Shown piece by piece: positions 1 to 57,843 of a DNA stretch of 57,843 nucleotides; position 1 is the first letter of the stretch, and the number at the start of each line of letters is the position of its first letter. The translations under genes were made by a program, and so were the position numbers. Location of the stretch: NCBI GenBank assembly GCA_017397685.1, contig JAFQID010000028.1, forward strand, positions 1 to 57,843. The letters are read 5' to 3'. The stretch is from Bacilli bacterium (GTDB lineage: Bacteria > Bacillota_I > Bacilli_A > RF39 > UBA660). The notes below the pieces were generated by a model, which saw only the letters and a list, made by a program, of their open reading frames with translations, was not told where the DNA came from and did not search any database.

Positions 1-186
1 TGGATATTATTTTACAACACAACTAGACTAAAGTCAAAAACAAAGAAAAAGAGAAAAACTTACACAAAAAGAGAAAAATAATTTTCTCTTTTTAATCTAC
101 TAACTTTTTTATGACGTCTCCTAAACAGGGTTCACATCATTTGTTTCAACTTTTTAAATTTAAAATAAGAAGCAACTTTGAGCTTC

Positions 187-1089
187 TTATTTACAATAGT
201 TTGTTATTTCGTTAATAACTTTGTTATAATTTAATTCGTTTTGATCTTTTTTAATAAGTGAAGTTTGATTTATGTCTTCTAGTATTGTTTTTTCATTAAT
301 CATTATTGCGTATTTGTCATTATTTACATAATATTTTATTATTTCGTTATTTTTAATTTGAATATAATAGTTAATACCAGTCATGTTTTCTATTTTAAGT
401 GATTGTGCTTCTTTTGCTGTACATGTTTGATTATTATTTAAATAATAGGTCATGTTTTCTTTTTCTTCATTTGTTGCGGCTTTATATATTGTTTTAGCAT
501 CATTTATAAAATTATTTATTTCTTCCTCTATTAGTTCTTCTTCTGTTTTTATTACTATGTTATCTGAAAGTATTGATTTATCTAAGTTTATATATACTGT
601 TCTAACTGATGCGTTATCTATTATTGATATACCGTCTTTTATTGATGTTTGTGTGAAGTTTTCAAAATTATATCTATTAAATATGTCTCCTTCTTTATAT
701 CCATGTTTTATAGAGGCTGCATCTATTATAAACTTAGTTATTAATTCTGCACTTTGTCCTTCGTTTTTGTTATAGCTTATTTTTAATACGCTTGTGTCGG
801 CTATTTGTTCATATGTATAAATAAATGATGTTGTTGTTGCAGCACTGTTATATTGCACTTCAATAGTTGTTCCTTTTATTTCTGCGTTGATTATCATTCC
901 TGCATCAGTGTATTTTTTTAGTGAGTTTAATTTGTTAAAGTTTTCTACTACTGGTTTGGTTTTATATACAATGCTTCCTATTTTTCCGTGCCCTGTATTG
1001 TATGCTGAAAATCCTATTACAGAAGCGATTATTGCTATTATGCAAATAATTCCCCAAAATATTATTCTTATTTTATTTCCTTTTTTCAT
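187..1089 (-). CDS. Hypothetical membrane-anchored exported protein
   Basis: 300-aa ORF; basic N-terminus then hydrophobic helix (IIFWGIICIIAIIASVIGF); AAGGAG RBS; hairpin right after the stop. Confidence 0.8.
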   Translation of the reverse strand: MKKGNKIRIIFWGIICIIAIIASVIGFSAYNTGHGKIGSIVYKTKPVVENFNKLNSLKKYTDAGMIINAEIKGTTIEVQYNSAATTTSFIYTYEQIADTSVLKISYNKNEGQSAELITKFIIDAASIKHGYKEGDIFNRYNFENFTQTSIKDGISIIDNASVRTVYINLDKSILSDNIVIKTEEELIEEEINNFINDAKTIYKAATNEEKENMTYYLNNNQTCTAKEAQSLKIENMTGINYYIQIKNNEIIKYYVNNDKYAIMINEKTILEDINQTSLIKKDQNELNYNKVINEITNYCK

Positions 1090-1149
1090 AATTCTTTTCT
1101 CCTTATTTTAATTATAAACTATTTATTTTTAAAAATAAATAGTTTTTTG

Positions 1150-1701
1150 TTATATTGCTCTCATTTTGTCAATGTTTTTGTATGGGTCTTTTTTATCTAT
1201 TTTATCTATGTAAATTATTCCATTTAAATGATCTATTTCATGTTGAAAAGCAACAGCTATTTCTTCTCTTACTCTTTTTGTTATTTTTTCTCCTTGTTCA
1301 TTTTGATATTCTACGGTTATTCTAGCATATCTTGGTATTATTCCTTCAACGTCTTCTGTTACGCTTAGGCATCCTTCGCCTTCTTCAACATATATTTGTT
1401 CTTCTGAATGACTTATTATTTTTGGATTTACTACTTTGTATTCTATAAAGTTTCCTTCTTCTGTTTTATACGATATTACAAAATATCTTTTTAAAACTCC
1501 TAGTTGTACTGCGGCAAGGCCCATTCCAGCTCTTATTCCTTCTTTTTTAGCATATTCTTCATCTTGACTTAAGCGTAAGTGATTTATCATTTCATCCATT
1601 AATTTTATATCTGATGATTCCATTGGAAATGATACTTCTTTACTTATTTGTCTTAATATTTTATTGTTTTTTTCGTTTAATATATCACTTTCTTTTAGCA
1701 T
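1150..1701 (-). CDS. def: Peptide deformylase
   Basis: Motifs GMGLAAVQLG, EGCLS, QHEIDHLNG. Confidence 0.97.
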   Translation of the reverse strand: MLKESDILNEKNNKILRQISKEVSFPMESSDIKLMDEMINHLRLSQDEEYAKKEGIRAGMGLAAVQLGVLKRYFVISYKTEEGNFIEYKVVNPKIISHSEEQIYVEEGEGCLSVTEDVEGIIPRYARITVEYQNEQGEKITKRVREEIAVAFQHEIDHLNGIIYIDKIDKKDPYKNIDKMRAI

Positions 1702-1813
1702 AATTATTTCCCCTCCTTATGTATTTTATCAAAAATAGCATTATTATTCAATTAATAACTTGAAAAATATTTTTTTACATTATATAATTATTTATAGAGT
1801 AGGAGAGATGTGT

Positions 1814-3307
1814 ATGAAATCAAAAAAAACTATTTATTTAATTTGGGTTATGATTGTTTGTTTGGTTGCTTTTATGTTTGTTGCAACTTATGCGTATTTT
1901 ACGTTAGAAATTACTGGTACTGGTAATAAAAATGAAATTAATTCAATTTCTGGTGATTTAGAAATTACTTTTACGGATACTAGTAATGTTAGTCTTGTAA
2001 ATGCTTATACTGGAGATAGTATTACTAAAACTTTTACTGTTGAAAATACTGGTGATTTACCTTTGTTTTATGATATTTATTTTAAGGAAGTTGTAAATAA
2101 TTTTGCTGATCCTGAGGATCTTGTTTATTCTATTAGTTCTACTAATAATGGTGCTTATTCTACTGGAACAATGGTACCTACTACTAACGATAATAGGATT
2201 GCAAGGGCTGTTTCTATTGCACCTGGGATAGTTCACTCTTATACTATGACTATAACTTTTTTAAGGACAGATGATGATCAAAGTGATAATGCTAATAAAA
2301 CTTTTTCTGCCAAGATTAGTGCTAGTCCAACTGTTGATGTTGTAGCTGGCGGTAGAATATTTAAGAATAATTCACTTGGTTATGCTTTGTTAAATAATAA
2401 TACTGTTTTAAGTAGTAGTGATATTGATTTTTCTGCTAATGCTACTGATGGTTTATATTATACTAATACTTCTATTGATAGCACTACTGTGTATTATTTT
2501 AGGGGAAGTAATGCTCTTAATAATAATTTGATATTTGCTGGTAAGTGCTGGAAGATTATTAGAACTACTGAGGATTATGGAATAAGAATCATTTATAATG
2601 GAACTCCAACTGATAATAAATGTGAAAGTGTTGGTTCCGCTGTTATTGATTCTTCATCATTTAATAGTAATAATAATTATAATGCTTATGTTGGATATAT
2701 GTTTGGGTCTGCTTCTAGTTCAGGTTATCTTGATGAGCACGCTAATAATAATGCTAGTATGGTTAAAGAAAAACTTGATAGTTGGTATGGAAGTAATATA
2801 AGTACTTATGCTTCTTATGTAGCTGATTCTTATTATTGTAATGATAGGAAAACTAGTTCGTTTACTTTAAATTCTGTTATTTATGGTAAGGATGGTTATG
2901 GAAATCATAATACAGGATATTTAAGTAGAAATAATTTAATTAATAATAAACCTAGTTATAATTGCTTTAATAAACTTGATATATTTACTGCAGAAAATGA
3001 TAGAGGAAATGCTAGTCTTAATAATCCGATTGGACTTATTACTAGTGCTGAGGCTATGTATGCTGGTCTTAATTTAAGTACTGACTCTTCTAGTAATTAT
3101 TTATATTCTGGAAATGATTATTGGACAATGAGTCCTGCATATTTTAATGGTAGTAGAGCATATAATAGTTATATAACTTCTAGTGGGAAGATAAGTGATG
3201 GTGTTGTTAGTACTTCTTATGGTATTAGACCTGTTATTACTTTAAAGCAAGATACTATTTTAATTGGTGGTAATGGAAGTGCTGCTAGTCCTTATAAAAT
3301 AAATTAG
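1814..3307 (+). CDS. Secreted/surface protein, paralog 1 (camelysin/TasA-like signal ending TYAYFT; C-terminal YWTMSP...GIRPVITL domain)
   Basis: Long ORF; AGGAG at 1801-1805 favours ATG 1814; shares YYFRG, FAGKCWKIIRT, PIGLIT, SPY blocks with 13612 and 14971. Confidence 0.8.
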   Translation: MKSKKTIYLIWVMIVCLVAFMFVATYAYFTLEITGTGNKNEINSISGDLEITFTDTSNVSLVNAYTGDSITKTFTVENTGDLPLFYDIYFKEVVNNFADPEDLVYSISSTNNGAYSTGTMVPTTNDNRIARAVSIAPGIVHSYTMTITFLRTDDDQSDNANKTFSAKISASPTVDVVAGGRIFKNNSLGYALLNNNTVLSSSDIDFSANATDGLYYTNTSIDSTTVYYFRGSNALNNNLIFAGKCWKIIRTTEDYGIRIIYNGTPTDNKCESVGSAVIDSSSFNSNNNYNAYVGYMFGSASSSGYLDEHANNNASMVKEKLDSWYGSNISTYASYVADSYYCNDRKTSSFTLNSVIYGKDGYGNHNTGYLSRNNLINNKPSYNCFNKLDIFTAENDRGNASLNNPIGLITSAEAMYAGLNLSTDSSSNYLYSGNDYWTMSPAYFNGSRAYNSYITSSGKISDGVVSTSYGIRPVITLKQDTILIGGNGSAASPYKIN

Positions 3308-3316
3308 GGTGGTAAT

Positions 3317-3991
3317 ATGTATATTTTAGATGCTATAATTGTAATTATATTTATTCTTGGAATTATGTGGGGGATTAGGAACGGAGTTATTAAATCTACC
3401 GTTTCTTTGCTTGGCACTATTCTTTGTTTAATAATAGCTTTTACTTTTAAAAATTCTTTATCTAGTGTTTTTTATAAAAACTTACCTTTTTTTGACCTTA
3501 ATGGAGTGTTTGAAGGTGTAAGTGTTATTAATATTGTTATTTATGAACTTATTGCGTTTTTAGTTATATTTATTTTATGTAATGTAATATTAAAAGTATT
3601 GATTAAGGTTACAGGTATTATTGAAAGGATTTTTAAATTGACTATTGTTCTTGGATTTTTTTCTAAGATGTTAGGAGCGGTAGTTGGTTTTATTCAATCT
3701 TATATTATAGTATTTATTTTCTTATTTATTTTTACTCAACCTTTTATTACTATTATTGGTATTGAGGATTCTTGGCTTAGTGATAAGATCTTAAATTCAA
3801 CTTTTTTACTTAGTGATAGTGTTAAAAATACTAGGGATGCGATTAATGAAATTTATGAGTTAAATAATGATTACAAAAATGATAAAAAGTTGTATAATAA
3901 AAAAGCGTTAGAACTTTTAGTTGATTATGATATCATTGATGAGGATAACGTTAAAATTTTAAAAGAGAAAGGAAAGCTTGGTGTTTTATGA
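3317..3991 (+). CDS. CvpA (colicin V production) family membrane protein
   Basis: N-terminal LDAIIVIIF..G..NG and KMLGAVVGFI motifs; several TM helices. Confidence 0.85.
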   Translation: MYILDAIIVIIFILGIMWGIRNGVIKSTVSLLGTILCLIIAFTFKNSLSSVFYKNLPFFDLNGVFEGVSVINIVIYELIAFLVIFILCNVILKVLIKVTGIIERIFKLTIVLGFFSKMLGAVVGFIQSYIIVFIFLFIFTQPFITIIGIEDSWLSDKILNSTFLLSDSVKNTRDAINEIYELNNDYKNDKKLYNKKALELLVDYDIIDEDNVKILKEKGKLGVL

Positions 3992-4281
3992 TTTATTTAG
4001 ATAATGATAATTTAAAAGATGTAGTATCTTCTGGAAGATTTTTAGTTGATTTTTATGCGACATGGTGTGGTCCATGTAAAATGCTTGAAAGTGTGCTAGA
4101 GGGTTTAGAGGACAAAATTAATATAGTAAAGGTAGATATTGATAAATTTCCTAATCTTGCTTCTGAATATAGGGTTATGAGTGTTCCTACTTTAATATTT
4201 TTTGTTGATGGTGAAAAGAAGGAAGAAGTAATTGGATATCATGATGAAGATGAGTTATTAGAAGTTATTGCGAAATTATAG
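3988..4281 (+). CDS. trxA: Thioredoxin
   Basis: DFYATWCGPCK active site; MSVPTL. Confidence 0.95.
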   Translation: MIYLDNDNLKDVVSSGRFLVDFYATWCGPCKMLESVLEGLEDKINIVKVDIDKFPNLASEYRVMSVPTLIFFVDGEKKEEVIGYHDEDELLEVIAKL

Positions 4282-4290
4282 AGGTATTTT

Positions 4291-4920
4291 ATGTTGTCTT
4301 TAATAGGTAGGATTGGTTTTTTTGGTATTTTAGTTACTTTTATTCTTATTATATTTTATATTGTTTGTTTTGCTAAGATATTAAAAAAGACTGGTAGAAG
4401 AGGATATATTTCTTTAGTTCCGGTTTATAATTTTTGGACTTTTTTTGAGATTTCTAATTTGAGAGGTTGGTTTTCTTTGGTACCAGTTGCGAATGTTTTT
4501 ATGACGTTTGTAGCTTTATATAAGTTATCTATATTATTTGGTAAGTCTATTTTGTTTGGTATCTTTTGTGCTTTATTTCCTTTTATAGGTATTCCTGTTC
4601 TCGCTTATGGAAAAAGTTCTTATAAAGGATATATTGAAGAGTATAAAAGAAATGCTTATAATCAAAAGGAACCTGTATATTCTAGTGATGATAAGGTTTA
4701 TAATATAATAAAAGATGAGTATGAAGCTGAGTATAAGAGCGTTAATAATATAAAGATAGATAAGCATAGTGATAAGAATATTAATCTTGATAATACTTTG
4801 ATTGATTATAGTCTTAGACTTGTTACTAATGAACTTCCAGATCCTGTTTTTAATGAAAAGAAAGAAAGTAAGTTTATTAAAAATAATGATGAAGATGATA
4901 TAGAAATCATTGATTTATAA
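4291..4920 (+). CDS. Membrane protein, DUF5684-like N-terminus with acidic tail
   Basis: KILKKTGRRGYISLVPVYN and FGKS..FG....FPFI..P.LAYG pattern. Confidence 0.7.
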   Translation: MLSLIGRIGFFGILVTFILIIFYIVCFAKILKKTGRRGYISLVPVYNFWTFFEISNLRGWFSLVPVANVFMTFVALYKLSILFGKSILFGIFCALFPFIGIPVLAYGKSSYKGYIEEYKRNAYNQKEPVYSSDDKVYNIIKDEYEAEYKSVNNIKIDKHSDKNINLDNTLIDYSLRLVTNELPDPVFNEKKESKFIKNNDEDDIEIIDL

Positions 4921-4922
4921 AT

Positions 4923-4948
4923 AATACTCGTAAAAGAGTATTTTTTTT
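4923..4948 (+). terminator. Intrinsic terminator
   Basis: AATACTC-gtaaaa-GAGTATT followed by a T run. Confidence 0.7.
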
Positions 4949-4977
4949 GGTATAATTTTGTTTGTTGAGGTGAGGAT

Positions 4978-7139
<2,162 letters not shown>

Positions 7140-7246
7140 TTTGGTATTTAATTATTTAAAGTGTGTAATAAAATTATTATTTTAAGTTATAAAAATTACA
7201 TACTTTTTATTTGTTTTTAAATTAATATATTGTTTTTTATGAATAT

Positions 7247-7618
7247 TTATTTTTTTTCTGTTTTTGAAACTCCTATTATTCCACCAATTATGCTTGATGC
7301 GATTAGTGTTATATAATAAATAAGTGAGCTTATTTTAAAATCTTTTGTTATTATAGAAATTAAAATAAATAATATTGATATTATTAGGGAATTTATTAGA
7401 CCTGAAAGATATCCTTTTTCTTTATTTCTTTTTGCAGTTTTGTATCCTAGATATATAAATAATATTAATGTTATTATGTAATTTAAAATGTTTAGTGTGT
7501 TTGGATTGATTATTTCAAAATAATAAAATATTGTTGTAATTAGGGTGTATGCTAGTAAAATTATTACAATTTCTGCCGCTGATTTAATGTAATTTATTGT
7601 TTTATTCAAATTAATCAC
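7247..7618 (-). CDS. TIGR04086/YrzE-like membrane protein (start may be TTG 7609)
   Basis: Four TM helices, KEKGYLSG and IGGIIG motifs; position between tgt and the DUF421 gene as in Bacillus. Confidence 0.75.
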   Translation of the reverse strand: MINLNKTINYIKSAAEIVIILLAYTLITTIFYYFEIINPNTLNILNYIITLILFIYLGYKTAKRNKEKGYLSGLINSLIISILFILISIITKDFKISSLIYYITLIASSIIGGIIGVSKTEKK

Positions 7619-7680
7619 CTAATTAATTATATTTATGTTTAAAAATTATATTCTTATACATAATAATAATGGTGATTGAA

Positions 7681-8331
7681 ATGGATTTTTTGATGGTAAT
7701 TGTTAGAACTTTGTTTTTTTATTTATTTATTTTAATTATATTTAGAATAATGGGTAAAAGAGAGATTGGACAACTTAGTATACAGGATCTTGTTGTAAGT
7801 ATTTTAATTGCTGAACTTGTTGCGATAAGTATAGAAAATCTAGAAGATTCTATGTGGCTTACTGTTATTCCTATATGCATTTTAGTTGTTCTTGAACTTG
7901 TTGCGGCTTTTACTTCGCTTAAAATTAATAGGTTTAGAAATGTTATGGAAGGAAAACCTGCGCTTATTATCAATAGGGGAGTTATTAATTATAAAGAAAT
8001 GGTTAAGCAAAGATATACTTTGGATGATTTACTTACTGAGCTAAGGAGTCAAAAGATTAAAAATCTTAAGGATGTTGAGTATGCTATTTTAGAAAATAAT
8101 GGTTCTTTAAGTGTTTTTAAGTATAATTTTCTTGGTATTGATTCAGCTTGTCCTTTTCCTTTGATTTTAGATGGTATTGTTCAAAAAGATACTTTAGAGT
8201 ATATAGGGAAGGATGAAGTGTGGCTTAGTGATATTTTAAGTAAACAAGATGTTAGTAAAAATGAGATATTTTATGCTTTTTATAAAAGTAAGAAAGTTTA
8301 TGTTATAAGAAGAAATGAATTAGTTTATTAA
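7681..8331 (+). CDS. DUF421/YetF family membrane protein (YrbG-like)
   Basis: RIMGKREIGQLS..D, EGKP..II..G, AILENNGSLSV. Confidence 0.9.
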   Translation: MDFLMVIVRTLFFYLFILIIFRIMGKREIGQLSIQDLVVSILIAELVAISIENLEDSMWLTVIPICILVVLELVAAFTSLKINRFRNVMEGKPALIINRGVINYKEMVKQRYTLDDLLTELRSQKIKNLKDVEYAILENNGSLSVFKYNFLGIDSACPFPLILDGIVQKDTLEYIGKDEVWLSDILSKQDVSKNEIFYAFYKSKKVYVIRRNELVY

Positions 8332-9629
8332 TTTAGTACTTTTTTAATTATTTTATAGTATGAAATAGTTGAATAAATTAGTGTTGTTATTATTGAAAGT
8401 ACTAGTGTATACATTCCAATTTTAAGGGCTGAAAATACTATAATAGATAATAGTCTTATTATTGAACCGATTATGCCAGCATACATAGCTTTTTTTGCTT
8501 CTCCTAGAGCTTGAAGTGCATTTATTAAAGGATATTCTATGTAAAAAAGAATAGTAAAAGGGGCTATTATTTTTATATAATCTATTCCTTCTGTTGTAGA
8601 AAAGAGTGCGTTTAGGAAAAAGTTTGGATATGAAACTATTATAACTGTTGAGAATAGACCAATTAAAAATGAGACTAAAACTATTTGTTTTATTCTTTTT
8701 TTACACATTTCTTTATTTCCTTGGCTATAATATTTAGATAGTTCTGGCACTAGTGCACTTGACATGTTTTGAGTGAAGAACTGTGGCATTAATAATAGAG
8801 ATAAAGCATATGCGTTTAGGACCCCATATTCATATAGTATATACTCTTTTGAATATCCAAAGTATAGAAGCATATTTGTTAGAATTATTGGTTCTAAGAA
8901 ATATGAAATTGATCCTATTATTTTGCTGGATGTTGATGGAATGGTTATTTGCATTACGTTTTTTATTTCATTTTTATTTATTTTTATATCATTTTTATTT
9001 ATTTTAGTTTTTGGAAAATATTTTATCATTACTAATTGTGAAATTATTTCTCCTATTATATTTATAAATAAAATGAAACATATTGCTTTTGTTAAGCTTT
9101 TTGAGGCTATATCTGCGATAAAAATAGAGATTAATATAAACCTAGTTACTTGTTCAAGGAAGTTTGAAAGCATATATGGAAACATGTTTTGTTTGCCCCA
9201 AAAGTATCCTTTTATTATTGATGATATGCTTACAAATGGTAGAGTGAATGCTACACATATTATTGGATAATATAGACGTGGTTCTTTTAATAAGTTGTTT
9301 GAAAGAATTGGCGCGAAAAGAATTACTAATACTATTAATGCTATGTTTATTATTATTGATATTGGAATTATTGATATTAATAGTTTTTTTGGTGAAGAGT
9401 TTTTTTCAGATATTATTTTTGATATGGCTGTAGGGTATGAAAATATAGCTAAGACTGTTAAAAGAGACATGGTTGGAGAAAGAAGAGAGTAGAGTGCTAT
9501 TCCTTCAGTTCCTATTTTTCTTGTAATAATTATTTTAAGAATGAACCCGAGTATTTTTGTAAGTGTTCCGCCAAGTAATAAAATGAGAGTAGATTTTATA
9601 AATGCACTATTTTTTATTTTGTTTATCAT
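8328..9629 (-). CDS. spoVB: SpoVB-type polysaccharide/lipid II flippase (MOP superfamily)
   Basis: FIKSTLIL...KILGF, GTEGIALY, PTAISK, GYFWGKQNM, EQVTR, SALVPELS; convergent with YrbG-like gene as in Bacillus. Confidence 0.85.
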   Translation of the reverse strand: MINKIKNSAFIKSTLILLLGGTLTKILGFILKIIITRKIGTEGIALYSLLSPTMSLLTVLAIFSYPTAISKIISEKNSSPKKLLISIIPISIIINIALIVLVILFAPILSNNLLKEPRLYYPIICVAFTLPFVSISSIIKGYFWGKQNMFPYMLSNFLEQVTRFILISIFIADIASKSLTKAICFILFINIIGEIISQLVMIKYFPKTKINKNDIKINKNEIKNVMQITIPSTSSKIIGSISYFLEPIILTNMLLYFGYSKEYILYEYGVLNAYALSLLLMPQFFTQNMSSALVPELSKYYSQGNKEMCKKRIKQIVLVSFLIGLFSTVIIVSYPNFFLNALFSTTEGIDYIKIIAPFTILFYIEYPLINALQALGEAKKAMYAGIIGSIIRLLSIIVFSALKIGMYTLVLSIITTLIYSTISYYKIIKKVLN

Positions 9630-9707
9630 ATTTAATTATATTTTATTTTTTGTGTATACTTTACAAAAATTATTGAATAATTTAATATACTATGATAAAA
9701 TTAAATT

Positions 9708-9868
9708 AACCTAGATAGAAGAAGTGGCAAATATAACCGTCTAAAATAGTAATTAGGGGGATTAATTAATTTCTTTTGTTGAATGCCTAATAGCCTTAGG
9801 AATCCTACGGAAATTATGTATCCTACCACCTCGCAGAAGCGAGTTTATAAAAGTCACCTGTTTAGGTT
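9708..9868 (+). ncRNA. ssrS: 6S RNA
   Basis: Ends pair (CCTAGATAG/CTGTTTAGG; GTGGC/GTCAC); 3' ACCTCGC-AGAA-GCGAG hairpin; TGnTAAAAT just upstream; precedes yrvM/tcdA like Bacillus 6S-1. Confidence 0.8.
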
Positions 9869-9885
9869 TTTTATATGAAATTTGT

Positions 9886-9934
9886 TTATAACTCCAAAAA
9901 AATCAATAATTTTATGACTTTTTTGGAGTTATAA
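9886..9934. repeat. 16-bp-arm inverted repeat between 6S RNA and tcdA
   Basis: TTATAACTCCAAAAAA ... TTTTTTGGAGTTATAA. Confidence 0.8.
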
Positions 9935-9957
9935 TTAGATAATTGAGTGAGGTAGTT

Positions 9958-10635
9958 ATGAATTTGAATCGTCTTGTTAGCTTAATTGGAGAAGAGAATG
10001 TAAAAAAAATAAGAAATCTTAATATTTTAGTTCTTGGTCTTGGTGGTGTTGGAGGATATGCGCTTGAATCTTTAGTTAGATGTGGCATAAACCGAATTAC
10101 TTTAGTTGATGGAGATGTTATTAATCATAGTAATATTAATAGACAAATTATAGCTACTAGATTAAATTTTAATAGATATAAGACTAAAGAGTGGAGAAAG
10201 AGAATTAGAAAAATTAATAAGGACTGTAATGTAACTATTATTAATGTGATGATTACTGAAGATAATATAGATTTATTATTTATGCAAAAGTATGATTATA
10301 TTATCGATTGTTGTGACAGTACTAAGGTTAAGGTTAAATTAATTAAAGAGTGCCTTGAAAGAGATATTAAACTAATTTCTTCTATGGGGACAGCTAATAA
10401 GATTGATGCGACTAAGGTTCAGATTACTACTTTAGATAAGACTGAATATGATCCTCTTGCGAAAAGGATTAGAAGAGAAATTAAGAATAAAGAAGATATG
10501 AAAAAAATAGTTGTTGTTAGTTCAACTGAAAAGGCTATTAATAATTTAGTATTAGGTAGTACTTCTTATGTTCCAGCAACAGCTGGGTTATTTATTACTA
10601 ATTATATAGTTAATGATGTAGTTAAAAAGATGTAA
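9958..10635 (+). CDS. tcdA: tRNA threonylcarbamoyladenosine dehydratase (ThiF family, YrvM)
   Basis: GLGGVGG, SNINRQ, IIDCCD, ISSMG, DPLAK, SYVP; GAGG RBS before ATG 9958. Confidence 0.92.
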   Translation: MNLNRLVSLIGEENVKKIRNLNILVLGLGGVGGYALESLVRCGINRITLVDGDVINHSNINRQIIATRLNFNRYKTKEWRKRIRKINKDCNVTIINVMITEDNIDLLFMQKYDYIIDCCDSTKVKVKLIKECLERDIKLISSMGTANKIDATKVQITTLDKTEYDPLAKRIRREIKNKEDMKKIVVVSSTEKAINNLVLGSTSYVPATAGLFITNYIVNDVVKKM

Positions 10636-10674
10636 CTGAAAGTTTTTTCAGTTTTTATTTTGTTTAAACTATGA

Positions 10675-10720
10675 TTGACAATCATACGGATAAATGTTAT
10701 AATATCCGTATGATTGTAAA
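10675..10720 (+). promoter_or_regulatory. sigA promoter overlapped by a palindromic operator of the AbiE operon
   Basis: TTGACA (10675)-17 bp-TATAAT (10698) with TG extension; arms ACAATCATACGGATA / TATCCGTATGATTGT. Confidence 0.85.
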
Positions 10721-10733
10721 AAAGGTGATGATT

Positions 10734-11360
10734 ATGGTTTTTATATCAGAGGAAGATTTTATAAAAGAAAGTAATTTTGAAATAATTAAAAAACTTATGG
10801 AATGTAATAATGGATATATTACTACAAAACAACTTGAAAATTTAGGTATAAGCAGAAATTATTTATCAATTATGAAACAAAAAGATATTATAGAAAAAGT
10901 TGCTAAAGGAGTTTATATAGATTCAAAAAAAATAGAAGATGTGTATTATGTTTTTGGAATGAGTACTCCTAAAATTATTTATTCGCATATGACAGCTCTT
11001 TATTTTCATAATCTTTCAATTAAAGCACCAAATGATTCTTTTGATGTTACTGTAACAAAAAAATATAATAGTCAAAAACTTAAGAAACATAATGTTTTTT
11101 ATGTTGATGAAGAATATTATAATGTTGGTGTCGTAGAATTAGAAACTCCACAAGGAAATAAAATTAAGGCATATGATATAGAAAGATGTATATGTGATAT
11201 AATTCGTTCTAAAAAAAGAATGGATATGGAACATGTAAAATATTCAATAAAAGAATACCTTAGAAGGAAGGATAATAATCTCATTAAACTTTCAAAGTAT
11301 GCTGATATGTTTGGCATAAAAGAAGAAGTAATGGATTTTGTGAGTATGATGTATGAATAG
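10734..11360 (+). CDS. Type IV TA antitoxin, AbiEi family
   Basis: NNGYITT..L...GI wHTH, GVY, SHMTALYFH, ERCICD; start placed after AAAGGTGA. Confidence 0.88.
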   Translation: MVFISEEDFIKESNFEIIKKLMECNNGYITTKQLENLGISRNYLSIMKQKDIIEKVAKGVYIDSKKIEDVYYVFGMSTPKIIYSHMTALYFHNLSIKAPNDSFDVTVTKKYNSQKLKKHNVFYVDEEYYNVGVVELETPQGNKIKAYDIERCICDIIRSKKRMDMEHVKYSIKEYLRRKDNNLIKLSKYADMFGIKEEVMDFVSMMYE

Positions 11361-12204
11361 TATGCAAGTAAAGGATAAACTTAAAAATATTGCTAGAAAA
11401 CGTAATTTAGATTTTAATACTTTACTACGATTATATATGTATGATAGATTCATTGAAAGGCTTGCTGAAAGTGAATATAAAGATAATTTTATTTTAAAAG
11501 GTGGTTTTTATTTAAGTACGTTGTTTGGATTAGAAAATCGTTCTACTAAAGATATAGATACCGCTATTAGGGATACTAATTTTACTTTAGAAAATATAGA
11601 AGAGATAATTAAATCTATCATTTCAATTGATATTAATGATGGGGCAATAATAGATTTTGTAGAAGTTTGCAATATAAGAGAAGAAGATGAGTATGGTGGT
11701 TTTAGAGTTATTTTAAAAGTAAAAGTTGATACTATAAAAGAGGTTTTTCAAATTGATGTAGTTACTGGTGATCCTATAACACCTTGTCCAGATGAGTATA
11801 AATATTTTCCGATATTAGGTGATAATTATATTAAGATATGGTCTTATAACATTGAAACCATTATAGCGGAAAAGTTAGAAACAATTTTACGAAGAGCAGA
11901 AGCGAATGGAAGAACTAGAGATTATTATGATTTATATTTAATATATACAAAAGGATGGGATAAAGTAAATATTAATAATTTATGTAAATCTATTGAAAAA
12001 ACCTTTAATAAAAGAAAATACTCTGGAGATATAAAAGAAACGATAAGTGTATTAAATGAAAGTGAAATTATGAGAAAACGATGGGACTTTTATAGAAAAA
12101 AATATGATTATGCAAGAAATATTAAATATGAAGAAATTATGATGTGTATTGAAAATATTGTCGGTATGATTGAAAAAAGTTATAGTATAAATAAAACAAC
12201 TTAG
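11353..12204 (+). CDS. Type IV TA toxin, AbiEii/AbiGii nucleotidyltransferase
   Basis: FILKGG, RSTKDID, IAEK, RTRDYYDLY; overlaps the antitoxin stop. Confidence 0.92.
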   Translation: MNSMQVKDKLKNIARKRNLDFNTLLRLYMYDRFIERLAESEYKDNFILKGGFYLSTLFGLENRSTKDIDTAIRDTNFTLENIEEIIKSIISIDINDGAIIDFVEVCNIREEDEYGGFRVILKVKVDTIKEVFQIDVVTGDPITPCPDEYKYFPILGDNYIKIWSYNIETIIAEKLETILRRAEANGRTRDYYDLYLIYTKGWDKVNINNLCKSIEKTFNKRKYSGDIKETISVLNESEIMRKRWDFYRKKYDYARNIKYEEIMMCIENIVGMIEKSYSINKTT

Positions 12205-12222
12205 TTTAAATTAAGTTGTTTT
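12193..12222. terminator. Bidirectional terminator between abiEii and rarA
   Basis: AAAACAACTT ... AAGTTGTTTT between convergent genes. Confidence 0.65.
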
Positions 12223-13417
12223 ATTTTACATCTTTTATTTTTTGATTGAATTCGTATAGTTCTTTTTCATATTTATTTTTTCTTGGTGTGTAGTATTTTC
12301 TTCCGAGTAATTCGTTTGGCATATATTGTTGTTTTACCCAGTAGTTAGGATAATTATGGGGGTAAAGGTAAGTAGGTGAGTTCGTTTTTATGTTTTTAGG
12401 TATTCTTCCAATATTACCACTTCTAACGTCTTCAAGTGCTGTTGTTAAGGCAATATCAGCAGAATTACTCTTAGGGCTTAATGCCATATCTATTACTGCA
12501 CAAGAAAGAGGTTTTATTATTTCAGGGAAACCAATTCGTTCACAAGCCTCTATTGCTGACAATACTTTAGTTCCCATCATTGGGTTTGCTAGACCTATAT
12601 CTTCGTATGCTATTACAAGCATTCTTCTATATATTGATTCGTAATCTCCGCTTTCTATTAATCTTGCTAAATAGTGAAGAGCTGCGTCTACATCTGAGCC
12701 TCTTATGCTTTTTTGGAATGCTGATAACATATCATAGTGTCCCTCATCATTTTTATCAGTGAAGAAATTTGATGAAGAAGATGATTGTTTTATATTTTCT
12801 ATTGTTATTTTTTTATTATATCCATAATAAGCAAATTCTATTAGGTTATAAGCAAATCTTATGTCTCCGTTTGATATTTCTGATATATATTTTATGGTTT
12901 TTTGATCTATTTCTATGTCTGTTAATATTTCTTTTACTTTTTTGATTCCTTTTTCTATATCTTTACTTGTAAGTGCTTTTAGTTCAAGTAATTGACATCT
13001 ACTTCTAATAGCGGGGTTTACTACATGATATGGATTAAGTGATGTAAGACCTATTAGAATAACTGTTCCATTTTCTAGATATGAAAGTAATATATCTTGT
13101 TTATCTTTGTTCATTCTATGTATTTCATCTACGATTAAAATCATATGACCGTACATTTTTGCTTCTTCAATAGCTATTTCAAAGTCTTTTTTTGAGTTTA
13201 TAGTTGCGTTAAGCATTCTGTATCTTTCTCCTAGTTCATTTACTAGTGCGAGTGCTATAGTTGTTTTACCGATACCGCTTTGACCATATAAAATCATATT
13301 AAATATTTTTTTATTCTTAACTAAGTTTGTTAGAACTTTGTCTTTTCCAACTAAGTGTGTTTGACCTAGTATATCTGATAGTTTATTAGGTCTTAGTTTA
13401 TTTTGAAGTAGTTCCAT
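12221..13417 (-). CDS. rarA: Replication-associated recombination protein A (MgsA/YrvN)
   Basis: RP..L..ILGQ.HL, G.SGIGKTT, DEIHR, SAFQKSIRGSD, YEDIGLA, YLYPH. Confidence 0.96.
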   Translation of the reverse strand: MELLQNKLRPNKLSDILGQTHLVGKDKVLTNLVKNKKIFNMILYGQSGIGKTTIALALVNELGERYRMLNATINSKKDFEIAIEEAKMYGHMILIVDEIHRMNKDKQDILLSYLENGTVILIGLTSLNPYHVVNPAIRSRCQLLELKALTSKDIEKGIKKVKEILTDIEIDQKTIKYISEISNGDIRFAYNLIEFAYYGYNKKITIENIKQSSSSSNFFTDKNDEGHYDMLSAFQKSIRGSDVDAALHYLARLIESGDYESIYRRMLVIAYEDIGLANPMMGTKVLSAIEACERIGFPEIIKPLSCAVIDMALSPKSNSADIALTTALEDVRSGNIGRIPKNIKTNSPTYLYPHNYPNYWVKQQYMPNELLGRKYYTPRKNKYEKELYEFNQKIKDVK

Positions 13418-13488
13418 TTCAATCACCTTTATTATGATAACATTTTATTTTTTTTATTTCAAGGTGTGGGCGAACAGAAATTTGCGTA

Positions 13489-13518
13489 TTGACAAGATGG
13501 GGGGGGTTGAGATATAAT
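13489..13518 (+). promoter_or_regulatory. sigA promoter with a G8 homopolymer in the spacer
   Basis: TTGACA (13489)-AGAT-G8 (13499-13506)-TTGAGA-TATAAT (13513); spacer 18 bp. Confidence 0.8.
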
Positions 13519-13611
13519 AAATATAAGGTAAAAAGATAATAATATTGCTTATTTAAAATTAAACAGTTTATAAAGCAAACCTTTTTACATACTAATAAAA
13601 AGGGGTATATT

Positions 13612-14955
13612 ATGAAATATTATTTCAAATCAAAATCTAAAAAATATTTATTAACTATTTTTATATTTATTACACTATGTATAATTTTAAGTGTGATATA
13701 TTTCTTTTTTGTGTCTTTAGATATAAAGTATAATCATGAAAATATTTCTACTACTTTAATGGAAAGTAAAGCTAATTATTTAACAGGTGATAATTCTCTT
13801 ATTGCATTATATGTAGATGATAAAAGTGTAAGTTCTCTTGATGATGACAAATCTTATGTGTTAGTTAATTATAGTTGTACTAATAATGAGGTTGTTACTT
13901 ATGATTGGGATACTAAAATACTTTATATTGAACCTATAAATAAAGCTACTAATTGCTTACTTTATTTTAATGAAATTAAAAATATGACTTTATTTGATAG
14001 AATACTTGCAGATAATAGTGGTGGAATGAGTGATGAAAATATAGACTTTGCACAAATATCAAGTGATACTAATGGGAATGGATTATATTATACATCTGAT
14101 TTATCTCTCACAGAAGACTTAAATAATGATGGAGCAGGAGAAAGAGTTTATTATTATAGAGGCGCGGTAACAAATAATAATGTATTATTTGGTGGTTTTT
14201 GCTGGAGAATAGTTAGAACAAATGAAGATGGTTCAGTAAGACTAAGGTATAATGGAACATATGAAAATGGAACATGTCCTGTTAATGGTACGAATGTAAA
14301 AATAAATAATACAATGTACAAATTTTATAATAGTTCTATTGATAATAAATATAATGAATATATATGGGAAGATGGAACCGGAGAAAGTATTGCGAAATCA
14401 ACTGTAGATGCGTGGTATACATCAAGTGGACTAGAGGATTATGAAGACCAGATAGCAAATGTTCCATATTGTGCAGATAAGAGTAATGTTATAGAAAATG
14501 ATCCTTTTTTATATTATGGTGCTACTAATAGATTTTTAAATTATTCGGGTGGCGGTTTCAGTTTAAAAAATAATCCTAAACCATCTTATATATGTAATGA
14601 TATAGAAGATAAACATACTGTAGAAAATGATAATTGGGGAGGAAATGGAAAATTATCTAAACCAATAGGATTGTTAACAGCGGATGAAGTGGTATTTGCT
14701 GGTGGTACTAAAGGACTTGATAATAATTCTTTTTATTTATGTACTAATGAATCTTATTGGACAATGAGCCCTAGCTATTGGGAAGATAGCCCTATCGGTT
14801 CTACCTTATTTATTTTATCAAGTAATGGTTCTTTAATTTATGTTGGATCTTTTTTTTCTTATGCTATTTTACCAGTTATTTCGTTAAAACATAATGTAAT
14901 AGCTGATGCCTCTAGTACTGGCAGTTATACAAATCCATATAGAATTGTTAATTAG
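13612..14955 (+). CDS. Surface protein, paralog 2
   Basis: N-terminal TM; YYYRG, FGGFCWRIVRT, PIGLLTADE, YWTMSP, LPVISL, NPY. Confidence 0.85.
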   Translation: MKYYFKSKSKKYLLTIFIFITLCIILSVIYFFFVSLDIKYNHENISTTLMESKANYLTGDNSLIALYVDDKSVSSLDDDKSYVLVNYSCTNNEVVTYDWDTKILYIEPINKATNCLLYFNEIKNMTLFDRILADNSGGMSDENIDFAQISSDTNGNGLYYTSDLSLTEDLNNDGAGERVYYYRGAVTNNNVLFGGFCWRIVRTNEDGSVRLRYNGTYENGTCPVNGTNVKINNTMYKFYNSSIDNKYNEYIWEDGTGESIAKSTVDAWYTSSGLEDYEDQIANVPYCADKSNVIENDPFLYYGATNRFLNYSGGGFSLKNNPKPSYICNDIEDKHTVENDNWGGNGKLSKPIGLLTADEVVFAGGTKGLDNNSFYLCTNESYWTMSPSYWEDSPIGSTLFILSSNGSLIYVGSFFSYAILPVISLKHNVIADASSTGSYTNPYRIVN

Positions 14956-14970
14956 ATTTGGAGGTTACAT

Positions 14971-16545
14971 ATGAAATATTATTTTAAATCTAAATCTAAA
15001 AAGTATTTATTAGCGGTATTATTGTTAATATCACTTTGTCCACTTTTAGGAACAACATACTCATCATTTATATTTTCATCAAATGATTATAGAGCGAGTG
15101 AAATGTATATAGGATCTTTAATGTATTCTATAAAAATAAATGGACAGTCAACTTCAAAAATAATTGTAGAACCAGGAGAAACGGTAGTAAATATTGAAAT
15201 AACATCTCTTAATACGGTATCATCATTTTATAAACTAATATATGAAAAAAATGAAAATATATCAGTAGAATATAGTAGTGAAACAACTGACTTTCCTAGT
15301 GGAGATATATCAAATACTAGAAGTGTAATAGTAAGAATAACAAATTCATCATCATCAAACATAGAAGTAGAGTTTGATATAGTATCTGGATATATAACTA
15401 ATACAATTGATGATGTGATAATACCTAGTGGTTATAATGAAATTATTGATTTTTATAATAATGATTTGGCGGATATTGGTATTGCTAAATTATATGTAGA
15501 TGGAATTTTAGTAGATTCTTTGGATGATAATTATTATTATGATTTAGTTAGTTATTCTTGTAGTAATGGAGAAACTATTGAATGGAACATGTATACAAAA
15601 ACTATCGGAATGTCTTCTTTTAATAGACAAACTGCTTGTGAACTACATTTTAATAAACTTTATACTATTATACAAAGAGTACTTATTGATAATCCAATTA
15701 TTATAGATGATAATTCTAATCTTTTTGCTAATGTTGCGGATGAGGCAAGTGAGTCAGGATTATTTAGAACAACTGACCTTACTAAAACAGAAGATATGGA
15801 TGGGGATGGAATAGGTGAGGAAGTTTTATATTTTAGAGGAGTAGTTGAAAATAACTATTTAGTTTTTGCAGGATATTGCTGGAGAATTGTTAGAACAAAT
15901 GAAAGTGGAGAAAGTATAAAACTTAGATATTGTGGAGATCCAAAAATTAGTGGAGGAACATATACTTGTCCACAAACAGGAACAAAAGTGAAAATTGCTG
16001 AAGATAACTATTTTAATAAGAGTTCAGTTTTAGATAATTGGTACATTAACAATATATGGCCACTTGGAGAAGAAATAACAAATTTGATAATAGATGAGCC
16101 ATACTGTAATGATATGACATTAGATGGTTCTCATTATGGAGCAGATATAAGGTTAGTAACAAATAAATCTCCACAATATAAGTGTCCGAATTCGAATGAT
16201 AATGATTCGGTTAGTACTAGTAAAGGAAATGGGAAATTATATTATCCAATTGCATTATTATCAGCAGATGAAGTTGCGTATGCGGGAGGTGTATATGATA
16301 CATCCAACTTAAATTATTATTTATATACGTATGATACATATGCTACTAATAGTAGGTCAATGGAAGCCGGTTCTTATTTATTTCTTTTTGAGGTGGTTGA
16401 TGATGGAAGTTTAGAATCTGATAATTTTAATTTAGCCTCGGAAAAAGAAGCGTTTTTGCCTGTCATTTCTTTATCTAATAATGCTCCTGTTGCAAATGGT
16501 GGAACTGGAGTGTACAATAATCCATATGTGATTGTTACTGAGTAA
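14971..16545 (+). CDS. Surface protein, paralog 3
   Basis: Same first 14 aa as paralog 2 (MKYYFKSKSKKYLL); LYFRG, FAGYCWRIVRT, PIALLSADE, LPVISL, NPY; extra N-terminal domain. Confidence 0.85.
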   Translation: MKYYFKSKSKKYLLAVLLLISLCPLLGTTYSSFIFSSNDYRASEMYIGSLMYSIKINGQSTSKIIVEPGETVVNIEITSLNTVSSFYKLIYEKNENISVEYSSETTDFPSGDISNTRSVIVRITNSSSSNIEVEFDIVSGYITNTIDDVIIPSGYNEIIDFYNNDLADIGIAKLYVDGILVDSLDDNYYYDLVSYSCSNGETIEWNMYTKTIGMSSFNRQTACELHFNKLYTIIQRVLIDNPIIIDDNSNLFANVADEASESGLFRTTDLTKTEDMDGDGIGEEVLYFRGVVENNYLVFAGYCWRIVRTNESGESIKLRYCGDPKISGGTYTCPQTGTKVKIAEDNYFNKSSVLDNWYINNIWPLGEEITNLIIDEPYCNDMTLDGSHYGADIRLVTNKSPQYKCPNSNDNDSVSTSKGNGKLYYPIALLSADEVAYAGGVYDTSNLNYYLYTYDTYATNSRSMEAGSYLFLFEVVDDGSLESDNFNLASEKEAFLPVISLSNNAPVANGGTGVYNNPYVIVTE

Positions 16546-16556
16546 AAGATTATGTA

Positions 16557-16594
16557 AACTACTGAGAAAAGTGTGTACTTTCTTGGTAGTTTTG
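16557..16594 (+). terminator. Intrinsic terminator after the surface-protein pair
   Basis: AAACTACTGAGAAA ... TTTCTTGGTAGTTT then T-rich. Confidence 0.65.
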
Positions 16595-16619
16595 TTTTAT
16601 AATGAATATAGTGATTAAT

Positions 16620-17531
16620 ATGATAGATATAGAAAATAATGAACTTGTTGAAGACTTTAAGAAATATTTGATGCTTGAGAGAAGGTATAGTGATAATACT
16701 GTTGAGTCTTATATTCGAGATGTAAGAATGTTTCTTATTAGTTTAGGGAAAGATGTTGATGATATTAGTAAGGGAGACATCGAGGATTATATTTTAGAGA
16801 TTCTTCCTACTCTTGATAGTAGTTCTATTAATCGTAAGATTGCAAGTATTAAAAGTTTTTTTAAGTATCTTTGTAATTTTCGTGGTTTTGTTAATGTTGC
16901 TGAAGGCATTGAGAGTTTAAAACGCAAGCAGAGGTTACCTAAGTATTTGACTATTGAGGAAGTAGATAGACTTCTTAATATTAAACTTAAAAGTGCATTT
17001 GATTATCGTAATAAGGCTATGCTTGAGCTTTTATATGCTACTGGACTTCGTGCGAGTGAGCTTATTAATTTGGATACTACTAATCTTGATTTATTTAATA
17101 TGACTCTTAAGGTGCATGGGAAAGGAAATAAGGAGAGAATTGTTCCGGTTAGTAAGATGGCTATTAAGTATCTTGCTTTGTATCTAGCAGAGTATAGGAG
17201 TAAGTTATTTGTAAAAAAGAAGAAGGCATGTGATAAGTTGTTTTTAAATAATCATGGGTGTGGTCTTACTAGACAAGGACTTTATAAGATTCTTAAGGAA
17301 CTAAGTGTTAATGCTGGAATTGATAAGGATATAACGCCTCATGTTTTAAGACATAGTTTTGCTACTCATTTGATTGAGTGTGGTGCGGATATAAGAAGTG
17401 TTCAAGAACTACTTGGACATGAGAATGCTGAGACTACTGAGGTTTATACACACCTTGCGAATAATTTTGTTGCTGAAAGTTATAATAAGTATTTTAATCG
17501 TAATAAGAATGGAGATGAAGTTAATGTTTAA
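16620..17531 (+). CDS. xerD: Tyrosine recombinase XerD (RipX)
   Basis: S.NT..SY.RD, LLYATGLRASEL, GKGNKERIVP, TPHVLRHSFATH, LLGH, YTH; upstream of deoB as in Bacillus. Confidence 0.9.
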   Translation: MIDIENNELVEDFKKYLMLERRYSDNTVESYIRDVRMFLISLGKDVDDISKGDIEDYILEILPTLDSSSINRKIASIKSFFKYLCNFRGFVNVAEGIESLKRKQRLPKYLTIEEVDRLLNIKLKSAFDYRNKAMLELLYATGLRASELINLDTTNLDLFNMTLKVHGKGNKERIVPVSKMAIKYLALYLAEYRSKLFVKKKKACDKLFLNNHGCGLTRQGLYKILKELSVNAGIDKDITPHVLRHSFATHLIECGADIRSVQELLGHENAETTEVYTHLANNFVAESYNKYFNRNKNGDEVNV

Positions 17532-18684
17532 GAGAGTATTTTTGATTGTTCTTGATAGTCTTGGTATTGGTGAAGCTGATGATGCTCATAAGTTTGGAGA
17601 TGAGGGTGCTAATACTTTAGGACATATTCTTGAGGGAAGAAATTATAATCTTGATATTTTAGAAAAACTTGGACTTACTAATCTTGTTGGTGGTAATGTA
17701 GAAAAGACTCGTGGTTATTATATGAAAGCTAAACCAATGAATCTTGCTAAGGATACTTTAAATGGACATTATGAGATGATGGGTGTTATTGCTGATCCAT
17801 ATAAGACTTATCCTGATGGTTTTCCTCTTGAGTTAATTAGTGAAATACAAAAGGTTACTGGGCGTGATGTAATTGGTAATATTGCTAGTAGTGGTACTGA
17901 AATTATTAAAGAACTTGGAGAGATGCATATTAAGACAGGTGCTTTAATTGTATATACTTCTGCGGATAGTGTTTTGCAGATAGCTGCGCATGAGGATGTT
18001 GTACCACTAGATGAGTTATATGATATATGTAAAAAGGTTCGTGAGATTACTAATAATGATAAGTATAAGATAGCTAGAATAATTGCTAGACCTTTTACTG
18101 GAAGGATAGGGGAGTTTGTAAGAACTAGTAATAGGCATGATTATTCTGTTAATCCACCATTAAATGTTCTTGATTTACTTGATAAAAATGGTGTTAAAAC
18201 TATAGCGATTGGTAAGATTAGTGATATATTTAATGGTAAGGGTATTTCTTCTAGTGTTAAGACTAAGGATAATATAGATGGTATGCTTAAACTTATTGAT
18301 TTTTCTAAGGGAGATTTTAGTGGGTTTGTGTTTGCTAATTTGAACGATTTTGATAGTTTATATGGTCATAGGAGAGATAAGGAAGGCTATTTAAAAGCAC
18401 TAGAGGAGTTTAATTATTATTTACCTATTTTTATTAAGAATATAAAGAAAGATGATCTTGTTATTTTATGTGCTGATCATGGTAATGATCCTACATTTAA
18501 GGGAACTGATCATACTAGAGAGAATGTTCCGGTAATTTTATATAGTCCTAGGTTTAAAACAAGTGGTAGACTTGCTGATAGGGAAAGTTTTGCTGATATT
18601 GGAGCAACTGTACTTCAAAATTTTGGTATAGAAAATACTTTAGGATATGGTAAGAGTATTTTTGGAGATAATAATGAAAGTTAA
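17524..18684 (+). CDS. deoB: Phosphopentomutase
   Basis: RVFLIVLDSLGIG, KDT..GH.E, YTSADSV, DFDSLYGHRRD, ADHGNDP, TDHTRE. Confidence 0.97.
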   Translation: MFKRVFLIVLDSLGIGEADDAHKFGDEGANTLGHILEGRNYNLDILEKLGLTNLVGGNVEKTRGYYMKAKPMNLAKDTLNGHYEMMGVIADPYKTYPDGFPLELISEIQKVTGRDVIGNIASSGTEIIKELGEMHIKTGALIVYTSADSVLQIAAHEDVVPLDELYDICKKVREITNNDKYKIARIIARPFTGRIGEFVRTSNRHDYSVNPPLNVLDLLDKNGVKTIAIGKISDIFNGKGISSSVKTKDNIDGMLKLIDFSKGDFSGFVFANLNDFDSLYGHRRDKEGYLKALEEFNYYLPIFIKNIKKDDLVILCADHGNDPTFKGTDHTRENVPVILYSPRFKTSGRLADRESFADIGATVLQNFGIENTLGYGKSIFGDNNES

Positions 18685-19855
18685 TGATACATATGAAGTT
18701 AGGATAATTGATAATGATATTAATGGTAATGGTATTGCTAGAATAAATAATTTTGTTTTATTTATTCCTTTTTGTTTGAAAGGTGAAGAGGTTTTAATTA
18801 AAGTAGTTGATATTAAGAAAAGTTATGCTTTTTGTGATCTTGTTAATATTATTAAACCATCTTTGGATAGATGTGATAGTGTATGTGCTTTTTATGAGTC
18901 ATGTGGTGGTTGTAATTTTCTACATACTAATTATGATTATGAAAATTTTATTAAGAAAAGTAATCTTGAGAGAATGTTTGGTTATAATATAGAGTATTAT
19001 AGTGCTGAAGATGATTTGTTTTATCGTAATAAAGCTACTTTTCATGTTAAGGATGGAAAGTTATGTTATTATAATGCTAGTTCTCATAAACCATGTTTTA
19101 TTAATGAATGTAAGATAGCTAATGAAAAAATTAATTATTTTGTTAATTATTTATCTGGTTTTAATTTGACAGGTATTTTTGAAGTTATGTTTAGGGTTAT
19201 TTCTGGTAAGGTAATGGTTAATTTTATATGTAATGAAAGTTATGATATTAAAAGTATTATTAATGAAGATTTTGACTGTGTATATGTTAATAATGAGCAC
19301 TTTTTTGGTGAAGAGTATTTAATTGATAAAGTAGGGAGATTTAAGTTTAGTATTTATCCTAATTCTTTTTATCAAGTTAATCCAGAGGGGATGAAAGTTA
19401 TATATAATATTGCTAAAAAATATGCTGGTAAGGGTGATAAACTTTTAGATTTATATTGTGGAACGGGTACTATTGGTATATGGCTTAGTAAAAACTTTAA
19501 TAGCGCAGTTGGCTATGAAATTAATGAAAGTTCTATTAAAAATGCTATTATTAATAAAGAACTTAATAATATTAATAATATAGAGTTTGTTTTAGGGAAT
19601 GCTAGTAGTGTTAAAGGTGAATATGATGTAATTGTTGTTGATCCACCAAGAAGTGGACTTAGTAAAGAAGTTAGGGAGTTTCTAAATAGTTCTAGTGCTA
19701 GGAGGATTGTTTATATATCGTGTAATCCATTTACTTTGCAGAGAGATTTGAAATGTATTAATAATTATAATATAAGTAGTTTTAGTGCTTTTAATATGTT
19801 TCCTCGAAGTGGTCATGTTGAATGTGTGGTTTTATTGGAAATAAAGAAAGAATAA
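18674..19855 (+). CDS. rlmD: 23S rRNA m5U methyltransferase, RlmD/TrmA family
   Basis: TRAM domain, C..Y..CGGC, SFYQVN, LDLYCGTGTIG, VDPPRSG, YISCNP, MFP.S.HVE. Confidence 0.9.
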   Translation: MKVNDTYEVRIIDNDINGNGIARINNFVLFIPFCLKGEEVLIKVVDIKKSYAFCDLVNIIKPSLDRCDSVCAFYESCGGCNFLHTNYDYENFIKKSNLERMFGYNIEYYSAEDDLFYRNKATFHVKDGKLCYYNASSHKPCFINECKIANEKINYFVNYLSGFNLTGIFEVMFRVISGKVMVNFICNESYDIKSIINEDFDCVYVNNEHFFGEEYLIDKVGRFKFSIYPNSFYQVNPEGMKVIYNIAKKYAGKGDKLLDLYCGTGTIGIWLSKNFNSAVGYEINESSIKNAIINKELNNINNIEFVLGNASSVKGEYDVIVVDPPRSGLSKEVREFLNSSSARRIVYISCNPFTLQRDLKCINNYNISSFSAFNMFPRSGHVECVVLLEIKKE

Positions 19856-19873
19856 TATTATTTAGGGGGAAAT

Positions 19874-20824
19874 ATGAAAGAAAAAATATTTGATATGGTT
19901 AAAAGAGGAGTTTCTTTAGATAATATTATTTTAGAAACAGGACTTAATTATTATGAGATATATGAACAAATTAATTTTTTAAAAAATATGGGATATAATG
20001 TTTGTAATAAATATTTATATAATGGTAAAAATATTTATTATATAAGTAATACAATAGATAATAAAACTTATCCTTTAATTGAAGTTAATCCTAGTGTTAA
20101 TGAGATAGATATGGTTATTATTTCTGATTTGCATATGGGTAGTGAAAGAGAAAGATATGATTCTTTGTATAATGTTTATAATTTTTGTGATAAAGAAAAT
20201 ATTCATTTTGTTATTAATGCTGGAGATGTAATGGCAGGTTTATTTGGAAATGATAATAAGAGAATAGGCGATTTTAAAGGGCAAATTAAGCATGTTGTTG
20301 ATGATTATCCTTTGATTAGCAATATTATTACTTTTATATGTTTTGGTAATCATGACTTTCATTCTTTTAAAGCTGAGGGGCTTGATGGTGCGAAAGTAAT
20401 ATGTGATAAAAGACATGATTTGGTAAATCTTGGGTATGGATTTGGTATGATAGGTATTTTAGATGATAAAATATATGTGTGTCATAGTGGAACTTGTAAA
20501 AGTAGTAATGTAAATCATGATTTAATGCGCAAGTTTATTATATCTGGTGGGGGACATAGATTTAAAATGTGTTTTAATTCTAATTTTGTTTTGTATCCTC
20601 CGACTTTAAGTGATTTAAAGTTTACTAACAATGAGTTCTTACCTGGATTTGTGAAAGTAAAGTTTTTACTTGAAGATAATAAAATTAAACTTGGATTTTT
20701 CGACCATTATTTGGTATCTGGTAATAATTTTTATAGGGTAGGAAATTTTATAGTAGATTTTGATAAGATATTAAATAATAGTGATATGTATAATAAAGAT
20801 AAAAAATTAAAATTAGAGATATAA
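19874..20824 (+). CDS. Calcineurin-like metallophosphoesterase with N-terminal HTH-like region
   Basis: ISDLHMG, NAGD, GNHD, CH, GGGH. Confidence 0.8.
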   Translation: MKEKIFDMVKRGVSLDNIILETGLNYYEIYEQINFLKNMGYNVCNKYLYNGKNIYYISNTIDNKTYPLIEVNPSVNEIDMVIISDLHMGSERERYDSLYNVYNFCDKENIHFVINAGDVMAGLFGNDNKRIGDFKGQIKHVVDDYPLISNIITFICFGNHDFHSFKAEGLDGAKVICDKRHDLVNLGYGFGMIGILDDKIYVCHSGTCKSSNVNHDLMRKFIISGGGHRFKMCFNSNFVLYPPTLSDLKFTNNEFLPGFVKVKFLLEDNKIKLGFFDHYLVSGNNFYRVGNFIVDFDKILNNSDMYNKDKKLKLEI

Positions 20825-20854
20825 AAAAAAGACACTTTTAATTGTGTCTTTTTT
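20823..20854. terminator. Bidirectional terminator
   Basis: AAAAAAGACAC ... GTGTCTTTTTT between convergent genes. Confidence 0.8.
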
Positions 20855-20861
20855 CGTAGTT

Positions 20862-21035
20862 TTAACGGCTTCTTGAAGAATTATTACTTCTTGAAGAGTT
20901 GTTACTTCTAGAAGAGTTATTGCTTCTAGAAGAGTTATTACTTCTTGAAGAATTATTGCTTCTTGAAGAGTTGTTACTTCTAGAACTATTATTGCTTCTA
21001 GAACTATTATTACTTCTTGCATTTGCATTTGCCAT
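20862..21035 (-). CDS. 57-aa repeat microprotein MANANA(RSNNSS)8RSR
   Basis: AGGTGGTGA RBS; all differences among repeats are synonymous in this frame; own terminator. Confidence 0.8.
   Translation of the reverse strand: MANANARSNNSSRSNNSSRSNNSSRSNNSSRSNNSSRSNNSSRSNNSSRSNNSSRSR
20874..21017 (-). repeat. 8 x 18-bp tandem coding repeat
   Basis: Unit AGA AGY AAY AAY (AGT/TCT) TCW. Confidence 0.95.
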
Positions 21036-21054
21036 TATTATCACCACCTACTAT

Positions 21055-21083
21055 TATTATGGAAGATTTTAGAATATAAATAC
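21055..21083 (-). promoter_or_regulatory. Possible sigG-type promoter of the microprotein
   Basis: GTATT-17 bp-CATAATA on the minus strand; short motif in AT-rich DNA. Confidence 0.4.
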
Positions 21084-21244
21084 ATTTTTATTTATTGTTT
21101 TTATGGCAATAATTGGCTAAAGTTATAGGGGAGAGAGATATGTTTATTTTATTATTTTTTTAATGCTATTATTTATTTAATTTTTTTGTAAAGTTTTATT
21201 AAAATATTATGTAATAATTTTCTTTAAGATTAATATTATTTATT

Positions 21245-21985
21245 ATGGAAATGTTTGGTCCTTTAGGTTTATCTTTTATTGCTGGTATTTCTACTACTAT
21301 TGGATGTGTGTTTATTTTTTTAAAAATTAAGAGAGTAGATGAGTTTATTGCTTATTCTTTGGCATTTTCTTTTGCTGTTATGTTTTTATTATCAATATTT
21401 GATCTTATACCTAGTTCACTTAGAATAATTATCAATGATTTTGGAGTGTTTTTTGGCGTTATTTTAGCCTTTTTGATGATTTTGCTAGGAAGTACAACAA
21501 TTAGGATAATTAATGATAAAATCCCTACTAAAAACAACTGTAATTTATATAGAGTAGGGGTTCTTAGTATGATTTCTCTTATGGCTCATAATATACCTGA
21601 AGGAATTGCTGTATATGTCAGTGCCTACTCTGATATTGCTTTAGGTATATCTGTTTGTATTGCGATTATGCTTCATAATATTCCTGAAGGTATAGCTATA
21701 TCTGTTCCACTTTATTATAGTGGAATTAAAAGATGGAAAGTAGTTTTATATACTTTAGTATCTGGTTTATCAGAACTTTTTGGAGCTATAATGGGGCATA
21801 TATTTCTACGCAAAATTGCTACAGATAATCTTATATCTTTTGTATTATTATTTGTTGCTGGTCTTATGCTTAATTTATCTTATAATGATATATTAAAAGA
21901 AGCATTATCTTATAATAAGTTTAGATATGTTATTTTAGGTATTGTTAGTGGGGGAGCTATGTTTGTTATTGCGGGATTAATTTAA
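21245..21985 (+). CDS. ZIP family metal transporter (ZupT-like)
   Basis: Two HNIPEG motifs, SGLSE, multiple TM helices. Confidence 0.92.
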   Translation: MEMFGPLGLSFIAGISTTIGCVFIFLKIKRVDEFIAYSLAFSFAVMFLLSIFDLIPSSLRIIINDFGVFFGVILAFLMILLGSTTIRIINDKIPTKNNCNLYRVGVLSMISLMAHNIPEGIAVYVSAYSDIALGISVCIAIMLHNIPEGIAISVPLYYSGIKRWKVVLYTLVSGLSELFGAIMGHIFLRKIATDNLISFVLLFVAGLMLNLSYNDILKEALSYNKFRYVILGIVSGGAMFVIAGLI

Positions 21986-22186
21986 TATTTTTTCATTTAA
22001 TATATTATAGTTTATGATTTTTATATTTATAGAAGTTTACATAACATAAATTATCGACAAATTAAATTTTCAATTTTAAGGCTATTTTTAGCCGTTTTTA
22101 ACAACTTTTTATAGTTTGCAATATTCTTCATACTATGTATGTGTCATTTTTAAAATATAACATATCTTTTTTTTTGTCAATTTTTT

Positions 22187-22594
22187 TTATTTTTCATTTA
22201 TCCAATCATAATCAAAAATTTCATATTCTTTATATTCATTATTTTTATTCTTTTTATTATTATGTACGACATTTTTGTCGTACCCCTGCGACATTAATGT
22301 CGTACCTCCTATGACATTTTTGTCAGGGGTATCAAGTACAAAAATTTTTCTTTTTGTATTTTTATCGATGATTATTTTTATATATTTTTTATTTGAAAGA
22401 TTTTTTAATGTTCTTTGTACTTGTCTGTCTGAAATTTTAAACATATCACTAAAATATTTATTTGTTGCCCAACAATAACCTTTATCATTACATAATGCTG
22501 TTATTTCAGCATACATTAATTTTGCCGTTGAAGATAATTCGTTGTCATATCTAACGTATGCTGGTAAAATTGCATAAAAATTTCTTTGTTCCAT
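22187..22594 (-). CDS. Short phage-type replication initiator-like wHTH protein
   Basis: YAILPA.VRYD..L...AKL.Y.EI.AL....GYCWATN.YF; DKNV repeats; no C-terminal loader domain. Confidence 0.8.
   Translation of the reverse strand: MEQRNFYAILPAYVRYDNELSSTAKLMYAEITALCNDKGYCWATNKYFSDMFKISDRQVQRTLKNLSNKKYIKIIIDKNTKRKIFVLDTPDKNVIGGTTLMSQGYDKNVVHNNKKNKNNEYKEYEIFDYDWINEK
22267..22325. repeat. Three palindromic iteron-like boxes inside the initiator gene
   Basis: GACATTTTTGTC (22268), GACATTAATGTC (22290), GACATTTTTGTC (22313). Confidence 0.75.
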
Positions 22595-22678
22595 TTCTAT
22601 CACTTCCCTATTTTGTAATAAATTTATTTTTGCATTATTATTGTTTTAGTTTAAATAATTTTGAAATTTTGATCTTAT

Positions 22679-22791
22679 TTTTAATATTGACAACAGGGAC
22701 CTTATTTTGTGGTTTATTGGCTGTAAGGCCGAGGTATTACCTCAGCCTTTGGCTGACAGCCTACCACAAAAACCTATTGTCAATATTAAAA
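22679..22791. repeat. Long imperfect inverted repeat with GC-rich core
   Basis: TTAATATTGACAA/TTGTCAATATTAA, TTTTGTGGT/ACCACAAAA, GGCTGT/ACAGCC, AGGCCGAGGT/ACCTCAGCCT. Confidence 0.85.
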
Positions 22792-22925
22792 ACTTATATT
22801 TCTGCATTTAAGATTTTATATTGCAAAAATAAATTTATTTATCTAAATATACTAATTTTTTCTTTAAAACTAACGCTTTATAAATTAGTTTATGCTCATA
22901 TTTATTTTCATCATTTATTTTCATA

Positions 22926-23207
22926 TTATTGTCGTATAATAGAGTTTTTCTTATTAATTTTCCGTTGTTTGTCAAATAAATATAGTAATACATAATATTC
23001 TTCGTCCTTTCGTTCTAACCATTTACCATATTTTTTAAAATTAGAAAATAAAGTATCATCTTCGGTTTTAAAGCTATCTATTAATAATCCGTGATAAACA
23101 CTTTCATTTATTGGATTTTCTCTTGCATAGGTTATTTCATAATAATTCAAAATTTTTACTATCGAAATTATCATAAAAGCATCTTTTATTGGTTCAAACT
23201 TAATCAT
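22926..23207 (-). CDS. Hypothetical protein (93 aa)
   Basis: AAAGGAG RBS; no recognised motif. Confidence 0.6.
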   Translation of the reverse strand: MIKFEPIKDAFMIISIVKILNYYEITYARENPINESVYHGLLIDSFKTEDDTLFSNFKKYGKWLERKDEEYYVLLYLFDKQRKINKKNSIIRQ

Positions 23208-23229
23208 TTTTAACTCCTTTTTTACAAAT

Positions 23230-23408
23230 AAAAATGCAATAAAAATAATTTTTTATTGCAAACCCAGTCAAATAGGAGGCTCAGACCACTTTTATATGTC
23301 ATTACTACACCCCTATTAGTAGGGGGTGCTAATGACAATTTTTTTATCAATTTTGTCTTCCACGTACTGCTTTTGCGTGTAGTACACGCAAAATGCATTT
23401 TTTAAGTT
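23230..23408 (-). ncRNA. Putative structured small RNA, family unconfirmed
   Basis: TTGCAT-17-TATGTT promoter with TG (23443-23415); hairpins TTTTGCGTGT/ACACGCAAAA and GTCATTA..CCCCTA/TAGGGG..TAATGAC; terminator TGCAATAAAAA/TTTTTATTGCA; no ORF. Confidence 0.6.
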
Positions 23409-23558
23409 GTCTTAAACATAACATATTTTGTCATAAAATGCAAATTTTTAAAAGTCGACTTTTATATGAAATAACTATCACTTGACATAAATCTAAATTA
23501 TCGACAATGAAAATATAATAAAAAAATGCTAATATTTTAGCAAATTTTATTTAAATAA

Positions 23559-24320
23559 TTATACTTTTCTTGATTCTATTTCAGCTATTTTATTGAATAC
23601 TTCTGTTGCGTTATGTGTGTTAAGTTCTGTATATCCAAGTTCTTTTAAAGCTTGAACTCTAATTGTATTAAGTTGTTGTGTACGACTTAATTTTTCTTCT
23701 TTTTCTTGTTCGATTTCTTGTACGAATCTGTTATGTGAGTCTTCTAGACGACTTCTAGATGCTCCTCCGTTATTATATAGATTAAATGCTGTATATATTA
23801 TGCTTTCTAATATGAATTGTTTGTTTTCATCAAATTTGAATTCATTTGGATTTGTAAATCCAGTTTTCTTTGATAAATATCCTAGTATATATTTAATCTC
23901 AGGAACGTTATCAAGTGATTGTAATACATGGTAAAGGTATAAAAATGTGTAATATGTATCTTTCTTTTTATCTTCTGTGAATTTTTCTTTTATTAAGAAT
24001 ATAGTATCATTTAATAATTCTTGCTCTTCTTTTGTAAGATTTTTATAATTGAACATATTACTATTTATATCTTTAACATTTTGATTTAATCGCATTTCGA
24101 AGTTTTCTAAGTATTCACTTGTAACTTTAATGCTTTTTAGTGATCCTTCATCTTCGATATCTAATAATTTTAATAATAGTAATCTTTTTTCTTGTGGCCA
24201 CTTACTTAAACTATCTAGTTCTAAGTAATTATATATCATTTGTCTTGATACGCCTAAATATTTAGCTAATTTAACTTTTGAAATTCCTATTTCTGATAAT
24301 ACTCTGTTTAATTCTGTCAT
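23559..24320 (-). CDS. Protein with N-terminal XRE-type HTH
   Basis: ISKVKLAKYLGVSRQMIYNYL; AGGAGAGG RBS before MTELN. Confidence 0.8.
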   Translation of the reverse strand: MTELNRVLSEIGISKVKLAKYLGVSRQMIYNYLELDSLSKWPQEKRLLLLKLLDIEDEGSLKSIKVTSEYLENFEMRLNQNVKDINSNMFNYKNLTKEEQELLNDTIFLIKEKFTEDKKKDTYYTFLYLYHVLQSLDNVPEIKYILGYLSKKTGFTNPNEFKFDENKQFILESIIYTAFNLYNNGGASRSRLEDSHNRFVQEIEQEKEEKLSRTQQLNTIRVQALKELGYTELNTHNATEVFNKIAEIESRKV

Positions 24321-24444
24321 ACTACCCTCTCCTATCATATATGTTAATTGTACAACAGTTTACAGTTTCTTGTCAATGGTTTTTGTTAATTATTTTTCAA
24401 TAAAAAATGGTTAAAATATAATTATATTTCGACACGTTATTTTT

Positions 24445-25539
24445 TTAATTTATATACCAAATTTTTTCTCCGTTATTTCTAACTTCTTTTATTATTCCAC
24501 CGCCTATACATTGCTCGCCTAAATATAGTACTGCGGCTTGTCCAGGTGTAACTGATTTTGCATTTTCATATTTTAATAATATTTCGTTGTTTTCTAAATA
24601 CTCGATTTGTACTGGAATATCTTCGCTTCTATATCTAAATTTGCATGTTGCGAATGCGGGGTGTTTTGCATATAAGAAGTTTAGATTTTCAATTATTGCT
24701 TCATTTGATTCTAAGTATTTTGAATCTTCTCCATATGCTATATATAAAATGTTTTTCTCATTATCTTTACCACAAACATAATGTCTTTGTTTATCTCCAG
24801 AAAGTCCTACATTTCTTCTTTGTCCGATTGTGTAGTTCATGAGTCCATTGTGTTTTCCAACTACATTTTTTGTTTCTATGTCTATTATGTTACCTGGAGT
24901 TCTTTTTAGGTAGTTTGATACGAATTTTTGATAATTTCTTTCACCTATGAAGCATATGCCTGTTGAATCTTTTTTATTATGTACTGGAATATTATTTTCT
25001 TTTGCGATTTGTCTTACTTCTTCTTTTGTAAGGTGTCCTATTGGAAATAATACATCTTTTAGTTGTTCATTAGATACTTGTGATAAAAAGTAAGTTTGAT
25101 CTTTATTGTTATCTACGCCTCTAAGTAGTCTATTACCTTCTATTCTTGCGTAGTGTCCGGTTGCAATTTTATCCGCTCCTAATCTTTTTGCTTCTTCTTT
25201 AAATTTATCAAATTTTATATATTTATTGCACATTATATCTGGGTTAGGTGTTCTACCCTTTTTTAATTCATTTAGAAAGTATGAAAATACATCATCCCAG
25301 TATTCTTTTATAAAATCTACTCTATATAAAGGTATTGATAGTTCATCGCATACCGCTTTAGCATCTCTATAGTCAAGTTCTTGAGGACATATACCATCTG
25401 TTATTCCCTCTATATCGTTATTTATGTTTGAGTCCCAGTTTTTCATAAATAGCCCTACTACGTCATATCCTTGTTGTTTTAGTAAAAGAGCCGCAACAGC
25501 TGAGTCTACTCCACCACTTATACCTACTACTACTTTCAT
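24445..25539 (-). CDS. mnmA: tRNA 2-thiouridylase
   Basis: SGGVDS, GRTPNPDIMCN, ATGHY, KDQTYFL, KKDSTGICFIGE, TPGQ. Confidence 0.98.
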   Translation of the reverse strand: MKVVVGISGGVDSAVAALLLKQQGYDVVGLFMKNWDSNINNDIEGITDGICPQELDYRDAKAVCDELSIPLYRVDFIKEYWDDVFSYFLNELKKGRTPNPDIMCNKYIKFDKFKEEAKRLGADKIATGHYARIEGNRLLRGVDNNKDQTYFLSQVSNEQLKDVLFPIGHLTKEEVRQIAKENNIPVHNKKDSTGICFIGERNYQKFVSNYLKRTPGNIIDIETKNVVGKHNGLMNYTIGQRRNVGLSGDKQRHYVCGKDNEKNILYIAYGEDSKYLESNEAIIENLNFLYAKHPAFATCKFRYRSEDIPVQIEYLENNEILLKYENAKSVTPGQAAVLYLGEQCIGGGIIKEVRNNGEKIWYIN

Positions 25540-25584
25540 AATAATATCTCCTTTTTCGAGATAATTATACTACTTTTTTAATAA

Positions 25585-26169
25585 TTATGATACTAGTTTT
25601 AATATATTTGGCACTATATATGTTTCTATAAGAGTATTTATTAATAATAAAAATGTTAATATTAAATATATTATAGTGTAATTTTTTATGTAATTTTTTA
25701 AGTTTATTGATGTATTGTTTTTTATTATTTTAAATGTTTTTATAGCAAACTTAATACTATAAAATGACATTATTATAAGCAATAATATATTTAATATATA
25801 AGGTAGTGATAATATAATCGCGTAAAGCAAGCCTTTTATTTTGAATACTGCGATTATATTTGTTAGTGAGAAACCTATTATAAATGATTTTAAAAATAAT
25901 AAAATTGGTGGAATAAAAAATAATACAAATATAATACCTGATATCCATATTATAGTTAAATATTTTAAGTTTGATACTAGAGATGTAAAAAAACTTTGCC
26001 CATAGTTAAATGTACTATTTTGAATCATGTTGATGTAGTTTATTAATGTTGTACTAATTGATAATTTTTCGTTTTCGTTCGTAATAAAATATAATGTTAT
26101 TCCTAATATAATTCCTACTATTATTAAAGCTACAAATCTTTTTACTAGTTTTGTTTTTAATATTTTCAT
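25585..26169 (-). CDS. spoIIM: Stage II sporulation protein M-like membrane protein
   Basis: NLKY..IIWISG, LLFLKSF.IGFS, C-terminal IETYIVP; multiple TMs. Confidence 0.75.
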   Translation of the reverse strand: MKILKTKLVKRFVALIIVGIILGITLYFITNENEKLSISTTLINYINMIQNSTFNYGQSFFTSLVSNLKYLTIIWISGIIFVLFFIPPILLFLKSFIIGFSLTNIIAVFKIKGLLYAIILSLPYILNILLLIIMSFYSIKFAIKTFKIIKNNTSINLKNYIKNYTIIYLILTFLLLINTLIETYIVPNILKLVS

Positions 26170-26235
26170 ATTTAATTATATATTGCTTCTTTATTTTTTA
26201 TTACTTTTTTAGTATAATATTTTTGAGGTATTATT

Positions 26236-26343
26236 ATGAAAAAGAAAACTAAATTATTTTTGAAAAGATTTGCTGTGTGGACTTTATTAATTTTAATGGT
26301 AGTTGGTTTGTTTGCAACAGCTATTATGGTTCTTTTTAATTAA
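26236..26343 (+). CDS. 35-aa single-TM microprotein (DUF4044/Prli42-like); not in the ORF track
   Basis: GAGGT RBS; MKKKTKLFLKRFAVWTLLILMVVGLFATAIMVLFN; TATAAT upstream and hairpin downstream. Confidence 0.7.
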   Translation: MKKKTKLFLKRFAVWTLLILMVVGLFATAIMVLFN

Positions 26344-26403
26344 ACATTAGTATATGTTTTTATAATTAAAAACTAGCATTAAAAGCTAGTTGTTTTTTTT
26401 ATT

Positions 26404-26479
26404 TGGTGGACCGTTAGGGATTCGAACCCTAGACCCATCGATTAAGAGTCGATTGCTCTACCAGCTGAGCTAACAGTCC
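26404..26479 (-). tRNA. tRNA-Lys(CUU)
   Basis: GGACTGTTAGCTCAG...ATCGA-CT-CTT-AA-TCGAT...GGTTCGAATCC...CCA. Confidence 0.96.
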
Positions 26480-26567
26480 GTAATTAATAATTACTTTGTT
26501 ATTATAACACTATTTATTTTAAAAATAAATATTTTTGTAAAATTTTCTTAAAAAAAGAGAGAGTTTT

Positions 26568-27572
26568 TTACTCTTCTTGTTGTTTCATAGCGAAATTATA
26601 TGCATCTTTACACATGTCATCTATATCTAATGATGCTTCCCAATCTAATTTTTCTTTTGCATAGCATGGATCTGCATAACATGCATCTATATCTCCTAGA
26701 CGTCTATCTACTATTTTGTATTTTATATTTATATTATTTACTTTCATGAATGTGTTTACTATTTCTAGCACGCTATATCCTTTTCCTGTTCCAAGATTAT
26801 ATGTATCTATTCCTTTTTGTTTATTGATTAATTCTAGGGCTTTAATGTGTCCTTTTGCTAAATCAATAACATGTATATAATCTCTTACGCCTGTTCCGTC
26901 TTTTGTATTATAATCATTTCCAAATATATTTAAATATTCTAGTTTTTTTGTTGCAACTTTTACAATATATGGCATTAAATTATTTGGTGTATCATTTGGG
27001 TCTTCTCCGATTAGTGCTGATTTATGTGCACCTATTGGATTAAAGTATCTTAAAATAGCTATAGACCAGTTATTATCGGTTTTTGCTACGTCATTTAATA
27101 TGTTTTCTATCATTAGTTTTGTTGTTCCATACGGATTAGTAGTTGATAAAGGAAATGATTCTTTTATTGGAAGAGTTTTTGGATTACCATAAACTGTAGC
27201 ACTAGATGAAAATACTAGTTTTTTACAGTTATATTCATTCATTACTTCTAATAATGTAATAGTTGAGATAAGATTATTATTATAGTATTTTAATGGATTT
27301 TTAACTGATTCTCCAACCGCTTTAAATCCTGCGAAATGCATTACTGCATCTATTTTATTTTCGTTAAATATTTTTGTTAAAATGTTTTTATCAGCACAGT
27401 CTCCTTTGTAAAATTTGAAGTTTTTATTTGTTATTGTTTTTATTTTATCTACTACTTCTTTTTTTGAATTGGATAAGTTATCTAAAAGTATTATTTCATA
27501 ATTAGATTCAAGTAATTCAACTGCGGTGTGGCTTGCTATATATCCTGTTCCACCGGTTACTAATATTTTCAT
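26568..27572 (-). CDS. galE: UDP-glucose 4-epimerase
   Basis: TGGTGYI, HFAGFKAVGES, FSSSATVYG, YGTTK, LRYFNP, DGTGVRDYIHV. Confidence 0.97.
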   Translation of the reverse strand: MKILVTGGTGYIASHTAVELLESNYEIILLDNLSNSKKEVVDKIKTITNKNFKFYKGDCADKNILTKIFNENKIDAVMHFAGFKAVGESVKNPLKYYNNNLISTITLLEVMNEYNCKKLVFSSSATVYGNPKTLPIKESFPLSTTNPYGTTKLMIENILNDVAKTDNNWSIAILRYFNPIGAHKSALIGEDPNDTPNNLMPYIVKVATKKLEYLNIFGNDYNTKDGTGVRDYIHVIDLAKGHIKALELINKQKGIDTYNLGTGKGYSVLEIVNTFMKVNNINIKYKIVDRRLGDIDACYADPCYAKEKLDWEASLDIDDMCKDAYNFAMKQQEE

Positions 27573-28840
27573 TCTATTACCTCTTTTTGTTTAATATTTC
27601 TTATTATTTCACCATTTTCCATTGTATAATTTTTTATTTGGGCAAGTTTTGATATGTTTACTATTTCGTAGCCCATTTCTTTTAACTTTGGTAACACTAT
27701 TTTTACGGCTTCTAGAGTTTCTGGGTATACATCATGTAAAAGAACTATTGAACCATCACTTGCGTTAGAGAGAATATGATTGCTTATAGTAGTGCTGTTT
27801 CTATTTAACCAGTCTTTTGGATCTATATTCCATAATATAAGTGGATATGGTACTATTTGTTGTAATTTGTTATTGTAATTGCCATATGGTGGTCTTAAGT
27901 ATTTTATATCTTTTCCTGTTAAAGTATTATATTTTATTTGTACTGAGTTTATTTCATTTAATAACTCTTCTTCACTTATTTTTGTTAAATATTTATGTGA
28001 GTATGAGTGTGATCCGATTTCACTATTTGAATTACTTATATTTTTAATGAGATTTTCATATTTATCCATTTTATTACCGAGTACAAAGAATGTTGCAGAT
28101 GCATTATTTAACTCTAGTGTTGTTAGTATATCTTTTGTATATTCGCTTGGTCCGTCATCAAATGTAAATGATATAAACTTTGTAGTTTCATCATATGTTG
28201 TTTCATCGTAGACAACTGTTTCAGATGAAAGATTTAATACTATGTTTGGAATATAATTTATATTATCGAATTTAATATCATTAAAGTATATTTCTATTTT
28301 TTTATCAGATATTATATATGTATGGTTGTTTATGTTACTATTTTTTATTTGTTCATATATTTGTGATGAGTATTTATGATATGCTAAGCTGTTAATTTCT
28401 TCTGTTAGATATTCTTTATCGTATATGTTTGAAATATAGTCTACTTTGTTGTTTTCTAAGTTTATCAGTATATTATGATTTTTAATGTTTGTTAAAGAGT
28501 TTTCTATATTGAATACTATATTTAAATAGTTATCAAAATAATGCAGATCGTAAGTTATATCTAATACTTTTTGTATTTGGTCAAACTTTTTAAAATCTTT
28601 TATATAGTCATATATATAATTTGTTATTATTTTTGTTATTTTAGAATTGCTAAATCTTGGATAGTCAACATTTATAGTATAGTTTTCTGATGTACTACTT
28701 ATTGTGTAAGTTGTTACATTAGGTTTTTCTTCTTTTTTGATGTCTTTTGAAAATAACATTATTATAAATAATGCTACTAATAATATTGAAATGCTTATAA
28801 AGAATTTATATAAATTGTTTTTATTATTTATTAGAAACAT
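27569..28840 (-). CDS. Membrane-anchored polysaccharide/peptidoglycan deacetylase (NodB domain, PgdA/PdaC-like)
   Basis: TFDDGP, HSYSH, RPPYG, DPKDW, LLHD; N-terminal TM. Confidence 0.9.
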   Translation of the reverse strand: MFLINNKNNLYKFFISISILLVALFIIMLFSKDIKKEEKPNVTTYTISSTSENYTINVDYPRFSNSKITKIITNYIYDYIKDFKKFDQIQKVLDITYDLHYFDNYLNIVFNIENSLTNIKNHNILINLENNKVDYISNIYDKEYLTEEINSLAYHKYSSQIYEQIKNSNINNHTYIISDKKIEIYFNDIKFDNINYIPNIVLNLSSETVVYDETTYDETTKFISFTFDDGPSEYTKDILTTLELNNASATFFVLGNKMDKYENLIKNISNSNSEIGSHSYSHKYLTKISEEELLNEINSVQIKYNTLTGKDIKYLRPPYGNYNNKLQQIVPYPLILWNIDPKDWLNRNSTTISNHILSNASDGSIVLLHDVYPETLEAVKIVLPKLKEMGYEIVNISKLAQIKNYTMENGEIIRNIKQKEVIE

Positions 28841-28963
28841 CTTATCACCTTTTCTATTTTTTATCGTATATATATAATATATCATATTTTTATCATTTTT
28901 CCATATTTTTTTATAAAAAAATGTTGAAAGTTGATTTTTTTTGTGTTATTATTAAATGGCAGT

Positions 28964-29040
28964 GGACCTTTAGCTCAGTTGGTTAGAGCATCCGGCTCAT
29001 AACCGGGCGGTCGTAGGTTCGAGTCCTACAAGGTCCACCA
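28964..29040 (+). tRNA. tRNA with CAU anticodon, most likely Ile2 (lysidine)
   Basis: GGACCTTTAGCTCAGTTGGTTAGAGC...CT-CAT-AA...AGGTCCACCA, matching the Bacilli Ile2 body. Confidence 0.9.
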
Positions 29041-29043
29041 ACT

Positions 29044-29128
29044 GCAGGTGTGGCGGAATTGGCAGACGCACTAGACTTAGGATCTAGCGGAGAAATCCAT
29101 GGGGGTTCAAGTCCCTTCACCTGCACCA
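29044..29128 (+). tRNA. tRNA-Leu(UAG)
   Basis: GCAGGTG acceptor stem, CTAGA-CT-TAG-GA-TCTAG, long variable arm, CCA. Confidence 0.96.
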
Positions 29129-29140
29129 TTATAGATTAAT

Positions 29141-29167
29141 GCGAACACCAAAGTGTTCGTTTTTTTG
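29141..29167 (+). terminator. Terminator after the tRNA pair
   Basis: GCGAACAC-caaa-GTGTTCGT plus T run. Confidence 0.8.
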
Positions 29168-29204
29168 CTATTTATATGTTATAATAATCATATGGTGATT
29201 TAAT

Positions 29205-30170
29205 ATGTTAGGATTTGAAGATTGTTTTGAAAAATTATTTGAAAATAAAAACTATTTAGTGGGTAAGATATTTCATTTTAGGGTGCCTTCAAACAAAGAA
29301 AAAGGATTTAATTTTGAATATATTTTAATGGTACCTGAAAAGATAAATGAAAATACATCATTAATATACGAAGGAATGAATTATTCAACTAACAAGAACT
29401 TTAGCGAGAAAGAAGCAATAGATTATATTTATGAGAATTCAAAGTCTTTTAGAAATCCGATTTTTAAATGCAATAATGAAACTAATTATCCAATTATAAT
29501 GCCATTAATTCCAAGATATTATGATGATGATCTAGGTATAGAAGTATTTACTACTCAATTTTCTAGTACTTGTTTGTTAGATAGTATTAAAGAAAAGTAT
29601 AAAAGAATAGATAATCAAATAGTAAATATGATTGATGACGCAATTGAAAGATTAAATAAGAATAGTATTAAAGTAGATAAAAAGATAATAATTCATGGAT
29701 TTTCGTCATCAGCTAAATTTGCTAATAGATTTACTATACTTCATCCATCTCGTGTTAAATTATGTATTGCTGGTGGTTTGGCAGGATTCTTAACTTTACC
29801 AATAAGAGAACTAAATGGAGAAAGACTAATTTATCCCGTAGGCATTGGTAATATTAGTGAAATTACTGATGACATGTTAGAAGAGTTTAAAAAAATCAAA
29901 CAATATTATTACCAAGGTAATCAAGATAAAATTGATGCGTTTGCGAGTACAAAAGATGACAATTATGATCCATATTTCAAATCAATTATTAGCCATGATG
30001 AGCTAGTTTTGTTATATAAGATTCTAGGAAGAAAAATTGAAGATAGATGGTCTAAAACACAATACTATTATAATTCAATATGTAAAAATGTTTTATTTAA
30101 AACATATAATGGTGGACATGAAGAAACTGATGAAATAATTAATGATATTTCACAATTATTAAAAGGATGA
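29205..30170 (+). CDS. Putative alpha/beta-hydrolase
   Basis: IHGFSSSAKFANRF...HP nucleophile elbow, G.QD, C-terminal GGHE. Confidence 0.7.
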   Translation: MLGFEDCFEKLFENKNYLVGKIFHFRVPSNKEKGFNFEYILMVPEKINENTSLIYEGMNYSTNKNFSEKEAIDYIYENSKSFRNPIFKCNNETNYPIIMPLIPRYYDDDLGIEVFTTQFSSTCLLDSIKEKYKRIDNQIVNMIDDAIERLNKNSIKVDKKIIIHGFSSSAKFANRFTILHPSRVKLCIAGGLAGFLTLPIRELNGERLIYPVGIGNISEITDDMLEEFKKIKQYYYQGNQDKIDAFASTKDDNYDPYFKSIISHDELVLLYKILGRKIEDRWSKTQYYYNSICKNVLFKTYNGGHEETDEIINDISQLLKG

Positions 30171-30355
30171 TATTAAATTTGTTATATAATTTGCAGTTTT
30201 TTGTTATAAAGTTGTTTACTTATTCTAGGAATAAGAGTAGAATCGAGATTGTAATGAGATGAGGCTAATGTGTTCAGTAGCTGTCGGTTACAGGCACCAC
30301 TTAGATATTTAAGGTCTAGATAGAGTTCTTTTATTTTAAAAATTTGGGAGTTTTT

Positions 30356-30898
30356 ATGGAAATTGTTATTAATGAATATGATTTAAAATTAAGTGAGATA
30401 CAAGAAGTTAGTTCAAAAGTTAGGGCTTTTTTGGTTGATGAAAATGATAACTTACTAGTAGCTAATTATCATAATGTTATTTTACTTCCTGGTGGTAAGA
30501 TAGATAAAGATGAAACAATTTTTAATGCTATTAATAGAGAATTATCAGAAGAAATTGGTCAATGTTATACTGAAGAAGAATTAGATTTTTTCTTAACTTT
30601 AAAGTATTATCAAAAAAATTATCCTAAAGGTGATGATATAAAAGTAAATCGATTATTAATAACTCATTATTTTACTGGTAAATATAAAGAAATTAATAGA
30701 GATTTTCAAAAACTTACAGAAAGAGAGAAAAATGGAAATTTTAAGTTAGAATTAGTACCTTTAAGTGATTTAGAGGATTACATTCTTAATAATAATAATG
30801 ATAATCCTAGAAATGTTTATTTTCAAAATGAATTATTAATTGTTAATTCATATTTTAGATGTTTTAAAAATAATAAAAATGTTAAAATTTTAAAATGA
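30356..30898 (+). CDS. NUDIX hydrolase
   Basis: LPGGKIDKDETIFNAINRELSEEIG Nudix box. Confidence 0.9.
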   Translation: MEIVINEYDLKLSEIQEVSSKVRAFLVDENDNLLVANYHNVILLPGGKIDKDETIFNAINRELSEEIGQCYTEEELDFFLTLKYYQKNYPKGDDIKVNRLLITHYFTGKYKEINRDFQKLTEREKNGNFKLELVPLSDLEDYILNNNNDNPRNVYFQNELLIVNSYFRCFKNNKNVKILK

Positions 30899-30963
30899 GT
30901 GTTATTGTTGTTTTTATAAAGTTATTTACTTATATTTTGTTTTTGATATAATATTATTAATGT

Positions 30964-31038
30964 TACCCAGTGGCCAAGTGGTAAGGCATCGGATTCTGAC
31001 TCCGAGATTCATAGGTTCGAATCCTATCTGGGTAACCA
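30964..31038 (+). tRNA. tRNA-Gln(CUG)
   Basis: TACCCAG/CTGGGTA acceptor (U1-A72), TCGGA-TT-CTG-AC-TCCGA, GGTTCGAATCC, CCA. Confidence 0.93.
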
Positions 31039-31065
31039 TTTTTTTTATGTAAAAAAAAGAAAAGA

Positions 31066-31491
31066 TTAATCTCTTCCTTCTAATTTACATAATAAGTCTA
31101 TTTTAAACATTTCTTTTTGTGCATTTGCTTTTGATATCATTATTCCTTTATATGCTGTTAATTCTGATTTGTGACCATCTAATAATATACCTTTTGGTTC
31201 TAAGTTATTTAAAAGTACTGTTCCTTCGTTTTTATAAACTGTATAATTTAGTTTAACTTCTCCATATACTTTTACGAATAATGAATCTGTTGGTAATCTT
31301 AAATCATAATTTTCTGTTTGATTATGTTTGTCTATTGATACAAGATCTCCAACAAACTCTCCACTTCTTAATTTTGGATAGTAATCAAACATAAGTTTTT
31401 TATAAGCTACCATGTTATATTTTTTTAAACTTCTTTCTAATTTTTTAAAATTATTTTCGTCTAAATAATCTAAAATAAATCTACCTTTCAT
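31066..31491 (-). CDS. Hypothetical protein (141 aa)
   Basis: AAGGGGG RBS; TTGACA/TATAAT upstream; no recognised motif. Confidence 0.75.
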   Translation of the reverse strand: MKGRFILDYLDENNFKKLERSLKKYNMVAYKKLMFDYYPKLRSGEFVGDLVSIDKHNQTENYDLRLPTDSLFVKVYGEVKLNYTVYKNEGTVLLNNLEPKGILLDGHKSELTAYKGIMISKANAQKEMFKIDLLCKLEGRD

Positions 31492-31583
31492 AAATCAAAA
31501 CCCCCTTATTGATTTGTGCATATATTATAACAAATAAAAAGGATTTTGTCAAGCAAAATTCTTTTTAAATGCAAACAATCGTA

Positions 31584-33320
31584 TTATAGTTTTTGATTAA
31601 TTTCTTCTTTTATCTTTTCTATAAAGTCGTTTAATGGCATATTGTTTGTTGATTGTTCTCCTCTTTTTCTATAACTTATTGTTTTAGATTCTAGTTCTTT
31701 ATCACCTATTATTAGTGTATAAGAACATTTATTTATAGCACTTTCTCTCATTTTGTAGCTAAGTTTTTCATCTCTATCATCTAGGTTTACTCTTATGTTA
31801 TCATTACTTAGTTTATTAAATATTTCTTTTGCATAGTCAAGATGTATTTCATTATTTACAGGTATTATATTTATTTGTCTAGGATTTAACCATAATGGGA
31901 ATGCTCCGGCGTAGTGTTCTATTAATATGCCTATGAATCTTTCTATTGAACCGAATATTACTCTATGAAGCATAACAGGTCTTTTTTTAGATCCATCTTT
32001 ATCTACATATGTTAAGTCAAATCTTTCTGGTAAGTTCATATCTAATTGAATAGTACCACATTGCCATACTCTACCTAATGAGTCCTTTATATGGAAGTCT
32101 AGTTTAGGTCCATAGAATGCTCCATCTCCTGGATTTATTTTACATTCATGTCCTGATTTATGGCAGGCTTCTTCTAGTGCTTTTTCACTTTTGTTCCATA
32201 TCTCAATATCGCCTATATATTTTTCTTCTGGTCTTGTTGATAGTTCTATTGAATAAGATAGACCAAATAATGAGTATACTCTATCTATAAAGTTTATTAG
32301 TCTTACTACTTCACTTTCGATTTGTTCTGGTGTCATGAATATATGAGCATCGTCTTGAGTGAATGTACGAACTCTAAATAAACCATTAAGTGCCCCACTC
32401 GCTTCATGTCTATGTACTTGACCAAGTTCACCTACTCTAAGTGGAAGATTTTTATATGAGTATAAACTATTTTTGTATACAAGCATACCTCCTGGACAGT
32501 TCATTGGTTTTATTGCAAATGTTCTATCATCTATTTCTGATGTATACATGTTTTCTCTATAGTTATTCCAGTGACCTGATAGTTCCCAAAGTTCTTTGTT
32601 TAGCATTATCGGTGTTTTTATAAACTCATATCCTTCTTTTTTATGTTCATTGTACCAATATTGTTCTAGTTCATTTCTTACAATCATTCCATTATTTAAG
32701 AAGAATGGGAATCCTGGTCCATATTCACTCATCATGAATAATCCAAGTTCTTTTCCAAGTTTTTTATGATCTCTTTTTTTAGCTTCTTCTAGGAAGTTTA
32801 AGTGTTCTATAAGGTCTTCTTCAGTTTCAAAACATACTCCATATATTCTTTGAAGCATTTTGTTTTTAGCATCACCTTTCCAGTATGCTCCGCTAGATTT
32901 TAATAATTTGAAGTGTTTTAGTTCTTTTGTTGATGACACATGTGGTCCTCTACAAAGATCTATAAAATCTTCTTGTTTATATGCTGATATAGTTACTTCG
33001 TTTTCATCCATTCTGCTTATTAGGTCGAGTTTGTATTTATCGTCTTTAAACATTTCTAGAGCTTCTTCTTTAGAAAGTTCTAATCTTTTTATTAATTTGT
33101 TATCTTTTGATATTTTTTTCATTTCTTTTTCGATTTTAGGAAGATCTTCTTCTGTTATTACGTTATCTCCTAAATCTATATCGTAGTAAAATCCTTCGTC
33201 TATTACTGGTCCTACCCAGAATTTTGCATCTGGATATAAGTGTTTTACAGCATGTGCTAGTAAGTGTGCACAGCTGTGGTTAATCATATTTAATTTTTCA
33301 TCATTTTTAATTTCTTTCAT
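31584..33320 (-). CDS. thrS: Threonine--tRNA ligase, short form without N-terminal TGS domain
   Basis: HSCAHLLA, DLCRGPH, RDHKKLG, KPMNCP, FTQDDAH, AFYGPK, GSIERF. Confidence 0.98.
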   Translation of the reverse strand: MKEIKNDEKLNMINHSCAHLLAHAVKHLYPDAKFWVGPVIDEGFYYDIDLGDNVITEEDLPKIEKEMKKISKDNKLIKRLELSKEEALEMFKDDKYKLDLISRMDENEVTISAYKQEDFIDLCRGPHVSSTKELKHFKLLKSSGAYWKGDAKNKMLQRIYGVCFETEEDLIEHLNFLEEAKKRDHKKLGKELGLFMMSEYGPGFPFFLNNGMIVRNELEQYWYNEHKKEGYEFIKTPIMLNKELWELSGHWNNYRENMYTSEIDDRTFAIKPMNCPGGMLVYKNSLYSYKNLPLRVGELGQVHRHEASGALNGLFRVRTFTQDDAHIFMTPEQIESEVVRLINFIDRVYSLFGLSYSIELSTRPEEKYIGDIEIWNKSEKALEEACHKSGHECKINPGDGAFYGPKLDFHIKDSLGRVWQCGTIQLDMNLPERFDLTYVDKDGSKKRPVMLHRVIFGSIERFIGILIEHYAGAFPLWLNPRQINIIPVNNEIHLDYAKEIFNKLSNDNIRVNLDDRDEKLSYKMRESAINKCSYTLIIGDKELESKTISYRKRGEQSTNNMPLNDFIEKIKEEINQKL

Positions 33321-33337
33321 TTTTTTACCTTCTTTCT

Positions 33338-33799
33338 TTATTCATATATTTCTATTGACTGAATTATTTCTTTATATTTTCTTACTTTATACGTTCGTTT
33401 TAGTGTATATCCTCTATCTTCTAGTTCTTCTCTTGCTTTTCTTGATGTACTTTGTTTATTGAATTTAGTATTTAATAGACATAATAGTTCATCTATACTC
33501 ATATCTGTGTAATTTTTGCTACGTTTAATTTTTTGTTTTTGTTTAGCTGAATAGATTTGTGTATAATCACTATTTTCAAGTTCTTGTTTAGGTACTATGT
33601 AAGGCACTATATTTTTGCCATCGGTTACGTATACAGCTTTTCCTTCTAAATATAATATTTTTGCATCTTCGAATGAACATCTTTTTATATTTGGAAAGAG
33701 TACTTTTATGTCTTTATGACTAAGTTTTTTTAATCCATCTCCGCTCATCATTAAATATCTTGATAAAAATTTTGATAATGTTATTATTTGATTATTCAT
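33338..33799 (-). CDS. Hypothetical protein between the T-box and thrS
   Basis: 153-aa ORF, AGGGAG RBS, ends 17 nt before the thrS ATG. Confidence 0.75.
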   Translation of the reverse strand: MNNQIITLSKFLSRYLMMSGDGLKKLSHKDIKVLFPNIKRCSFEDAKILYLEGKAVYVTDGKNIVPYIVPKQELENSDYTQIYSAKQKQKIKRSKNYTDMSIDELLCLLNTKFNKQSTSRKAREELEDRGYTLKRTYKVRKYKEIIQSIEIYE

Positions 33800-33811
33800 A
33801 ATATCTCCCTA

Positions 33812-34012
33812 GAAAACAAAAAAGAATGATACAAGGAGTCTTTATTTAAGACGGTACCATCCTTTATTTTACTTCTTATTTATAACGTAATTACACGTGA
33901 GTTATTAGCTCCATTAGATAGGTAGTAATTATTAAGTGATATATTAACTTTCACCAACCGTTAATTCTCTAAGAATATCTTTCTTAACAATCTTGTCCTA
34001 AATATTGGTTTA
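33812..34012 (-). promoter_or_regulatory. T-box riboswitch (Thr)
   Basis: Minus strand: AGAGA...GGTTGGTGAAA stem I, ACU/ACC specifier candidates, T-box AAGGATGGTACCG, downstream U tract. Confidence 0.88.
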
Positions 34013-34040
34013 CTTTTTGATATTATCATATATTTTTATT

Positions 34041-34745
34041 TTATGCAACATCTTTTTCTAAGGTTCTTATGTAATTATTTCCTTTTATTGCTAGTAGTTG
34101 TTCTATTACTTCACTTAGTGCGATAAGTTCATTTTTATTAAGTTTTGATATATGTGTGGCTAAGTCTTGAGGAGATATATTTTTAAATTCACTTGTAATA
34201 GTTTCTTTTTCATTATTTTCAATGTTATCATATACATTTTTAACTATAGCTTTATCTATAAAAGGAGCCATTTTTATTTGTTCTTCTGCCATTATTCTTT
34301 CGCTATATTCTATTGGAGTTTCTGTTGGATCGTATAATGAGCTATCATTTTTTCTTGCTTTAAACTTTTCTTTTGTTAATTCAAATTCAACTTTTGGCTC
34401 TGGAACAGTTACTTTTACTTCTGGTTCTTTCTTTCTATATTCGAAATCTATTGGTTCATATTTACCACTTGCGATTGCTTTATCTACGGTTGCTTTATAG
34501 TCTCCACTATCTTTTATTATGTTTAATCCTTGTATAAAGTAATAAAATGGTATTAGTGCTTTTAAGAAGTTTGTTATTTTTTCATTAAAGCTATATAAAC
34601 TATTTTTTTCAGCTAATTTATAGTTTCTTTTTAATATCTCTTCATTTACTCTACTTTGAGTTGAATATATCCAAAATAGGCCCATTGCTAGTGTTATTGA
34701 ATGAACTGCTATTATAGTTAGTATTATATCTTGTGGTTTTATCAT
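34041..34745 (-). CDS. Hypothetical membrane protein
   Basis: N-terminal TM; GAGGA RBS; TTGACA/TATAAT upstream. Confidence 0.75.
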   Translation of the reverse strand: MIKPQDIILTIIAVHSITLAMGLFWIYSTQSRVNEEILKRNYKLAEKNSLYSFNEKITNFLKALIPFYYFIQGLNIIKDSGDYKATVDKAIASGKYEPIDFEYRKKEPEVKVTVPEPKVEFELTKEKFKARKNDSSLYDPTETPIEYSERIMAEEQIKMAPFIDKAIVKNVYDNIENNEKETITSEFKNISPQDLATHISKLNKNELIALSEVIEQLLAIKGNNYIRTLEKDVA

Positions 34746-34900
34746 TTTAATTCCTCCTTACCCCTTTTTTAAATACGGCTTTTATTATACTATATTTTTA
34801 TTGATTTGTCAAAAAATAGTTTGAAATAAATTAAAATGACTGTTTTTGTCAGTCATTAAGTTATTTAGTTTGAAAATAGTTTTCTGCTCATTTTATTTTT

Positions 34901-35734
34901 TTATTTGTTTAAACTTAAACTCATTTTCTTTTCTTCTTCTTTATTTCTATCAATATCCATATTTATTTTTTTTAAGTTGCTCATTAATGAAAAAGGAAAT
35001 TGATATTTATTTAAAATCCCTTCTTTAATTAATTCTAGATTAAAACATACTGCTGTTTTTGATAAATATGTAGTTAAAATACATAGTGCAATAATTAAAG
35101 GCTCTGTTGCTAAAAAGAATGTACAATCAATATTATCATTTAATTCATTTTTACGGTATAAAGAAAATGCATTATCAATATTACCGGTTAATTCATCTTT
35201 ATAATATATTATTTGTATATCATTATTAATATTTGTGGGATTAGTTTCTTCTAGAGTAGTTATTGTAGGTTCAGGCATGTTTGATAAAATATCATTTATT
35301 ACTTCTTCATCATTTTCTTCGAAGCCTTTAATAAGAGCATCTTGATTAATCATAGATACATCAAAAGTATATATATCTTTACGATAAGAATCTTTAAAAT
35401 ATGTTTTAGTCCAAGGAGAATGAATTTCAATTTTGTCGCTTGCTTCATTACTATAAGTATATTCATTCTTAATTTCTCTAGGATTTTCTTTTCCTAAAGT
35501 GTACTCGGTAGTAGAATGTTCATAAACTGTATGCTTGGCTTCTCTTAATTTTACAAATCCAATACCTGCGCCCACGATATATATAATGGTTGGCATAGTG
35601 TATTTAAGAAAGATACCACATTTTTTTAATTTTAATATTAATCTTTCCTTTCTTAATTCTTTTAATAACTGCTCGTTATTATTGAAATTATTTTTCAATT
35701 TTATTCCCCCCTTAAAGTACATGTATTTTATCAT
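34901..35734 (-). CDS. Hypothetical two-TM protein (start probably TTG 35698)
   Basis: 277-aa ORF with two hydrophobic segments; GGGGGG RBS before TTG. Confidence 0.7.
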   Translation of the reverse strand: MIKYMYFKGGIKLKNNFNNNEQLLKELRKERLILKLKKCGIFLKYTMPTIIYIVGAGIGFVKLREAKHTVYEHSTTEYTLGKENPREIKNEYTYSNEASDKIEIHSPWTKTYFKDSYRKDIYTFDVSMINQDALIKGFEENDEEVINDILSNMPEPTITTLEETNPTNINNDIQIIYYKDELTGNIDNAFSLYRKNELNDNIDCTFFLATEPLIIALCILTTYLSKTAVCFNLELIKEGILNKYQFPFSLMSNLKKINMDIDRNKEEEKKMSLSLNK

Positions 35735-35774
35735 AATTTCATATTTTTGTCAATCTTTTGTTTGCTTTTATATT

Positions 35775-35829
35775 TTATCGATTATTAATTTTCTCAATAT
35801 AAAAAGACTGTTTGTCCAGTCTTTGATTA
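35775..35829. repeat. 55-bp direct repeat, copy 1 (terminator-containing)
   Basis: 52/55 identical to 38218-38272; AAAGACTG/CAGTCTTT hairpin. Confidence 0.9.
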
Positions 35830-36170
35830 ATATTTTTTAGTTCTTTGTCTATCGATTTCGTATAATACAGTTGTAACAGCGGTTGTTACATTTAATGAAT
35901 CAATGTTATCTTTCATATTTATTTTTACTAATTCTTCTGCTTTTTCTATATAATAATTTGATAATCCTTTTTCTTCATTGCCAGCTAGTAAAATAATGGG
36001 GGTATTAAAGTTTGTATGTTGTACATATTTTTCTGCTTGTAAAGATGATGCGATTATTTTTAAATTTGGATACTTATCTTTTAAATTATTATAGTATTTG
36101 TCAAAATCTTCTTTAGTTTCTATGTATCTAAATGGTAATTTAAAAAATGAACCCATTGATGTTGTGACAC
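35827..36170 (-). pseudogene. 5'-truncated TrmH/SpoU RNA methyltransferase fragment
   Basis: TSMGSFF, GNEEKGLS, IDSLNV, LYE present; N-terminal half and RBS absent. Confidence 0.75.
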
Positions 36171-36252
36171 AATAAATGTAATGGTATTCATAAAAGTATT
36201 GTCATAATGTTTTTATATACAAAATAAGGTTGTTCTTGCTATAGTGTTTTAT

Positions 36253-37185
36253 TTATTGCTTAAGTTTTTTTCTATAAGCATTAAATGGATTTGAATATAA
36301 GTTTATTTTTTTTAATTCATTTTCATTTAATGGTAATCCATATAATATTCTTTCTTGCATTGTATATATTTTCTTTGCATTATTATAGGCTATTATATTA
36401 TCTTTATCATAAATAGTTATCATTGATAATTTATTTTCAGATTCAATTGATCTAATGTAATCATATGATGGAGAATTAGTAATACCATAATGTGTTATTT
36501 TGTATTTATAACGGCAATTGTTGATAAAACATTTTAGTTGATATAATCTAATGCTATCTAAATCGTTATCTGATATTGAAGTATTATATAAATATTTAAA
36601 TACTTCGCTTAATGTTAAATGTGAATTAATATTTGCTCTTCTTTCATGTGGAGCTTTATTATGAAATAATTCATAATAAATTATTTTTTTATACATTTTT
36701 AAAGTTAAAGTCATACATTCATTTTCAAGTGTCTTTATTTCTTCTTTTGAAAGTGCTTCTTTTTCAAAATCTGTTAGTGTAACAAGTTTAGGTTTTTTAA
36801 TATCATTAATTATATTCATAAAAAGAACACTTAAAGTATCTTTATCTAAATCAACTTCTTTTCTAAGTAATGTATGATCTAATTCGTGCAATATGGTTAA
36901 TGCAATACTAATATTGTGTAAAAGAATTTTATTATTTATAAATGATAATTTATTTTTTCTTAAATCTTTATTTAAATTAATAATTAGTTTCCCACTAGAA
37001 AAATTAAATGAATTATAATTAAATTCATTTTTTTCTTCAGATGTTATTATTGTTAATTCTTTAATATAATTATATAGACTTTTTTCATGTATGATAATTT
37101 TTATAATTTTGTTAACAAATTCTTCATCTGCCATTTTATTATTTATAGAATAATCAAATATTATCTTTGCAATATCTTCACACAT
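36253..37185 (-). CDS. Hypothetical protein with zincin-like HExxH motif
   Basis: TILHELDH plus downstream PHERRAN; GAGGGG RBS before MCEDI. Confidence 0.7.
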   Translation of the reverse strand: MCEDIAKIIFDYSINNKMADEEFVNKIIKIIIHEKSLYNYIKELTIITSEEKNEFNYNSFNFSSGKLIINLNKDLRKNKLSFINNKILLHNISIALTILHELDHTLLRKEVDLDKDTLSVLFMNIINDIKKPKLVTLTDFEKEALSKEEIKTLENECMTLTLKMYKKIIYYELFHNKAPHERRANINSHLTLSEVFKYLYNTSISDNDLDSIRLYQLKCFINNCRYKYKITHYGITNSPSYDYIRSIESENKLSMITIYDKDNIIAYNNAKKIYTMQERILYGLPLNENELKKINLYSNPFNAYRKKLKQ

Positions 37186-37345
37186 AATACCCCTCAAATT
37201 GCTATATATTATAATATAATTAATTAATAATGTCAAAATATAGTAATATGATATGGTTCTTAAATTTCATCTAAGTATAAGTGAGTAGATTTAAAATGAT
37301 AAAAAGATAGGTTACAATTCTTAGAATTTAAATATTAATAATTTC

Positions 37346-38167
37346 TTATTTTTTTCTTATTAATAATTTTTGGTCAACTTGAGGATAAAAAGGCTCAATA
37401 AACTTTAAATTATTATTGAATGTATTAATTGGCGATGATATGATTCCAAAATTATTATCAGTAATTTGTTTTGTTCCTCTTGCGTTTTGTGGAAATAATT
37501 TTAAATATGGATCTATTATTCCAAAATTTCCTGGTAAGATTTCACTTATGTACCATGGAATGCAACCATTATGATAATGTGCGCCTAGTGTTATATCTAT
37601 ATTTTTTAAATTATCTAATCCATTTATAGTTTCTGTATTAAAAGTATGTTTTGGACTATGTTCTATTAAAATGTTGATTTTATTTGTTTTAGGTAGATTA
37701 ACTTTCTTTATTATATCAATAAATTCATCTATGGGTTCTTTTTCTTCATAATAGTTTCCTGAAAAATGAGTTCCAAAAACATTAATATTATTATCTGTAT
37801 ATAATTCATTTTGTAATATTATAGCTCCGTTATTTTTTAGTTCTTGAACATATTGTTCGTTATAATATTCTTTCCACTGGCCATTTGTTTTGGTGAGTTG
37901 GTCGTGATTTCCTAAAACCATTATTAGTTTGGATATTTTGGCCATTTTGTATATTAGTTTGTAAAGTTCAATTAATTTTTTGTTTGTATATTTTGAATCA
38001 TTTACTAAATCTCCTATAAAGAAAATATAATCTGGTTTATTTATAGTTAATCTATCTACACTTTTTATAAAACTATTCATATTGGTTTGTGGTGTATAGT
38101 GCAAATCACTATAGATTACAGCATTAATGTTTTCTTGTTTTTTATCTATTTTTATAATTCTTTCCAT
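37346..38167 (-). CDS. Calcineurin-like metallophosphoesterase (YkuE-like)
   Basis: SDLH, GDLVND, GNHD, HSP, AHYHNG. Confidence 0.88.
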   Translation of the reverse strand: MERIIKIDKKQENINAVIYSDLHYTPQTNMNSFIKSVDRLTINKPDYIFFIGDLVNDSKYTNKKLIELYKLIYKMAKISKLIMVLGNHDQLTKTNGQWKEYYNEQYVQELKNNGAIILQNELYTDNNINVFGTHFSGNYYEEKEPIDEFIDIIKKVNLPKTNKINILIEHSPKHTFNTETINGLDNLKNIDITLGAHYHNGCIPWYISEILPGNFGIIDPYLKLFPQNARGTKQITDNNFGIISSPINTFNNNLKFIEPFYPQVDQKLLIRKK

Positions 38168-38217
38168 TTTATATTTCCCCTTTTTGATGCTGTATATTAT
38201 ATCATATGGTTAAAATA

Positions 38218-38272
38218 TTATCAATTAATAATTTTCTCAATGTAAAAAGACTGTTTGTCCAGTCTTTGATTA
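38218..38272. repeat. 55-bp direct repeat, copy 2
   Basis: Matches 35775-35829. Confidence 0.9.
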
Positions 38273-38289
38273 TTTTTAATTTATCTTAC

Positions 38290-39087
38290 TTATTTTTTTA
38301 ATATTAGTTTTTGTTCATCGATAAATGAGTAGTCTATTTCTGATTCTTTTAAAGACTTTAATATATTATTTTTTTGTTTATTTAATTTTATAAAATCTTT
38401 ATATCCAAATAATTTTAAGTGTCCATTTTCGAAGAAATCATTCATTGATAGCATTTGCCCTGGAAATAAAAGTATATATACTAGTATAACATATACCATA
38501 TTCTTTTTTGATGAGGTATCTATGTCTTCAAAACCTTCTGGAACCATATTTGGATTATAAAATGAATATGGTCCATTACACATAATATTATATAGAGCGT
38601 CTGTGATTGTGTTTTCTTCTGATATTTTATATTTCATCATATTTAAAGATGACAATCTTTTTTTTAATTCTTCAAGTGCTATTGCATTTTTGTTATCTAG
38701 ACTATTTTTTGCGATTTGTTCTAATCTATCGATTTCACTTGTTAATATTTTTTTCATAAAATCACTATAGCCTGTGTTATTACATAACATTAATTCGCTA
38801 AATAATAAATTTCCGTGTTCTCTAATTGGTTGATTACAAACATAATTAAAATATATTTCCATAAATAATTTTATATCCGCCTGATTTGATATTAGATATG
38901 CGCTAATATCCTTTCCTCTTTTTTCTAAAGCCATTTCTTCATATTCCATAAAAGCTTTGTATGAATAAGGTGTGCCATTAAATCTTCTTAATATTTCTTT
39001 TTTTGCTTTTAATTGTTCAGAATTTATCGGATTTGTTAAAACTTCAAATGATAATTCTGATAATGATTTACTTTTTAAATTTTTCAT
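38290..39087 (-). CDS. Hypothetical protein (265 aa)
   Basis: Long ORF starting 7 nt after the dnaI stop. Confidence 0.75.
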   Translation of the reverse strand: MKNLKSKSLSELSFEVLTNPINSEQLKAKKEILRRFNGTPYSYKAFMEYEEMALEKRGKDISAYLISNQADIKLFMEIYFNYVCNQPIREHGNLLFSELMLCNNTGYSDFMKKILTSEIDRLEQIAKNSLDNKNAIALEELKKRLSSLNMMKYKISEENTITDALYNIMCNGPYSFYNPNMVPEGFEDIDTSSKKNMVYVILVYILLFPGQMLSMNDFFENGHLKLFGYKDFIKLNKQKNNILKSLKESEIDYSFIDEQKLILKK

Positions 39088-39094
39088 ATTTTTT

Positions 39095-40009
39095 TCATCT
39101 CCTTTTATTAGAACTTATTAGTTCTTCTTGCTCAGTTAAATTTTTTATTCTTTCTATTATTCTTCTTGCTTTGATTTGTTCTATTCCATCTTTTGTTTCG
39201 CTTAAATGATTTTCTAGTTCATTTATTGTGAAGTTTGATGTAAAGAATGTAGTTAAGAAGTTATCCATTCTAAATTGTAGTATGGTTGATAGTATTTCAT
39301 CTCTTGCCCAGCTTGTATTGTTTTCTGCTCCTATATCATCTATAAGTAGAATTTCACTAGTCATTATTTCTTCTAGTACATCTTCGTATGAACCGTCTGA
39401 GAATGATGATTTTAGTTTCTTTAGTAAGCTTGGGTAATATACGTTTGCACATTTAAATCCTTTTAATGATAGTTCGTTTAATAGTGCGCTTAATAAGTAT
39501 GATTTTCCGCTTCCAAATGATCCGCTAAGATATAGTCCTTTTACTGGTTCGTTTGATATTTTCTTTTTTAAGAATGTTTTCATATATTTTAATATTTTAT
39601 TTCTTTCTTTTTCTTCAATTATGTCGCTTAGTGAAGCGTTTTTTAATGAAAGAGGTGTTTCAAAAAAGTTTGTTTTCGCTTTTTTTGATTCTTCTGATGT
39701 GTGTTTTTTAAAGTATTTGCAAGGTTTATATACGAACTCTAGGTGTTCATCTTTTTTATTTGGATAATATATATGACCTTTTATTTCTAATTTACATTCT
39801 GATAAACCTTTGCATTTTGCACAATTGCTTAATTCTTCAGTTGTTTTTTCTAATTTAGATGTGTATTTCATTAGTATTTCATCTGAGCATTTTAGTCTAG
39901 AACATAGTTTTTGAAAGTTTTCATCTTTTGATGCTAGTATAAACTCTCTTGTTAATTCATCTTTTATATCTTTTTTTGATTTTTTTATTTGTATTTTTTT
40001 ATCTATCAT
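39095..40009 (-). CDS. dnaI: Primosomal helicase loader DnaI
   Basis: N-terminal Cys cluster, GLYLSGSFGSGKS, LLIDDIGAE, WARDEIL, TSNF. Confidence 0.95.
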   Translation of the reverse strand: MIDKKIQIKKSKKDIKDELTREFILASKDENFQKLCSRLKCSDEILMKYTSKLEKTTEELSNCAKCKGLSECKLEIKGHIYYPNKKDEHLEFVYKPCKYFKKHTSEESKKAKTNFFETPLSLKNASLSDIIEEKERNKILKYMKTFLKKKISNEPVKGLYLSGSFGSGKSYLLSALLNELSLKGFKCANVYYPSLLKKLKSSFSDGSYEDVLEEIMTSEILLIDDIGAENNTSWARDEILSTILQFRMDNFLTTFFTSNFTINELENHLSETKDGIEQIKARRIIERIKNLTEQEELISSNKRR

Positions 40010-41295
40010 TTTCTAAACTCCTCTATAAAGTTTTTGAAGTCTATATTCGCTTCTTCATCGTCATTTTTACTTTCTGTTATTTTTTCATTAAACCATGTTG
40101 GAACTACTTCTTTTTTCTTGCTTGATACAGTTTTATTTGTTTTCTTTTTATGTTCTTTTTCCGCTAGTTGCATTGCTTCGCTTGCTGTTTCTATTCCACT
40201 TCTTTTCCATTGTCCTGCGATTGTTTCAATATATGCTTTTACTAGTTTATTATTATTTGTTTTAAGTGTGTAGTCTATAAGTACGTTTACAACTGCTGGA
40301 TTTAGTTTTAAATCAATAAGTAGCATTTCTAGTATTCTCATATCTCTATCTGTTGGTTTAACGCCTTTATATTTTGCTTTTAAAAACTCATAAGGAGAAT
40401 GATTTTCAAATACTTTTATTATTCTGCCTCTTTTTGTGTTATCTCCTGATGGTTCTTTTAAATATTCTGGTTGATTTTTAAATAGTAAACTAGGTAATCT
40501 ATTATCATTATTTATTTCGTAATATTTTCTTACATTTTTTCTTAGTTCTTCTTTTTCTATATTTCCTTTTTCATTAAGTGATGTTTTAATTAAGTCTGCC
40601 ATTGTTATTGGATCTATTTCATATAAGAATGAAAGGTTTATTATTAGTTCTTTTACCGCTTTATTTAAGCATTTTTCATTAAACATATTTTTTGGGATGT
40701 TATTTATAAGGAAGTCAAAGTCATAATCTAATTCATATTTAAGATTTAATTTATTTTTGCTTATTATTTCTCCTGTATTTATTTCAAATTCCGAATATTT
40801 ACTACTTTTATATACCATGTTAAATGGTGAAGTGATATCTGTGTAATCTTTTAGGTTTATGTTTGGTGTTTTAAAATAATTTAATAAACGATTATATTCT
40901 TGTTTACCTACGTTATTATATAAAACTATGTTGAATATTGGGTGTGAAAAAAATTCTTTTGCATTTACTGGTGCATATAGTTCATAAATGTATGAGTTTA
41001 TATTTCCTTCTAGAAAGTATGTTTTTAATAGTCCTATTCCTTCTAATTTAAGACGTGCTTCTTTTATATTATCAAGTGATAGACCCATTGATGTCATTAA
41101 GTGGTGATGTGATAGTTCGCTAGATATATAGTTTCCTGATGCGACTTCGCTTTGTAATTTTAAGTAAAGCATTACTGCGATGTTACCTATTATTGGCATA
41201 TAAAGCATATTTAAAACAAGTTTGTCTTGCTCAGAAGATAAACTTTTATCTATTACTTGATATATATCAGCTGGTAAAAGTGATATTTTTTTCAT
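40006..41295 (-). CDS. dnaB: Replication initiation/membrane attachment protein DnaB (Firmicutes type)
   Basis: LYMPIIG, LEGIGLLKTY, VVNVLIDY, YIETIAGQW, PTWF; coupled to dnaI. Confidence 0.92.
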   Translation of the reverse strand: MKKISLLPADIYQVIDKSLSSEQDKLVLNMLYMPIIGNIAVMLYLKLQSEVASGNYISSELSHHHLMTSMGLSLDNIKEARLKLEGIGLLKTYFLEGNINSYIYELYAPVNAKEFFSHPIFNIVLYNNVGKQEYNRLLNYFKTPNINLKDYTDITSPFNMVYKSSKYSEFEINTGEIISKNKLNLKYELDYDFDFLINNIPKNMFNEKCLNKAVKELIINLSFLYEIDPITMADLIKTSLNEKGNIEKEELRKNVRKYYEINNDNRLPSLLFKNQPEYLKEPSGDNTKRGRIIKVFENHSPYEFLKAKYKGVKPTDRDMRILEMLLIDLKLNPAVVNVLIDYTLKTNNNKLVKAYIETIAGQWKRSGIETASEAMQLAEKEHKKKTNKTVSSKKKEVVPTWFNEKITESKNDDEEANIDFKNFIEEFRK

Positions 41296-41369
41296 ACTGC
41301 TTCACCTAAAATTATTATAAATCAAAAAGATGTTATTTTAAAGAAAAAACTAGTATGATTAACTAGTTT

Positions 41370-41804
41370 TTATCTTTTAATTGGTTTTTGATAAAAGTTA
41401 TCTAATAATGTTGCTGTGTCAAATGTACATAAAAGATGTGTTATATCACCAACGTTTATTTCTGCATAACTTATTAATCCACTTTTTGGATTAAAATATG
41501 GTGTAACAGTTTTATCAGTACATTTTTTGATTAGATCTTCTAGATTTAAATGTCTCTTGATAATTTCATATTTTTCATCTTCTTTATCTATTACGTGAGT
41601 CATTAAACCATTTTTATGATCTTTGAATATACGATTAGATTTTATAGCATTTAGAAACTCTTGTTCTGATTTTTGATATTCTATCTCCCAGTCATTTAAT
41701 TTTAATAGTTTTGTATATATAGTTTTTACGAAATCAGTTGTAGTGCCTAGATTAAATGCTATAAAGTTTATGTCTTCTTCGTATGGTTTTAATCTGTCTT
41801 TCAT
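41370..41804 (-). CDS. Hypothetical protein (144 aa)
   Basis: AAGGGGG RBS; terminator at about 41347-41371. Confidence 0.7.
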   Translation of the reverse strand: MKDRLKPYEEDINFIAFNLGTTTDFVKTIYTKLLKLNDWEIEYQKSEQEFLNAIKSNRIFKDHKNGLMTHVIDKEDEKYEIIKRHLNLEDLIKKCTDKTVTPYFNPKSGLISYAEINVGDITHLLCTFDTATLLDNFYQKPIKR

Positions 41805-41927
41805 ATTTTCCCCCTTCTTTTAATTGTGTTTTATTATATCACAAACTTTTGCTTTTGTAAAATACAATCGATTATTATCTATGAGTTGTTTTATTTCTTC
41901 TATAATAGGTTTTGTTTATTTGTTGAT

Positions 41928-42263
41928 TCATTTATTAATAAATATACTTTGTTTTTTGTTCTTTTTTCTCTTTTTAGGATTTAATCTAGCTTCGTATATT
42001 TCTATTTTTATATTTAGACTTTGAAGTTTGTTTCTTAATAAGTTTTCTTTTTTTTGTATTCTTTTTGTTTTTTTAAGAGCACTTAAATAGTTTTGAACAT
42101 CTTGTGTTTTTGATAATTCTTCTAGGTTGTATATTAGTGTTTTGTATTCTTCATTATATTCATTTTCGAATGTTCTTATTTGATGTTCTACTTTTTCTTT
42201 TTCTTTTAACGCTTCTTCTAAGTGTTCTTCGCACCATTCATTATTCCAAATTTCTTTATCCAT
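41928..42263 (-). CDS. Hypothetical coiled-coil protein (111 aa)
   Basis: AAGGAGG RBS directly after uvrC. Confidence 0.7.
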   Translation of the reverse strand: MDKEIWNNEWCEEHLEEALKEKEKVEHQIRTFENEYNEEYKTLIYNLEELSKTQDVQNYLSALKKTKRIQKKENLLRNKLQSLNIKIEIYEARLNPKKRKKNKKQSIFINK

Positions 42264-42287
42264 GTTTAAAACCTCCTTGATTTATTA

Positions 42288-44072
42288 TTACTCTTTTTGA
42301 TTGCTTTTGTCAAGAGTGTTATTGATGTTTAAATATTCATGAAGCGTTTCTGCGACTGATAGTGGTATTATTTCAGATAGTTCATAAACTGATGTTTCTT
42401 TTATTTTTGCAACACTTCCATATTTTTTTATTAGTTTTTTCTTTCTTATCTCCCCTAGTCCATTTATGTTATCAAGTACTGATGATATGCTTCCTTTGCT
42501 TCTTATTTCTTTATGGTAATTTATTGCAAATCTATGGACTTCTTCATCTATTCTACTTAATAGATAAAAGAGGTTTGATCTTTTGTTTATTTGGATTGCT
42601 TCTAAGGTATCTCCATCTATTATTTCGTTTGGTGAGTGATGATTATCTTTTTTTACACCTATTATTTTTATTTTTAAGTTAAGTGAATCTAACACTTCTT
42701 TACATGCGTTTATTTGGTTAGTTGCGCCATCTACGATTATTAAATCAGGAAGTGTTTTTTGTTCGTTTAAAAGTCTAAAATATCTCCTATAAATTACTTC
42801 TTTCATTGCTGCGATATCGTCATTTTTTTCAAATGATAGTTTAAATTTTCTATAATTTTTTTTATCTGGAAGTCCATCTTTGAAACTAACCATTGCTGAT
42901 ACTGTGAATGTTCCAAAAAGGTTTGAATTATCGAATGCTTCTATTGTTGAAAGTTTTTCTAGTTTTAAAATATTTTTTAGTTCTTCGTTTGCTTCGTATG
43001 TTCGTTGTTCATTATTGTAAATCATTTTAATATCATTTTCGTAAGTAATTTTTGCGTTTTCCTTGCATAAATCAAATAGTTTTTTCTTTTTACCTTTTTG
43101 TACGTTTATTACCTTTGTTTCTAATAGATTAGATAGTACATTTATATCGAGTTCAAGTGGAACGATTATTTCTTTTGGTTTTATGTTTCTTTTTGAGTAA
43201 AAGTTTACTATGTATGATTCGAGTGTTTCTTTTGTGTCTAGTATTATTGGAAGTATTTTTGAGTTTGAACCTACTAATTTACCGTTTCTTATGAAGAATG
43301 TATAAATGCAAAGGTATGAATTGTTTAGATAATAGTTAAATATATCTCTATCTATGTTGTCATCTAGTTCTACTTTTTGTCTTTCAAATATGTTTTTCAT
43401 GTAGTCAAGTTCTTCTTTTAGTTCTTTACAAACTTCAAAGTTTAATGATTCTGAGTTTATTTTTATTTTTTCATTTATTTTATTTATTAATAATGCATCG
43501 TTTCCTGATAGGATTGATAGTATTTCGTTTTTTATATTTTCGTAGTTTTCTGCTTTGTTTTCACAGTATCCTAGGCACTCTCCGATATGATAGTATAAAC
43601 ATACTTTTTTAGGCATTTTTTCACATTTTCTTAGTGGGTATAATCTATTTAATAGATTCACTATTCTTCTTGCTGAATAACTGCTTGGATATGGTCCATA
43701 TACGTGTTTATTTTTTTTATTTATATTTACTTCTCTTTTTACTATAAGTCTAGGATATTTTTCGTTTGTAAATTCTATGTATGGGTATGTTTTGTCATCT
43801 TTTAATAGTATGTTATATTTTGGATCATATTTTTTTATTAGATTTAATTCTAGTATGAATGCTTCTGTTTCACTAGATGTGACAATGTATTCAAAAGAAG
43901 CTATTTCACTAACTAGTTTTGCTGTTTTACCAGTATGAGAAGCGGTGAAATAACTTTTTAATCTATTAAATAATATTTTTGCTTTACCAACGTAGATTAT
44001 TACTCCTGATGAGTTTTTCATTAAGTAGCATCCACTTTTTTTTGGTACATTTGATAGCTTTTCTTTAAACAT
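42288..44072 (-). CDS. uvrC: Excinuclease ABC subunit C
   Basis: GIY-YIG (GCYLMK, YVGKAK), IEAFDNS, PDLIIVDG, EVHRFAI, HhH. Confidence 0.97.
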   Translation of the reverse strand: MFKEKLSNVPKKSGCYLMKNSSGVIIYVGKAKILFNRLKSYFTASHTGKTAKLVSEIASFEYIVTSSETEAFILELNLIKKYDPKYNILLKDDKTYPYIEFTNEKYPRLIVKREVNINKKNKHVYGPYPSSYSARRIVNLLNRLYPLRKCEKMPKKVCLYYHIGECLGYCENKAENYENIKNEILSILSGNDALLINKINEKIKINSESLNFEVCKELKEELDYMKNIFERQKVELDDNIDRDIFNYYLNNSYLCIYTFFIRNGKLVGSNSKILPIILDTKETLESYIVNFYSKRNIKPKEIIVPLELDINVLSNLLETKVINVQKGKKKKLFDLCKENAKITYENDIKMIYNNEQRTYEANEELKNILKLEKLSTIEAFDNSNLFGTFTVSAMVSFKDGLPDKKNYRKFKLSFEKNDDIAAMKEVIYRRYFRLLNEQKTLPDLIIVDGATNQINACKEVLDSLNLKIKIIGVKKDNHHSPNEIIDGDTLEAIQINKRSNLFYLLSRIDEEVHRFAINYHKEIRSKGSISSVLDNINGLGEIRKKKLIKKYGSVAKIKETSVYELSEIIPLSVAETLHEYLNINNTLDKSNQKE

Positions 44073-44081
44073 ATAGACTCC

Positions 44082-44585
44082 TTATAATTTTAATTCGTAG
44101 TATATTGTTCCATATTCATTTTTAATTTCTTTAAAATTTAACTTTTCTAGCAATTTTATCGATCTATTATTTTCTTCTAATGTAGTTGCTTTTATAATTT
44201 TTAATTTTTGCTTGCAATAAGTTAATACTTCTTTTATTGATTCGGTAGCATATCCTTTGCTATAATATTTGCTTCCATAGAAATAAGCGATATGGGCGGA
44301 TAAATCTGTTTTATTTATATAATATATTATTATAACCCCTATTGGCTTTTTATTATCTATTTTTGTTACAACCCATGTAAGTGCTTTATTTTGTTTATAA
44401 TTATTTATATGTGTTTCTATTTCTTTCTTCATTTGACTATAATTTTCTATTTTTTTCATCAAAAAGTTATATTTATATATTAATGGATCACTATATATAT
44501 TATCATATAAAAGTTTATAATCTTTTTTATATATTTTTCTAAGTATTAGCCGATTTGTTTTTAATAATTTTGTTTCTAATTTCAT
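44082..44585 (-). CDS. GNAT acetyltransferase, RimJ/RimL type
   Basis: TNRLILR, KGYATE, N.RS.KLLEKLNF; AAGGTGA RBS before MKLETK. Confidence 0.85.
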   Translation of the reverse strand: MKLETKLLKTNRLILRKIYKKDYKLLYDNIYSDPLIYKYNFLMKKIENYSQMKKEIETHINNYKQNKALTWVVTKIDNKKPIGVIIIYYINKTDLSAHIAYFYGSKYYSKGYATESIKEVLTYCKQKLKIIKATTLEENNRSIKLLEKLNFKEIKNEYGTIYYELKL

Positions 44586-44619
44586 TTGTTCACCTTGATT
44601 GTTTTTATTATAAATTAAA

Positions 44620-44952
44620 TTAGTTAAAAAATAAAGCACTAAATACTTTAAATGTGTTTTTTATTCCTTTTGTCATAAAGTTTTCTACTGCTAGTGATGT
44701 TTTGTATCCTAGGTTTGATATTGGATTTGAAAAGTCCGTGTATGTAACTATGGCGTACTGTTCTACCGAAACATCTTTACCTTCTGATATATCTTTTTCA
44801 AACTCTTTTATTGCTTCGTCTGTTAGTACTCTTTTTGTGTGTGCTTTATATTCATAATATCCTGTTTCTTTTGATATATAAAGTACTAAAAAACATAAGA
44901 ATAATAAGCCTAAAATATAAATGAAATAATTTTTTTTCTTTTTAGTTTCCAT
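44620..44952 (-). CDS. Small membrane protein coupled to spoIIP
   Basis: N-terminal TM; overlaps the spoIIP stop (yqxA position in Bacillus). Confidence 0.7.
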   Translation of the reverse strand: METKKKKNYFIYILGLLFLCFLVLYISKETGYYEYKAHTKRVLTDEAIKEFEKDISEGKDVSVEQYAIVTYTDFSNPISNLGYKTSLAVENFMTKGIKNTFKVFSALFFN

Positions 44953-45847
44953 TTTGATTCTCCATATAATTATTTATTATGCTTGCGAAAACTTCTAGTG
45001 AATTATTTATTTCTTCTAGGGTATTATCTACTCCTCCTAGTTCTATTAGTATAGCTTTATCTTTTAAATCTTGATTAAATCTTGCATCCTCTCTTATATA
45101 TATTCCTCTTGATATCCCTTTATATTTTTTATTAAGTAGTTCGTTTATTTCTTTTACAAATTTAAGGTTTTTTTCATAGTTTTTGTGGTTTGTTCCTACT
45201 ACAAACATTATACGTGCATATTTTTTTCCTTTTTTTTCATATAATGTTTTTTCTTTTTTTACTGAATCTCTATGTAAATCAATTAAATATTCTACTTTTT
45301 TATTTTCATTAAGTGCATTTTTAGCGTAATATCTACTTGCTTCATAACTATCTTTATATTGAAGTCCGTTTTCAGTAAGATATTTTTTCATACTGTTTGT
45401 TTCTACCATTGATGGGATATTATTGTTTCCTAGGTGTTCTTTTAAAATATATGATGCGGTTAGAACTGTTGGAGTTATTGTATAGTCTGTTATTACCGGT
45501 TCGTTATAACTTTCTGTTTGATGAGAATTATATATGTAAACTATTGGATCTTTTTTTTCTTCTTTTTGATTAATTATTGGAATTTCTGGTAGTTCTTCTA
45601 AACTTATTTCAATATCTAAATCACTATAATCTATTATTTTGTTTAAACTTTCATATACCATTTTTGTTTTATCAAATGATTTATATTTTGATAGTGATGT
45701 GTTAAACATTTTATTTGTTTCATTTATTATTATGGTTTTTATATTGCTCGTTTTTACAATTTTTAAATATGAATAAAATATTATTGTTCCGATAAATAAA
45801 ATTATATAAATTTTTTTGCTGTTTTTTGTTTTAATTTTCTTTCTCAT
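44942..45847 (-). CDS. spoIIP: Stage II sporulation protein P (engulfment amidase/endopeptidase)
   Basis: VYIYNSHQTESY, SY..SR, IDLHRDS, FNQDL, LIELGG..NT. Confidence 0.92.
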   Translation of the reverse strand: MRKKIKTKNSKKIYIILFIGTIIFYSYLKIVKTSNIKTIIINETNKMFNTSLSKYKSFDKTKMVYESLNKIIDYSDLDIEISLEELPEIPIINQKEEKKDPIVYIYNSHQTESYNEPVITDYTITPTVLTASYILKEHLGNNNIPSMVETNSMKKYLTENGLQYKDSYEASRYYAKNALNENKKVEYLIDLHRDSVKKEKTLYEKKGKKYARIMFVVGTNHKNYEKNLKFVKEINELLNKKYKGISRGIYIREDARFNQDLKDKAILIELGGVDNTLEEINNSLEVFASIINNYMENQNGN

Positions 45848-45970
45848 TTTCACTCTCCTAGTGTAAGTATACTTTTTTATAATTAAAAATATTGTAGAAT
45901 TAAAGATGCTTTACTTGATTTTTTTAATTTTTCTTGGTATGATAGGCATGAACTTTAAAGGAGGTGAATT

Positions 45971-46222
45971 ATGCCTAATATTAAAAGTGCTAAGAAAAGA
46001 GTTTTAACTACTAAAAAAGAAACTGAACTTAATAATGTTGTTAAAACTAGTATGAGAACAGCAATTAAAAATGTAGAAAAAGCTAGTACTAAAGAAGAAG
46101 CTGTTGCTAAAAGTGCTGTTGCTATTAAGAGAATAGACAATGCTGCTAGCAAGGGTGTTATTAAAGCTAATACTAGAGATAGATATAAGAAAAGAGTGCA
46201 AAAAATCGTAAGTACAAAGTAA
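45971..46222 (+). CDS. rpsT: 30S ribosomal protein S20
   Basis: MPNIKSAKKR, MRTAIK, ID.AASKGVI..N. Confidence 0.97.
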   Translation: MPNIKSAKKRVLTTKKETELNNVVKTSMRTAIKNVEKASTKEEAVAKSAVAIKRIDNAASKGVIKANTRDRYKKRVQKIVSTK

Positions 46223-46271
46223 GTAGGTAGAAATTATCTGCTTTTTTTGTTATACTATTTATGGTGATTAA

Positions 46272-47189
46272 ATGACTAAGAAATTAATTTTTATATTTTT
46301 TGTTTTATTATTTGTTTATTCGTTTATTTTAATATATATTAATCAAGATAGAATTGTTGAATATATTAAGAATAAAACTTACGAACCATTAGTTAGTGAT
46401 ACTATACCTACTGGAAACGATTATGAAAAGAAATATGAATATATGACTTTTAAAGAGAGAAATGATTCTAATGTATATAATAAGAATGATATTATTAGTT
46501 TGTTTTATACTTTATTAAATAAGGGAACTGATCGTTTTACTTTTTATTGTCCAGATGAGTATGAAACTTGTGCTGATGATGTTATTGAGGTTTCTAATGA
46601 TAAAGAACTTCTTGGTATTATGAATAATTATTTAAGTCCATTTAATTCTTATAATACTTTTAATATTACTATTACTAATGATAAGGAAGTTCTTATTGAA
46701 ATTGAAAGATTATATACAATTGAAGAGACTAGTAATATTTCTAATGAAATAAAAGTTGCTATAAATAAGTTAAAACTTGAAAAAGAAACGTATAATCTTA
46801 ATGATGTTAAGAAGGTTCATGATTATTTACTTGATAAAATCAGTTATGATGATGAATACGATATTAAAGATGGTATTACTCCTTCTTCTAAAGCTACTGG
46901 TGCATTACTTAATGGTAAAAGTGTATGTGGTGGTTATGCTGATGCTTTTGCTCTATTTATGGATTATATGAATATTCCTAATTTTAAGGTTACTAGTGAG
47001 GAACATATATGGAATGTTATTTATATTGATAGTGAATGGAAACATGTTGATGTGACATGGGATGATGATGAAAATAATCCAAGTAATAATCATAATTTCT
47101 TTATAATTTCTACTGATGAATTAAATGAACTTGACACTAAGGAACATAATTTTGATATAAATGATTATTTGGAGTTAAAAAGTAATTAA
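46272..47189 (+). CDS. Membrane-anchored transglutaminase-like protein
   Basis: VCGGYA, HIWN, HVDVTWDD catalytic triad motifs. Confidence 0.88.
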   Translation: MTKKLIFIFFVLLFVYSFILIYINQDRIVEYIKNKTYEPLVSDTIPTGNDYEKKYEYMTFKERNDSNVYNKNDIISLFYTLLNKGTDRFTFYCPDEYETCADDVIEVSNDKELLGIMNNYLSPFNSYNTFNITITNDKEVLIEIERLYTIEETSNISNEIKVAINKLKLEKETYNLNDVKKVHDYLLDKISYDDEYDIKDGITPSSKATGALLNGKSVCGGYADAFALFMDYMNIPNFKVTSEEHIWNVIYIDSEWKHVDVTWDDDENNPSNNHNFFIISTDELNELDTKEHNFDINDYLELKSN

Positions 47190-47372
47190 AAAACAATTTG
47201 ATGTAAACACTATTTTGGAGACATCAAATTGTATTTTTTTTACATTTCAATAATATATATTTTATAAATTTTAATTTAATAAATTTGCTTATTTAAGGAA
47301 AATATAAAAGTTAAAATTTGACAAAATATGAACGATTTGTTATTATATTTTTCATCTCAGGGAGGAGGATTT

Positions 47373-47696
47373 ATGGATAATAATGTATTATGTTCTGTTA
47401 TTGCTGTTGATTGCGTACCTAACGATCCTGTTGATATACGTTGTGGAGGACCAACAATGTTAGGCTTTGATTTTGCAGTCAAAGAGAATGAAACAGAAGA
47501 AATGATAGATTATATAATCGATTGTTTGAAAGAGCATCATGTTCCTTTGGTTAATATTTTTGTTTCTGGCAAAGTTAATAAACCGGTGGATAAGGTATGG
47601 ACGAAAGAAACAATAGAAAAAGAAATTATTAAAGATGCTTCTTATCTTAAAAGTGAAAACAATATGTCTTATTCATATAAATATTATAGAGATTAA
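47373..47696 (+). CDS. Hypothetical protein
   Basis: GGAGGAGG RBS before ATG 47373; no recognised motif. Confidence 0.7.
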   Translation: MDNNVLCSVIAVDCVPNDPVDIRCGGPTMLGFDFAVKENETEEMIDYIIDCLKEHHVPLVNIFVSGKVNKPVDKVWTKETIEKEIIKDASYLKSENNMSYSYKYYRD

Positions 47697-47719
47697 AATT
47701 GATTATATATCATTAAAAA

Positions 47720-48619
47720 CTATCGTGTTTGATAGTTTTTTTCTATATGATTATATATTTCTTTACATGTTTCATTAAAGTTATCATAGTTTACATTAAA
47801 CCATGTTATATCCTTCATTTGATTATTAAACCATGTAAGTTGTCTTTTTGCATAGTGTCTTGTGTTTTGTTTTATTTTTTCTTTAGCTTCTTCTAATGAT
47901 ATTTGGCCTGATAGGTATTCATTTAATTCTTTGTATCCAATTATTTTAGTAAAGTTTTTAAGATTTTGTTGTTTTAAACTTGTTGCTTCTTCTAAAAGTC
48001 CGTTATTAAACATTGTTTCTACCCTATTATTTATTTTTTCGTATAATGTTTCTCTATCAGATGTTAGGCCTATAGATATGAAATTATATAGTTTATTGTT
48101 TCGGTTTTCTGTGTTTTTTATTGTTTTTCCTGTTGCCTGATTATGTGATATATATCTTTCTAATCTTTGTCTATTGTTTTCGTGTATATTATTATTTTCA
48201 TCTATTTTATCAGCAATTTGTTTTAATTCTTTGTTTGTGTAGCTTGATAAATCAATTTTGAATGGCTGACTATCTTCTAGTTCATAATCATATAACAGAG
48301 CTTTTATATAAAGGCCTGAACCACCAATTATTATTATATTTTTGTTTTGATCTATTAGATTATTTAAGATTATTCGTGCTTCTTTTTGATAGTTATAAAT
48401 TGAGTAATCTTCATTAAGTGATATTATATCTATCATGTGATGAGGGATGTTTTTCATTTCTTCGTTGGTTATTTTTGCAGTTGCGATAGAAGGCTCTCTA
48501 TATATATATGTTGCATCGGCGTTTATAATTTCTGCATCTAATTTTTTTGCTAGAAATATGCTTAGGTTTGTTTTACCGGTACATGTTGGACCGCATATTA
48601 ATATTATTTTACTTTTCAT
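47720..48619 (-). CDS. miaA: tRNA dimethylallyltransferase
   Basis: GPTCTGKT, TAK, PHHMID, GGSGLY, IGYKE, TRHYAKRQLTWF. Confidence 0.97.
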   Translation of the reverse strand: MKSKIILICGPTCTGKTNLSIFLAKKLDAEIINADATYIYREPSIATAKITNEEMKNIPHHMIDIISLNEDYSIYNYQKEARIILNNLIDQNKNIIIIGGSGLYIKALLYDYELEDSQPFKIDLSSYTNKELKQIADKIDENNNIHENNRQRLERYISHNQATGKTIKNTENRNNKLYNFISIGLTSDRETLYEKINNRVETMFNNGLLEEATSLKQQNLKNFTKIIGYKELNEYLSGQISLEEAKEKIKQNTRHYAKRQLTWFNNQMKDITWFNVNYDNFNETCKEIYNHIEKNYQTR

Positions 48620-48621
48620 AT

Positions 48622-50364
48622 TTATGCTCCTGATACTCTTTTAAATAGTTTTTCTAGTTCATATATTGGATATTTTATTATTGTTGGTCTTCCATGGGGG
48701 CATGTATACGGAAAATCACATTTAAAAAGTCTGTTTATTAATGCTTCCTGTTCATTATATGATAATGAAGAGTTTGCTTTTATGCTCATTTTGCATGCTA
48801 AGGTTATTGCAGTGTTTTCACAGAATTTTACTCTATCAAAATCTTTTTTTATTTGTGATACAAGATCGAATATTTTTCTTATACTTTCTTCTTCATAACC
48901 ATATTTTAACCATGTTGGATGTTCTGTTATTCTAAATGTATTTATTCCAAATTCTTCTATTTTAAAACCTAAGTTTGTTAGCACTTCGATATTTTCTTTT
49001 ATTGTTATAAACTCATTTGGAGACATTTCTATTTGCATAGGAAAAAGCATACCGGTTGTATATATTTGTTTGTCTTCTAGGGCTTTTAGATATATTTCAT
49101 AGTTTATTCTTTCATTTGCGGCGTGTATATCAATTAGGTACATTGTTTCTTCATCGTGGGCGATTAAATAGGTTCCTAGTGCAAGACCAACTGGTTTTAT
49201 TAATATATTAGTTTCATTAATATCTTCTGTGTTAATTTGTGTTTCTAGTTTTTCTTCGTTTTCTTTTATTTCAAAGTTTATTTTTAAGGCTTCATAGTTT
49301 TTTATTTCTTCTTTTGCCTCTATAACATTTTCGTTTTCAGTTTCAATATAGGATTGTTCTTTGTATGCTTTAAATATATTATCTGTTTTAAATAGTTCTT
49401 CTTTTATTGTGGTAAATACTAAATCTAAAAGACTTTCTAGTTTTGAAAACTTAATATCTTGCTTCGTTGGGTGAATATTTACATCTATTAATGTTGGATC
49501 TGTTTCTATATTTAAAACTACTATGGGATATTTGTTTTCTGCTAGTGCGGTATGATAAGCATCTTTTATTGTTTTATTTAAATCTTTGTTTGATACTACT
49601 CTACCGTTTACTAGTGTTATCATTGCATTTTTTGTAGATTTACTAATATTTATATTACTTATGTATCCACTTATTTCATAGTCGTAATTTTCTGATTTTA
49701 TTTTAACCATATTTTTTGATGTGTTATATCCAAATATTTCATGAATGACTTTATATAATTCACCTGAACCTGATGTTTTTATGTATTCTTTATCGTCGTT
49801 TATTAGTGTAAATGCTATATCTGGATGTGATAAAGCTTGTTTTTCTATTACTGAAATGCAGTGAGCTAGCTCTGTATTTAGGTTTTTCATAAATTTTAGT
49901 CTTGCCGGAGTGTTATAAAATAAGTCTTTTACTTCTATTATTGTTCCTTGTCTTTTACTTCCAGGTTCTTCTTTTATTATTTTTCCGCCTTTTACTGTTA
50001 GTTTTGTGTTTTCTTTTCCATCGAATGTATCTAATATTACCTGGCTAACTGATGATATTGCCGCGAGAGCTTCACCTCTAAAGCCAAGAGTGTTTATAAA
50101 ATAAAGATCATTTTCGTTTTTTATTTTACTAGTTGCGTGACGAGAAAAACAAAGAATTGCATCTTCTTTGCTCATTCCTGTTCCTGAATCTATTACTTTT
50201 ATGCTTTTAGTTCCTGATTCTTTAAGTATTATTTTTATTTCTTTACTGCTTGCATCTATACTATTTTCTACTAGTTCTTTAAGTGCATTTGATATTCTTT
50301 CTACTACTTCTCCTGCTGCTATTTTATTAGCTAGAAGTTCGTCCATTATTTTAATTTTACCCAT
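48622..50364 (-). CDS. mutL: DNA mismatch repair protein MutL
   Basis: IAAGEVVER, HATSK, GFRGEAL, DVNIHPTK, DIHAANER, CPHGRP. Confidence 0.98.
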   Translation of the reverse strand: MGKIKIMDELLANKIAAGEVVERISNALKELVENSIDASSKEIKIILKESGTKSIKVIDSGTGMSKEDAILCFSRHATSKIKNENDLYFINTLGFRGEALAAISSVSQVILDTFDGKENTKLTVKGGKIIKEEPGSKRQGTIIEVKDLFYNTPARLKFMKNLNTELAHCISVIEKQALSHPDIAFTLINDDKEYIKTSGSGELYKVIHEIFGYNTSKNMVKIKSENYDYEISGYISNINISKSTKNAMITLVNGRVVSNKDLNKTIKDAYHTALAENKYPIVVLNIETDPTLIDVNIHPTKQDIKFSKLESLLDLVFTTIKEELFKTDNIFKAYKEQSYIETENENVIEAKEEIKNYEALKINFEIKENEEKLETQINTEDINETNILIKPVGLALGTYLIAHDEETMYLIDIHAANERINYEIYLKALEDKQIYTTGMLFPMQIEMSPNEFITIKENIEVLTNLGFKIEEFGINTFRITEHPTWLKYGYEEESIRKIFDLVSQIKKDFDRVKFCENTAITLACKMSIKANSSLSYNEQEALINRLFKCDFPYTCPHGRPTIIKYPIYELEKLFKRVSGA

Positions 50365-50365
50365 T

Positions 50366-51364
50366 TTAAATCATACTCTTTCTTATTTCTATTAGATTTG
50401 TGTCTAAAGTATATATTTTTATTTGACTTTCTTTTGTTATTCTAATAAAACCTAGTCCATTTATTAAAACATCTGTTTTTTCTTCTAAAGTTTTTTCAAG
50501 GTTTGGTAGTGTTTTTAGTTTATCATTTTTTATTTTTACTTTTTCATATCTTAGTTTATCATTCATGTAAAAACTAAAACTATTTGTTTTGTTTGATATA
50601 TTATCTATTCTAAGTATATCGTTTACCACTACTGAATAGTTAGGTCTGACTTGAAATGTTTTTACTCTTATTTCTTTTTTAGGATATAGTTTTATCAATT
50701 TATTATAATCCAGAAAATTATAAATTGCATTTTTATCTATAAATCCAGGTGTATCAACTATTGTTAATTTTGGATTTATTTTTATTGTTATATAGTTTGC
50801 GGTAGTGTTTGGTATATTGCTTGTTGTGACAACAGGTTTCATTGATTTACTTGATAAAATATGATTTATGAATGTACTTTTTCCAGAGTTTGTAAAACCT
50901 ACTATGTAAAGTCTTCTTACATTATCCTTTTCGATTTTATTTAAAAACTCGTCTATGTTATAGTTTTTAACACTACTTATAAACATAACATCTTGTGCAT
51001 TTGTTTGATTTTTTATATACTCTATTATTTTTTTATCTTTTAAACTTTTTGGAAGAATATCTCTCTTAGTAATTAGTATGTATTTTTTGTTTTTAAATTT
51101 ATTTATGTATGACTTTATGTTTTCGTTTATATTTAGTACATCTATAAGAAATACTATGCTGGCTAAACTATCGCTATTTATATTTCTTATAAGTCCTTGA
51201 AAGTCTATTTTTTTATCTAGTACGCTATATTCACCATAGTGTTTTATTTTGAAACATCTTTCACAGTAGTCTGCGTTATCTATTACACTTGATTTTACGA
51301 ATCCTTCCTTGCTTATGTTTATTGATTGTAATGTTGAGCCACAGCCTATACATTTTTTATTCAT
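50366..51364 (-). CDS. yqeH: Ribosome biogenesis GTPase YqeH-like
   Basis: CIGCG/CERC zinc ribbon, TKRD, G.TNSGKS, DTPG (circularly permuted order). Confidence 0.92.
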   Translation of the reverse strand: MNKKCIGCGSTLQSINISKEGFVKSSVIDNADYCERCFKIKHYGEYSVLDKKIDFQGLIRNINSDSLASIVFLIDVLNINENIKSYINKFKNKKYILITKRDILPKSLKDKKIIEYIKNQTNAQDVMFISSVKNYNIDEFLNKIEKDNVRRLYIVGFTNSGKSTFINHILSSKSMKPVVTTSNIPNTTANYITIKINPKLTIVDTPGFIDKNAIYNFLDYNKLIKLYPKKEIRVKTFQVRPNYSVVVNDILRIDNISNKTNSFSFYMNDKLRYEKVKIKNDKLKTLPNLEKTLEEKTDVLINGLGFIRITKESQIKIYTLDTNLIEIRKSMI

Positions 51365-51881
51365 AGTAATTACCTCTTTTTAGTAAGTCTTTTTTTGAAA
51401 GTTTATTAAATATTATTTTTTCTAGTATTCTATTTATTATCGTTGCTGTATGATCTTTACTTGTTAGTGGGTTTACTAGTATACTTGTAAGATCCATTTT
51501 ATTTGCTCCGAGAATATCTGTTATTAGTTGATCTCCTATTGCTGCTACCTCGGAAGTTTTATATTTATATTTTTCTAATATTTTTTCATATTTGTCTTTT
51601 TTTGGTTTTAATGCGAATGCACATGCGTCTACTTCAAGATAATCTTTTACTGGTTGTATTTTGTATTTTGGTGCGTTTGATATTATTATTAGTTTAAATC
51701 CTTTTTCTTTTAGGTTATCAAATAACTTTTTTAATCTTTTAGTAGGTTTTGGGGTATGACAAGGGGTAAGTGTGTTATCTAAATCAAATAATAAACATCT
51801 TATTCCTTTTCTATACAATTTATCATAATTTATATAATATATACTTTTTACGTATATGTCTGGCATAAATTTTTCTATCAT
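51357..51881 (-). CDS. yqeG: HAD phosphatase YqeG
   Basis: DLDNTL, ISN, KP, IGDQLITDILGAN; upstream of yqeH. Confidence 0.93.
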   Translation of the reverse strand: MIEKFMPDIYVKSIYYINYDKLYRKGIRCLLFDLDNTLTPCHTPKPTKRLKKLFDNLKEKGFKLIIISNAPKYKIQPVKDYLEVDACAFALKPKKDKYEKILEKYKYKTSEVAAIGDQLITDILGANKMDLTSILVNPLTSKDHTATIINRILEKIIFNKLSKKDLLKRGNYYE

Positions 51882-51967
51882 TGTCTTGCTCCTTAATGTT
51901 TAATTTATATTTAAAGTATATCATAGTTCCGATTAAATAAAAAGAACTAATGAAAGTTCTAATTATT

Positions 51968-53173
51968 TTAATTTTCTTCTTCGAGTAAAAAATCAATTAA
52001 ATTTAAATGTACTATACCATCTTTTGATAAATCTATTTTATCTAATGATATTATATATTTTGGATAGTTGTCTTCTATCTTTTTATATACACCAAATTCT
52101 CTTTCTATAGTTTTATTGCTATCTTGCATTTCGTATGTTACTTGAAAATATTTAATAACACCTTCTTTTTTTGCTATAAAATCAACTTCTCCGTTCTTTG
52201 TTTTACCTATAAACACTTCATAATTTCTATTTATTAGTTCATTATAAACTATGTTTTCTAATATAATATAAGTTTTAAATTCTGGATTATTATTTTTTAT
52301 TTGTGCTATTCCTAAGTCGGTTGCATAATATTTATTTAATGTCTTTAAAACTGATTTTCCTGCTATATCATATCTATATACTTTTTTTAAAATTAAAGCT
52401 TTGCATAAAGCGTCTATATAGTTGTATAGTGTTTCATTAGATATTTTTTTATGTTCTTTTTCTAGATAATTAATTATATTTTCTGCGGAAAACTCTCTAC
52501 CTGCTGTTTCTATTAAATATTGTAAAATCATATCGAATAAAATTGTATCTTTTAAATTTAACCTTTTTACTACATCTCTTAGAATAATCGAATCATATAC
52601 ACTATGTAAATAATTTTTAATATCAATTTCGTTTGTGAACTCACATCTATTAGGTAGTCCGCCCCAGCGAGCATAATCCCAAAATGTATTTATGTCCTGC
52701 CCATCTTTATTTGTTAATTTTATAAATTCTTTATATGAAAGAGGATTTATGTTAAATAATACGTATCTGCCGGATAAAACGGATGATAGTTCATCAGATA
52801 ACATTTTACTATTAGAACCGGTGATGAATATACTTATATTTTTTACTCTAGCTCTGATTGAATTTATAACTCGTTCAAAATTATTGACATTTTGTATTTC
52901 ATCTAAAAATAAATAATACATTTTTTCATCTTTAATATGATTTTTTATGTAATTATTAAGTTTTTTATAATCTAATAATTCTTCAAATTCGATAAACTCG
53001 AAGTTTATAAATATTATATGCTCTTCATCAATATTTCTTTCTTGTTTTAGTTCTTCTATTATTTGACTTAATATAACAGATTTTCCACATCTTCTTATTC
53101 CAACTAATATTTTAATTAAATCCGAATTATAAAAACCTCTAATTTTTGATAAATATTGTTCTCTAATTAACAT
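51968..53173 (-). CDS. AAA ATPase (AAA_14 plus DUF4143 type)
   Basis: GIRRCGKS, LDEIQ, ITGSNS, LSGR, GGLP, KYYATDLG, EVDF...QV. Confidence 0.9.
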   Translation of the reverse strand: MLIREQYLSKIRGFYNSDLIKILVGIRRCGKSVILSQIIEELKQERNIDEEHIIFINFEFIEFEELLDYKKLNNYIKNHIKDEKMYYLFLDEIQNVNNFERVINSIRARVKNISIFITGSNSKMLSDELSSVLSGRYVLFNINPLSYKEFIKLTNKDGQDINTFWDYARWGGLPNRCEFTNEIDIKNYLHSVYDSIILRDVVKRLNLKDTILFDMILQYLIETAGREFSAENIINYLEKEHKKISNETLYNYIDALCKALILKKVYRYDIAGKSVLKTLNKYYATDLGIAQIKNNNPEFKTYIILENIVYNELINRNYEVFIGKTKNGEVDFIAKKEGVIKYFQVTYEMQDSNKTIEREFGVYKKIEDNYPKYIISLDKIDLSKDGIVHLNLIDFLLEEEN

Positions 53174-53177
53174 TATA

Positions 53178-53280
53178 TCACCTCTATTACATTATATAAC
53201 ATCTTTCACTATTTGTAAAGTTATTACGGTCTATCGTAATAACTTTTTGTTTTTGAATTTTATTACGGTTTGTTTTATAT
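53178..53280. repeat. Element A, copy 1: palindrome, promoter and RBS of the AAA ATPase
   Basis: About 95% identical to 53638-53740; AAAGTTATTACG/CGTAATAACTTT palindrome; TTTACA/TATAAT and GAGGTGA on the minus strand. Confidence 0.92.
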
Positions 53281-53295
53281 ATATTGTTTCTCCTT

Positions 53296-53550
53296 TTAAT
53301 GCTGTTTTTTTAACATCGTCATTTTTTTTACAACTCTACATTTATCATTCATTGTTTTTGCCTCTTGTTTATATATTTCATCTAATTCATTATTAATTCT
53401 TTGTTCTGTGGCTGATACATAGGAAGGATCAATTTTTTCTGTATGAAATGCAAAACCAGAATTATGTTTATTTTTTTGTGTTGTAGCATTGATTTCGTTT
53501 ATTTCTTTTTTATATATTTCAGAAAGTATACATTCTAATTTACTTTTCAT
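53296..53550 (-). CDS. Hypothetical protein (84 aa)
   Basis: AGAGGT RBS supplied by element B. Confidence 0.65.
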   Translation of the reverse strand: MKSKLECILSEIYKKEINEINATTQKNKHNSGFAFHTEKIDPSYVSATEQRINNELDEIYKQEAKTMNDKCRVVKKMTMLKKQH

Positions 53551-53640
53551 AAAACACCTCTTTCTTATTTTTTTATTATTTATCTTTTTAATTTCTTTAA
53601 TATTTTAGAACCTGTTTTTGCTCTATCTATTATACTGTCA
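53548..53640. repeat. Element B, orphan copy: 3' tail of the 219-aa gene plus spacer, RBS and ATG
   Basis: 89/93 identical to 54355-54447. Confidence 0.92.
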
Positions 53641-53740
53641 CCTCTATTACGTTATATAACACCTTTTGCTATTTGTAAAGTTATTACGGTCTACCGTAAT
53701 AACTTTTTGTTTTTGAATTTTATTACGGTTTGTTTTATAT
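53638..53740. repeat. Element A, copy 2 (no ATPase gene follows)
   Basis: Matches 53178-53280; -10 reads TATAAC. Confidence 0.92.
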
Positions 53741-53751
53741 GGCTTATCTTT

Positions 53752-54357
53752 TTAACGAGTTTTTTTATTCAATGATTTTTTATATATTTCTATTAAGTCT
53801 GGGTCGTTTTGATTTTCTGGCAAATTATCTAAATCAAAAAATTTCATTTCTTTAGATTCACTATCCCATTTAATATCTCCAGAATAATTTCTAACACAAT
53901 AAAGAGCTGTATTATTAATAACAACATCTCCGTTTGGATATTCGTTTCTTCTGCTGTTACCTGATACTATTGCTATTAATTCTAGATTTTCTTCTGTTAT
54001 ATCAAGGTTAGTTTCTTCTTTTACTTCTCGAATTACTGTATCTTCAAATCTTTCCCCTAATTCTTGACATCCTCCTGGCAAGCCCCATCTATCATTATCG
54101 GCTCTTGATTGCATTAATATTTCTCCGTTATTGTTTACTATTATCGCTGCCGCACCATCTTGAAGAAGGACAAATTTGTGTTTTAGTACTCCCATGCAAA
54201 GTCTTGTAAATACTGGATATCCAATAATATTACTTAGCTCTATTATTTCATTTGGAGTTAATTTATTTATAATTTCTATTAATTCCTCATAATTTATATT
54301 TCTTTTTTCTTGGTTTGTTAAGTTTTTAATTTTATCTAATATTTCTTTATTTGTCAT
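53752..54357 (-). CDS. NUDIX hydrolase
   Basis: WGLPGGCQELGERFEDTVIREVKEETNL; YPNGD. Confidence 0.92.
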   Translation of the reverse strand: MTNKEILDKIKNLTNQEKRNINYEELIEIINKLTPNEIIELSNIIGYPVFTRLCMGVLKHKFVLLQDGAAAIIVNNNGEILMQSRADNDRWGLPGGCQELGERFEDTVIREVKEETNLDITEENLELIAIVSGNSRRNEYPNGDVVINNTALYCVRNYSGDIKWDSESKEMKFFDLDNLPENQNDPDLIEIYKKSLNKKTR

Positions 54358-54386
54358 AAAATACCTCTTTCTTAATTTTTTATTAT

Positions 54387-55046
54387 TTATCTTTTTAATT
54401 TTTTTAATATTTTAGAACCTGTTTCTGCTCTATCTATTATACTGTCAATATCTCCGTATACTAATCCTGTGTCTATCATGTCTTGTATGTCGCTTAGTTT
54501 AACATTTTTTACATATTCAATATCAAATAAGTTTAATTGATTTTTTATATTTTCAGGTATAAGTTCTACAAAACGGCCTTGTTTTAACAAATGAAGTAAG
54601 TATAAGTTATAAGGTAATTCAATTAAGTATGGTAATTCATAGTTTTCATTATCACTATATAAATTATACCAAGTACCATGTTCTGTGTTTAATAAATTAC
54701 TTATTTGTCCTTTAAACAAATCTTTAGCTACTGTTGTTATATGATTTTTATCAAACTCTCCGTCAATATAACGATCTAATATTTCTTTCATTTTTGCATC
54801 TGGTTGCATTATACTTAACTGTGAATATATACCCCTATTATTATCGTAATTTATATCATCCCATGATATTATAGAACGTTCAATAAAACTCCTTATTGTA
54901 TTTGTGTTATTAGTGCTCAAAATATTAAAGTCAATGTTATTTCTATTTCTTTGAATAACATTTTTTTTATATTTTTTTATTTCTTCTTCTTTTTCTTCTA
55001 AAGTATAAATATCTATACTATTTTCTTTTTTATCATATATTAACAT
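54387..55046 (-). CDS. Hypothetical protein, tandem paralog B (219 aa)
   Basis: Shares the N-terminal ~40 aa and C-terminal ~75 aa with 55092-55889. Confidence 0.8.
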   Translation of the reverse strand: MLIYDKKENSIDIYTLEEKEEEIKKYKKNVIQRNRNNIDFNILSTNNTNTIRSFIERSIISWDDINYDNNRGIYSQLSIMQPDAKMKEILDRYIDGEFDKNHITTVAKDLFKGQISNLLNTEHGTWYNLYSDNENYELPYLIELPYNLYLLHLLKQGRFVELIPENIKNQLNLFDIEYVKNVKLSDIQDMIDTGLVYGDIDSIIDRAETGSKILKKLKR

Positions 55047-55091
55047 ATTTGATTCCTCCCCTGGTTAATATTATTTATTTTTATATAATAT

Positions 55092-55889
55092 TTATCTTTT
55101 AATTTTTTTTAATATGAGAGAGCCTGTTTCAGCTTTTTCAATAACTGTGTCCATAGTTCCGGTTAATAAACCTGTGTCTATTATATCTTGGATGTCGCTT
55201 AGTTTAATATTTTTTACATACTCTATATCGAATAAAGTTAATTGTTTTTTTATGTCTTCAGTTGTTAATTCACTAAAACGCCCTTGCCCTAGTAAATGTA
55301 GTAAGTATAAACTTCTTGGCATAGTCATTAAATAGGCTAATTTCCAAATTTCTTTTGAACTTGTTTCGTAACCAACTATATATGGATTACCTTTTGTTTG
55401 AAGTAAATCGTATAAATAGTTGTATCCTAATTTTCTTTTTTTCTCTGGTGAAAATAATTTTATTGTGTCCCATTTTTTAAACACTGAATCATACATATTT
55501 TCATATGCACTTCTTGGCATATTAGAATCATAAACTCCAGAAATATAATTTTCAAATATTTCATCTATATCTTCTTTTGAGATTGAAGCGTTACCTATTG
55601 ATGGATTAATTTCTTGCTTTAATAAACTTGCATAGGCTACGCTTTCTAATGATGAATATGTTTCATAATTAGGTGTATATATGTAAAGGTTATTAGTTGT
55701 ATTTTTGCGAAAGTTGTTTGGATATACAAAACGTTTCATTGTATCTTTATCAGTGGTCGTTAAACTGTAAAAATCTATATTACTTTTATTTCTTTGTATA
55801 ACATTTTTTTTATATTTTTTTATTTCTTCTTCTTTTTTTTCTAAAGTATAAATATCTATACTATTTTCTTTTTTATCATATATTAACAT
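55092..55889 (-). CDS. Hypothetical protein, tandem paralog A (265 aa)
   Basis: GGGGAGGA RBS; upstream 29 bp identical to that of paralog B. Confidence 0.8.
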   Translation of the reverse strand: MLIYDKKENSIDIYTLEKKEEEIKKYKKNVIQRNKSNIDFYSLTTTDKDTMKRFVYPNNFRKNTTNNLYIYTPNYETYSSLESVAYASLLKQEINPSIGNASISKEDIDEIFENYISGVYDSNMPRSAYENMYDSVFKKWDTIKLFSPEKKRKLGYNYLYDLLQTKGNPYIVGYETSSKEIWKLAYLMTMPRSLYLLHLLGQGRFSELTTEDIKKQLTLFDIEYVKNIKLSDIQDIIDTGLLTGTMDTVIEKAETGSLILKKIKR

Positions 55890-55919
55890 ATTTGATTCCT
55901 CCCCTGGTTAATATTATTA

Positions 55920-57203
55920 TTAGAAGATTCTCTCTTCGTATTCGAACTCTTGATCTAGTATTTTTACTATGTCTCCCTCTTTTGCTCCTAGGTGAGATAG
56001 TTCTTCATCTACTCCTAAGTTTTTAAGTTTTTTTGCAAATCTCATAGCTGATTCATCTGAGTTAAATTTTGTCATTTTAAGTAATGTTTCTAGTTCTTTT
56101 CCCGATACTATCCATACTCCATCTGATTCTTTTTCTATTTTATATGGTTTTGTTTTTTTGAACTCATATAATACATAATCTTCAAATTCTGATTCTTTGT
56201 ATGGATTTGCGTCTTGTGTTTCTATCAAGATTTCTTTTAATCCAAATATTAGCTTTTTTATTCCTTCTCTAGTTGCGGCGCTTACTTCGATTATTTTTAG
56301 GTTTGGATATTCTTTTTTAAATCTTTCTAGATTTTCTTTGGAATTAGGTAAATCCATTTTATTTGCAACTATTAGTTCTTTTTTGTTATATAATTCTTCA
56401 CTATATTTTTTTATTTCATTTCTTATTATTTTATAGTCCTCTATTACATCTCTTCCATCAACTTGTCCAAAGTCTAGAACGTGTGCGACTATTTTACATC
56501 TTGATGCGTGTTTTAAGAATTTGTCTCCAAGTCCTATTCCTTCACTTGATCCTTCGATTAATCCTGGTAGGTCCGCTACTACATAACTATAATCATCTGC
56601 TTTTACTACTCCTAGGTTTGGAGTGAGTGTTGTAAAATGGTAGTCTGCAATTTTTGGCTTTGCTGCGCTTATGCAAGATATAAGAGAACTTTTTCCAACT
56701 GATGGGAAACCTACAAGGCCTACGTCGGCTAGTAATCTAAGTTCACAAATTACATTTCTTGATTCTCCAGGCTGTCCATATTCACTTGTTGTAGGTGCTT
56801 TGTTTTTGTTAGTTTTAAATGCTGCGTTTCCTTTTCCACCTCTTCCACCTTTTGCAATAATAGCTTCCTGATTTGCTTTTGTTAAATCTGCGATTATAAG
56901 GTTAGTATCAGCATCTTTTATTGTTGTTCCGATTGGCACTTCGATTATTGTATGGTTTGCTGATGCTCCGGTCATATCGCTACCTTTTCCTGGTAGACCA
57001 TTTTCTCCTTTTATAGTTTTTTTATATCTTAAGTCTATTAGTGTTTTTAACCCTGGATTTGCTTTAAATATTATATCTCCTCCATGTCCACCATTTCCTC
57101 CGTCTGGTCCCCCCATTGCGACATATTTTTCACGATGAAAAGAAGTGCACCCATCTCCACCTTTTCCACCTTCTATTTTTAATATTACTTCATCTATAAA
57201 CAT
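55920..57203 (-). CDS. obgE: GTPase ObgE/CgtA
   Basis: MFIDE, GGPDGGNGGHGG, GFPSVGKS, YHFTTL, DLPGLIEG, NKMD, OCT domain. Confidence 0.98.
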   Translation of the reverse strand: MFIDEVILKIEGGKGGDGCTSFHREKYVAMGGPDGGNGGHGGDIIFKANPGLKTLIDLRYKKTIKGENGLPGKGSDMTGASANHTIIEVPIGTTIKDADTNLIIADLTKANQEAIIAKGGRGGKGNAAFKTNKNKAPTTSEYGQPGESRNVICELRLLADVGLVGFPSVGKSSLISCISAAKPKIADYHFTTLTPNLGVVKADDYSYVVADLPGLIEGSSEGIGLGDKFLKHASRCKIVAHVLDFGQVDGRDVIEDYKIIRNEIKKYSEELYNKKELIVANKMDLPNSKENLERFKKEYPNLKIIEVSAATREGIKKLIFGLKEILIETQDANPYKESEFEDYVLYEFKKTKPYKIEKESDGVWIVSGKELETLLKMTKFNSDESAMRFAKKLKNLGVDEELSHLGAKEGDIVKILDQEFEYEERIF

Positions 57204-57260
57204 ATTTTATCCCCTCGCTAATATATTTTAACATATTTTCTATTTTTTTAATAATTTATG

Positions 57261-57843
57261 TTATTTTTTTCTTCCAAAAGTCATTCCAATTTTTTGTAAT
57301 AACTCTCCTTCTTTACTATTTGGTAGTATTGTTTTTCTTTGTTTGTATACCCACTGACCTAATTTTATTTTTCCGTTTTCATCATATTCATATCCATTAT
57401 TAGTTTTGAAATCTAAATGAACATTTAAATTTCCATATGTTTCATAGTATTTTTTGGCATATTCATATTTTTCTTCCCATGCTAGTTTTTCATTACTAAA
57501 TGTAACTGCTATTTCTTTTATTTTTTTTCCTTCATTGGAATTTAACCATTTTCCAAGTTTTAGTCCATTTTCATCATATTCGTATCCATTATTAGTTTTG
57601 AAATCTATTGGGACATCTATATTTCCATAAACTTCGTAATATTTTTTTAATAGTCGATATCCTTGCATCATATTTATACTTCTTTTAGGAAAGAATAATC
57701 CGATTTTTTCTAACATTTCTGCTTTTGGAGAATTATGTGCTAATGTTTTTCTTTGTTTGGCTACCCATAAACCTAGTTCTACACTTCCACTATCATCATG
57801 TTCATATCCATTATTTGTTTTGAAGTCGATTGGAACTTCTAAA
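57261..57843 (-). CDS. Helicase-associated (HA) domain repeat protein, 5'-partial
   Basis: Frame stays open to the window edge (LEVPIDFKTNNGYEHDDSGSVELGLWVAKQR); at least three YY..YGN..V..DFKTNNGYE...LG.W repeats. Confidence 0.85.
   Translation of the reverse strand, partial: LEVPIDFKTNNGYEHDDSGSVELGLWVAKQRKTLAHNSPKAEMLEKIGLFFPKRSINMMQGYRLLKKYYEVYGNIDVPIDFKTNNGYEYDENGLKLGKWLNSNEGKKIKEIAVTFSNEKLAWEEKYEYAKKYYETYGNLNVHLDFKTNNGYEYDENGKIKLGQWVYKQRKTILPNSKEGELLQKIGMTFGRKK

Follow-up and report, generated by a model that had tools for sequence, protein, structure and literature searches.

The window analysed here is the whole 57,843-nucleotide stretch of DNA, taken from a 1.27-Mb metagenome-assembled genome of a gut bacterium (49 contigs, 94% complete). 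The features of the locus lie on its minus strand in the order ObgE, p265, p219, NUDIX, A1, B2, orf84, A2, AAA ATPase and YqeG. Conserved anchors bound this variable islet, obgE on the left (55920..57203; NCBIfam GTPase ObgE, 4.7e-169) and yqeG on the right (51357..51881; NCBIfam YqeG family phosphatase, 5.3e-31). Between them are p219 (54387..55046), whose product belongs to an uncharacterised protein family, its paralogue p265 (55092..55889), which forms the first unit of an older stack, a NUDIX hydrolase gene (53752..54357; Pfam NUDIX, 2.1e-16; PADLOC PDC-S07, 5.8e-11), the orphan ORF orf84 (53296..53550; 84 aa) and a gene for an AAA_14/DUF4143 ATPase (51968..53173; Pfam AAA_14, 3.1e-34 and DUF4143, 9.4e-12; PADLOC candidate PDC-S01).

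NUDIX and orf84 are two fillings of one frame, each preceded by a copy of element B and followed by a copy of element A. B1 (54354..54447) consists of the coding tail of p219 (DSIIDRAETGSKILKKLKR and stop), a 33-nt spacer with an RBS, and the ATGA of NUDIX. B2 (53547..53640) is a non-coding relic of a p219 tail (DSIIDRAKTGSKILKKLKR and stop) with the spacer, RBS and the ATGA of orf84. A repeat search paired 53539-53640 with 54346-54447 (102 nt, 94%); the 94 nt from TGACAG through ATGA show 4 differences when aligned in register, and homology between the copies ends at the ATG of either filling. A1 (53638..53740) copies the ATPase leader but is not followed by an ATPase gene, and A2 (53178..53280) is the predicted functional leader of that gene. 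Here the repeat search paired 53156-53280 with 53616-53740 (125 nt, 89%), and the core, from ATATAAAAC through GAGGTGA, has 5 differences in 103 nt. A1 begins 11 nt past the NUDIX stop and A2 15 nt past that of orf84, and the repeats are offset by 807 nt (B) and 460 nt (A). At 53640-53638 A1 abuts B2, and in-register comparison leaves TGA (53638..53640) as the sole sequence common to both sides of this novel joint. An earlier note on this DNA had described the same gene order, with two unrelated ORFs stacked in one B...A frame between near-identical flanks and an internal join sharing only TGA; ORF positions, the repeat search and the in-register alignments confirm that account.

The duplication of A and B is not due to chance, given copy-versus-copy blastn-short E-values of 2e-39 to 4e-41 and no third copy in the 1.27-Mb genome. 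Elsewhere in the genome the next-best blastn-short matches were AT-rich words of 14-27 nt, while 30-nt matches within the locus itself correspond to the internal palindrome of A. The earlier note had thought other A/B-type pairs worth seeking; a self-comparison of the genome revealed no second stack of this kind. Flank similarity does not detectably enter the ORFs. Measured against 1055 other gene ends of the same genome, the 3′ ends of NUDIX and orf84 score no better than 3-13% of these controls, and for the 5′ ends the corresponding range is 16-41%. On this comparison, weak similarity beyond the flanks (last codons KKTR and stop versus KKQH and stop; first 12 nt) was rejected as not significant.

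Identity of the flanks and their cargo

B is composed of the last 19 codons of p219, a spacer, and an RBS that serves the next gene. B2 lacks the p219 gene body and has no in-frame start codon upstream. It encodes a peptide ending in DRAKTGSKILKKLKR, which contains the variant DRAKTGS where the resident p219 tail has DRAETGS. Other assemblies have the same K tail in 3 of their 7 full-length p219 alleles (P0010, P0011, P0013), so the main difference between B2 and B1 is a standing allele and not decay. B2 thus derives from another allele of p219.

Homologues of p219 were found in 18 of 300 genomes of the family and in none of 49 congeners, and a p219 query retrieved no related locus among the metagenome or genome contigs searched. 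The protein has no match in Pfam, NCBIfam, PADLOC or PHROGs. Its AF2 model is confident (pLDDT 91.6); however, no known PDB fold was matched, with nothing returned by Foldseek at E<=0.001 and a best Z of 4.2 in a wide structural alignment, and matches by Atlas features, at 0.78, fell under the useful range. p265 shares 44.5% amino-acid identity with p219, and the two genes have in common a 5′ stretch of 191 nt (88%) and a 3′ stretch of 230 nt (78%). This confidently folding family without a detectable known fold is possibly worth more than the stack itself. The adjoining p265/p219 pair has the same stacked architecture, which was absent from the earlier account, as was the recognition that A and B are parts of neighbouring genes.

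A2 contains a half-site, a 14+14 palindrome (53217-53246), the promoter-like TTTACA-17-TATAAT (53219-53191) and the RBS GAGGTGA. With 11 of 12 matches it is the best promoter-like site in the scanned interval 51800-56000, and the same scan missed A1. The -10 hexamer of A1 is TATAAC, while A2 and all 14 outgroup leaders, located before an ATPase gene or at a contig end, have TATAAT. The palindrome in A is a strong one (z = -3.0). Among 11 JGI metagenome loci, defined by a match to the palindrome/-35 pattern, 10 carry the A core directly upstream of an ATPase orthologue (82-87% amino-acid identity). The pattern also occurs in 8 of 50 genomes of the genus: before the ATPase gene in three other species (G018, G059, G065), at a contig end in G006, and as twin palindromes only, in a different context, in G007, G024 and G055. 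Judged from these sequences, A is the native leader of the ATPase gene, with a predicted promoter and RBS and a putative operator. A role for the palindrome as an intrinsic terminator was rejected; the terminator scan calls it on the plus strand only, antisense to all genes here.

The ATPase itself matches the PADLOC PDC-S01 profile (PDLC04787) over its full length, at 2e-137 and across residues 2-399 of 401. PDC-S01 is a candidate defence family whose abundance is reported in the available part of PMC13356809. A conserved palindromic promoter leader, with its putative operator, before so common a candidate defence ATPase is a by-product of this analysis which may be of greater value than the stack.

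An orthologue of the NUDIX gene (79% nucleotide identity) is found in G004 at an unrelated locus, with homology confined to the ORF. Among 5.8 billion clusters orf84 falls only into its own (3 sequences, 6 contigs); it has no Pfam, NCBIfam or PADLOC family, nothing better than E 3e-4 in 300 genomes, and blastn revealed no source for its CDS elsewhere in this genome. Weak PHROGs matches (E 0.003-0.007) were read as coiled-coil noise. As orf84 is known from 6 contigs only, its donor lineage is unsampled.

Variation of the islet and the A1/B2 joint

At 11 intact congeneric loci obgE has orthologues of 72-77% amino-acid identity, and G007 has a fragmented copy. The gap between obgE and yqeG ranges from 173 to 5402 nt in the 12 congeners with both genes on one contig, and is about 42 kb in a thirteenth, G002. 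The earlier note had looked to this comparison for evidence of an exchangeable slot. The interval is indeed not invariant, but homologues of the five islet genes were present in the gap of 0 of the 12 congeners (G002 being outside this count). The obgE-yqeG islet is a hot spot of turnover.

Strains closer to this genome differ in the islet as well. Contigs from two other strains retain NUDIX and are missing orf84. In X5 (record 19, 98.7% identical), p219-NUDIX-A1 is followed by a join of 53654 to 52972 which skips 681 nt, the shorter side being 115 nt. In X9 (record 23, depth 4), 53744 is joined to 52473. The ATPase gene is thus broken by different deletions in the two. A contig of X4 (record 14) joins 55897 to 55052, that is, obgE directly to p219, skipping 55053-55896 and with it p265. 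X4 also has loose ends at 53492 and 53590, where contigs leave orf84 or B after short matches and which may belong to other organisms. Depth in X4 is lower over orf84, p265 and the ATPase gene, which hinted at a mixture of a majority strain lacking these three and a minority strain resembling this genome; the idea was set aside, as it relied on depth and uncovered parts only.

The joint between A1 and B2 is present in DNA assembled by another route. A Logan contig (run X1, record 2, k=31) spans 53251-53724 without mismatches and bridges the joint with at least 84 nt on each side. Since X1 is possibly the source sample, this contig is a check on the assembly method and not an independent occurrence. 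The 46-nt exact repeat 53695-53740 is a node of its own in the X1 graph; taken by itself, this repeat also allows a NUDIX-A-ATPase path plus a separate 460-nt circle, and it is the original assembly alone that favours the stack at this point. The depths of the X1 records (23.7, 28.1, 34.1, 65.3) do not distinguish between a pure stack and a mixture, contig depth being unsuited to that purpose.

A chimeric assembly, in which two strain haplotypes (B-NUDIX-A and B-orf84-A) were threaded into one contig, had been named in the earlier note as a finding that would overturn its reading. The genome is a 49-contig metagenome-assembled one, and strains with differing islet structures coexist in gut samples, both of which would permit such an error. 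However, the X1 contig carries the joint without mismatch, and A1 and A2 differ at 5 positions with each variant linked to its own neighbour. Moreover, the collapse of a bubble cannot make an A-to-B edge, because A and B have only 3 nt in common. A chimera is accordingly extremely improbable.

Possible histories of the stack and known systems

The structure comprises two direct-tandem units with a single novel joint, at which the right end of one meets the left end of the next, and the units are copies of one locus with flanks 95-96% identical. As NUDIX and orf84 are unrelated, the units are alleles in position only. We consider it reasonably probable that this is a natural tandem merodiploid, holding two alleles of the slot between p219 and a PDC-S01-type ATPase gene in the hypervariable obgE-yqeG islet. 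From these features we infer an order of events and a route of DNA entry. Within the species, the slot would hold differing contents between the end of p219 and the leader of the ATPase gene. A p219-NUDIX-A chromosome would have gained DNA of a second allele (the K-variant p219 tail, orf84, A and the ATPase gene) instead of having its resident segment replaced. One end of the incoming DNA would have paired homologously in A or in the ATPase gene. At the other, an illegitimate join may have linked the resident leader, which ends in GGTGA, to the incoming tail, which starts with TGACAG, over 3 nt of microhomology. Topologically equal routes to this would be homology-facilitated illegitimate recombination (HFIR), unequal exchange between two chromosomes and single-crossover (Campbell-type) entry of a circularised fragment; all three give the observed structure, and the data do not discriminate among them. 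Two features expected of HFIR are present, TGA at the joint and an available anchor in A2 and the ATPase gene. A gene for ComEC (PF03772, 130 bits) is present, and DprA (PF02481) was not found in the 94%-complete genome. The postulated donor arrangement, p219-B-orf84-A, was not seen among the contigs examined, a set that does not include the contigs with the K tail or orf84 variants. One illegitimate and one homologous join would suffice, so no dedicated recombinase or site is needed. Moreover, because the repeats are direct, the stack is resolvable: recombination of A1 with A2 would drop orf84, and that of B1 with B2 would drop NUDIX.

Alternatively, two complete modules could have existed, p219-NUDIX-A-ATPase and an imported or duplicated p219′-orf84-A-ATPase, with a deletion from the start of the first ATPase gene to the p219′ tail fusing A1 to B2 at TGA. 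This would explain why A1 stops exactly where the ATPase start codon is expected and why B2 is a truncated gene tail; deletions remove the 5′ end of the ATPase gene in the X5 and X9 contigs, and the p265/p219 pair shows that whole-gene tandem units are present here. However, it takes one event more than the merodiploid, still requires two slot alleles, and none of the contigs seen has two ATPase copies or three p219-type genes, which leaves it unlikely. Tandem duplications at microhomologies are frequent, and B-NUDIX-A may instead have been duplicated within the genome at TGA, after which one NUDIX was swapped for orf84 by homologous exchange in the ~100-nt flanks. The changes in A1 that can be polarised by the 14 outgroup leaders, the TATAAC hexamer and an A-to-G substitution 11 nt upstream, are both derived, which fits relaxed constraint on a redundant copy. 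Against this, two events and a donor with the same flanks are needed, those flanks are short for efficient exchange, and the E-to-K difference of B2 is a standing allele and not decay. We regard this duplication and swap as distinctly unlikely.

The earlier note had favoured integron-like gene capture, in which A and B are recombination sites for ORF-sized cassettes, possibly circular B-ORF-A units, moved by an unknown enzyme. Its description of a slot with two fillings in tandem stands, and Campbell-type entry of a circular B-ORF-A piece or an equivalent unequal exchange would yield this structure, but ordinary recombination suffices. The ORF-precise boundaries, the strong palindrome in A and the 460-nt circle allowed by the X1 graph are in keeping with capture. 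However, in other species A accompanies the ATPase gene as a leader, with no cassettes involved, and B is the end of a coding sequence. Only two units exist, at one locus, with flanks unique in the genome and no multi-cassette array; the A/B joint shares 3 nt and not a common core, and no GTTRRRY or RYYYAAC core is readable in A by inspection, despite its palindrome. In agreement with the note, a Pfam scan covering 57 of the window's 63 ORFs detected no integrase or transposase. The contig has a single tyrosine recombinase (16602-17531), about 36 kb from the stack; it is XerD/XerC-like and scores 145 bits against the integron-integrase model TIGR02249 (cut-off 265), and no adjacent IntI was found among the scanned ORFs. 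Moreover, the contigs of other strains contain irregular deletions and no clean excisions. A dedicated capture system is therefore highly unlikely. Site-specific accretion was likewise rejected, as both flanks are duplicated and there is neither an att core nor an integrase.

The tandem merodiploid accounts for the stacking, but not for how unrelated ORFs first came to lie between ORF-precise flanks. Such flanks may have arisen by selection for the resident RBS and promoter, together with microhomology at the RBS/ATG. A bolder suggestion, for which the odds are poor, is that the gene-boundary modules B and A act as portable homology arms, by which strains exchange ORF-sized defence cargo through circularised or one-end-anchored fragments that are later resolved. 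The stack would then be a caught intermediate of recurrent add-then-resolve exchange and the p265/p219 stack a second product. If true, this would be a chromosomal counterpart of the shuffling of boundary sequences in phages.

In the slots of defence islands and in phage and satellite hot spots, conserved flanks that serve as homology arms enclose now one, now another of several unrelated accessory or defence genes, and the junctions of phage mosaics fall at gene boundaries. The stack resembles these systems in its alternate cargo and in its junctions at gene borders. However, such slots usually hold one filling per genome, whereas here two are stacked and the arms are only ~100 nt. The stack would be a clean natural example of turnover in a small defence-type islet at the resolution of single genes. 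Like an integron array, it is a head-to-tail series of promoter-proximal ORF-sized units with a palindrome-containing element after each. It differs in having no IntI, attI or attC cores, in that the apparent site is the promoter leader of the next gene, and in consisting of two units whose flanks are unique to one locus. ORF-precise common flanks can therefore be mere regulatory ends of neighbouring genes, which is a caution for scans for cassette systems. Tandem accretion at an att site (CIME-type arrays) also places cargo between direct repeats of a gene 3′ end. However, it repeats one att sequence, whereas here each of two different flanks is duplicated and the two meet at the inner joint. 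What is repeated is therefore part of the locus itself and not an element with ends of its own.

HFIR, as outlined in the available part of PMC6382021 (describing de Vries & Wackernagel 2002 and Prudhomme et al. 2002), combines one homologous anchor with one joint at 3-10 bp of microhomology, a range that includes the 3-nt TGA, and adds heterologous DNA beside the anchor. It was defined experimentally in naturally transformable species, whereas here it would be read from the end product alone. Unlike in HFIR, the DNA gained here belongs to a divergent allele of this very locus, and both flanks are consequently duplicated. The available part of Johnston et al. 2013 (PMC3784515) describes merodiploids generated by transformation in S. 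pneumoniae, in which a gene is present twice in tandem, once intact and once inactivated by a cassette. Those duplications span 100-900 kb, involve IS861 repeats and have two homologous joins, whereas the unit here is 0.46-0.8 kb, the repeats are gene boundaries, one join (TGA) is illegitimate, and entry by transformation would be hypothetical in this organism. In both cases, two versions of one locus lie in tandem between direct repeats and are resolvable by recombination of the repeats, and the stack would share with the S. pneumoniae merodiploids an origin in general recombination of incoming, alternatively pairing DNA. Incoming allelic DNA may join beside the resident allele to give a heterozygous tandem which can later be resolved either way. 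Most likely, the stack records a commonplace accident of recombination in which neither version of the slot was lost, and not a new gene-capture machine.

Stacked repeats between obgE and yqeG

The window is the entire 57.8-kb contig C33 of a 1.27-Mb metagenome-assembled genome (26.6% G+C, 49 contigs). On its minus strand, gene calls supported by family names place ObgE at 57203-55920, a NUDIX gene at 54357-53752, an AAA_14/DUF4143 ATPase at 53173-51968 and YqeG at 51881-51357. Gene calls alone give the uncharacterised paralogues p265 (55889-55092) and p219 (55046-54387) and an 84-aa ORF, orf84 (53550-53296). Just upstream of obgE, an ORF of repeated helicase-associated (HA, PF03457) domains is cut by the contig end (57261-57842); within it, DNA repeats 130-145 nt long are 74-77% identical. 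In genome G000, non-coding direct repeats of ~290 nt and ~150 nt (94-98% identical, ~410 nt spacing) lie beside contig ends at C24:4971-5672 and C5:1-558, near genes named by eye as Lon-like (C24) and RadC-like (C5).

A repeat search of the window recovered two repeat pairs, giving the order p219-B1-NUDIX-A1-B2-orf84-A2-ATPase: B (102 nt, 94%, offset 807) and A (125 nt, 89%, offset 460), with copy-against-copy E-values of 2e-39 to 4e-41. Aligned in register, the B copies differ at 4 positions over 94 nt (TGACAG to ATGA) and the A core at 5 over 103 nt (ATATAAAAC to GAGGTGA). A begins 11 nt past the NUDIX stop and 15 nt past that of orf84, and the inner joint A1|B2 has only TGA in common (53640-53638). 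A nucleotide search found no further copy of either in the genome. No flank similarity running into NUDIX or orf84 was detectable; against 1055 other gene ends, their 3′ ends ranked in the top 3-13% and their 5′ ends in the top 16-41%. The stacked repeats are thus accurately described in the earlier note, as repeat search, in-register alignment, uniqueness and ORF-end controls agree.

Twenty public sequencing runs hold part of the stretch, and the contigs of four (X1, X4, X5 and X9) were compared. Run X1 holds 0.96 of the words of the stretch and is possibly the source sample. There, record 2, an independent k-mer contig (53251-53724, 0 mismatches), spans A1|B2 and extends 84 nt or more beyond it in either direction, which upholds the proposal that two alternative fillings are physically stacked. 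The X1 graph alone is also compatible with a NUDIX-A-ATPase arrangement plus a separate 460-nt circle, between which and the stack only the original assembly favours the stack. Only one exact repeat, of 46 nt (53695-53740), is of a length at which contigs would break. Haplotype collapse was rejected as the cause of the joint, since three common bases cannot yield an edge from A to B.

Identity of the two flanks

A belongs to the ATPase gene as its 5′ leader and comprises a half-site, a perfect 14+14 palindrome, TTTACA-17-TATAAT and the RBS GAGGTGA; its promoter-like site (11/12 matches) is the best in the scanned 51800-56000. Of 50 genomes in the genus, 8 have the palindrome/-35 pattern, directly upstream of the ATPase orthologue in G018, G059 and G065, at a contig end in G006, and as twin palindromes only, behind an unrelated gene, in G007, G024 and G055. 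In JGI metagenomes the orthologue lies right behind the pattern at 10 of 11 loci (82-87% amino-acid identity, one cut by the locus end). No B-like sequence or cassette was found at the leader-bearing genus and JGI loci. As the A core leads the ATPase gene in relatives without B or cassette, A1 is a leader deprived of its gene. Its -10, TATAAC, is unique among 16 leader copies (A1, A2 and 14 outgroup leaders), the others having TATAAT.

The conserved leader before PDC-S01-type AAA_14/DUF4143 ATPase genes (window 53178-53280; loci L032, L036, L037 and L068-L077) has the layout CGTAATAA half-site, then the palindrome GTTATTACG-N6-CGTAATAAC abutting the -35 TTTACA, then TATAAT and GAGGTGA. It looks like an operator, possibly autoregulated through the winged-helix region of the ATPase, residues 215-265 of which gave weak FUR/Trans_reg_C matches. 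The twin palindromes (L031 in G007, L033 in G024, L034 in G055) are near-identical versions of the leader palindrome, present twice in tandem with a T-run behind each copy, just past a gene that is gyrA/parC-like by eye; the motif may also serve as a terminator or represent a small dispersed repeat.

B is part of the p219 gene end and no free-standing element, consisting of the final 19 p219 codons (DSIIDRAETGSKILKKLKR, then stop), a 33-nt spacer with RBS, and the ATG of the following gene. B2 is the same piece as B1 without gene body or in-frame start, and is therefore a relic. Among seven full-length p219 alleles from different assemblies, the tail is ...DRAETGSKILKKLKR in four, as in the source genome, and ...DRAKTGSKILKKLKR in three (P0010, P0011, P0013), exactly the tail encoded by B2. 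What chiefly distinguishes B1 from B2 is therefore a polymorphism already standing among the alleles, and B2, with orf84, would most simply come from another allele of the locus rather than from a copy decayed in place. The p219 variants P0008 and P0009 stop short, at ...FVELIILTV, and an 88-aa orf84 variant (P0018) differs in its first ~17 residues and matches from KKEINEINATT on. Together with P0019, these variants point to more breakpoints in the same islet of other strains.

Turnover of the islet

The p219/p265 family (window 54387-55046; L040-L055) comprises proteins of ~210-265 aa with a hypervariable middle and conserved ends (MxLYDK..IDxY; LPxxLYLLQLLEQGxF...ILxKxKK). Its predicted fold is confident (AF2 pLDDT 91.6, pTM 0.86), with no match in Pfam, NCBIfam, PHROGs or PADLOC, nor among PDB folds (Foldseek E>0.4; VIA best Z 4.2). 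A p219 query found none in the 49 remaining species of the genus, and 18 of 300 sampled family genomes carry one (24-38% identity), with obgE within 1.5 kb at none of the 18 fetched loci.

p265 and p219 themselves make up a second, older stack (54885-55918). They have in common 191 nt at 88% (29 nt upstream plus 5′ CDS) and 230 nt at 78% (3′ CDS plus ~11 nt), with strongly diverged middles. Each unit runs from just past the preceding stop to ~11 nt past its own, and the two units meet, right end against left end, at 55076-55081. This joint is present in X4 record 15 and X5 record 21; in X4 record 14, obgE is joined straight to p219, skipping p265 (844 nt). The pair repeats the NUDIX/orf84 pattern at whole-gene scale, and therefore stacking may be recurrent at this locus.

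Other strains differ further downstream. In X5 record 19 (17 mismatches/1331 nt), p219-NUDIX-A1 is followed by junctions of 53654 with 52972 and of 52858 with 52438; as 52973-53653 and 52439-52857 are missing, orf84 is absent and the ATPase gene is broken. In X9 record 23, at depth 4, the junction is between 53744 and 52473, and 52474-53743 is missing. These different deletions suggest repeated loss of a candidate defence gene: the ATPase matches PADLOC candidate PDC-S01 (2e-137), which, according to PMC13356809, is found in rumen genomes more often than any other single defence locus, and the NUDIX protein matches PDC-S07 (5.8e-11). An AbiEi/AbiEii abortive-infection toxin-antitoxin pair lies on the same contig (10671-12204; Pfam 3.1e-07, 6.1e-37).

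In the comparison across the genus proposed in the earlier note, the interval between obgE and yqeG measures 173-5402 nt in the 12 genomes where a single contig holds both genes. The 12 gaps encode unrelated proteins, among them a pilin-like repeat protein, a 1300-aa phosphoesterase protein, a GNAT enzyme and an ATP-grasp enzyme, and nothing homologous to any of the five islet genes; a thirteenth, G002 (~42 kb gap), was left out of the count. A NUDIX orthologue in G004 (79% identical) sits at an unrelated locus. orf84 is an orphan: among 5.8 billion clusters its sole match is its own, comprising 3 sequences and 6 contigs, and in 300 genomes no hit falls below E 3e-4. Strain structures, genus gaps and gene distribution together mark the islet as an accessory hot spot, defence-flavoured and turning over rapidly.

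Origin of the tandem arrangement

Integron-like gene capture, as raised earlier, is unsupported: A and B occur at one locus only, and they are an ATPase leader and a p219 tail. The reported lack of an integrase or transposase nearby held: of the window's 63 ORFs, 57 were scanned and none matched either kind of family; the contig's sole tyrosine recombinase is XerD/C-like and below the integron-integrase cut-off. The suggested search for other A/B-type pairs returned none, and genome self-comparison showed no other stack of the NUDIX/orf84 kind. No dedicated recombination machinery is indicated.

The locus, in a hypervariable islet, is probably a tandem merodiploid to which both illegitimate and homologous recombination contributed, and would be a further case of an event type already known. 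Two alleles joined once by homology and once illegitimately would give flank-cargo1-A|B-cargo2-flank, with a single novel joint at 3-nt microhomology. This could arise by homology-facilitated illegitimate recombination, by a circularised fragment entering through a single crossover, or by unequal exchange between chromosomes. ComEC is present in the source genome but DprA was not found, and transformation is therefore an assumption. A two-module ancestor followed by deletion would draw on the same general recombination toolbox and seems unlikely; so would duplication in place followed by cargo replacement, which is slightly less likely still, and to which the allelic tail of B2 runs counter.

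That the flanks of two unrelated ORFs agree as far as the ATG, and again from 11-15 nt beyond the stop, may reflect selection keeping the resident RBS and downstream promoter, with microhomology at RBS/ATG motifs perhaps also contributing. There is a modest chance that an exchange of the add-then-resolve type uses such gene-boundary modules as portable homology arms, a reading kept alive by the possible recurrence of stacking at p265|p219.

Under the preferred merodiploid reading, the three-base joint can be set beside the 3-10 bp given for homology-facilitated illegitimate recombination in PMC6382021 (citing de Vries & Wackernagel 2002). PMC3784515 describes a merodiploid made by transformation in S. 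pneumoniae, in which one gene is kept twice in tandem, once intact and once inactivated by a cassette; it is a documented analogue of the present stack.
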